Source: the human T2T-CHM13v2.0 reference genome, Homo sapiens
DNA length: 64,000 nt
Assembly: GCF_009914755.1 (NCBI RefSeq)
Contig: NC_060925.1
Strand: one strand, 5' to 3'
Shown here: positions 1 to 64,000 of the stretch, in pieces
How the letters are laid out: each line of letters opens with the position of its first letter
Position numbering within the stretch: position 1 is the first letter of the stretch
Notes under the pieces: model-generated
The model's input: only the letters and a program-made list of their open reading frames with translations
The model's database searches: none
What the model was told of the DNA's origin: nothing
Made by a program: the position numbers and the translations under genes

Positions 1-830
1 TACCATCTCACTCACCCTTTTAAACTGTATTGTTCAATGGTTTTCAGTATATTCAACAAGCAGTCGTGAATCACCATAATCAAATTTAGAGGGTTTTCAT
101 CACCCTCAAAAGACATCCCAGGCCAGGCGCAGTGGCTCACGCCTGTAATCCAGCACTTTGGGAGGCAGAGGTGGGCGGATCGCTTGAGCTCACGAGTTTG
201 AGACCAGCCACATAGCGAAACTCCGTCTCTACAAAAAATACAAAAATTAGCTGGGCATGATGGTGCATGCCTATAGTCCCACCTACTTGGGAGGCTAAGG
301 TGGGAGGATGGCTTGAGTTGCGGGGGCAGAGGTTGCAGTAAGCCAAGATAGCACCACTGTACTCCAGCTTGGGCAACACAGCAAGACCTTGTTTCACAAA
401 AAAAAAAAAAAAAAATCCCATACCCATTAGCAGTCACTTCCTATTCCTTCCACCCTCTCCATCTTTCCAGCCTTAGGCAGTGACAGATCTATTTTTTGTT
501 TCTGTAGATTTGCCTGTTCTGGACAGTTCATTTACATGGAGTCTACAAAATTCAGCAGTCTTTTGTGAGAGGCTTCTTTCACTTGGCATGTTTTAAGGTT
601 CATCTACACTGTGGCATTTACCAGTACCTCATTTCTTCTTATTGCCAAATAATATTCTATTGAGTGGATAGTCCACATTTTATTTATCCATTCATCAGTT
701 CATGAAAGTTCAACCTGCTGCTACAAACATTTGTGTGTAAGTTATTGTGTGAGCATGTTTTCAATTCTCTTAGGTTTAGAACGTGGAGTAAAATTGCTGG
801 GCCATATGGTAACTGCATTATCTCTTTGAT
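1..830 (-). mobile_element. Old L1M 3' fragment containing an Alu (121-415, +)
   Basis: Reverse L1M 3'UTR motifs (ATTTTATTTATCCATTCATCAGTT…, TTGCTGGGCCATATGGTAAC). Confidence 0.7.
121..415 (+). mobile_element. Alu
   Basis: Dimeric Alu with A-tail; ATCCCA on both sides. Confidence 0.95.
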
Positions 831-1899
831 AATTTTGACTCTGCTGCTTTTTCTGCATGCTATCTCTGGAATGGGTATCGATTAGACTTTGAACTTTATG
901 AACTTATTCTCTTTATTCTTACTTTTCTAATTTGCCATTTCTTAATCTTTCTGTTTTATTTTTGGGAAAATTTCATTTTATCTCCCAGCCCTCCCACTGA
1001 ATTTTTATTTCAACTTTCATATTTTTAATTTTCAAAAACTTTTTCTTATTTACTGAACATTATTTAATAGCATTCCGATTTTCCAAAAAATGTATGATTT
1101 TCTCTTCTTTCTGGGAGTACAGTCATCATTCTGGGATTTTGCTTTGTATGTATCTGTTTTCTTTGAGGTCCTTTATTCTCTTTGGTTTTTGTTTTAATTC
1201 ACTCAGTTAACCACTATGCATCGAGGGCCCATCATGTGCCAGCAATTATTCCAGGTGGATGGAACAAAGATTCCTGCCATTAAGGGACTTACAGTTTTTG
1301 GGTCTGTCTTTGATGCTGGAGACGCTCCTCAAATATTTGGTGAATCAGTTTTGTGCATTTTTAAAATATAAAACTTAAATAAAGTGCAGAAATTTTAAGT
1401 GTATAGTTCAACAAAATTTTACATACATATACAGCCATGTGAGCACCACTCAGATCAAGATACAGAACATTTTGCTCACCCAAAAATGTTTCCCGTGCCA
1501 TTCCCAGTTAATATCTCCCCTCTCCCCAGAGGGAACCACCATGGCTTAGTTTTGCCCATTCTGTGATTCCATACACAGGATGTATTCTCTTGTGCCTGGC
1601 TTTGCTTCTTTTATTCAATATAGTATCTTTGATATTGATCCACATTGTTATAACAGTAATTTGTTCTTTATTCCTGTATTCCTTCCCTGATTATTTGCCT
1701 AAAACATTCAAGACTGCTCAAATGCCACCTCTTCTACAAAGACTTCCATGACTACTCCCCTAAGTTCCACACATACATCTATCATACCATTTGCTGCATG
1801 GCATTATCATTGTTTGCACACTCATCCTCTTCACTGGAATATGACCTTCCTGAAGGCAACACTTGTCCTGAGTGTTTTCATTTCCTTTATCAAAAGAAG

Positions 1900-2271
1900 T
1901 AATAACAGTGATCATAGAGTACTCATATGCACCAGTTATTAGTCTAAGGCCTTCACATTATGAACTCATTTACTTCTCAGAATAACGCTATGAGGTAGGC
2001 ATAATTATTATCCCCATTTTGCACATGAGAAAACTGCAGCATAGACAGGTTATGTAACTTGCCCAATGTCACTGAACTAATAATGGTAGAACTGCAATCT
2101 GAACCCAGATGATCTGGCTCAGAGACTATGCTCTTTAAGATCTCTGACTTTTGATCATAGACAGGTTAAGTAACTTGTCCAATATCATTGAACTAATAAT
2201 GGTAGAACTGAAATCTGAACTCAGATGATCTGGCTTAGAGGCTGTGCTCTTAAGATCTCTGACTTTTGATC
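1900..2271 (-). mobile_element. MIR with a tandem-duplicated end
   Basis: ATTATCCCCATTTTGCACATGAGAAAACTG MIR core; 116-bp duplication 2041-2156 / 2157-2271. Confidence 0.8.
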
Positions 2272-2514
2272 CGAGTAGGTGTCCAACTGTATGTGTTGAA
2301 CAGATGAATAAATGAATGAAGGTGGATAGAGAAGATAGGTGTTCACCAGAAATCAAACAAATTCAGCCTTAGAAAAGAAAAAGTACATCTTACAAGATGA
2401 AATCATACTGTTTGAAGCAATAAAAAATTTGGTTTTATTCACTTTGTCCTCTACGGAGCCCAAGCCATAAAGGGCCAGGGAAAGAGGTCTAGGATAAGAT
2501 TTTCTGTGGGCTTG

Positions 2515-2935
2515 TGTTATGGACTCAATGTTTGTGTCCCCCCAAAATCTGTATGATGAAGCCTTAACTCCCATGTGCCTATAGCTGTATTTGGAGATGG
2601 GGCCTCTAAGGAAATAATTAAGGTTAAATGAGGCCATAAGGGTGGGGCTCTGATCTGATACAATTGGTGTCCTTATAAGAAGAGACACCAGAGAGCTTGC
2701 ACTCTGTCCCTCTCTCCACATGCATGCACTGAGGAAAGGCCATGTGAGGACATAGTAAGGAGGTGGTCATCTACAAGTCGGGAAGACAGCCCTCACCAGA
2801 AACTGCATTTGCCAGCACCTTCTCATGGACTTCTAGCCTCCAGAACTGTGAGAAGTAAGTATCTGTTGTTTAAGCCACCCAGCCTGTGGTATTCTGTTAT
2901 AGTAGCCTAAATAAACAAATGTAGATTTTGGTACC
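2515..2935 (+). mobile_element. MLT1A-family LTR plus first bases of the internal region
   Basis: TGTTATGGACTCAATGTTTGTGTCCCCCCAAAAT start; CCTTATAAGAAGAGACACCAGAGAGC; followed by GATTTTGGTACC. Confidence 0.8.
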
Positions 2936-2989
2936 AGTTTTCAGAAACCAGCTTTGACAGTGTTCTCTCTTCTTTGGGACTAGACTTAA

Positions 2990-3286
<297 letters not shown>

Positions 3287-3929
3287 TATTTCTTTTCTGA
3301 AAGATAATTTTAAGACCCTATTCAATCCAGACTCTTTTTATCATAGAGCAAGATTTGATTTTCAATTTTTTCCTTCAACCTTTCCAATTCCTTAAAACTA
3401 CAGACTTTCTTGCTTTTAATCCTTAGCTTACTAGTTCTTGGCCTATGCAGAAATGCAACTTCTCCTCTTACACAGTATACTTATTCAATATTATTACTGC
3501 TATTGGTCATGCTTTTCTTAGTTAATAATGCTAATACGTACTGTCTTTCCCAGTGGTATTTCTATTTTAAACTCTGCTATAACTATGGAGTAAAACTTTG
3601 GGCTCTCAAGAGGATTTCAAATCTCAGCTGTCTGCCTGGGGACTTTAAAATATAACCATTTTTTAAAAACTTATAAAAATTTCCAACACAAAGTAGAATA
3701 TAGTCATTACACAGATTCAACATTAACAGGATTTTTGTCACATTTCCTTAATCGATTCCTTGTTTCTCTGCTGAATACTTCAGAGCAAATCTATCATGTC
3801 ATTTAAAAACTCTATGTAGCACAATATACCTCTCTTAAAAGGGAGGGACCATGTTCTTATATAATCAAAATGCAAGTAGCTTATATAATCTAATAGAATT
3901 AACAATAACTCTTTTGTTTGGGGACCTCT

Positions 3930-5370
3930 GAAGTGAAACAAATCATACAGAATTTTAATACTATAAAAACATTAGCACTGTAAAAACAGCAACATATTAT
4001 ACAGCCTCAAAACAGTTTTAAACTGAAGTCTAGTATGTTCAGAAACGCAGGGTGCTGACCCACCATCCAACTGAAGCTGAGCTCAGGAATGCCTAAGACA
4101 ACTCATAAAAATACACAGCATCAAGATCAGTCTTTGTACATTATTTCAATGAAAAACACATAGCTGTGTACAAATATACAGATCTCAAACTGTAACACTG
4201 AAACACAAAATGCAACAAAGTGGCTTTATAAGTTTTCTTCACTGAGACAGACCTTCTGGTGACTTCTGGTGAATCTAGACATTTATGATTATTAATACAT
4301 AATAAGCAAGAGAAATACAGATTTTCCAACCTCATGATCAGTAAATTCCTTTGAAAAATGAATGAAGGTATCAGAGTCATCAAAAGGGGAAACAGTTGGT
4401 AAGTTTGATGGCCCTGCCTACACTGTATAATGTAAGACACACAATAAGAGCTATAAGAAACTATAGTTAAATGTTAGAAGTAAAGCCAATATCGTTTTCT
4501 CAGACTTCTCCCAGTGATTATATACCTGATATATAAACATCTTCAAATGTGAAATAGTTCAATAACACAATGACACTTTGCCAGTGTATTAATCTGATAT
4601 ATATTTTGAACTGGAATGATTTGTAAAGAAATAAATAAGAAACCCTAAAAAGAAACCATTAGTTCCAAGTCAAATTATGTTAATGGTCTATAGAAAAAAG
4701 TGAGTGTGGGCAGGAAACATTGGCTACATGCCAATTTTTATTTCAAAGAGTAATGTTGCACAAATAATAGTTATCATTGTCTTACACAACAAAAAATCCT
4801 AAAGTTAATCTCACAAACCTAAATTAGCTGAACATGGAGTAACAAAGTCAAAGCCAGTATTATCATCAGCACATTAATTTGATAAATCAAACTACATCTT
4901 TAAAAAAAAACCCTGCATCTGCTGCTGTGCAGAACTGATAATTACTTTTCAGCATGTAAACGAAAAATCATTATACAGCTCTCTCTCTTTTTTTTTTTTT
5001 TCCTAGAAAGATGTATACCAGGGAAACACAACAGAATTTGTTACTTGTTAAATCCCACAAAAGCTACAAGGGAGCTGAGAGTTGATGGCACTTAAGGACA
5101 GTAAAAGTCTGCACTTTTAATATTTTTAATGCCCACTGATGGGCTTTGTGTCAATACTTTTTAAAATGCTTTTTATTTACAATAGATAAAACAGTAAGGA
5201 AATACAATATTATATCATATCCCCGCACAGAGATACTATATCTGTATAAATGAATCACTAGTAAAAGAGTTATTTCTTATTTCAAATGAAGTCTTATCTA
5301 GGTATTAATTAGGCTGTAATCTAAATGTTGATGGTGCCTATTTTCAACTCCCAAAATAAACAGAAAGAGC
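3930..5370 (-). other. NSL1: NSL1 3' UTR (proximal unique part; may extend further left)
   Basis: AT-rich non-repeat sequence after the stop; AATAAA at 5172-5177 and 4737-4742, ATTAAA at 3954-3959 (minus strand). Confidence 0.7.
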
Positions 5371-5649
5371 TCATGTATCAAGATTAATTTTCTTTGGCCG
5401 CAATGGATACCATTTTCTCTGGGGGCAGTCTTTAGTTTGCTTTCTTTTCAGTACCATGTCAGAGGTTTTCCTGGAAGCAGTCTCTGTTGGTGTGGTTTCT
5501 ATCTGTGTTATAAAGTTCTCAGGTTTAGCATCTGGTTTCCTATGACAACTGGAAAAGACTTCTTGGTGAATCCTCTGGAGGTGGATAACAGGCTGCATCC
5601 TGAGAACTTGGGAAAATCCCTCTCCTTGTTCAATTAATGCAGGCAAGGA
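5371..5649 (-). CDS. NSL1: NSL1 last exon coding part (SLPALIEQ...PVIHL...RPKKINLDT*)
   Basis: GTTTGTTTGTTTGAAG acceptor; 279 nt to TGA; exon sum 846 nt = 281 aa; PVIHL at 5578-5592. Confidence 0.97.
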   Translation of the reverse strand, partial: SLPALIEQGEGFSQVLRMQPVIHLQRIHQEVFSSCHRKPDAKPENFITQIETTPTETASRKTSDMVLKRKQTKDCPQRKWYPLRPKKINLDT

Positions 5650-5694
5650 CTTCAAACAAACAAACAGTAATATTCAACATTAATCTCAGGTTGA

Positions 5695-6078
<384 letters not shown>

Positions 6079-6497
6079 TAGCCTCTCTGTGCCTCAGCTT
6101 CCTCATCTACAAAAGAAATAACAGTATCTGTCTCATAGGATGTAAGGATTACATGAGACAATACATGTAAAGCAGTTGGATGGTGCCCATACCAATTATT
6201 CAATACATTTTAGCTGGTATTATTATCCAAAACTGTTCGGTGAACTGCTAACACCCAGAACACAAAAATATAATCAACCTTTAAAGAAGACAGGTATATT
6301 ACCTGGCACATAGTAGGTACCTGATAAATGGCAGCTATTCTAAATGTTACTGTTGCTTAATAAATTCATTAAAGATTTATTTAAAGGACCGCTGAGAATT
6401 CCTGTTAGAGCAGACTAAAACACATATGAATGTTGAATGCAAATACCTAGCCATACATTTTGTTCATTTGATAATTTTTTTAGCACATAGCTTTTAC

Positions 6498-6565
6498 CTT
6501 CATGGCTTCACTGATCTCCTTTGCTACTGTTTCCCCTCTGCATTTCAAATTTTCCATATGAGGGG
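6498..6565 (-). CDS. NSL1: NSL1 exon 5 (APHMENLKCRGETVAKEISEAMK, 68 nt)
   Basis: TTTTTGCAG acceptor, AAG|GTAAAA donor, phase 1 to 0. Confidence 0.96.
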
Positions 6566-7439
6566 CTGCAAAAACATTGCCAAACAGTATTTTAGGTTTT
6601 TATCTAATAGCAAATCATAAAAGGCATATAGATACTATCTGAAAGGCATATAGATGCTATCTGGACAAAAATCTGCTAGGACGATTCACCTCAGCTTAAT
6701 CTTTCTCAGAGTGAGACCATTATAATAATAGAGTAAAACTAAAAGTTATAAGCATAAGATGGTACACAAAATTCTATTACGAGTAGTCATAACACTGTGT
6801 GCCCCTAAAAGAGAGTTCAATGTTCATTCTATACATTACCTACCACTATGTTTAACATCTTTGAGCACTATCATCACATTTTTAAATAAATACTTTTTAT
6901 ATTACTCTGAATTTTATAAAAGTAACACATATTCGATCTTAGAATATACAATCACACTGCACTGAGATCATGCCTAGATGGAATTAATCTGGAACAGATT
7001 ATCAGTAATACTACTTTCTCTTTCCTTACTTCCTAATACATATTTTCTTCTTCCAATCTTTGCATATTCAATGATACAGAAAGATAAAAATCTTACTAAA
7101 ACTCTAAACAAAACTGAAAATGAGAAAAAATTGTTCCATTATGAAATCATCTATGAATTACTTTTTAGAAGAGTAGTTCTCACTAGAAATTTCTTAGAGT
7201 CAAAGCAAGTACATAACTATGTTAGGAGGGCCACATTTTCACTGGCTAGAAGAGATTGGTCAATAACCCAGGCAAAATATTTCTTTCATAACTGCTATTT
7301 TTCTTTTCTGACTTGTCTTAGGTTCATCTTTAAAAAGTGAGAACACATTTAGAAAAATGGAAATGAACCACAAAAACAGCTTACTGAAAGAGGGCACTCA
7401 AAGAAGGAGACAGACAATGGCAACAGGATAATCTCAGAA

Positions 7440-8065
7440 AAGGGTTTTTTTTTTGTACCAGAAATTTCTTTGGCAATTTGGTGAAACCTATGAACACCTT
7501 CTCAGAAAAATTTTTAATGTACTTGTTTTTTAAATTGAGGTATAATTTATATATAGTGAAATGTATAGACAGTAAGTTCAGCATTCAATTGACAAGTGTA
7601 TACCAAGACACAGGACATTTTCATCACCCTAGAAAGTTCTCTTGTGCCCCTTTCCCAGTCAATTTTCTCCATAAGAAGCAACCATTTATCTGATTTTAAT
7701 CACTATACATTAGTTTTGCTTATTCTAAAATTTCAGAATGTTTTAAAATAAAATTTAAAATGTAAGTAGAAAATTGTGATAGGTAATATATGTGCTTCTT
7801 TATTGATGATTTAAATAACAAAATTGATGGCATAGTGATTACCATAATATAAAAACAATGAGTGTAAACAACAGTGTGAGGTATCTACAACAACAGAAAA
7901 TGAAAATATCTGTAGCTTTAAGTAACAGAAAGAAAGTTAGTGATACTGATAACATCACCACTATTACCTACATTCAAAATGGAAGGAAATGCTAAATTTC
8001 AGTTTGAGGCTAGTAAAAATAAAAATGTATTTTTTTTCCTATACAAGTTCACAGGAGGGTCCTAA
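7440..8065. mobile_element. Charlie4a-like DNA transposon with an L1M fragment inside (~7520-7730)
   Basis: TTTGGCAATTTGGTGAAACCTATGAACACCTTCTCAGAA and GGAAATGCTAAATTTCAGTT…CAAGTTCACAG motifs. Confidence 0.6.
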
Positions 8066-8319
8066 GGATCCTTGCCTTGAAATAACATCATAATTTCTAT
8101 TATTTACGATTTGAGGAGATTCCCCAAAAGTACTCAGGGGCATAACAATTGTTAAATTTTCTCTGTGGTATGGCAAATAAATAATTCATCCTTTGGTCCT
8201 CCTGTGGCAATATGGATTCTAGCCAGGCCCACACTTACTCTCTCTTCAAGCTTGCACACCTGTGTAGGAGCTATCTGTTCAACGAACATTTATGATGTAT
8301 CTTCCATGGGCTAGGCTTA

Positions 8320-8720
8320 TGATATGGTTTGGATCTGTGTCCCCACCCAATCTCATGTCGAATCATAATCCCAATGTTAGAGGTGGGGCCTGGTGGGAGG
8401 TGATTGGATCACGGGGCGATTTCCCCCTTGGTACTGTGTTATGATAGTGAGTGAGTTCTCATGAGATCTGGTTGTTTGAAAGTGTGTGGCACCTCACCCC
8501 CAAAACAGCTTCTTCCTGTTCCATCCATGTGAGGTGCTAGCTCTTCCTTTGCCTTCTGCCATGACTATAAGTTTCCTGAGGCCTCCCAAGAAGCTGAGCA
8601 GATGCCAGCATCATGCTTCCTGTACAGCCTGCAGAACTGTGAGCCAATTAAACCTCTTTTCTTTATAAATTACTCAGTCTCAGATATTTCTTTACAGCAG
8701 TGTGAGAAGAGACTAATACA
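8320..8720 (+). mobile_element. MSTA-like solo LTR
   Basis: TGATATGGTTTGGATCTGTGTCCCCACCC...GACTAATACA; TSD GCTTA/GCTGA. Confidence 0.88.
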
Positions 8721-10075
8721 GCTGAGCAGTAGGTACTTATAATAAGTAAAAATGGTCCCTGCCCATCAAGGAACATTCAGTTTAGAAGAGAGAAACACAG
8801 GAAGTTCTTCAAAATTAGCTCAAACTTTTCCTGGGTAGTCTCATGTTTCCATGATCTCGGTTAACACATACCTCACCTCCTGCCTGAATGGACCCTGCCT
8901 TGCTACAGGCTCCCACTGGGTCCTGCACAGTTCTAGTACAATGCCTGGAAGACATCATTGCACTAATTTGTGTAGAATAAATTTCTCAACCCTATCAGAC
9001 CCGACCCAACACCACCCCCCACTTCAGAACATATTTTGTAAAGATCCCATTACTATTCTAAAGCAAAATTCATAGGTAATATTTCTACACATATAAATAG
9101 AAATAAAGGGAGAAATAATATTCATCAAAATATGTACTTAATATGTTTAAATATGCTCAGACCCAACTATACCAAAGACATAATGAAGTACTCTCAGACT
9201 TGTGCCTACTTATAATGAGTAAGCTTGGACTTAAGAAAATTTACATTTGAAGCCATTCTATACAGAAAGCAGAAGATCAGAAGTATGGATGGAACTTGAA
9301 TAAAACTTAATGTTACATAAGAAATAATAGATTAGATTTATTTGAATATAAGAGGAAGAAAAACTGAAATAGAGATAACATACCAAGACAAAGTACTGAC
9401 TGTTGAACTGGTGAAAATTAGGAAGTACATTATTTCTACAAATGAAATGTCCTTATTAAAAGTGTAGTGTCAAAATTATCCCCTATAACATGAAAAAGTG
9501 CGAGATTAAAGTCTACCAGAAAACATATCTCCTGCTTCAAAATTCCCATAATTTAGACTATAGTCAATATATACATTAACTTAAAAAGACTTCAAAGATC
9601 ATACTGTCGAAAGGTGATGAGAAATAGAGGATGGATTAGGCAAAATATTAATACAAGAAACTATAGAGATGATATGTGGCTGACCTCTGTAGTTAATCTG
9701 ACTGACACTCAAAACAGGCAATTCAAAACTATAATTAGAATACTTTAAACATTTTAAATCTTCACATAATTTCTTATCATTGTGGTACAAAAATATAATT
9801 TTTAATATTTAGTTTGACAATAGCAAATATACCTAAACCACTTTTGCTTAAAAAAAAATGAGATCCCTGTATTTTGTGTGCTTCTGTTAATTCAGTAACA
9901 TTTGGTTCTAGTCCTAAGGACTCTCAAACTTTGTTACATATTTTCCATCAGCTTTGCTGCTTTTGCAATAACTAAATACTGCATTTAATTAAAATCCCTT
10001 TTAATTAAAATTGTTGGAAATGCTCTAAGTAATTCCTTAGGAAAAAACAGGTATGAAAGTCTCAACTGAATCTAA

Positions 10076-10448
<373 letters not shown>

Positions 10449-11708
10449 TCAATTTTCCCTTCCTCCACATGTTCATTAACAGGTTCCATGTATACTCCAA
10501 ATATACTTCATGTATATTCAAATTCTTAAATACCTTGTATATACAATCTTTAAATATAATCACCCTATCTTAAAAATAGCATGCATAGGAGTGACATCAT
10601 CAAAAATGGTGGCATAGGAGATTCCAAAGGCCCATCCCTCCACAGAAAAAAGCTGGCAAAATCTGTCACAATCAACTTTATCAAAAATCTGGAAAACAGT
10701 CAAGGGTTTTCACCAATCAACAGAATGTTTAATCAAGGCAAGAGCAAGTGAAATCTGGTAGGAGAACTTGGTATATTTTAATTTACCCTTGCCCCATTCC
10801 CTTCTTCCTGGCTCGGTGGCAGTAATTCCCAGAGTGGGTTACTGGTGCTGGAGATAACAGAGTAGACTCTGCTCTCAAAGAATTGTATTGTTTTGACCTG
10901 GTGAGTGGCTCTCTGAAGGACTAACACAAAAGGCTTGCCTTTATTTCACCTGATTTGGAACTCTCTCAGGGTGGAAAAGTGGTTACCTGGAGGTTATCTG
11001 TTAAAAACATTGAAAGGTAACGAAGCAGCAGATGCAGCGTGCAGCACAGGAAGTCAGTTGGGGCAAACAAACTGCTTGCTGAAAAGCTCCAAACAAGCAG
11101 GATGGGAAGGCAAAGGCCGTTATGAACTGCCTGGCTGAGAGCTGAAGGCATATCCCGACATACACCTACAGAGTTTAATGTTTTGTTTTGCTCCAGGCAT
11201 TTAAGGAAATCTCTGACAAATCACTAGCTGACCACTAAGCTAATGGAATGGAGACTTCAGTGACTACAAACAACAAAAAACATGGTATTTCCAAAAAAGC
11301 TTTAGAAAAGTCACTAAACAAACAAACAACTCACCACAAGCAGCAACAACAAATCCTGGGAAGATGGAAGAATCTCATTTCTAGAGTTACCATATTAAAA
11401 TATTTGAAATGTCCAGTTTTCAACAAAAAATTATGAGGCATGCGAAAATACAAGAAAGTATGGTCCATTCACAGGAAAAAAAGGAAATTAACAAACTGTC
11501 ACTGAGGAGGTTCAGACACTGGACTGACTAGATAAAGACTTTCCATCAATTATCTTAATATGCTCAAAGAACTAAAGAAAACCTAAATAATGTGTGTCAC
11601 CGAACAGAGAATACCAATGGCAGACAGAAATTATAAAAAGGAACAAAAAAAATTCTGGAGCTAAAAAGTATAATAACTGAAATGAAAAACTCAGAGGGGA
11701 GACGGTGA

Positions 11709-12237
<529 letters not shown>

Positions 12238-12533
12238 TTAAGAGATAATGGCCAATAACTTCCCAAATTTGATAATACATGCATTTACACATCCAAGAAG
12301 CTCAACAAACTCCAAGCATTTACACATCCAAGAAGCTCAACAAACTCCAAGCAGAAAAACTCAAGGAAAGCCACATCAAGATACATACTAATCAAACTGC
12401 TGAAAGCTAAAGACAGAATCCTGAAAGCAACAAGAGAGAAGTGATTCATTACATATAAGACATCCTCAATCAGATTAACAGCCAATGTCTCATCAGAAAC
12501 CATGAAGAATAGAGCACTGGGAGGATATGGTTA

Positions 12534-12966
<433 letters not shown>

Positions 12967-13804
12967 ACTTGAAGGAGTTAATAATTAGTAAACCTGGACT
13001 ACGAAACTGCTAACAGTGTTTCAGGCTGAAATGAAAGGATGCTAGACAGCACCTTGAAGCCACACGAACAAATAAAGAATACCAATAAAGGTAACTACAT
13101 AGGTAAATATAAAAGTTAGTTTGTGACGTCTCCTTTTTTTCTACATAATTTAAAAGACAAATGCATCAAACAACAATTATAAATCTACATTAATGGATAT
13201 ACAATGTATAAAGATGAAATCTGTGACAATGACAACATAAAGGGGGAGAAACAGAGCTGTATAGAAGAAGTTCTATACAGTATTAAAACTAAAGTGGTAT
13301 TAATTCAAACTACATTGTTATAAATTTCAGATGCAAATTGTAATCCCCAAGGAAACCACTAAAAAAAACCCCTAAGAACTATACAGAAAATAATAAAAGT
13401 GGCACACTTCAAAAAGCTCAATTAAACAAAAAAGAAGACAGTAATGGAGGAATTGTGGAAGTAAAAAAGTATAGAAAACAAATACCAAAATAGCAAAAGT
13501 CCTTCCTTATCAGTAAGTGTAAATGGATTAAACTTTCCAATTAAAGACAAAAGTTGGCAAACGGATAAGAAAGACATGATTCCAACTCTATTCTGTCTAT
13601 AACTCACTTTAGATCCAAAGACAAACATAGGTTGAAAATGAAAAAATAAACTAAGATGCTCCATGCCAAAGGTAAGAAACTGCTTAGATGAGTTGCACAA
13701 CTTTATGAATGTGCTGCCAGTGAATCATACACTTCAAAATGGTTAAAATGGTAAATTTTATGTGTACTTTGCCACTGCCACAACAAAAAATAAGCATCCA
13801 TATG

Positions 13805-14657
13805 TGTGGTAGTCTTCAAGATGGCCCCTGTGGCCAGGTGCGGTGGCCCAGGCCTGTAATCCCAACACTTTGGGAGGCTGAGGTGGGTGGATCACTTGAG
13901 CCAGAAGTTCGAGACCAGCCTGGCCAACATGGCAAAACTCCATCTCTACTAAAAACACAAAAATTAGCCAGGCATGGAGGTGTGTGCCTGTAGTCCCAGC
14001 TACAAGGGAGGCTGAAGCACAAGAATCACTGGAACCCAGGAAGCGGAGGTTGCAGTGAGCTGAGATCGCACTGCACTCCAGCCTGGGCGACAGAGCAAAA
14101 AAAAAAAAAAAAAGATGGCCCCCAGTGATCTCTGCCTTGTGCAGGGTATTCATGCCTCCTTGTGCAGTCCTCTCCCACAGTGTACTAGGTCAGCCTGCAT
14201 GACCAGTAACTAACAGCTCAAGTAATAGCAAATCACTTCCAAGATTAGGTTATAAAAAAGACAACTTCTGTCTTGGGTATTCATTTATTCATTCATTCCC
14301 TATGCCTTTCAGATCATTCGTCCTGCAAGAAGTAGGTTGACATGTTACAGAAGCTTATGGAGAGGCCCACGTTGTAAGGAACTAAAGTCTCTAACACACC
14401 AGCCAGGGCTGTACTGCCAACAACTATGTGAGTGAGTTTGAAAGTGGATTTCCCACAGTCCCAGGTGAGCCCTGAAAGATAACTGCAGCTCCAAATGACA
14501 TCTTGACTACAACCTTGTGAGAGCCCTATGCTAGAACTACCCAGCTAAGCTGCTATCAGATTAATGACCCTCAGAAACAGTAAGAGATAACACATTTATT
14601 GTTTTAAGCAGCTAAACTTTGGGATAATTTGTTAGGCAGCAATAGATAACTAATACA
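13805..14657 (+). mobile_element. MLT1F-like LTR interrupted by Alu 13832-14113
   Basis: TGTGGTAG...AAGATGGCCCC start (also the Alu TSD) and ...GCAGCAATAGATAACTAATACA end. Confidence 0.7.
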
Positions 14658-14734
14658 ACATGAGAGCAATATATTTTCAAAGGAATAAATTTAGGCTTAT
14701 CTTAGGTAGAAATAAAATTCCTAGTGAGATTTAT

Positions 14735-15034
14735 TTTCTTTTTTCTTTTTTTGACACAGGGTCTCACTCTGTCACCCAGGCTGGAGTGCAGTGGTGTGAT
14801 CTCGGCTCACTGCAACCTCTGCCTCCTGGTTCAAGTGATTGTCATATCTCAGCCTCCTGAGTAGCTGGGACTACAGGCATGTGCCACCAGGCCTGGCTAA
14901 TTTTTGCATTTTTTGGTAGAGATGGGGTTTCACCGTGTTGGTCAGGCTGGTCTCGAACTCCCAACCCCAAGTGATCCTTCCACCTTGGCCTCCCAAAGTG
15001 CTGGGATTACAGGTATGAGCCACTGTGACCAGCC
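14735..15034 (-). mobile_element. Alu (AluS-like)
   Basis: Reverse Alu. Confidence 0.93.
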
Positions 15035-15720
15035 TTACTTTCAAATAATATATGATTGTAGATAAATACTATAATTCCTTCACTTTAATGTGATTTATGT
15101 CATCTTCTTGCAGTTTCAAATATATTTAATGATATGATAATATCTGTTAACTTTTTACTTATCACTGATTGAATAAATATTATGTAATCTAGTAACACTA
15201 TGAATTGTTGTTAGGGATATGGAACAACTGTAACTATCATACCTGCTGTTAGAAGTATAAATTGAAATAACCACTTCAGAAAACTTTTTAGTAATAGCTA
15301 TAAAAGCCAAACATATGCCTACATGTGACCCAAAAATTCTATTTCTAGATATATATCTACGAGAGATGAGTATAAATGTGGTATAAGAATGTTCATAGTA
15401 GCTTTATTCATATAGCCAAAATCTGGAAACAAATCAAGTAACAACAGAAGAGATAAATTGTCTGTAGACACACAATGGAATACTACACAACAATAACAAA
15501 GAACTTCTGCTACATTCAAAACGTGGATGAATCTCATAGGAATAACACCAATTTAAAGAAGGTAACACAAGAATGCATACTATATGATTCCATTTACATG
15601 AAGTTCAAGAAAAGACAAAAATCTATGATGATGTAAGTCAGAATAGTGGTTATACCTGATAGAAATGGTATAATGACTAAAAAGGGGTATGGGAAACATT
15701 TTGGGGTACTGGAAATGTTA

Positions 15721-15929
15721 TACAGGGTATCCATAAGGCTGGGGAACAGGATAAATATGTGCTAGTTACATTTTCAAATAATATGTTCAATATCTTTTTC
15801 TTCAACCTCAATATATTTTTCCAAGTAAAACACTTCTAAATTTAAAGCAGTGGCCCCAATTGTGAATATTTTTAAAAATACAATAAACGCACTGTTTTCT
15901 TTATGCTTCCAGGTTTTTTGGACACTCTG
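15721..15929. mobile_element. Mariner-type MITE (MARNA-like) inside an old L1M fragment
   Basis: Imperfect terminal inverted repeats TACAGGGTATCCA … TGGACACTCTG. Confidence 0.45.
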
Positions 15930-16309
15930 AATTGTATTTATTGTATACATGAAAACATAATAGGCACAGTATTAAAAAAATATAATCAATATACTGTTTA
16001 AAAATAAGTTTATCCTATATTTTCCAACTATGCAGATATTCTATTTCTAGATCATGGTGGCAGTTACATGTGTGTAGGTGTATGCATGTAAATAAATTCA
16101 TAAAGCTGTGCATTATATGTTATACTGCAATATATGTGCACACACACATACAATAATGAACAAAATATTTATTAACATTTAATATGAAAAGTTATCTTTT
16201 ATGAATAGGGTAAGGTAAAATCATATTCTTCTTCATTGTTATTATATTGTTTACATTACAAACTTTACAAAATAATCCATCACTTAAGGGATTTTGCGTT
16301 TTATTGTGT

Positions 16310-16554
<245 letters not shown>

Positions 16555-16839
16555 TACACTTTATTTTTTAATTAACAGCACTGATAACCATATTCACTGA
16601 TTTGTGAAGCCTCTCACTAGGATTCTTAGAGACTAAGCGCCATCAATGACCAATATAAAGAATTCTTAAAATATCTCATGCTACCTTAAAAAGAAATTTG
16701 TCTCTAAACTCACATTGCTGAACAACAGCTGTTTTCTATCGGTTGCACAAGCAATGACAATGTAAAAAGTGCTAAGAGTAGTTTGGGTTTGTGTGTAAAA
16801 TGGAATTAGGTCCTAGGCTGAATAATTATAAACATATTT

Positions 16840-17022
16840 TAACAAATGAATGTCTAGTGAGATATCCTAAAGTTGTGCTGGACATATGAGACATCTAGTA
16901 TGCCTGGCCCCTGACTACAAAGTGCCAGCTACACTTTCCCATTAATATGGCAACCAAAAACTTTCTTTCACTTTTTCAAAGGGTCCACTAGAGGGCAGTA
17001 CTAACCCCAGTGAGAACCCTGG
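16840..17022. mobile_element. MER20-family hAT fragment
   Basis: …CCTGGCCCCTGACTACAAAGTGCCAG…CAACCAAAAA…CCCAGTGAGAACCCTG resembles the MER20/MER20B end. Confidence 0.55.
16982..17000 (+). promoter_or_regulatory. CTCF motif (forward) inside a MER20-family element
   Basis: GGTCCACTAGAGGGCAGTA matches the CCASYAGRKGGCRS core exactly. Confidence 0.6.
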
Positions 17023-17625
17023 CATTCTCATTTAGCTTCCAGAACTCCCTTGGGAACAGGAAACACATTCTTTTAATCTCAGAATCCCTAATGTTGAACA
17101 GAGTGCCTAACGTGTACAGTAGGTGTTCAGTAGTCATGATGGACCAAGGCTATGATAGAGGGTGCCATGGAGGCACAAAGGAGGGTGAGATCAATCTAAC
17201 AAGGGAACCGAAGGGAGAGGGAAATCTTCACAGGTGATGTAAGAAAGTTGCCTTAATAGAGGATTTGGGGCTAGGTGAGCTGGGAGGAGGTGGGTGGTAG
17301 AGGATGTGATACATCAAAGACAAGAGAATAAATCAAGAAAGAGTAGAAAACAGGAACCAGGAAACACGATTTAAAACATGAGAGAAGGAAGGGAAATTCC
17401 CAGGACGATGATGAAAGGAACAGGCAGGATGAAAATTTTGCACCAGGCCTAGACAGCAGCCAGTCCAGACTGGAATAGGAGGACAGAAGGTTCCCAGAGA
17501 AGTATCTCCGAGGAAAAGATAAAGTTTAAAAATGGATCTGAGAGATAACCTTAAGTGTTTGCCATATTGAGATGAATTTTACAGTTCTGTTAGACACAAC
17601 AGAAAACAAAGCAAACAGAAAAATA

Positions 17626-17962
<337 letters not shown>

Positions 17963-20900
17963 TCAAGAAAGAATATACTCGTAGTAATAATTATCTGACT
18001 CAGGAACAAAATAATAATTACCTGACTCAGATTGAAGAACACTTACATAGTCATAAAAATACAAATATGAAATACTATTGATTTTTTTTACAAGAATGAA
18101 AGATTAAAAGTGAAGCTACTGAGTATAGATTATTCATTTGAGAAACTTAGTTATAAAAGGAAGAAGGGTACAAGGAAGAAAAACACAATGGCATGAAAAC
18201 TTTCCCTACCTGTTCCATGGACAGCCCATTCCTATAGTAGTATGGGCTGACATACATTCTCAATCAATCTTATGCAATTTTAGCAACCCTGGGAGGCAAG
18301 TGGGTTTCATCAGCCTCCTTTTGTAGGTAAAGAAACAGAAGCTGAGAAATGTATCTAGACTTGAATAAGAACTCACATCTCCCTCCTAGAATCCAAAGCA
18401 CACACTCTTCTACATTCTATAACTTTCCAAAATACTGCTTTGTCAGGAATTATACTGTCCTCATAAGAATATAAGTTAACTAATGGTAAAAAGTTAGCTT
18501 CAACATAATGAAAATCTCTTGAAATAATTGTGCCTGGTAAAGAACTAAAACATTAAAACTCTAGAACAATTATAGAATTAAATGTTTAAACTATTAACTT
18601 TATGGTACCTTTTTTTCTTTTTAAATGAATTAAGTCCTTTACATTTAAAACTAAGTAGCACCAATAATTAATAAAACCATTTTTTTTAAAGACAAAAGAA
18701 GGAAAACACAACTAAAAATGGTCACTAAATATATGAATATATTATCTGTAAATGCATGAAAAAGGCATTTTTCCAACAATATCTGCTTAGGAAATTTCAA
18801 AATATATATACTTTTCACTCCCTCACTCAAGATTATTCTAAATGAATTTTTTCACATTTTGCAACTAGTAAGATCATACAATACTCCTGATATACAAGTA
18901 TGTGACTTAAGACTGTCTCACATGCAGATGGCTGGTCCATGCCACACAGGAGATGGGATGGGCTTTCTCGAGGACCATTCTCAATGTCTTCTCTCTAGAA
19001 CCTCGTGACACCACTACTTACCCTTCTCACCACCAACAATGGTGTTAAAGGAGCCAAACTATTCCATATAAAATCCTACTTAAATGTCATATAGTGGAAC
19101 TAATATGCATCTGAAATATGATTTTCCTAATTTTTTCATCATAAATGTATAGTATTTCAGCTACATTATAGATTAAGGTTTAATAAGCCTGTAAAGGGTT
19201 GCCTAGAAACATATTTATTTATTTATTTATACATTTTTTTCCCAGTGGGAAGTGTATTTCAAATTCCAAAACTCAGACTTACATGAATTTTTAAAGTGTA
19301 ACTATTTGTGAGTGGCTACCTGTAAATATTGTGACAGTGGCTTAAGCAAGACAGCATTATTAGGAAAGAAGCGGAACTGCCTCTGAGTCCTCTGCCTGTA
19401 GGGTCAGCAAAAGAACTGGAAGTATCATTAAGTTTACCATACAGAAACTTAAAATAGCTCCTTGCCATCGCTACATGTTTAGCGAAGGACAGGGAAAAAA
19501 GGGATCTTCAGTTAATTTCAAAGAACTTTTAAAAAAAGGCAATATGGAAGCAATTATTCATTACAACAGGATTATAAAAGGTTGTAAATGTCAAATGAGA
19601 CCACATCTTATTGGTGGACAGCTCATCAGTAGATTGCTATAAGGATATTTTTAAAAAGAGTTTGCTCTTAAAAATGTGGAAGTTAGGCATCCTTGAGAAC
19701 ACTGCCTTCCCTAGTCACTTGCTTTCTAAAACACAGGGAAATGAAAAAGTGGAAATGAAAGATTGAGTAATCAACCTAGTTTTGCTTTCAGGTCACTGTA
19801 CTGACTAAACTAGGAAACATGAACTTCCAAAAGCCTGCCCAAATTCAGAAATTCAGCAAAAAAAAAAAAAAGCACTAAGTGAGTACTTCCTTTCTATTTC
19901 CAATGTATTTTATGAATATAAACAAGCAATCACGCACAGCATCAGATGTGTGGCTTCTACTGGTTTCTAAAGAGGTAATTAAGCCATTAGAACCAAGAAT
20001 TAGAAAGCAGCATCCCTGGTGAAAATGAAACCAAAAACACAGCAGTGATTTGTGATTTTCTGAAAGATAACCCTTTGCTACAATTTATAGAGATGTGTTG
20101 AACCCATTTGCTCAGTAGATGAAATCCTCTGCAGCACACCTTCCCACCTACACCTCACCACCTCCTTCAGTACCATGTTGCACCTCTCTTAAGGCACACT
20201 TTCAAACTCCTGACCCTCGCTCGTTATTATCTGGCCTCAGCCAAGTTTTTGACATTGTCTTGCAATGCTTCTTCCCTCTATTACTCACTTCACTACAGCC
20301 TCTCTGGTCTTTTGTTCCATGAATACTCAAGCTCATTCTTGATTTAAGAACTTTATTCTAGCTCTTCCCTCTGCTTGACAGCTCTTTTTCTTGATCATCA
20401 CCAGATAAATTCCTTCCTGTTACTACCTCAGAAAAGTGTTTCCCCATCACCTAAACACACCACCCTAAAGCACTGATGTCACTTATTTATTTTTATATTT
20501 ATTACTTTTCTTCTCCCACTAAAATATAAACTCTATAGAGTAAGAACTTTGTGCTGCTCACTAATATTACATCTGCCACATTGAGAACAGTTCTGTCATA
20601 CTGTAGCCATTCAATATATACAACTGAATGGACCAATGAGTAACAGTCACTCATGATGTATTTATTGGGCATGCTGCTATATGCTGGCTATATATAATGT
20701 AAATATAATATTAAAAAACTCATGGAGCTTTCAGTTTTGTGAGAGAGCATAAACAAGAAAATAAACACAAATACTTATAAGCTGTAACAAGTACTATTAA
20801 GGAAATAAACAGGTGTCATGATAAACAACTGGGGAGAGTATTTTAATGAGGGTGGTTAGGTAAGATCTCTCTGAGGAGGTAACATTTAAATGAGAAAAGA

Positions 20901-21463
20901 GAACTGGGAAGATGTCAAACTTGGGCAAGGGGGCATGCATGTGTGACAGTGAGGCACTTTCAAAGAACTGAAAGACTGGCAGCAAACAGGAAAGTGCCTG
21001 AAATAAATCTGGAGAGGTAGGTAGGGGCCAGATCACCTAAGGGAATGCTAAAAGTCTAGAGTTTAGGATTTTAAGCAGAGGACTGAAAACTGATTTGCAT
21101 TTTTAAAAGTATCCTAAGACTTCCTAGTCAAGTTGATTTCAGTAGTGCATAAAACTCCCTTCCTATGTCCAAAAGCATCAGTGAATATAGAAAATTAAAA
21201 TGACATATCCTAAAGCATATACAAAATAAAACATTTCAATGAACCAGAAAAAAAGGAGAAGAGAAAAAGCTGCAAGTCAGGCTAAAGCTGCAGGCCTACC
21301 GGTAAGCAGAAGTAGCCAGGAATTGGCCTCCTGCAAGATAAAAGGTGTTCGAAGTGCTCCAGAAGAACAGGAAACGAAGAGACAGCTTCACTGTTTGAAA
21401 CCGAGGGCTGAGACAGAGTTTACCCACCCTGAAAAGGTGGCTGAAAAAAACTGCCACTAACCA

Positions 21464-21752
21464 GCCCGGCGCGGTGGCTCACACCTGTAATCCCAGCACT
21501 TAAGGAGGCTGAGATGGGTGGATCACGTGAGGTCAGGAGTTGGAGACTAGCCTGGCCAACATGGTGAAACCCCGCCTCTACTAAAAATACAAAAATTATC
21601 CGGGCGTGGTGGTGGGCACCTGTAATCCCAGCTACTCAGGAGGATGAGGCAGGAGAATCACTTGAACCCAGGAGGCAGAGGTTGCAGTGAGCAACCATTA
21701 CATTCCAGCCTGGGCAACAAGAGTAAAATTCTGTCTCAAAAAAAAAAAAAAA
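21464..21752 (+). mobile_element. Alu (AluS-like)
   Basis: Dimeric Alu with A-tail. Confidence 0.93.
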
Positions 21753-23016
21753 ACCAACTCAAAAGACAAAACTGCTCCTAACTGCTGCCAGGAAGCAAAG
21801 CTTACTTAAAGCTAAACCAGAAATGATGGGAAGCAGATAATGCCTCCAAGCCTGGGCCTGGACCAATCTCCAGTGTCACACTGGGACAGAGGCCCTCTGT
21901 TGCCAGTGTTAAGATATGGCTCCAGCCTGGGATTGTTTGGGGCCAGATGGAAGGCAACCAAACCTACTAGACAGAGGGAGTGAAAGCAGTGGTAGACAGA
22001 TATGCACATGAAAAATTCTAGTCAAGAAGCACTTGCAAATCAAAAGTCTAAAATACATGAAGAAATTAAAACCATGAAAGACAGCCAGTATAACCAATGT
22101 CAGGGAGAGGAATTTACTGCAGATGAAATGAAAATAGAGCAATATAAAAATGACTTTAAAATGCTACACAGCTCCAATAGCTAAAGAAAATCATAAGACA
22201 TTGCAAAAGAAAAATAGGTTATAAAATAAAAACATAAAATACAAAAATAGAAGAAATGAGAAAGAAGCAAAGTTGAAGGATTAGGTTAAAGATTTTCTAG
22301 AATATAGGAGTCCTCAGATAAAAGTATATATGGAGATGTTAATGGAAGATGGGAGAAAAGAGGAATCTAGCAAAACCAAATAATCTCTCACAAAAAACAA
22401 AAATACATATATAATATTATTTAAATAAAATTGTCTCTGTGTATATAAGCAAGAAAAAAATTACCAATAAAAACCATGGAGTTGAACTATGTTACATGTT
22501 GAGTGAAAAAAGAAAAACAATGACAGAATAAAATGCATTATGTAATATTTATATAAACAACTAAAAAAACCCCTGTGTCTACCTATGTGCATACAAATGC
22601 ATTGATAAAGATCTAAAATTAGACACAGCAAACTGATAATAGTTGCCTATTTGAAGATGTGTGGGATGTGACAGATTGGGAGGCGAAGTTATGGTATATT
22701 TCATATAAATATGAATATGTATATATTTTCATATATATCTATATGTAATTATTAAAAATTTTACATTAAGCTTGCATTTATTAAAAGCACAAGAAATACA
22801 ATTTAAAAGATAACCACAATTTAAAACAATAAGGTTAGAGCTACGGCAGTCGAATGGAGGATGTCTACCATAAACTTAAGCTAGGAAATTGCAGATAATT
22901 TGAACACATGAATAAATTTTCTGTAAATTATGCCCCCAAAATGTCCAGTGCATATTTATTCCTGTAACAATTATATAAGCACAGAAAAAAGGATAAATGA
23001 ATTCATACCAGGTTAA

Positions 23017-23377
<361 letters not shown>

Positions 23378-23483
23378 GACTTTGGTTTTTAAAAGGGACA
23401 ATGTAATATGTAATTCAATCCTATTTATATAAAATTATGTATTGTTTGCAAAAATATAAATATTTATTGAGTGTACCATGTCA

Positions 23484-23843
<360 letters not shown>

Positions 23844-24376
23844 TCACAGGGAGCTTACAATACTGTGGGGAGGGAAGAGGAAAATAAGGAGAAATTATAT
23901 AATATCTGTAAGTGGCAGAGAAAAATAAAGCAGGTTAAAGGGATACAGTATGATCAAGGGAGTCATAAGAGAATCTGACACAGGTTGTAAGGTGTATCAG
24001 ATGAAGTGACACTTTGAACAGAGAGCTGAATGAAGTGCAAGAGTCAGGCAGGTAGTTTCGGAGAGCAGTTTCAAATACAGGGAGTTGCGAGTATGAAAGT
24101 CGTAGGGCCAGTGTGTTCTTGGTATGTCCTGAAATAGCAAGAATATTAGTGTTAGTGGAGCACAGTAAGCGAGGGTGAGATGGTAAGTGAACACTGTCAG
24201 AGATGAGATCAGAGAAGCAGCCGGGGACCATATCATTGAGGGCCTCTTAGACCAAAGGAATTATAATGGGGAGCCACTGGAGGGCCTTCAACAGGGAGTG
24301 ACATAATCTGATTATGCTTTAAAAGAAATTGTTTGGATGCTGTGTGAAAAGTAGAACTGGATGGAAGGAGACCAGG

Positions 24377-24796
24377 GTGTTAGTCTGTTTTATTACTATA
24401 AAGGAATATGTAAGACTGGGTAATTTATAAAGAAAAGAGGTTTAATTGGCTCACAGTTCGGCAGGCTGTACAAGCATAGCACCAACATTTGCTCAGCTTC
24501 TGGTAGGGCCTCAGTGAGCTTTCAATCATGATGGAAGCCAAAGGAGGAACGGTACATCCATGGCAAGAGATGGAGCAAGGATGTGGATGTGGGGAGGTGC
24601 CACAGTCTTTAAAACAACCAGCTCTCAGGTGAATTCAGAGGGAGAGCTCACTCATTACCACAAGGAGGGCACCAAGCCACGGATGAGGGATCTGCCCCCA
24701 AGACCCAGACACCTTGCACTAGGTCCATCTACAACATTGAAGGTCCCATTTCAACCATGAGATTTAGAAGGAACAAAACATCCAAACCATATTAAT
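24377..24796 (-). mobile_element. MSTB-like solo LTR
   Basis: Reverse-strand MST pattern (…CTGGGTAATTTATAAAGAAAAGAGGTTTAATTGGCTCACAG…TCCAAACCATA). Confidence 0.8.
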
Positions 24797-25299
24797 CAGT
24801 GAGAAAGCTATTATAGTGGTCCTAAGCGAATATGGTGACATGGATAAGAGCAGGAGAGACAGATTTGGTTGGTAAGCAGCAGGATTTGAAATATGTTTCC
24901 AAGGTAAAGGCAGCAGGATCTACTGATGGACTGAGGATGTACAGGCATCATGCAATATATCATAATACTGGTTACTGGTCATAAACATGCTAATAGTGTT
25001 TATCTCTGGGCATATGATTTCATGTGATTTAAACTTGTTTCTTATGCTTCTAACATTTTTGGAATGTGCATGTATTGTTCATACAAGCCAGAAAAAGCAA
25101 TAATATTATTTTCAGTGTGAAATAAATCAGAAAATGTACATATCAAACACCATACTAGAAAATAAACATCTAGCTATACTGTGGTAAACTTCAGAGCATT
25201 AAGAATATAGAGAAAATCCGAAAAGTCAGAAGAGAAAGAACAATATCTATAAAGGAATGGTAATCAGATTCTCAAGACACTGCTCATCAACAATGAATG

Positions 25300-26224
25300 T
25301 CAGGCATCCAGATTAGAAAGAAAAGAAGTAAAATATCTGTTTGCAGATGACATGATCTTTTATATATAAAATCCTTTAAAACATCCATTAAACAACTATT
25401 AGAACTAATAAATGAGTTTAACATGGTTGTAAGATACAAGATTAATATACAAAAATTAATTCTATCTCTACACAGTAGCAAAGAAGAAACCAAAAATAAA
25501 ATTTAAAAATAATTCAATTTACAAGGGCATCAAAAGAATAAAGTATTTAGGAATAAGTTTCACAAAAGAAGTGCTAAAAGCTGGAAAACACTGTTGAAAT
25601 AAATCAATTTCCAGATGGAAAGCCATCCATTATTCAGGGATCAGAAAACTTAACATTAAGATAGCATTACTCTCAAAGTGATCTACAATTTCAACACAAT
25701 TCCTACCAAAATCCCAGCTGACTTCTTGACAGAAATTGACTGACTGATCCCAAAATTCATATGGAATTTGAATGTAAGGGATCAGAAGAGCCAAAACAAC
25801 CTTGAAAAAGAAGAACAAGGTTGGAAGACTCATACTTTCTGATTTCAAAATTTCTTACAAAGCTATAATAATCAAGACAGTGTAGTAGTGGCCTAAGGAC
25901 AGACAAAGATCAATGAAACAGAATTGAGAGTTCAGAAAGAAATCTACATATTACAGTCAACTGATTTCTGACACAGATTCCAACACCATTCAAGCATTTT
26001 CAACAAATGGTGCTTAAAACAACTGGATATATACATACAAAAGAATGAAGGTGGAAAACTCTTAGGAGAAAGGCAAGCATAAATCTTTATACTTTTATAT
26101 TAGACAACAGTTTCTAAAATATAAAACTAAAACCAAAGCAACCAAAGGAAAAAAAAATAGGTAAATTAGATTTTGCCAAATTTAAAATTTCTGTGCTTCA
26201 AAGAACATCATCAAGAAAGTGAGA
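25300..26224 (+). mobile_element. Old L1M (L1MB-like) ORF2 fragment, left part
   Basis: Degenerate ORF2 3' sequence that resumes at ~41379. Confidence 0.8.
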
Positions 26225-28235
26225 TGGGGAGGGGGCTTCAAGATGGCTGACTAGGGGCACCTGGCACCTGCCTCCTCCACAAAGAAGGACTAAACAGTGG
26301 GTAGATAATCACATGTCAAAGACAGCATCCAAGAAAAAACAGTGGAATTCAGCAGAACAGTGACAGGGAACAACTGAGGCATGGGAAGAAAGGGAAGCAG
26401 GGAAAATGTAAATGAGAGATCCCACATTTCTACTGCAGAATCCTGCAGTACTAACCACAGGAGAGCCCCTTGGCCCCTGCAGGCCCTAAGACTAGTATAG
26501 GGAGCTGTCTGGAGTCCATACAACATTAATTCCAGAGAGATAGCACTGGGTACCTCACATACCCCCAAGGCCCAAGACACCGCAGCATAGCACCATTTTG
26601 AGAATTCAACCCCCACCAGACTGTATCCTTCCCTAGGGCCCAAAAGCCCCTACATCTCCACATCCCTGGAGCCTTGCTGACATCCCCACTGCATCCACCT
26701 GGAGAGCTGCAGTGGCACAACACTGACTGAACCCAATAGTAAAACCAGGTCCCCGGCACTCTAGCCTACACAGTGTCCTACACCCCAAGGAACCAGCAGT
26801 GCAGTGCACCAGGGAGGCTGCCCGTGGGACAGAGGGAGCTGAAGCGCACACTCCTCAGAGCCTGAGAGCCATTTCCCTGGGGCCACCCAGCAGCAAGGCT
26901 ACTGCGCACTGGCATGTGCCTTTAGTGTGCCTAGGGACAGGCCCACCCAGATGCTGTCCTGGGATCCTGATAATCACCCTGCCCTATCTGTCATGGTGGG
27001 TGTGTGAGCACATCAAGACAACAGACCACCAAGACAACAGACCATCGCCAGTGCCCAATCATACTGTCCAGGGCCTGGGGATTGACCTGCCCCGCCAGCT
27101 GCTTCTGGGGCACACACACACACACACCATAAGGGAGCTTAACAGCAGGTCCAGCCTGTGGGCCACTGGTACCTGAGCACACTAACCAAGGGCAAAGGGA
27201 TAGCCCTGCCCTGCCCACCACAACTTTAGGCACACCATCAGGAGGCTAAGATCAGGCCCACCCTGCTCTGCACCACTCTACCACACCAGTGTCTGAGAGC
27301 GCCATCTAGGGGCCCAGGAATAGCCTCATTCTGTCTGTTGCTGTGGGCAGGTGCACACACTCAGCCATCAAGGGGCCTGATAACAGGCCCAGCCAACATA
27401 CTGCGGGTGCCTGAGCATACCGTTTGAGGTCCTGAGGTTCACCCCACTGGCCACTACTGCCGGCATCCACACACTCCTCCCCAGGGCTTGAGGACGGGCC
27501 TGACTAGCCTATCATCACCACCACCATCACCGCCAGGACCCCCCTAAATGTGCTCTGGGGGGACTGGCCAGCCCAGTCCATTGCCACCACCACTGCCGCC
27601 TGTGCTTGCTGCCTGGGGGCCTGACGGTTGACCCGCCACTGCTACTGCCATCACCAACACCACGCATACTGCCCAGGGACTCATGAAACCACCTGCCTGC
27701 CCATCCCATTGCTGTCACTGCTGGTACCTGAGCAAGCCACCTGGAGGCCCAAGAATTGGTCTGCCTGGACCTGATAACACTAGTATCTGTGTACACTGCC
27801 AAGGGAACCAAAAATGGATGTATTTGGCATGCCATCACCACCAGTGGGGCCCAAGAACAGGCCTGCCTGGAGTCCCCATCCCAAGTAAAGACCTATCATA
27901 CCCTCTAGTACCAACCATAGCGTAAGTCACTAAGGAACTCACAAACATCACTGACACTGATTACACCCAAAGAAATCATGCAGAGACTATACTATTGCAC
28001 ACACCCGGAATCAAAGCTAAAGCACCCTACCCAATCAATATTATAGATACAACTACAGGCAAAAGTCTTTTCCTATGAAAGCCAATCTAAAAATCTGAAA
28101 GAAGTAACTGTTTCACCAAATGTGCAGGTATCAACTTAAAGACATAAGAAACATGAAAAAGCAAGGAAACATGACACTTCCAAAACAACTATGATAATTC
28201 TCCAGCAAAAGATTCCAGTGAAAAAGAAATCTATA

Positions 28236-28618
28236 GGACAGGCATTGTGGCTCACCCCTGTAATCCTAGCATTTTGGGAGGCTAAGGTGTGTGCATCACC
28301 TGAACCTTGGAGTTCGAGACCAGCCTGGGCAACGTGGCGAAACCTCCTCTCCACAAAAATTACAAAAAATTATTAGGGAGGAGGATCGCCTGAACCCAGG
28401 AGTTTGGGGCCAGCCTTAGCAACACGGCAAAACCTTGCCTTTACAAAAAACACAAAAATAGCTGGGTTTGGTGGCAGATGCCTGTCGTCCCAGCTACTTG
28501 GGAGGCGGAGGTGGAAGAATTGCTTGAGCTCAGGAAGGCTGCAGTGAGCTGTGACTGTGCCACTGCACTCCAGCCTGGGACCCTGTCTGAAAAAATAAAA
28601 TATAAAAAATAAAAGAAA
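28236..28618 (+). mobile_element. Alu monomer plus AluJ-like element in tandem
   Basis: Left monomer followed by a second, 5'-truncated dimer. Confidence 0.85.
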
Positions 28619-28843
28619 ACATGAAATACCTGAAAAATAATTCAAACTACTGATATTAAAGAAGCTCAGTGAGATCCAAGAGAACACAGACAAACACAAG
28701 GACATAAGAAAAACAATTCATGATCTGAATGAGAAATTTAACAAAGAGATATCATTTTAAAAAATCAAACAGAAATCCTGCATCTGAAGAGTTCTATGAA
28801 TGAAATAAAAAATACAATTGAGAGCTTCAGAAACAGACTAGAT

Positions 28844-29396
<553 letters not shown>

Positions 29397-31398
29397 TTAT
29401 TTACTTTCCAAGATGACAGATAAGAGTCAGTGTTAGCATGCCTCTCCCACTTGGAAGGAAAGAATAGTGGCTAGAGAGTCACACTGTGAATTTTCTTTTT
29501 TCCAAGAACCACCACAGGAAGATGGAAGGAATCCACAAACCCTCTGAAAGAAGCAGCAGGCTGGAGCCTACTGCATGAGACAGGTGAAAAACTAAGTTCC
29601 CAGAGTGTAAGCAGGGGAATGAGCCTGTCTCGGAGCACACATCCCCACCTGCAAGTCTGAAAATCCAGACCATGGGAGAAAGCCTTAACCCTACCGAGAG
29701 CTGGAATGGATTTAGTCTATGTGAAATACAAAAGTAGACGCAGCAGCATGAAGTGCCTTGTAGGCATTCCCAGTCTCCAGCATGAACAGAGGCAAGCCAT
29801 TCCTGACTGCATCTCATAGGGGCCCTCGAAGAAGCAGTCAATGAGTTCAGGGAGGGGTCATAGGGTGAAAGAAGCTCCCAGATGAATTTTGCGATATAAT
29901 CTTGAGTAGGGATGAGCTCTCCTGAACAGAACCCACAGGGTGAGTGTAAAGTGTGCTACAGACATGAGCAGAGGAGCTGGGCGTCCGGCCTTATGGGCAT
30001 ATGGAGAAAGGCATGGTTATGGCCTTGGGCAGGTCTGAGTTCCGTGCGCAGACTGCCTGGAACTAAATCCAGTAAGCGAAGCACTGTGGGAGTGAGACCA
30101 GCGTCGCCAACTGTGAAAGAGCTGGGTGAGGCTCATTGTTGCCCACTACTCTCCACTCCCTTTGGGAACTCTTCTATGCAGCAGATGCAGTTAACTACCC
30201 TCTGGAACATTATCCCAGGAGCCTGAGGTCTCAAAGAAGTTCTGAAAGAAGTTCTGAATCTTGAAACAAAAGCTCTGAAATGCACCTATATAGAACCTCC
30301 TGAAAGCATAAATCTCACAGGGCCTAAAAAACAACAACAGAATGAAAAAAAAACAAAGTATCTAAGTAACAACTAACATGATGAATAGAACAGTACCTAA
30401 CATTTCAATATTAACGTTGAATGTAAATGGCCTAAATGTTCCACTTAAAAGATACAGAATGACAGAATGGATAAAAAACCACCAAGTATCTGCTGTCATC
30501 AAGAGACTCACCTAACATATAAGGACTCATAAAAATTTAAGGTAAAGGGGTGGAAAAAGACATTCCATATAAATGGAAACCAAAAGCGAGCAGTAGTTAT
30601 TCTTATATCAGACAAAACAGACTTTAAAGCAACAACAGTAAAAAAGACAAAGAAGGATGTTATACAATGATAAAAGGATTAGCCCAACATAAGGATACTA
30701 TAATCCTAAATTTATATGCAACTAACACTGGAGCTCCCAGATTTATAAAACAATTACTATTAGATCTAAGAAATGAGACTGGCAACAACACAATAATAGT
30801 GTGGGACTTCAATACTCCACTGACAGCACTAGAAAGATCAAGACAAAAAGTCAACAAAGAAACAACAAACTTAAACTATATCCTAGAACAAATGAACTTA
30901 ACAGGTGTTTACACAACATTCTTCCCAACAACTGCAGAATATACATTCTCCTCATCAGCACATGGAACAGTCTCCAAGATAGGTGATATGATGGGCCACA
31001 AAATAAGTCTCAATAAATTTAAGAAAATCAAAATCCTATCAAGTATCTTCTCAGACCACAGTGGAATAAAGCTGGAAATCAACTATAAAAGGAACTCTCA
31101 AAATTATACAAATACATGGAAATTAAATAATCTGCTCTTGTATAATTTTTGGGTTAACAATGAAATCAATATGTAAATTTAAAAATTCTTTGAAATGAAT
31201 AATAGTGACACAACTTATCAAAACCTCTGGGATACAGCAAAAGCAGTGCTAAGAGGAAAGTTCACAGTGTTAAATGTCTACATCAAAAACCCTGAAATAG
31301 CACAGACAATTTAATGTCACATCACAAAGAAATAGAGAAACAAGAACAAACTAAACCCAAACCCAGGAGAAGAAGTAACAAAGATCAGAGCAGAATTA

Positions 31399-31939
<541 letters not shown>

Positions 31940-32506
31940 CTACAAAATCTAGAGGAGGTAGATAAGTTCCTGGAAATATATAACCCTTCTAGATTAAATC
32001 AGGAAGAAATAGAAACCCTGAACAGACCAATAACAAGCAGTGAGACTGAATCAGCAATTTTTTAAATTGCCAACAAAAAAAAGTCCAGGACCAGGTGGAT
32101 TCACAGCTGAATTCTATCAGACATTCAAAGAAGAATTATTACCAATCCTACTAAAATTATTCCAAAAGACAGAAAAAGAGGAAATCCTCCCTAAATCATT
32201 CCATGAGGCCAGTATTACCCTAATACCAAAACTAGGAAAGGACATAACAAAAAAAGAAAACTACAGACCAATATCCTGATGAACATAGATGCAAAAATCC
32301 TCAATAAAATACTAGCTAACCAAATCCAACAGCATGTCAAAAAGATAATACATCATGATCAAGTGGGTTTCAAACTAGGGATGCAGGGATGGTTTAACAT
32401 ATGCAAGTCAATAAACATGCTACATAACAGAAACAGAATTAAAAACAAAAACCATATGATCATCTCAACAGAGATGGAAAAAGCATATGGTAAAATCCAG
32501 CATCTC

Positions 32507-33135
<629 letters not shown>

Positions 33136-33156
33136 CTAGGCAAAGAAGAGACTTAC

Positions 33157-33241
33157 CTCGAAGTAATAAAAACCATATATGACAAATCCACAGCCAACAT
33201 CATGTTGAATGGGGAAAAGTTGAAAGCATTCCCGTTGAGAA
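33157..33241 (-). CDS. NSL1: Predicted alternative NSL1 cassette exon derived from antisense L1PB ORF2 ([28 protein letters not shown], 85 nt)
   Basis: CATCTTTGTCTTGTTCCAG acceptor, GAG|GTAAGT donor, stop-free in the exon 4 frame; shifts exon 5 to TGA at 6510-6508, giving 213 aa. Confidence 0.7.
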
Positions 33242-33395
33242 CTGGAACAAGACAAAGATGCCCACTTTCACCACTTCTATTCAACATAGTACTCAGCCAG
33301 AGCAATCAGACAAGAGAAAGAAATGAAGAAAATCCATATTGCAAAAGAGGAACCCAAACTGTCACTGTTTGCCAGTGATATGATCGTATACCTTA

Positions 33396-33765
<370 letters not shown>

Positions 33766-35005
33766 TCAAATCAAATTTAAAAACTCAACCACTTTTACAA
33801 CAGCTGCAAAAACAAACAAACAAACAAAAACTTAGGAATATACTTAACCAAGGAGGTGAAGGCCCTCTACAAGGAAAACTACAAAACACTGCTGAAAGAA
33901 ATCACAGATGACACAAACAAATGGAAAACACATCCCATGTTCATGGATGGGTAGAATCAATATTGTGAAAATGACCATACTGCCAGACGCAATCTACAAA
34001 TTCAACGCAATTCCCATCAAGATACCACCATAATTCTTCACAGAACTAGAAAAAACAATCCTAAAATTCATATGAAACCAAAAAAGAGCCCACATAGCCA
34101 AAGCAAGACTAAGGAAAAAGAACAAATCTGGAGGCTTTACATTATCTGACTTCAAACTATACTGTTAGGCCACAGTCACCAAAACAACATGGTACTGGTA
34201 TAAAAATAGGCACACAGATCAATGGAACAGAACAGAGAACTCAGAAATAAAGCCAAATACTTACAGTCAACTGATCTTTGACAAAACAAACAAAAACATA
34301 AAGTGGGGAAAGGACATCCTAATTGGCAAGCCACATGTAGAAGAATGAAACTGGATCCTCATCTCTCACCTTATACAAAAATCGACTCAAGATCGATCAA
34401 AGACTTAAATCTAAGACCTGAAACCATAAAAATTCTAGAAGATAACATCAGACAAACTCTTCTAAACATTGGCTTAGGCAAAGAATTCATGACTAACACC
34501 CCCAAAGCAAATGCAACAAAGACAAAAATAAATAAATGGGACCTAATTAAACTAAAAAGCTTCCGTAGAGCAAAAGAAATAATCAGCAGAGTAAACAGAC
34601 AACCCACAGAGTGGGAGAAAATATTCACAAATTATGTATCTGACAAAGGACTAATATCCAGAATCTACAAGAAACTCAAACAAATCAGCAAGAAAAAAAC
34701 AAATAGTCCCATCAAAAAGTGGGCAAAGGACATGGATAGACAATTCTCAAATAAGATGTACAAACAGCCAACAAACATATGAAAAAAATGCTTAACATCA
34801 CTAATCATCAGAGAAATGCAAATTAAAACCATAATGAGATACCACTTTACTCCTGCAAGAATGGCCATAATTAAAAAGTCAAAAAACAATAGATGTTGGC
34901 ATGGCTGTGTTGAGAAGGGAACACTTTCACAATGCTGGTGGGAATGTAAATTAGTACAACCACTATTGAAAACAATATGGAGATTCCTTAAAAAACTAAA
35001 AGCAG

Positions 35006-35358
<353 letters not shown>

Positions 35359-37998
35359 CTACCCCAAGGAAAATAAATCATTATATGAAAAAGAGACATG
35401 CACACACATGTTTATAACAGCACAATTAGCAACTGCAAAAATATGGAACCAGCCCAAATGCCCATCAACCAACTAGTGCATAAAGAAAATGTGAATCCTA
35501 CTCAGTCATAAAAAAGAACAAAATAATAGCATTCGCAGCAACCTGGATGGAGTTGGAGTCCATCATTCTAAGTGAAGTAACCTAGGAACAGAAAACCAAG
35601 CATTGTATGTTCTCATTTATAAGTGGGAGCTAAGCTATGAGGATGCAAAGGCATAAGAATGATATAATAGACTTTAGGGACTCTTTGGGGTAAGGTTGTG
35701 GGGCTGAGGGAATAAAAGACTACATTTTGGGTACAGTGTACACTGCTTGGGTGAGGAGTGCACTAAAACCTCAGAAATCACCACTAAATAGCTCATCCAT
35801 GTAACCAAAAACCACCTGTGACCCAAAAACTATTGAAATAAAATTTAAAAAATATACAGACTAGATCTAGCAGAATAAAGAATTTCAGAACTTCAGCTAC
35901 TCAAGAGACTAAGGCAGGAGGATCCCTTGAGCCTCCCAGGAGGTGGAGGCTGCAGTAAGCTATGATCACTCCACTGCACTCCAGCCTGGGTGACAGAGTG
36001 AGACCCTGTCTCAAAACAAACAATGACAATAAAATGGAGGAGGAATAAAAAAAAAAAAATGAAGAAAGCCTAACTGACTTTGGGACAGCATAAACTGGCC
36101 AAATATTTGCATTTTGGGTGTTGTAGAGGGAGAAGGGATGGGTAAAGGAAAAGAAAATCTATTTAACAACATAGTAGCTAAAAACTTCTCAAATCTTGCA
36201 AAAGATATACACATACAGACACAGGAAGCTCAAAATTCTGCAAATAGATTGAATCCCAAAAGGTCTTCACCAAGGCACATTATACTCAAACTATCAAAAG
36301 GCAAAGAAAGAGATAAAATTCTAAAAACAGGAGAAAGGCCTAAAGTTACATAGAAGGGAAGCTTCCTTTAGACTAACAGTGTATCTCTCAGCAGGATCAT
36401 TACAGGCCAGGAGAGAATGCAATGATATATTTAAAGTGCTGAAAGAAAAAAACCTGTCAGCCAAGAATATTATTCCCAGAAAAGCTATCCTTCAAAAATG
36501 AAGGAGAAATAAAGTCTTCTCAGACAAGTAAAAACTGAAGGAATTCATTACTGCTAGACCAGCCCTCCAAAAAATGCTTAAGGAAGTTCTACATCTGGAA
36601 GCAAAAAGACAGTATCTACCATCATGTGAAAACACATAAAAGTATAAAACTCACTGGTAGAACAGACATACAAACGAGAGAGAGAGAAAAAACTCAAATG
36701 TTACCACTACAGAAAACCACTAAACCACAATGATAAACAATGAGAGAAAGGAACAAAGGATATATAAAACAACCAGAACTCAACTAATAAAATGACAGGA
36801 ATAAGCCCTTACATATCAATAATAATAACCTTGAATGTAAATAGATTATCCACTTAAAAGACAAATAATAGCTTAATGGATAAAAAAGTATGGCCCAACT
36901 ATATGCTGCCTACAAGAACCTCACTTCACTTGTAAAAACACATACAGACTAAAAGTGAAAAAATGGAAAAAGATACTCCACACAAATGGAAACCAAAAGT
37001 GAGGGGGAGTAGCTATACTTAGATCAAAGAGATTTTAAGTCAAGAACAGTAAAAAAGGACAAAGGAGGCCATTACATAATGATAAAGGGATCAATTCAGA
37101 AAGAGGATATAATAATTCTAAATATATATGTACCCAACACTAGAGCATCCAGATTAAAGCAAATATTATCAATCTAAAGAGAGAGACACCAACACAATAG
37201 TAGTCAAGGACTTCAACAGCCCACTCTCAACAGAAAAGATAAATGAAACTGATAAATGGCTAGCTAGACTAACCAAGATTGGAAACAAAAAAAGGAGGCA
37301 TTATAACTGATACCACAGAAATATAAATGATCATCAGAGACTATTAAAACAGAACAACTATACACTAACAAACTGAAAAGCCTAAAGGAAATGAATAAAT
37401 TCCTGGACATATACAACCTACGTTGATTGAACCAGGAAAAAAACAAACAAACAAACAAACAAAAAAACCAGAAAATCTGAATAGACCAATAACACATAAC
37501 AAGATTGAATCAGTAATAAAAAGGCTCCCAAAAGAGAAAAGCTGCAGACCAGATGGCTTTCCTGCTAAATTCTACCAAACTTATAAAGAAGAATTAACAT
37601 CAATTCTTTTCAAACTATTCCAAAAACCTCAAGAGGGAAGAATTGTTCCTAACTCATTCTGTGAGAACAGTATTACCCTAATACTAAAACCAGACAAGGA
37701 CACAACAAAAAAGAAAACTACAGGCCAATATCCCTGATGAACAGACACAAAAATCCTTAACAAAATACTAGCAAACTGAATTGAACAACACATCAAAAGT
37801 CCCACTAGATCATAATACACCCTGATCAAGTGGGATTTATCTCAGAGATATGAGAATGGCTCAACATGTGCAAACCAATGAGTGTGATACATCACATCAA
37901 CAGAATGAAGCACAAATATCATACTATCATCTCAATAGATGCAGAAAAGGCATTTGATAAAATTCAACATTCTGTCATGATAAAAAAAACTCTCAACA

Positions 37999-38305
<307 letters not shown>

Positions 38306-38831
38306 TCAACAAAAGAATGTACCTCAACATAATAAAAGCCACATATGACAAACCTGCAGCTAACATACTGAATGAGGAAAAGCTAAAAGTCTTTCAAGAA
38401 TTGGAACAAGACAAAGATGCCCACTTTCACCACTCCTATTCAACATAGCACTGGAAGTCCTAGCCAGAGCAATCAGGCAAGAGAAACAGAAGGCTTCCAA
38501 ACTGGAAATGAGGAAGTCAAACTGTCCATCTTTGCAGATGACATGTTCTTACATAGAGAAAAACCTAAAGACTCCACCAAAAAAAAAAAAAAAAAAAAAC
38601 CTTAGAACTAATAGACAAATTCAGTAAAGTTGCAGGATACAAAACAAACACAAAAATCAGTAGTGTTTCTATACACCAATAATGAACTAGCTAAAGAAGA
38701 AATCAAGAAGTCAATCCCATTTATAATAGCTATAAAAAAAATAAAATATCTGGAAATAAATTTAACCAAGGAAGCAAAAGACCTCTATAAGGAAAACTAC
38801 AGTACACTATTAAAAGCAATTGAAGAGAATA

Positions 38832-39195
38832 TGATATAGTTTGGCTGTGTCCCCACCCAAATCTCATCTTGAATTGTAGCTCCCATAATTCCCACATATT
38901 ACAGGAGGGACCTGGTGGGAGATAATTGAATCATGGGGGCGGTTTCCTCCATACTGCTCTTGTAACAGTGAATAAATTCTCATGAGATCCAATGGTTTTA
39001 TAAGGGAAAACCCCTTTAGTTTGGCTCTCTGATTCTCTCTTGCCACCGCCATTTAAGAAGTGCCGTTTGTCTTCTGCCATGATTGTGAGGCCTCCTCAGG
39101 CATGTTGAACTGTGAGTCCATTAAACCACTCTTACTTTATAAATTACCCAGTGTCAGGTATGTCTTTGTCAGCAGCATGAAAACAGACTAGTACA
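38832..39195 (+). mobile_element. THE1C-like solo LTR (MaLR)
   Basis: TGATAT...TTTGGCTGTGTCCCCACCCAAATCTCATCTTGAATTGTAGCTCCC...GACTAGTACA; 5-bp TSD GAATA/GGATA. Confidence 0.88.
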
Positions 39196-39344
39196 GGATA
39201 CAAATAGAAAGACATCCCTTGTGCACAAATCAGAAGAATTAACATTATAAAATAACCATAATACCCAAAGCAATCTACGAATACAATGTAATTCCTACCA
39301 AAATACCAATAACATTCCTCACAGAAATAGAGAAAGCAATCCTA

Positions 39345-39672
<328 letters not shown>

Positions 39673-41378
39673 CTAAAATTAGTACAAAACCACAAGAGTC
39701 CGAATAGCCAAAGCAATACTGAACCAAAATAATAAAGCTGGAAACATCATACTACCTCACTTCAAAATATACTACAAAGCTACAGTAACCAAAATAACAT
39801 GATATTGGTATTTAAAAAGACATGGACCAGTGGAACAGAACAGATGCATGGAAATCTAGGTATTTATAGCCACTGATTTTCAACAAAAGCACCAAGAACA
39901 CACAATGGGGAAAGGACACCCTCTTCAATAAATGGTGCTGGGAAAATTGGATATCCATATGCACAAGAATAAAACTAGACTCCTATCTTTCATCATAGAA
40001 AAATCAGCTCAAGACGGATTAATGACTTAAACATAATACCCAAAACTATAAAACTACTATAGGGAAACATAGGAAAAACACTCTAGGACATCCAGGCAAA
40101 GATTTTACGGCTAGGACCTCAAAAGCACAGGGAACAAAAACAGACAAATGGGATTACATCAAACTAAAAAGTTTCTGCACAGCAAAGGAAACAATCAACA
40201 GAGTAATGAGACACCTGTTGAATGGGAGAAACTATATGCAAACTATTCATCCAATGGGGGACTAGTATCCAATATACACAAGAAGCTCAAATAACTCAAC
40301 AGCAAAGAAAAAAAAATCCTGTTAAAAAGAAGGTAAAGGATCTGAATAGACATTTCTCAAAAGAAGACATGCAAATAGCCAAAAGATATATGAAAAGATG
40401 CTCAACATAACTAAACATCAGGGAAATGCAAATCAAAATCACAATGAGTTATCAACTTACCCCAGTTAAGATATGACTACTATCAAAAAGATAAAAAATA
40501 ACAAATGCTGGTGAGGATGTGAAGAAAAGGGAACTTTTAGACATTGTTGGTCAGAATGTAAATTAGTATAGCTACAATGGAAAACAATATGGAGGTTCCT
40601 CAAAAAAAAACTAAAAATAGAATTACCATATGCTCCACCATTCCTGCCACTGGGTATTCATCCAAAGGAAACAAAATCAGTATATCTAGGCAATATCCAC
40701 ATCCCCATTTTTATTACAGCACTATTCACAATAGCCTAGATACGGAATCAACCTAAGTGTCCATCAACAGATGAATGAATAAAGAAAAGTGGTGTATATA
40801 CACAATGGAATACTATTCCATCATAAAAAAGAAAATCCGGTCATTTGCAGCAACAAGGATGGAACTGGCATTAGGTTAAGTGAAATAAGCCAGGGACAGA
40901 AAGACAAAAAGAAAAAAAAAAAATCTCATGTTCTCACTCACATGTGAGAACTAAAAAAATTGATCTCATGGAGGTAGAGAGTAGAATGATAGTTACCAGA
41001 GGCTGGGAAGGGTATGTGCGGAGCGGGGAAGGGAGTATGGAGAGGATGCAGAGAAGTTAGTTGGGGGTGGGGCAGGGGTTTAAAAAAGAATTATTTGGGT
41101 AAAGACATACAGTTAGATAGAAGAATAAGACCCAGTGCTTGATAGCACAGTAAGGTGACAATGATTAAAAATAATATGTCATATATTTCAAAATAGCTAG
41201 AAGAGAAGATCTGAAATGTTCCCAGCACAAAGAAACAATAAATATTTAAGGTAATGGATATCTTAAATACCTGTTTTGATCATTACACATTGTATATATG
41301 TATCAAAATATCACATGTACCCCATAAATATGTACAAATATTATGTACCAATTTAAAAAAAATTTAAGGAAAGTGAGA

Positions 41379-42390
41379 ATGAGAGAAAATATCTGCAAAT
41401 CATATATCTGATAAGGGACTAGCGTCCAGAATACATAAAGAACCAGTATAACTCAACAATAAAAAGACAAATACCTCCCTCAAAAAACAAAGGATCTGAA
41501 TAGATACTTCTCCAAAGAAGATATACAGATAGCCAATAAGCACATGAAACGATGCTCAACATTGTTAGCCATTACAGAAATTCAATTTAAAATCACAATA
41601 AGATACCACTTTATACCTACTAGGTTGATAAAAGAGCAGACAGTAACAAGAGTTGGTGAGGGCATAAAGAACTGGAACCCCTACACACTGAGGGAGGAAT
41701 GTAAATGGTGCAGGCACTTTAGAAAACAGTCTGGCAGTTCCTCAAAAGCTACATAAAGAGTTGCCACATGACTCAGCAGTTCCATTTGTGGGTATACATA
41801 CTCTGGAGAACTGGAAACATATCCGTACAGGAACTTGTACATGAATGTTCACAGCAGCATCATTCGTAGTAGCCAAAATGAGTAAAATGTCATTGAGTAA
41901 AATGTCTGTACATTCTAGTGTTAACAAGTGACAAGAAGAAAAGTTTTTTTAAAAAGTCTGTATACTCATGAATATATAAATATATAAAATACATAGTATA
42001 TGTCCATACAATGGAATATTATTTTGCAATAAAAAGAAATGAAGTACTGATACATACTACAACATAAATGAACTTTGAAAGCATTATGCTAATTGAAAGA
42101 AGCTGATCACAAGGGACCACATACCACATGATTCAATTTATATGAAATGTCCAGAATAGTCAGGTCTATAGAGATAGAAAGTACATTAGTGGCCGCCTAG
42201 GACCAGGGAAGCAAGATGAGAGACTGGAAATAATGGCTAAGGAGTGTTGGGTTTCTTTTCAGAATAATAAACCATTTTTAAAATTGATTATCATGATGTT
42301 GCATAACTCTGTGAATAAACTAAAGCCACTGAGTTGTACACCTTAAGTGGGTGAACTGTATGGTATATGAATTATATCTTGATAAAGCCA
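41379..42390 (+). mobile_element. Old L1M (L1MB-like) right part and 3'UTR
   Basis: Continues the 25300-26224 fragment (…GAGAAAATATCTGCAAATCATATATCTGATAAGGG). Confidence 0.8.
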
Positions 42391-42794
42391 TTTATAAAGA
42401 GTGTCAAAGATAATGATGTAATAGATTCAGTATAATGAATGAGAGTAAATAAAACAAATTTCAAAAGCCTGCAATGTCAGCACTTTGGGAGGCCAAGGCA
42501 GGAGGATCACTTGAGGCCAGGAGTTAGAGACCAGCCTAGGCAATATAGAAAGACCCCACCTCTACCAGAAAAAAAAAACAAAACAAAACTCAATACCAAG
42601 GATGAAAGAAAAACTAAGGGAGTTTACTACCCACAGACTTTTAAAGTATCTACAGAGGCACTTCAGCAAGAATAAAAGTGAACACAGAAAAAAAGGTATA
42701 AAATTCAAGAAACAACTTACAAAATTTGGGAATTTTGATTCATAAATGTAATTAATCATTGAGTACAAAAAAAGTAGTAACCATAAATTGGTGG

Positions 42795-43550
<756 letters not shown>

Positions 43551-44059
43551 TTTATAGGAAACACAAATGGAACAGAAACACAGTATACAGTTTCCAAACT
43601 GAGAAAGAGAAAAATAAGAGGAAAAAGAAAATTCACTCAACACAATGGAAGGCAATAAAAGGAAAACGGTAAAACAAAACAAAACAAAACAACAACAACA
43701 ACAACAAAAAAAACCAACAACAACAAAAACTTCTATATAGTATTTGGAAACTAAAAAATAGAGCTGAACTATGAAAGTTCTACATGTCAATGCTTGTGGT
43801 ATGTAGCTAAATCAGGACTTAGAGATAAATGTGTAGCCTTAAATGAATTTATTAAAAAATAAGACAAACAAATGAATTAAGTGCTCAATTCAAGAAGCTA
43901 AAAATAACGGGAACCTCACAAAAACAGGAGGATCATAATAAAGATTAGAAATCAAGGAACCAGAAAACAAACAAACAAAAAAATTAGAGAAGGCAACAAA
44001 ACTAAAAGCTGACTCTCTGAAAAGACTAAAAAAAAAAAAACAAAAACAAAAACAACCTA

Positions 44060-44349
44060 GGCTGGTGCAGTAGCTCATGCCTGTAATCCTAGCACTTTTG
44101 GAGGCCAAGGCAGGAGAAGCACTTGAGCCCAGGAGTTCCAGACCAGCCTGGGTAACATAGTGGGACTCCATCGCTACAAAAAAAAATTTTTTAACTAGCC
44201 AGGCATGGTGACACATGCCTGAAGTCCCAGCTACTCAGGAGGTTGAGGCTGGAAGATCACTTGAGCCCAAGAGATTGAGGTGGCAATGAGCCATGATCAT
44301 ACCACTGCAGTTCAGCCTGGGTGGCTTCAGCCTGCCTCAAAAAAAAAAA
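44060..44349 (+). mobile_element. Alu (AluJ-like)
   Basis: Dimeric Alu; AACCTAG on both flanks. Confidence 0.9.
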
Positions 44350-45360
44350 GGAACCTAGAACAAGATGTCAAGAAAAAAAGGAACAATCTAAGTTAGTCCC
44401 CCTGTAAAGGAATGGATAGTGGAATATTCATAAACTAGAATACTATATACAATAGCTAAATGAATAGAGAGCTCTGCGTGTACACAACGTTGATGGAGAA
44501 AAAAGTTACAAAATGATATGATCAGTATGATACAATTTATATAAAAACTTAAATCCCATACATTGTTTATGGATATGTATCTATAAATTAAGTATAAAAA
44601 CATGAATAGCAAGGATTTACACAGCTTGAGGATCCTGGTTATACTTCTGAGGTAAGAGAGGGAGTGGAATGGAATAGTGGAAGACACAAAGAAAGTTTCA
44701 ACTATATCTGAACATTTTAGTTCCTAAAAAGGTCTGAAACAAGTATGACAAAATGTGATTAACACTTAAATATGGGTGGTGGGAACAGAGATGTTCATTA
44801 TGTTGCATTCTTTATTTTCTATATTTCTTTCAAATATGTGAAATATTTCGAAGAATAAAATAATCACACTGCCCTATGTATGCAGAATGAAATGGAAGAG
44901 AGCAAGAGTGAAACAAGAAGACCTTCTAAGAGAGCATTTGTAGAAATCCTGGCTAGAGTGATGGTAACCTAGAATAGAGATGACAATAACAAAATGAAGA
45001 GAAGTCAACGAATGTGAGATTATATTAAGAACAATTTATGGGACTTATTGATGGACTGGGTATGAGGAGCTTGACAGAAGAAGGAATCAAGGTTAACTTC
45101 AGCTAAAGCAACATGTAGGCATAGATGCCACTTACTCAAACAGGGAAAGGTGGCAAAGGAACCAGTTAGGGGGCATGAAAGAATCCTGTTTTATGTTCAT
45201 CTTTTATTTCTCCTACTCAGACATAAGCTCTTTATGGGGAGAATCTGTCTGCTTTATCTTTGTATCCCCCAAAGTTCATAATGTAACTAAGTTGAATCAA
45301 TGTTATACACACTGCCTAGTTTTGAAAAACAGACAACCCTCTTTAAAAGCGTCAGTTTTC

Positions 45361-47492
45361 GCTCTCTCCTCTCTCCTCTCTCTCCCCTCTCCCCACGGTC
45401 TCCCTCTGATGCCGAGCCGAAGCTGGACTGTACTGCTGCCATCTCGGCTCACTGCAACCTCCCTGCCTGATTCTCCTGCCTCAGCCTGCTGAGTGCCTGC
45501 GATTGCAGGCGCGCGCCGCCACGCCTGACTGGTTTTCGTATTTTTTTGGTGGAGACGGGGTTTCACTGTGTTGGCCGGGCTGGTCTCCAGCTCCTAACCG
45601 CGAGTGATCTGCCAGCCTCGGCCTCCCGAGGTGCCGGGATTGCAGACGGAGTCTCGTTCACTCAGTGCTCAATGGTGCCCAGGCTGGAGTGCAGTGGCGT
45701 GATCTCGGCTCGCTACAACCTCCACCTCCCAGCAGCCTGCCTTGGCCTCCCAAAGTGCCGAGATTGCAGCCTCTGCCCGGCCGCCACCCCGTCTGGGAAG
45801 TGAGGAGCGTCTCTGCCTGGCCGCCTATCGTCTGGGATGTGAGGAGCCCCTCTGCCCGGCTGCCCAGTCTGGAAAGTGAGGAGCGTCTCTGCCCAGCCGC
45901 CATCCCATCTAGGAAGTGAGGAGCGCCTCTTCCCGGCCGCCATCCCATCTAGGAAGTGAGGAGCGTCTCTGCCCGGCCGCCCATCGTCTGAGATGTGGGG
46001 AGCGCCTCTGCCCGGCCACGACCCCATCTAGGAAGTGAGGAGCGTCTCTGCCCGGCCGCCCCGTCTGAGAAGTGAGGAGACCCTCCGCCTGGCAACCGCC
46101 CCATCTGAGAAATGAGGAGCCCCTCCGCCCGGCAACCACACCGTCTGGGAAGTGAGGAGCGTCTCCGCCCGGCCAGCCGCCCCGTCTGGGAGGGAGGTGG
46201 GGGGTGGGGTCAGCCCCCCTCCCGGCCAGCCGCCCCGTCTCGGAGGGAGGTGGGGGTCAGCCCCCCGCCCAGCCAGCCGCCCCGTCCGGGAGGGAGGTGG
46301 GGGGGTCAGCCCCCCTCCCGGCCAGCCGCCCCATCTCAGAGGGAGGTGGGGGGGTCAGCCCCCCGCCCGGCCAGCCGCCCCGTCCGGGAGGTGAGGGGCG
46401 CCTCTGCCCGGCCGCCCCTACTGGGAAGTGAGGAGCCCCTCTGCACGGCCAGCCGCCCCGTCCGGGAGGGAGGTGGGGGGGTCAGCCCCCCGCCCAGCCA
46501 GCCGCCCCGTCCGGGAGGGAGGTGGGGGGGTCAGCCCCCCACCCGGCCAGCCACCCCGTCCGGGAGGGAGGTGGGGGGGTCAGCCCCCCGCCCGGTCAGC
46601 TGCCCCATCTGGGAGGTGAGGGGCGCCTCTGCCTGGCCGCCCCTACTGGGAAGTGAGGAGCCCCACTGCCCGGCCAGCCGCCCCATCCGGGAGGGAGGTG
46701 GGGGGGTCAGCCCCCCGCCCAGCCAGCCGCCCCGTCCGGGAGGGAGGTGGGGGGGTCAGCCCCCCGCCCGGCCAGCCGCCCCGTCCGGGAGGGAGGTGGG
46801 GGGGTCAGCCCCCCGCCCGACCAGCCGCCCCGTCCGGGAGGGAGGTGGGGGGGTCAGCCCCCCGCCCGAACAGCCACCCAGTCCGGGAGGTGAGGGGCGC
46901 CTCTGCCCGGCCGCCCCTACTGGGAAGTGAGGAGCCCCTCTGCCCGGCCGCCACCCCGTCTGGGAGGTGTACCCAACAGCTCATTGAGAACGGGCCATGA
47001 TGACAATGGCGGTTTTGTGGAATAGAAAGGGGGGAAAGGTGGGGAAAAGATTGAGAAATCGGATGGTTGCCGTGTCTGTGTAGAAAGAAGTAGACATGGG
47101 AAACTTTTCATTTTGTTCTGTACTAAGAAAAATTCTTCGGCCTTGGGATCCTGTTGATCTGTGACCTTACCCCCAACCCTGTGCTCTCTGAAACATGTGC
47201 TGTGTCCACTCAGGGTTAAATGGATTAAGGGTGGTGCAAGATGTGCTTTGTTAAACAGATGCTTGAAGGCAGCGTGCTCGTTGAGAGTCATCACCACTCC
47301 CTAATCTCAAGTACCCAGGGACACAAACACTGCGGAAGGCCGCAGGGTCCTCTGCCTAGGAAAACCAGAGACCTTTGTTCACTTGTTTATCTGCTGACCT
47401 TCCCTCCACTATTGTCCTATGACCCTGCCAAATCCCCCTCTGTGAGAAACACCCAAGAATGATCAATAAAAAAAAAAAAAAAGGAAAAAAAA
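45361..47492 (+). mobile_element. SVA retrotransposon (SVA_D-like), near full length, antisense to NSL1
   Basis: Short degenerate CCCTCT head, Alu-like domain, GC-rich VNTR (~45770-46970), SINE-R, AATAAA + poly(A); TSD AAAAG(C/T)GTCAGTTTTC at 45345-45360 and 47493-47508; TTT/AAAA L1 endonuclease site. Confidence 0.96.
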
Positions 47493-49338
47493 AAAAGTGT
47501 CAGTTTTCAAAGACATTTTATATCACTTAATATTACAATAAAGGAAAAAAAACTTTCAAGAGGTTCCCACAAAAGTTTTCCTATGCTGCTGATTCAGACT
47601 TTTAAGGCCCATAGAAATTTATGCTTTCCACTTTCTTACTAAGCCATTTTAATCAGTTTCATATGATTCTACCAGTTCGGTAGATTATAAGGTATACAAT
47701 ACTATAATGTATACTATTATAAATGGGATGCAATTTATAATAGGGTTATTATTATACAATATATCCTTATAAACTACTAGTCATGTATTGTTTTGGTTAT
47801 ATAGTTTATACAGCCCCTTATGTGGCTTGGTTATACTACCACCTAGATAAGTAGGCAAGACATTCTGTAATATTTAGTGCAGAGCTGGAATTCACGCCTA
47901 AAGCATCAGGCGGCAAATCCAGAATTCGTCATTTTACTAATAATGAAACTGATGCTTGAAGAAGTCAGGTGACTTGGCCAAAGATATAAAGCTAATAACT
48001 GTAGGCTAATTTTGCTCTCCTTAAGGAACTGATGCTATTCTAAGCTTGTTAACATTATGAAAATGCATAATGAAAAAACTCAAAATTTATCCAAAAGACA
48101 GATTCTAATTCTTTTGCTTACTTTTGAAGTCTGAATCATATGATACAGAAGATTCTTCCACTAATACTACATAATCAGAACAGTGAAAGTAAAATCACAT
48201 TTCAAAGGGTCATTAACTAAGTGTGTTTTCCCTACGATAAAACGGTAACCAAGTTTCTTTAGAGGGAAATTAACTGTATCTAAAAAGTAATACTTGAGTA
48301 TATCATAATACCACAAGTTTCAATTACTGTTTTTTTGTTATTCAAAACCAAAACAAGTATATGTCAACCACTGCATATTGGCAACTACCCCTTTTTAGTG
48401 AACCATGAAAACTGAGGAGTGTTAGGTCCTAGGTCAATTTTTAATGTCAAACACAATAAGTGATGTGATTTTAGTCAACTTCAGAGTAGCTTTATGCTTA
48501 TACTTCCCCCCCTCTCAGTTTATCCCATTAGCTTAGGATATTTGGGGAAGGTGGAGGAACATATTAAAGAGTAGTTCAGAATTCAACAAAGTACTCAAAG
48601 CTTTAAGTATAAATATCCCATATAAATAAATCCGGGATTTAACTGTTTTATCCTAACAGTTTAGAAATGTCATTTTAAGTGCCAAAAGGAAATTCCAAAA
48701 GGACTCTTAGAAAAACTGTTATAAATTTTTAAATGTGAGAATACAGTCATTTGAAAATATACATAATCCACATTTTTAGCAATGCTAGTTCTGCTGCTGG
48801 ATTTACATAAATTTGTTTGTGTCAAGTTTATTTCTCCCTGTTGTATGGGATACATATAAATGGAAACAAAACTGAGTTCAAAGGCATAATGAGTATACTT
48901 ATTTCTTCTTAAATTCAATATATTTTTATTTGATTTTAGAAATAATGAGAAACCAATGATGGTTACTGCACCAGGTGTGACACTATGAGAGAATGCTTTA
49001 ATAGTATAGCTTTGGCTGTAATGCAAAGAATAGATAGTACAATGACAGAGATAGGAGGGTATTAGAAGTTAGAGATGGGTATGTGTTATAATAGTCTGGG
49101 TCAGGCAAGAACTTTATAAAAGCTCAGATTCCGGGGTAACACCCCTGGAATTCTGAGTCAATGGGTGTAAAGCTAGTCCTCTTAATTCTAGATGAAATGC
49201 TAAACATGAATGACTGGTAGGAAGTTAAAGCATCAAAGGGAGAATATCCTTGATGCTGACCCTTTTAGAAGAATATCAGAAACCCATAAAAATTATAAGC
49301 AGATGCTTCATTTTTACCACAAATGGATACTGACTCAC

Positions 49339-49393
49339 CTGGATCAGGGTCATATTTTAGGTCCAGTGGATGTACAACAGGGTGGTACTGCTT
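49339..49393 (-). CDS. NSL1: NSL1 exon 4 (KQYHPVVHPLDLKYDPDP, 55 nt)
   Basis: TGTTTAG acceptor, CAG|GTGAGT donor, open frame. Confidence 0.96.
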
Positions 49394-49585
49394 CTAAACA
49401 TAACATAAATTAAAACAGATTTAATCACTTAATGCTTCATATAAACATCTCTTTCAGCTAATATGGGAGATATACTATAGAGTCAGTACCATTCTTTTGA
49501 GGAAAAAAAATTAAATCCTACTGTCTGTAGGGAAGAGGAGGTGAGAAGGTAAAACCAAACTAAGTCTGAATTATGTCTTTTACAG

Positions 49586-49604
49586 TACTGCCACCTGCTG
49601 CATA
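49586..49604 (-). promoter_or_regulatory. CTCF-like motif (reverse)
   Basis: Minus strand TATGCAGCAGGTGGCAGTA, one mismatch to the core. Confidence 0.45.
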
Positions 49605-51329
49605 TACTAAGAAGTGGCACCATAAAAAAGTATAATCAGAAAAAGCAATCAAGCAAATTAAAAGCATAGAAACTGAATTTTATGTTTAAAGTACAGGGTA
49701 GTCTCCAATTATGAAGGGACTGTGTTTCAAAAGTTCATTCAGGACAAGTGTTTAGAACTCAAAATGCATATTTCCATGAAAACTCAGTTCTAAAAGGTGG
49801 CGAGGCTACATTACCACCACACTAAGCCTATATATCCTGCGACACACTGAAATTATAGTAGCAGAATTACTGGCACAGAATCTACAATGCAGGCAAAAAG
49901 AAAGAGGAAATTGCTCTTCCTTATTCTTGCCCAAAGCCAGCAGAAGCCAAAAAGGTTAAAAGAAAGAAAACAAGAAGAAAAAAAGGTCTTCAGCCAGCTG
50001 TGGTGACTCACACTTGTAATTGCAGCACTTTGGGAGGCCCAGGCAGGAGAATGTCTTTTGCTCAGGAGTCTGAGACCAGTCTGAGCAACAAGGAGGGAAG
50101 AAGGGAGGAAAGACGCAGGGCAGGGCAGGGCAGGAAAAAATTTTGAAAAGGTCTTTGGTATCCTCACCTTATCTATTTTGCATTACTTTTTAAACTACCA
50201 CAGCAGTACCTCACCTAGGCCAGCCATCTTTCTTTTCTGCAATATTGATTACTAGTTTTGGGGGTTTAGGGGTAGTGGGGCAGTAACAAGGGCAACACTG
50301 AAAAATACACTTTCAATGTTTTTCCTGAAAAAAACTTTCAAGTGGGAGGGGTGGGGGAAGTGATGGAATGCGGTATTTGAGAACTGCTATAAAGAAAATT
50401 AAAAATTCTGCTCATGAATACTGTTTTTCACAGAATAACTAAAATGTTTTAGATACAATATTAAGCCGGGCATATAATGACCTGAAACAATCCTGAAACT
50501 GAGGCAACTAGAAGATTTATATGTGAACATTTATGTACTAATTTCAAAAACTAAAGGCAATAGTATAGCACAATCTAAACACAACATGTACCTCACTGGA
50601 GGGACAATGCTATTCCCAGCAAACCTCCCCTCCCCACCAAGGGAAGATTTGGGTCCAATTTTCTTGTGGATTTCCTATTTTTTATTTATTCTAGTCCTAA
50701 TAAATCTGAAAAGATGAGGGTGTGATATGGTTGGTCATTGATATCTATAGTAATTATAAGAAGGAAGTCTACGGCTCTGCTTGTCTAAAAAGCTCGTGCT
50801 GAAGGAGCTGAATTCCTGGTCTTGTCACCCAGATGTTCATGATTTTTGCAGCAAAACAAATTACACCCAATTCATAAAGCAAATTTCAGTGTTATGAACA
50901 GGTACTAAAACAATCTTCATCATCAATTTAACTAAATGGTCTTCCAAAATATACAAACATACAAATATATGCCAAAAAAAAACAACAAACAGAAAGAAAA
51001 GTGTTAAAAGAAAAGCTTCTTTTTCCATCCTTGTCTCAGAATCATAAAGTCATTGTCAGTCTTCCATCACCAATTTCAATTTTAACCACTCACTATAACT
51101 TTCATTTTTTTCATTTTTGAACCAGTGTGTTCAAAACACAGTATAGTATGACTATACTATGTCATAGTACAACTTAGAAGAGTAAAGTCTTACAAGAGAC
51201 AAACAATACTAATTGAGGCAGGAAAGAAAAAGACAACAAAATGTCACTTATCTCCACGTAGAGCCTTATATTTTAATGTTTTTATTGTGGTAAAATATAC
51301 TATAACATTTTAAAGGCAAATCATCTTAC

Positions 51330-51460
51330 CAGAATTTCTTGTTTTGCTTTTATGGTTTTGATGACACATTCCAGGATCTTTCTGGGATACTGCTTACGTT
51401 TTGTGGCTATATCTACTATGATTTCATCAAACTGATCTTCAAGTACTTTGATGTCAGAAT
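51330..51460 (-). CDS. NSL1: NSL1 exon 3 (DSDIKVLEDQFDEIIVDIATKRKQYPRKILECVIKTIKAKQEIL, 131 nt)
   Basis: T-rich ...CTCAAATAG acceptor, CTG|GTAAGA donor, phase 1 to 0 consistent. Confidence 0.96.
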
Positions 51461-52312
51461 CTATTTGAGAAAAAAAAATGTATATATAAAAAGTTCCCTA
51501 AAACTCATTGTTTACATTCTGTATGGAAATGTGCTATAAACTAAATTTAGAAAACACAAAATAATGAAGGAAAACAAATATGGCAAGTTAATGAATGCCC
51601 CCACTTTGGTGATTAATTTATTTACGCATTGAACAATCAATTATTGAGCATCTATAAGAAGCCAGGCCTAAACAAGAGAAATACAAAGATGAGCACAACA
51701 TGATTCCTACTCTCTAAGAGTTCACAGTTTGCTGAAAGAAACAGACAATTGCAAGGCAACCTGATAAGTGCAATAGAGGTATGAGCAAAATGCCATCAGG
51801 ACACAGAACAATGGAAAACTGACTGACTGTGAAATATAAGACTTTAAAGAAGTAACATTTGAGCTTGAAATAGAAGTATAAGTCCAATGGATAAAAAGTG
51901 GTACGGGAAAAAAGGAATAGGGAGAAGCATTTTAGGCAGTGGAAACAGTATTTGCAAGATCCTAGTCTTTGGAGACCTGAGAAAAGTTCTAAATGGCTAC
52001 AGAATAAAGTAAAGGAGAAATGGATGATAAAATATATAAGAACCAGGCTGTAAAGGGTATTTAATATCAGGGATGCTAAGAAGTTTTGACTTATTATGAA
52101 CTGACCCAAAGCTATGACAGTAGCAGTGAGTGGAGTAACTAGATCTGAAATAGGACTCAACTGGATTGATGGTAGGAAAAACTGAAAGATACAGTGAGTT
52201 TAGAGTTTCTTTCATTTAGCTAACTCTACTTTATCATATGCTTTTTCATGTTTTAAAACAGTGATTCTCAAATGTTAGAAGAATCACCTAACGAGTATGT
52301 TAGGAGTACAGA

Positions 52313-52567
52313 TTTTTTTTTTAATACTTTAAGTTCTAGGGTACATGTACACAATGTGCAGGTGTGTTACATATGTATACATGTGCCATGTCGGTGTGCT
52401 GCACCCATTAACTCGTCATTTACATTAGATATATCTCCTAATGCTATCCCTCCCCACTCCCCCGACCCCACAACAGGCTCCAGTGTGTGATGTTCCCCAA
52501 CCTGTTTCCAAGTGTTCCCATTGTTCAATTCCCACCTATGAGTGAGAACATGCGGTGTTTGGTTTTC
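52313..52567 (-). mobile_element. 5'-truncated L1PA 3' end inserted in a MER5A-like element
   Basis: TACTTTAAGTTCTAGGGTACATGT… L1PA tail; TSD AGGAGTACAGA at 52302-52312 and 52568-52578. Confidence 0.9.
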
Positions 52568-52974
52568 AGGAGTACAGAATTTTGATTCAGTAAGTCTGAG
52601 ATGGGGCCCAGAAATGAAGCACCCTAGATGAAAGGAATGTAGGTGATCCATCTAACTTTATTTTGAAAATCATTTTAAAGAGTAAAAATACTAAGTAGTT
52701 ACAAATACTAAAGAGCTAAGTTCTTAGCTTAACTGGTCCTCATATTGCTCTGTTGTGTCAAAGTCTAAGCTAGAAATGGACCTATTTATTTTATTGATCA
52801 GAAGCTTTATTAGGAAGAAATCTAACATCTGAAACATAATTTTTGAAACATTTTGAGAAATTGCTGATATGTTTCGGTATATACATATCAGATAATCAAG
52901 TATATCAGGTATAGTCTTTCATTCATGTCACAAATATTAATTGAATCCCACTAAATTAGTTCTTTTGAGGGCAC

Positions 52975-53120
52975 CCTTTTTTTCCTTTTTCTCTTTCTTT
53001 CCTTCCTTCTTTCTTTCCCTTTCCTTCCCATTCATTCTCCCTCCCTTCCTTTCCTTCTTTTCTTTCCTTTCCTCCCTCCTTCTTTCCTAGATAGATAGAT
53101 AGAGAGAGAGACACACACAG
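52975..53120. repeat. Polypyrimidine (TTCC/TTTC) tract followed by (GATA)n(GA)n(CA)n
   Basis: Low-complexity tail next to a reverse L1 fragment at ~53125-53232. Confidence 0.9.
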
Positions 53121-53485
53121 ATTGATTTTCAATAGCTTTTGGGGTACAAGTGGTATTTGGTTACATGGATGAATAGTACAGTGGTGAAGTCTGAGATTTT
53201 AGTGCACTCATCACCCAGTAGTATACATTGTGAAAGTACCCTTCTTTTGAGGGCAAGAAATAATAGTTATTTCTTACTTTGAATAATTATTTATATAAGC
53301 AGCCCTCCCTAAATTTTCATTTATCCATTAAAAAAGTTAAATAATTAGCCTGAAGAAAATAATGTACTATTTCACAATTAGTTAAAAAAAAAAAAAAGAA
53401 AAGTCTCCCAGGTAAATCTTTTTTGTAGAGAGGAACATGCTTTCTTAGCACTACCTAGTGATAAAGCTACAATTAAAATGTATCA

Positions 53486-54143
<658 letters not shown>

Positions 54144-54525
54144 TTGTCTTTTTAAGGAACCTTCTACAAAGATGTAACCTCATCCTTTACACGGTACTTG
54201 TATAATTAATAATAACTTCACACTTTTAAGGGTACTTCACTATTCACTCTAGAGATCACTTACAAAAATACAACTTGCTTTGTAAATAATTACAGAAATT
54301 CCCTGGGCCTCTTTTGTCATCTGGAGATAGCTCTACAGTATTTTCCAATAAACTATTGACAAAGAAGACTATTGAAGTCATAATCTCAGTTCTTTATTAC
54401 TCCCCTAGTAAACAACTTCTTGAAAATAAATGACACTAAATATGGAGATTAAAAAACAGCATTCAAAACAAAATTAGCTGCAAAAATAACTCAGAAATTA
54501 ATAATGGAAGGAAAAAGTCACATAC

Positions 54526-54604
54526 CCATAAAACAATTATCTGAAGCTTCCTGCCATGCTTGCCCATTAATGCTGATATTCTCTTGCACAGCTGATTCAA
54601 AAGT
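54526..54604 (-). CDS. NSL1: NSL1 exon 2 (TFESAVQENISINGQAWQEASDNCFM, 79 nt)
   Basis: TTTATTGCAG acceptor, G|GTATGT donor, frame continuous with exon 1. Confidence 0.96.
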
Positions 54605-55098
54605 CTGCAATAAATTCACAGTAGTCAAGTCACTAAAAATAATTTTAAATACTAAATTCAAACGTTTTAGCAAAATAATACTTCCAGATTTGTGACAGAG
54701 GAAATAAAAGTAGCAGAATAGCTAATTAGTATATCTATTCTTTTCAATGAAGATTCCACTTCAATCATTGATTCTACCTACATTTTGGGTCTCATAGCCA
54801 TTATGCTACCCAAGAGAAAATCTGATTTAAAATTTTGGAATATTCTTATAAACAAACAAAAAAAAGTACTCCTAGAATGAAAGAAAAAATAAAATCTAAC
54901 AAATTTAGGCTCAGTTGAATCTCAGGGGTATAAGTACTATATATGCTGCTGAATGACTGTTGATGTTAACAAGAGGGAAAACATACATGCTTAAAAATAA
55001 AATTATATTTTATAAAGGGCTGTATTTTTGAGAGATGAACACTTATGTAGCGATGAAATGACATGAGATCTAAGATATGCTTTAAAATAGCAAACGTA

Positions 55099-55365
55099 GG
55101 CCAGGTGCAGTGGCTCACGCCTATAATCCCATCACTTTGGGAAGCCAAGGCAAGAGGATTGCTTGAGGCCAGTTCCAGACCAGCCTAGGCAACACACTGA
55201 GACAACCTTCTCTACTAAAAAATTTAAAAATTAGCCAGGCACAGTGGCACATGCCTGTAGTCCCGGCTACTTGAAAGGCTGAGGCTAGAGGATTACTTGA
55301 GCCCAGTGGTTTGAGAATACAGTGAGCTATGATTGCCACTGTACTCCAGCCTGGGAGACAGAGGG
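55099..55365 (+). mobile_element. Alu (AluJ-like)
   Basis: Dimeric Alu. Confidence 0.9.
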
Positions 55366-56159
55366 AGAAGCAACTGTAACAAAATTTTGACAACTGTTGA
55401 GTTTGGTGGTGGATATATGGGTGTCCACTGTACTAAACTAATTTTTTGTAAGGTTGAAAATGTTCATAATACATTAAAAGATAAAGAACCAAAAAACAAA
55501 AAACAAAAACAAACAAAAAATAGACAAATTGGACTTCATCAAAATTTTTTTTAAATGATGGACTAAAGGAATTCGGCAGTACACATTTCCTATTACCCAA
55601 CAATTTCACTTCTAGCAATGCATCCTAAAGGACTACTCTCATAAAAACTAAAGAGAATGTGCTAGAAATGTTCATTTCAGCACTGTTTGAAATTTTTAAA
55701 ATTGTGGGAAAAAACCTAAAGTCAAAATTAGAAGAGTTAAATAGACAATATTCATACCACGCAGTACCTAAAAAGGATGAAGACAAGCTCTACGTAACAC
55801 TAACAAATAATAGACATGTTTGGTTTCAAAAAAGGCAGGTCAATAACAATTCATCAGCATGACATTATTAATGGAGACAAACAAACATAAACAGAGAGAA
55901 AGAGGTAAAGCCACAGAAAGGGGGTATAGAAAGTTTACTCTCCCCAAGTACTCTCCAAAATAGTACCTTATGTCCTAGAAGGAAGAGGGATGGGGAAGGG
56001 GAACTCAAAGAATTTTGCTTTATGCTACTGTTTGAATTTTTTTATGAGCATATATTTTGTACCCTTTGTATAATTAAAAATAACATAAACCAAATTACTG
56101 ATAATTATGAGTTAAAGTACATATTCTACATTTCAAAGATTTCATAAAGTAAAATCCTT

Positions 56160-56524
<365 letters not shown>

Positions 56525-56918
56525 TGAGAAAACATATTGTCTTTGTAACATTCATTGCAGACTGCTACCAATACTGTTTTTAAAGAAAATCTGCTACTTA
56601 ATATGCAGTTTTAAACAGAGATACAAAATAAAGCTTCTGCTTTATTTAAAATAAAACACAAGTGAATTCCTGTGGTAGTCTAAGCCCTGTAAACTTTATC
56701 TTATAATTCACTTTATCGTCCCACTAAATAGGATATAATAGGTTAAGCCAAGTTCCTCTTTTTCTGTAAGACACCTAAATGTTTTAAATACCTTAGCATT
56801 TCCTAGAATCAGACAAATTCTAAGATTATACAACAAAAGTCTTCTCCCAAAAAACTACTAAAAACGTCCTGAGATATATCCCTATTCTTGCCTTGCTTGC
56901 AAGGAGGGAATGACGTAA

Positions 56919-57293
<375 letters not shown>

Positions 57294-57608
57294 CCTTTTG
57301 CCTGTTTTAGAGTGAAAACATTTTCTTTACAAGACTAAAATAGGTTAAAAAAAATTGTGTTGGTTGAAAACTTTACTAAGATCATACATTTGCCTCTATA
57401 CCACATTTCCCAAGCCTTTCTTAAATATTTTTGCAAAGCCCTGAAGGTGGTAGTTTTTTGGGAACACAAGAAATAAAGGGATTGTGTGCTTCCTTATAAC
57501 AGGCACCAATCTACTTATATTAGCGGAAAAAATTTAAAAGCTCATAATACCGCACATTTGTGAGTTATGAATGACCACAGTGCAAACAGTAAAAATAAAG
57601 GTTAATAG

Positions 57609-58301
<693 letters not shown>

Positions 58302-58496
58302 GTCTAAGTAATTAATAAGACCCAGCTGACATTAGCATCTATTTCTTTCTCCTCTAGCGTTTCTCGAACTGGTTCTACAGTAGCCTGGGGCACCGTTAAT
58401 TCTGCCAAGGCCTGGCGTGGGATCTTTCTGAATCCTAAGATCCTGGGTGTTGGGTAAGAGGATGATGAGTAAAGAACTGGCTAACTGGTCCCGTAC

Positions 58497-58730
58497 CCAC
58501 TGCGCATCTCGCAGAGCGGGCTCCCGAATCTCCTCCGGCAGAGCGTCCCCGAGCTTTTGCACGAAGCGGCCGCACAGTTGTAGCATTTCGGTCACAGCCC
58601 GCTTCGAGGTGCAGCGCACCCGAAAGTCTTCTCGGGGAGTGGCGGAGACCAAGGCCTGGCTCTCTGTGCCAGCCGCGAGCTCCTTGTCCCATGGAGGGTC
58701 AAGGACCACCAACTCAGGAGACCCCGCCAT
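58497..58730 (-). CDS. NSL1: NSL1 exon 1 coding part (aa 1-78, MAGSPELVVL...PALRDAQW)
   Basis: ATG at 58730-58728 in AAAATGGCG context; 234 nt to TGG|GTACGG donor; translation recognised as the human NSL1 N-terminus. Confidence 0.97.
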
Positions 58731-58888
58731 TTTTCGTCGGAACTGTGGGCGGGGCACTCTGGGAGCGGAAAAGCGGGTTCACACTGGTGTAACCAGCATG
58801 CATCCGGCTGGAAACTCAGGACGCTGCAGCTGAAACGTTCCGGCTCCGGCTCTGCTGGCCGGTCTAAAGCGGCAGCCGCCGGGGCGCA

Positions 58889-58954
58889 ATGCGAGCGGCT
58901 GGCGTAGGCTTGGTGGACTGTCACTGCCACCTCTCCGCCCCGGACTTTGACCGC
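58889..58954 (+). CDS. TATDN3: TATDN3 exon 1 coding part (MRAAGVGLVDCHCHLSAPDFDR)
   Basis: TatD-family N-terminal D-x-H-x-H metal-binding motif; CGC|GTATGT donor. Confidence 0.95.
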
Positions 58955-59150
58955 GTATGTGAGGGCGATACGGGACCAGAGGGAGCAGGGAGGCCCCCGT
59001 CCTTTCCCCTCGTGTTATCTTTGCTCTCCTCCCTTGGGACGAAACCCCATATCCCCCGCCCAGACCCTTGTTTATGGCCATATGACCTTGCCCCTCATTT
59101 CCCTATTCCCTATTTAACCTCAGACATACCGATTTTTTTTTCCTGATTCA

Positions 59151-59622
<472 letters not shown>

Positions 59623-60169
59623 TCACAAATGGGGGAGAGAGGCAAACAAACAAACAAAAATACATGGCCGAGTGTGGTTGCTCACACTTGTAATCCTAGC
59701 ACTATGAGAGGCCGAAGTGGGTGGATCGCTTGAGCCCAGGAGTTTGAGACCAGCCTGGGCAATGTGGTGAGACCCCGTCTCAATTAAAATAATAATACAC
59801 ACGTAAAATCAGTTACAAACTGTTTTACCCATTACGTGGGAAACTAGAGACTAATAATAGAGGATTAAGGGGGGTTTTATTTCAGGGGGAAATCCTCCCA
59901 GGAGCTGACACTTAAGGCTGAAAAGACAAGGAGCCACCCAAGCAAGGGGGTGAGTGTATGCTGGTTAGGGAAACAGATAGGTTGCAGGCCCCCAGACAAG
60001 CTAGAATTTGGCACATTTCAGTTGCCAAAAAGCTAAGTGGAGCCTGATGAGCTAGAAAGAGAAAGGCATGAAACAAAACTGGGGAGGTTTGCAGGGGATA
60101 GATGAGGTGGGTCAGTAAGGAATTTGGATTGCATTTGAAGCACAATGCAGATTCATTAAAGGGCTTTTT

Positions 60170-60458
<289 letters not shown>

Positions 60459-60966
60459 CAAAAATGGATAGGCATGATGCTATCCATTTTAACACCATTT
60501 TGCTGCTGTATGGCAAATGGGTGGAGGAGAAGAGTGGAAGCTACAAGACTAGTTAGGAGGCTTTTGCAGTATATAGGCAAGAGATGTTGGCTGTTGGTAC
60601 TATGATGATAGCAGGTGAGTTTGAGATGAATACATGGATTCAAGATACATTTTAGAGAGAGAATCCACAGTAAGTACTGAAGAATTGGATGTGGATAGCA
60701 AGGGAAAGGGAGGAGTCAAGGATGACTCAGATTATTAGCTTGTGCTATAGGGAAGATGGTGGTGCTGGTTTACTGAGATAAGGGAAGACCAAGGTCTGAG
60801 GTGGAGGTGGGGAGGTCAGCAGAAGGAATAGGTTTGTGGGGAGAAAATAAAGATTTATGTTTGGGGCATATTGGGAAACCTAATCCCATCCAAATGAAGA
60901 TGTCATAATTTTTAAACATGAGTCATGGGCTCAGGAGAGAATTACAAGCTAAAGATAAAAATTGGG

Positions 60967-61575
<609 letters not shown>

Positions 61576-62062
61576 TGGGGGCCTCAGCATAATGATGATA
61601 AAACCATGAGAGGAAGTGAAATCACTCAAGGCAAGTGCAGAGAGAGGAGCAGATGTTCTTGAAGTCTGAAAGAGGAAGGGGAGCTAGTCAAGGAGACTGA
61701 CAAGTAGCCACCAATGAGAGAGTGGTATTGCAGAAGTGAAGGGTGGAAAGCATTTCAAGAAGGAAGGAGTAAGCAAGTGAGGGATTCCGAATGCTGCTGA
61801 GGAGTAGAGTAAGATGAGGACAGAGAAATACCCTGTATATTTGACAATAGAGGCTTCTGTTTTAGTGCTGGGAACAGTAGCCAGACTTTACTGATAGTAA
61901 GAGTAAACAGGAAGTGGGTCAGTGTAGGCTCTTTGTTTTCCACCACTCCATTAGTTGCTATCATTGTTATTTTTTGTGATGCCACAACTACATTGACATA
62001 TACAGTCCAAGATTAGCTGCTTATTCATCTAAAATAATGGTGATTTCTTATGCTTGTTTTAG

Positions 62063-62095
62063 GATTTGGATGATGTGTTGGAGAAAGCCAAGAAG
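62063..62095 (+). CDS. TATDN3: TATDN3 exon 2 (DLDDVLEKAKK, 33 nt)
   Basis: TTGTTTTAG acceptor, AAG|GTAAGT donor, TatD helix after the HxH motif. Confidence 0.93.
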
Positions 62096-62214
62096 GTAAG
62101 TCAATATTTGTAATTGCTCTTTTGGTTTTTTATTTTAACTATCATTTCAAGCCAAAACAGCTTGAAATTTAGATATACTACCTTGATGTTTCAGTAGTTT
62201 ATAGTAAGTAGCAT

Positions 62215-62680
62215 TTTTTATTTTTATTATTTTATTTATTTATTTATTTATTTATTGAGACAGAGTCTCGCTCTGTCGCCCAGGCTGGAGTGCAGTCGTG
62301 TGATCTTAGCTCACTGCAACCTCTGCCTCCAAGGTTCAAGTGATTCTCCTGCCTCAGCCTCCTGAGTAGCTGGGACTATAGGCACACGTCACTGCACCCA
62401 GATAATTTTTGTATTTTTAGTAGAGACAGGGTTTCACCATGTTGGCCAGGCTGGTCTTGAACTCCTGACCTGAGGTGATCTGCCCACCTCGACCTCCCAA
62501 AGTGCTGAGATTGCAGGCGTGACCCACTACGACCAGCCAATTTTTATTATTTATAATTAAAATAGAGACAAGATCTGACTATATTGCCCAGGCTGGTGTC
62601 AAACTTCTGAGCTCAAGCAATCTACCCACCTTGGGCTCCCAAAATGCTGGGATTATAGGCATGCGGCACTGCTCCCAGCC
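62215..62680 (-). mobile_element. AluS-like (62215-62538) plus monomer (62545-62680)
   Basis: Reverse Alus; TAAGTAGCATTT on both flanks. Confidence 0.9.
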
Positions 62681-62689
62681 TAAGTAGCA

Positions 62690-63360
62690 TTTATTAAGTG
62701 TTTGCTACATGCCAGGTAGTGAGCTAAGGCCTTTCTCGACTTTACCTCATTCAATGTTTCACAATAGCCTTCTGAGGAAATTACTAATTTATAGCCAATC
62801 ATTCCCCATTTTTATAGATGAGGAATCTAAGGCCTAGAGATGAGTAACTGGTCCAAAGACACATGCTAGTGAACTGATAGAGACAAGTTAGTCTGAATTC
62901 AAAACATGTTCCTATAGCTACCATGCTCAACAGCCCTATGGAACAAATTGGTCCATCTTTCAGTTTTTAAATTCATGTGGTTCTGGAGATCTGGGATATA
63001 TTATTAAAGTTTTCTGAGATGTTTTGATTTGCTTAGAAAAATTATTTTTTTGGAAGTGTTTATGAAATTCATTGTAACTAGCATTTTGTGGCCATCTCAA
63101 AAAATGATACAGCCAGAAATGGTTGTAGTGCATTTTTACATACAGGTAACTTTCACTGTGGCAGCTTAATTAGGAATGTGGGCTTTGGACATATATAGAC
63201 CTGATGACCTTGGGCAAGTTATTCGACATCCAAAACTCTGTCTCCTGATCTATACAGTAGACTATAGCCTACTTTATAGGTTTCTGTAAATTAAATGAGG
63301 CAATATTTATATTCACTGAACATAAGGTCTGAAACATAGTAAATACTCAATGATAGCCCT
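62690..63360. mobile_element. Two MIR fragments in opposite orientation (~62690-62930, ~63160-63360)
   Basis: CCCATTTTTATAGATGAGGAATCTAAGGC and TGACCTTGGGCAAGTTA MIR cores. Confidence 0.65.
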
Positions 63361-63484
63361 TCTGATTGTATTGATGAAGCATGGCTGAACAAGGATAACT
63401 AAAATGCAGAGAAAACTTTAAAATTTTCTATAATTTATATTAAATGTATATTGTTTGTAACTTTATTCTTTTTTTTTTTTTCAG

Positions 63485-63558
63485 GCCAATGTTGTGGCCC
63501 TTGTGGCAGTTGCCGAACATTCAGGAGAATTTGAAAAGATTATGCAACTTTCAGAAAG
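63485..63558 (+). CDS. TATDN3: TATDN3 exon 3 (ANVVALVAVAEHSGEFEKIMQLSE, 74 nt); gene continues beyond the window
   Basis: Long T-tract + CAG acceptor; AG|GTGCTA donor (weak); in frame. Confidence 0.9.
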
Positions 63559-63706
63559 GTGCTACTTTTAATTAAGATTTTAAAGGGTTGCTAATAAGAA
63601 CACAGTTATGACATCCAGTTTATAATATCAAAGATCCATTTTTAAAGAGAATAAAGAGGAAAAAGCATTTTAACATAGCCCTAAAGAGATTATTTTCTAC
63701 TTATTC

Positions 63707-64000
63707 CTTTTTTTTTTCTTTGAGAGATGGAGTCTTGCTCTGTCACCCAAGCTGGAGTGCAGTGGCGCAATGTTGGCTCACTGCAACCTCTGCCTCCTGG
63801 TTTCAAGCAATTCTCTGCCTCAGCCTCCCAAGTAGCTGGGTCTAAAGCATGCACCACCAGGCCTGGCTAATTTTTATATTTTTTGTAGATACAGGATTTC
63901 ACCATGTTGGCCAGGCTGGTCTCAAACTCCTGGCCTTAAGTGATCCACCTGGTTCAGCCTCCCAAAGTGCTGGAATTACAGACATAAGCCACCATGCCCG
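63707..64000 (-). mobile_element. Alu
   Basis: Reverse Alu running to the window end. Confidence 0.92.

What the first reader, a model, noticed from the sequence alone, without database searches (positions are those of the whole stretch)
33157..33241. Antisense-L1 cassette exon predicts an NMD-escaping 213-aa NSL1 that lacks the PVIHL motif and the C-terminal tail
Seen: on the NSL1 strand the L1PB ORF2 segment has a CATCTTTGTCTTGTTCCAG acceptor and a perfect GAG|GTAAGT donor 85 nt apart. Spliced between exons 4 and 5 it reads …[52 protein letters not shown]. The stop (6510-6508) is only 10 nt upstream of the last exon junction. Established: stops within ~50-55 nt of the last junction usually escape NMD. 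NSL1 PVIHL (aa 209-213) contacts HP1 and the NDC80 complex, and the extreme C-terminus binds the KNL1 RWD domains. Inference: the isoform keeps aa 1-166 (much of the MIS12-complex stalk) and swaps the outer-kinetochore docking region for a hydrophobic L1-derived peptide. It could be a lineage-restricted dominant-negative or a dosage sink for KMN assembly. I recall a 213-aa NSL1 isoform in annotations but cannot verify it, so the novelty would be its origin and function.
Basis: partly seen in the sequence, partly recalled or inferred. Interest (0 to 1): 0.8.

Follow-up and report, generated by a model that had tools for sequence, protein, structure and literature searches.

The report
Annotated L1-derived alternative NSL1 exon
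A fragment of an old jumping gene inside the kinetochore gene NSL1 supplies an already catalogued optional exon that would give a shortened protein unable to dock the outer kinetochore, but nothing yet shows that this protein is made in useful amounts or matters.

Summary
The sequence observation is correct in every detail I could compute. There is an 85-nt exon at 33241..33157 on the minus strand, with the stated acceptor and a GAG|GTAAGT donor. Splicing it in shifts the frame and gives a 213-aa product that shares aa 1-166 with NSL1. The TGA stop lies at 6510-6508, 10 nt before the last junction. The exon lies antisense to the reverse-transcriptase part of an L1 ORF2.

It is not new. The hub's RefSeq table lists exactly this exon. 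Public protein sets hold a 213-aa gibbon NSL1 with the same junction and a 222-aa macaque isoform that uses the same L1 piece.

- Both splice sites are native to this L1 family's antisense strand: 38 of 54 paralogues have both.
- The open frame depends on a TAT codon where 46 of 54 paralogues have a stop.
- The L1-coded peptide differs between species about as often as unconstrained sequence would.

The isoform also loses helix alpha4 of the stalk, not only the PVIHL motif and the tail. A dominant-negative role is mechanistically conceivable but untested. I judge a low-level exonisation by-product most likely. Interest is low to moderate.

The parts
33157..33241 (-). 85-nt cassette exon ('exon 4a'). 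It is antisense to L1 ORF2 and encodes 28 residues (aa 167-194 of the isoform).
   Evidence: The hub's RefSeq row lists 'exons of other transcripts 33157-33241'.
33242..33260 (-). 3' splice site, CATCTTTGTCTTGTTCCAG. 13 of 17 bases are pyrimidines at -20..-4. Upstream AG dinucleotides end at -24, -33 and -36.
   Evidence: AG is present at this place in 47 of 54 L1 paralogues.
33151..33156 (-). 5' splice site, intron part GTAAGT (GAG|GTAAGT; 8 of 9 matches to CAG|GTAAGT).
   Evidence: GT is present in 43 of 54 paralogues. Position +4 is T in 44 of 54 and A in 8 of 54.
33177..33179 (-). Codon 22 of the exon in the NSL1 frame: TAT (Tyr) here, a stop codon in most paralogues. It keeps the exon open.
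   Evidence: a stop in 46 of 54 paralogues, TAT in 3 of 54. Tyr is also found in the gibbon and macaque proteins.
6498..6565 (-). Exon 5. In the isoform it is read in a shifted frame (aa 195-213).
6508..6510 (-). TGA stop of the 213-aa frame, 10 nt before the exon 5/6 junction.
49339..49393 (-). Exon 4, the upstream splice partner. Its donor is CAG|GTGAGT. Its last base supplies the first base of codon 167.
5371..5649 (-). Coding part of the last exon (canonical aa 190-281, with PVIHL, alpha5 and the KNL1-binding peptide). It is untranslated in the isoform.
   Evidence: this exon matches residues 190-281 of 8ppr_N and the 26-residue peptide 4nf9_C..
31300..34782 (+). L1 ORF2 remnant on the plus strand, interrupted by Alu insertions. 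Its ends were not mapped and it extends beyond this span.
   Evidence: Frame translations; Pfam RVT_1; genome copies.
32761..33144 (+). Alu-type insertion about 12-35 nt downstream of the donor on the NSL1 strand, antisense to NSL1. Its poly-T run starts about 30 nt after the donor.
   Evidence: Rfam sub-threshold Metazoa_SRP matches on the plus strand at 32824-32938 and 32958-33105. Sequence. The hub lists this interval as masked.
33353..33688 (+). Alu-type insertion about 110 nt upstream of the acceptor on the NSL1 strand, antisense to NSL1.
   Evidence: Rfam sub-threshold Metazoa_SRP match on the plus strand at 33467-33615. The hub lists this interval as masked.

Best explanation
This is a real, already annotated alternative exon of NSL1. 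It was created by exonisation of an L1 ORF2 fragment (reverse-transcriptase region) that lies antisense in the 42.7-kb intron 4.

The antisense strand of this L1 family natively carries a pyrimidine-rich AG acceptor and a GT donor 85 nt apart, so the insertion delivered a ready-made pseudo-exon. The NSL1 copy has the stronger donor form (A at +4, giving GTAAGT) and a Tyr codon where most copies have a stop.

When the spliceosome uses the exon, the frame shifts. Translation ends in exon 5, 10 nt before the last junction, so the EJC-dependent NMD rule predicts a stable mRNA.

The encoded 213-aa protein keeps Head2, the helical connector and the extended segment (aa 1-166). It lacks alpha4 of the stalk's C-terminal four-helix bundle, the PVIHL motif, alpha5 and the KNL1-binding tail. 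It therefore cannot link NDC80C, KNL1C or HP1.

The exon is at least as old as the common ancestor of apes and Old World monkeys. I infer that it is most likely a low-level splicing by-product without a selected protein function.

Shown: the anatomy, the frame, the L1 origin, the paralogue states and the primate orthologues. Inferred: NMD escape, low abundance and lack of function.
For: - Exon, frame and stop.
- Annotation: the hub's RefSeq row.
- L1 origin and orientation.
- Splice sites native to the L1: among 54 unique paralogous copies, AG is present in 47, GT in 43 and both in 38. The exon-equivalent is 85 nt long in 28 of the first 29 copies.
- Codon 22 is a stop in 46 of 54 copies and TAT in 3 of 54. 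All 3 TAT copies also have +4 A (Fisher p 0.0023). This suggests both states were already segregating among L1 source elements.
- Orthologues: a 213-aa gibbon NSL1 (representative of a 17-member cluster) has the same junction and is 26/29 identical over the L1 part. A 222-aa macaque isoform X3 is 30/33 identical, starts 9 codons earlier in the L1 and has the same C-terminal frame.
- Relaxed constraint: 3 of 28 L1-coded residues differ from gibbon and from macaque, against 4 of 166 and 3 of 166 in the N-terminal part (Fisher p 0.063 and 0.040).
- General class: in passages of PMC6108849 I read that LINE-derived exons number 1,702 detected in HeLa and 1,154 with at least 5% inclusion in some GTEx tissue, come mostly from antisense L1 in long introns, and are rarely switch-like.
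- Structural loss: NSL1 32-204 is modelled, the chains resume helical form in a C-terminal four-helix bundle, and PVIHL caps alpha4.
Against: - No expression data could be consulted, so 'low level' is an inference from the class, not a measurement.
- By my crude scores the exon's splice sites are as good as or better than those of NSL1's constitutive exons: donor 8 of 9 against 5-9 of 9, and acceptor pyrimidines 13 of 17 against 10-13 of 17.
- The frame has stayed open, and the isoform is modelled in three catarrhine species.
- hMis14 1-169 was sufficient for binding hMis13/DSN1 in yeast two-hybrid assays.
- Tail-defective NSL1 (EE mutant, 1-258) reached kinetochores and lowered NDC80 or KNL1 there when overexpressed. 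A dominant effect is therefore mechanistically possible.
- The constraint test rests on 3 changes in 28 residues and cannot exclude selection for truncation as such.
Confidence: 0.6

Rival explanations
1. One reading: the 213-aa protein is made, is stable, pairs with DSN1 through aa 1-166, and acts as a primate-restricted dominant-negative or sink that lowers KMN assembly.
For: - The stop position predicts escape from EJC-dependent NMD.
- hMis14 1-169 is sufficient for hMis13/DSN1 binding in yeast two-hybrid assays.
- Overexpressed NSL1-EE and NSL1 1-258 localise to kinetochores and reduce NDC80 or KNL1 there.
- The open frame and the exon are shared by human, gibbon and macaque.
- Another MIS12C subunit, DSN1, has a functional germline splice isoform (PMC11042369; I saw only the search listing and the start of the abstract).
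Against: [quoted passage not shown] Its incorporation into MIS12C is therefore doubtful.
- In place of alpha4 it carries a hydrophobic stretch: GRAVY +0.90 over 28 residues, and a best 19-residue window of 1.27, below the usual 1.6 threshold for a membrane span. Such a stretch may favour degradation.
- The peptide differs between species at about the neutral expectation.
- No paper on any NSL1 isoform was found.
- The abundance needed to compete with full-length NSL1 is unknown.
Confidence: 0.08
2. Control at the RNA level only: inclusion of the exon diverts pre-mRNA from the productive isoform. Inclusion is set by repressors of antisense-L1 splicing such as MATR3 and PTBP1, so NSL1 dosage is tuned and the truncated protein is irrelevant.
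For: - Antisense L1 elements in long introns are bound by MATR3/PTBP1, and their exons are de-repressed on depletion (passages of PMC6108849).
- The acceptor tract holds ATCTT and TCTT motifs.
- The exon lies 16.1 kb and 26.6 kb from its neighbouring exons.
Against: - Motif density within +/-300 nt is close to the intron average: ATCTT 1.5 against 1.8 per kb, TCTT 13.1 against 10.3 per kb.
- NSL1 does not occur in the 3 supplementary files of that paper that are held as text. Those tables may use other identifiers or may be cut.
- Without NMD the diversion would lower output only in proportion to inclusion, which is unknown.
Confidence: 0.15
3. The transcript is degraded after all, so the NMD-escape prediction fails.
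For: - The review read states that some stops less than 50 nt before the last junction still trigger NMD, and that a long distance between the stop and the poly(A) tail can do so too.
- From the hub's coordinates, the last exon is about 12.5 kb long. The 3'UTR would therefore be very long.
Against: - The canonical mRNA carries nearly the same 3'UTR, so this cannot single out the isoform.
- At 10 nt the stop lies beyond the EJC deposition site, which is 20-24 nt upstream of the junction. The ribosome should therefore remove the last EJC.
Confidence: 0.12
4. The exon is an annotation artefact carried by a few cDNA clones and projected onto other primates. It is not used in vivo.
For: - I could not see the supporting transcripts.
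- The gibbon record could be a projection of the human model.
- Splice signals of this quality occur by chance in the intron: 4 observed against 5.1 +/- 2.3 in shuffles.
Against: - The macaque model uses a different acceptor 9 codons upstream, which a projection from human would not produce.
- The 213-aa cluster has 17 member sequences.
- RefSeq lists the exon.
Confidence: 0.05

Closest known systems
The annotated shorter NSL1 isoform: the RefSeq alternative transcript holding exon 33157-33241, and the 213-aa NSL1 cluster P0006 in public protein sets
   Same: It is the same object. The exon coordinates are identical in the hub's table. The gibbon representative has the same junction after residue 166, the same length (213 aa) and the same shifted C-terminus.
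   Different: Nothing differs at the sequence level. The accession numbers and the UniProt 'isoform 2' label that I recall come from memory and from no call.
LINE-derived (antisense-L1) alternative exons, as described in Attig et al. 2018 (PMC6108849)
   Same: The exon lies inside an antisense L1 in a long intron. Both splice sites are within the repeat. The insertion is primate-age. The event is alternative rather than constitutive.
   Different: The NSL1 exon was not found in the 3 supplementary files of that paper held as text. Its inclusion level and its response to MATR3/PTBP1 are unknown. By the position rule it yields a coding, NMD-escaping transcript rather than an obvious decay target.
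Engineered NSL1 tail mutants (NSL1-EE with PVIHL changed to PVEHE, and NSL1 1-258) of Petrovic et al. 2010 (PMC2935574)
   Same: They lose the NDC80C/HP1 site and/or the KNL1 site while keeping the N-terminal part. When overexpressed they lower NDC80 or KNL1 at kinetochores.
   Different: The mutants keep the whole structural core (about 1-205) and assemble into MIS12C. The natural isoform ends its NSL1 sequence at 166, lacks alpha4 and carries 47 foreign residues.
Germline-specific DSN1 splice isoform (PMC11042369; search listing and start of the abstract only)
   Same: It is an alternative splice isoform of a MIS12-complex subunit, reported to have a biological role.
   Different: It is described as conserved across mammals and functional. 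The NSL1 exon is confined to lineages that carry this L1, and it has no functional data.

Membership tests
L1-derived (exonised) cassette exon | The exon sequence lies within an L1 element. | tested here: met
   The plus strand gives Pfam RVT_1 matches on both sides of and across the exon. The stretch has 3978 first-look genome candidates; 40 were scored, and the 39 others are 83-86% identical.
L1-derived (exonised) cassette exon | Both splice sites are supplied by the repeat, here by its antisense strand. | tested here: met
   In register with 54 unique paralogues, AG is present in 47, GT in 43 and both in 38. The exon-equivalent is 85 nt long in 28 of 29 copies.
L1-derived (exonised) cassette exon | Transcript evidence that the exon is spliced into the host mRNA. 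| not testable with these tools
   No RNA data are on hand. Indirect support comes from the hub's RefSeq row and from the gibbon and macaque protein records that contain the exon.
mRNA escaping EJC-dependent NMD by the 50-55-nt rule | [quoted passage not shown] | tested here: met
   The stop is at 6510-6508 and 10 nt remain in exon 5. The rule is as stated in PMC5437961 (passages).
mRNA escaping EJC-dependent NMD by the 50-55-nt rule | Measured insensitivity to NMD inhibition. | not testable with these tools
   This needs UPF1 or SMG1 inhibition data.
Dominant-negative NSL1 (as NSL1-EE or NSL1 1-258) | Lacks the NDC80C/HP1 motif and/or the KNL1-binding tail. | tested here: met
   The isoform shares only aa 1-166 with NSL1. 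PVIHL is at 209-213. The tail peptide of 4nf9_C maps to the last exon.
Dominant-negative NSL1 (as NSL1-EE or NSL1 1-258) | Still assembles with DSN1 or MIS12C and reaches kinetochores. | tested here: inconclusive
   For: residues 1-169 are sufficient for hMis13/DSN1 binding in yeast two-hybrid assays. Against: alpha4 and part of the core (about 1-205) are missing. No fold or complex prediction was possible, because spliced proteins cannot be handed to those tools.
Dominant-negative NSL1 (as NSL1-EE or NSL1 1-258) | Present at a level that can compete with full-length NSL1. | not testable with these tools
   No expression or proteomic data are on hand.
   No repeat library is on hand. The only measure available is that the copy's terminal branch is 0.085 substitutions per site in a tree of 50 rows (49 paralogue rows plus the NSL1 copy), built from flanking L1 sequence.

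The most novel reading that the evidence does not exclude
A catarrhine-specific, L1-born NSL1 isoform is a natural brake on outer-kinetochore assembly. Its mRNA escapes NMD because a Tyr codon stands where the L1 family usually has a stop. Its protein captures DSN1 through aa 1-166 but offers no docking site for NDC80C, KNL1C or HP1. Regulated inclusion, for instance where repressors of L1 splicing are low, would then lower KMN loading in particular tissues.
Probability: 0.07. Interest if true: 0.6.

Novelty: already known. Interest (0 to 1): 0.25.

Why it matters
If the isoform were active, it would be a lineage-specific, transposon-born regulator of an essential chromosome-segregation complex, and a natural counterpart of the engineered NSL1 tail mutants.

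As the evidence stands, it is mainly a clean worked example of how an antisense L1 delivers a ready-made exon. It also shows how a single codon state (TAT against a stop) decides between two outcomes: a transcript predicted to be an NMD target, with the stop 88 nt before the last junction, and one predicted to escape, with the stop 10 nt before it.

There is a practical point for anyone who tests it. The only isoform-specific tryptic peptide longer than 5 residues is 39 residues long and has no internal Lys or Arg. Its absence from standard trypsin proteomics would therefore say little.

Tried and rejected
- Literature on the isoform. Searches for accession-like terms found 0 papers. 'NSL1' with 'exonization' found 0. 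'NSL1' with 'nonsense-mediated' and 'cassette exon' found 1, on another subject by its title and abstract start (not opened). 'NSL1' with isoform, kinetochore and alternative splicing found 7, none about an NSL1 isoform by their titles and abstract starts. Phrases such as 'NSL1 isoform', 'NSL1 transcript' and 'NSL1 splice' found 4, none of them about an NSL1 isoform by their titles and term counts. One search was swamped by 'DC31' matching unrelated words. These searches cover only the open-access library and main texts.
- Supplements of PMC6108849: NSL1 does not occur in the 3 files held as text. Other files or identifiers could not be seen.
- PTBP1/MATR3 motif enrichment near the exon: none convincing.
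- Transmembrane reading of the L1-coded stretch: rejected. The best 19-residue hydropathy window is 1.27, below the usual 1.6 threshold, which I recall.
- Recurrent use of this L1 piece in other annotated proteins. The protein search with the 50-aa antisense ORF gave 128 hits at E up to 0.001. Of the 120 listed, 119 carry no name and are held by the ena, ncbi or lgn sets (mostly short ena contigs), and only the macaque NSL1 record is named. This gives no evidence either way.
- Whether the TAT and +4A states arose in place or came with the source element. Flank identity did not discriminate (79.4-85.4% for all 29 copies). The flank-only tree places the NSL1 copy next to the main TAG/+4T clade (support 0.94 and 0.75) and not inside the clade that holds two of the three TAT copies (support 0.98). 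The question stays unresolved.
- Subfamily naming (L1PB) and dating: not possible without a repeat library or other primate genomes.
- Branch point: no clear motif was found by eye. AG dinucleotides end at -24, -33 and -36. I did not follow this further.

Full report
**Observation.** On the minus (NSL1) strand, the sequence CATCTTTGTCTTGTTCCAG ends at 33242. The exon runs from 33241 to 33157 (85 nt) and is followed by GTAAGT, giving the donor GAG|GTAAGT. I joined the annotated coding parts by coordinates. This gave the canonical 281-aa protein and, with the extra exon, a frame shifted from codon 167. The first stop then falls after 213 codons at 6510-6508, and 10 nt of exon 5 remain before the last junction. 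PVIHL sits at 209-213 of the canonical protein, and the two proteins share exactly 166 residues.

**Is it more than chance?** The signals alone are not. With a deliberately simple score, intron 4 (42.7 kb) holds 10 donors with at least 8 of 9 matches to MAG|GTRAGT on this strand. It holds 138 acceptors as pyrimidine-rich as this one. Four donors have such an acceptor 40-250 nt upstream, against 5.1 +/- 2.3 in 100 dinucleotide-preserving shuffles. The exon's sites are nonetheless as good as or better than those of NSL1's constitutive exons by the same score. The evidence that it is an exon comes from the hub's RefSeq row, which lists exactly 33157-33241, and from primate protein records (see 'Already known' below).

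**What the DNA is.** The plus strand around the exon reads as L1 ORF2. Pfam RVT_1 matches 32207-32608 (E 3.9e-9, above the cut-off) and 33025-33375 (E 4.5e-4, below the cut-off; profile positions 91-139), and the exon lies within the second match. The 208-nt unmasked stretch has 3978 first-look candidates in its own genome. Of these 40 were scored, and the 39 other than itself are 83-86% identical. The L1 is interrupted on both sides of the exon by Alu-type insertions, which give sub-threshold Metazoa_SRP matches on the plus strand. The label 'L1PB' could not be tested.

**Where the splice sites come from.** I aligned the exon region with 29 paralogous copies found with the NSL1 copy as query, and with 25 further places found with one paralogue (L013) as query. 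Two loci of the second set were dropped because they repeat places of the first set. Among the 54 copies:
- AG is present at the acceptor place in 47.
- GT is present at the donor place in 43.
- Both are present in 38.
- The exon-equivalent is 85 nt long in 28 of the first 29 copies.

The cassette architecture is thus a native property of this L1 family's antisense strand, not something that evolved in NSL1. Two states set the NSL1 copy apart:
- Donor position +4 is A here (GTAAGT) but T in 44 of 54 copies (A in 8).
- Codon 22 of the exon (33179-33177) is TAT here but a stop in 46 of 54 copies (TAT in 3).

All 3 TAT copies also have +4 A (Fisher p 0.0023). In a tree built from flanking L1 sequence only, two of them pair up (support 0.945) inside a 5-copy clade (support 0.978). 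The NSL1 copy sits beside the large TAG/+4T clade. I read this as a hint that both states already existed among L1 source elements. Whether the NSL1 copy inherited or acquired them is not settled. A paralogue-type stop would lie 88 nt before the last junction, in the zone predicted to be NMD-sensitive. This single codon therefore decides the predicted fate of the transcript.

**Already known, and shared with other primates.** A protein search with NSL1 exon 1, restricted to longer proteins, returned 109 proteins at E up to 1e-10 among 509 candidates. Two matter here:
- A 213-aa cluster of 17 members has a gibbon NSL1 as representative. It has the same junction after residue 166 and the same shifted C-terminus, and it is 26/29 identical to the human L1-coded part.
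- A 222-aa macaque isoform X3 (7 members) contains the same L1 piece (30/33 identical). It starts 9 codons further upstream in the antisense-L1 frame and ends in the same C-terminus.

Both keep Tyr at codon 22. The insertion, the open frame and the use of this piece in gene models therefore predate the split of apes and Old World monkeys. From memory I put that split at roughly 25-30 million years ago. Other primate models (gorilla, tamarin, tarsier) show different tails after residue 166.

**Constraint.** Human differs from gibbon at 4 of 166 N-terminal residues, 3 of 28 L1-coded residues and 1 of 19 shifted exon-5 residues. Human differs from macaque at 3 of 166, 3 of 28 and 0 of 19 (Fisher p 0.063 and 0.040 for L1-coded against N-terminal). 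The L1-coded peptide changes four to six times faster than the conserved part. By my recalled figures for neutral divergence, that is about what unconstrained sequence would give. The numbers are small.

**Consequences for the protein.** I read passages of four papers.
- PVIHL (209-213) is needed for HP1 and for SPC24/25 binding. Residues 227-281 and 257-281 bind KNL1. The conserved core is about residues 1-205. Overexpressed NSL1-EE and NSL1 1-258 still reach kinetochores and lower NDC80 or KNL1 there (PMC2935574).
- The crystal model covers NSL1 32-204. [quoted passage not shown] This bundle is the node for NDC80C and KNL1C (PMC5101189).
- PVIHL caps the end of alpha4, and alpha5 also contacts SPC24/25 (PMC11189300).
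- hMis14 1-169 is necessary and sufficient for hMis13/DSN1 binding in yeast two-hybrid assays (PMC2845078).

The last exon matches residues 190-281 of chain 8ppr_N and the KNL1-bound peptide 4nf9_C. The isoform therefore keeps the DSN1-binding N-terminal part almost exactly. It loses alpha4 as well as PVIHL, alpha5 and the tail, so 'keeps much of the stalk' is too generous. That residue 166/167 lies in the extended segment just before alpha4 is my inference from these descriptions, not a measured fact. The replacement is hydrophobic (GRAVY +0.90 over 28 residues) but falls below the usual threshold for a membrane span.

**NMD.** By the 50-55-nt rule the transcript should escape EJC-dependent decay. 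The stop lies downstream of the EJC deposition site, which is 20-24 nt before the junction. The same review notes exceptions and a second rule based on 3'UTR length (PMC5437961). From the hub's coordinates, the long 3'UTR is nearly the same in the canonical mRNA.

**Class.** LINE-derived exons from antisense L1 in long introns are a described class. They are usually of low inclusion and are repressed by MATR3/PTBP1 (PMC6108849, passages). NSL1 was not found in the three supplementary files held as text. No motif enrichment was seen near the exon.

**Verdict.** The object is an annotated, catarrhine-shared, antisense-L1 exon. The functional proposal is mechanistically conceivable but has no support here and faces some counter-indications. 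It is most likely a low-level by-product (confidence 0.6). I put the dominant-negative reading at about 0.07-0.08. I found no paper on any NSL1 isoform in the library searched.

Noticed in passing
window 33145-33352: This stretch, which holds the exon, is missing from the hub's list of masked repeats of 100 bases or more. It is nevertheless plainly L1 ORF2: it has an RVT_1 match and thousands of genome copies. A reader relying on the mask would miss the repeat origin.
   Followed up: yes
window 33105-33130 (minus strand): A long T-run, the antisense poly-A of the downstream Alu, begins about 30 nt after the donor. From memory, U-rich tracts just downstream of 5' splice sites can recruit TIA-type enhancers or hnRNP C. 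Whether this affects inclusion was not tested.
   Followed up: no
proteins P0001, P0008, P0023: Gorilla (230 aa), tamarin (200 aa) and tarsier (172 aa) NSL1 models each carry a different, unrelated tail directly after residue 166. The long intron after exon 4 seems to be a general source of alternative terminal or cassette exons in primate gene models.
   Followed up: partly
protein P0003 (macaque) against window 33242-33268: The macaque isoform starts 9 codons further upstream in the antisense-L1 frame. At the corresponding place (33270-33269) the human sequence has TG, not AG. The acceptor choice therefore differs between species.
   Followed up: partly
window 41002-40942, 19395-19283 and 17690 (minus strand): Three other donor/acceptor pairs in intron 4 pass the same crude thresholds (61 nt, 113 nt, and 54-142 nt). 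The last lies in a masked repeat (17592-17936). None is listed as an exon in the hub's table.
   Followed up: no
window 58497-58744 and 54526-54604 (minus strand): NSL1's first two donors are weak by consensus match: TGG|GTACGG scores 5 of 9 and TGG|GTATGT scores 6 of 9. The L1 exon's donor is stronger.
   Followed up: no
loci L024/L034 and L027/L047: Two places in the genome were returned under two locus ids by the two own-genome searches. I counted each once.
   Followed up: yes
window 58744-58861: By the hub's table, NSL1 and TATDN3 start 116 bp apart on opposite strands, a head-to-head promoter arrangement. I did not examine it.
   Followed up: no
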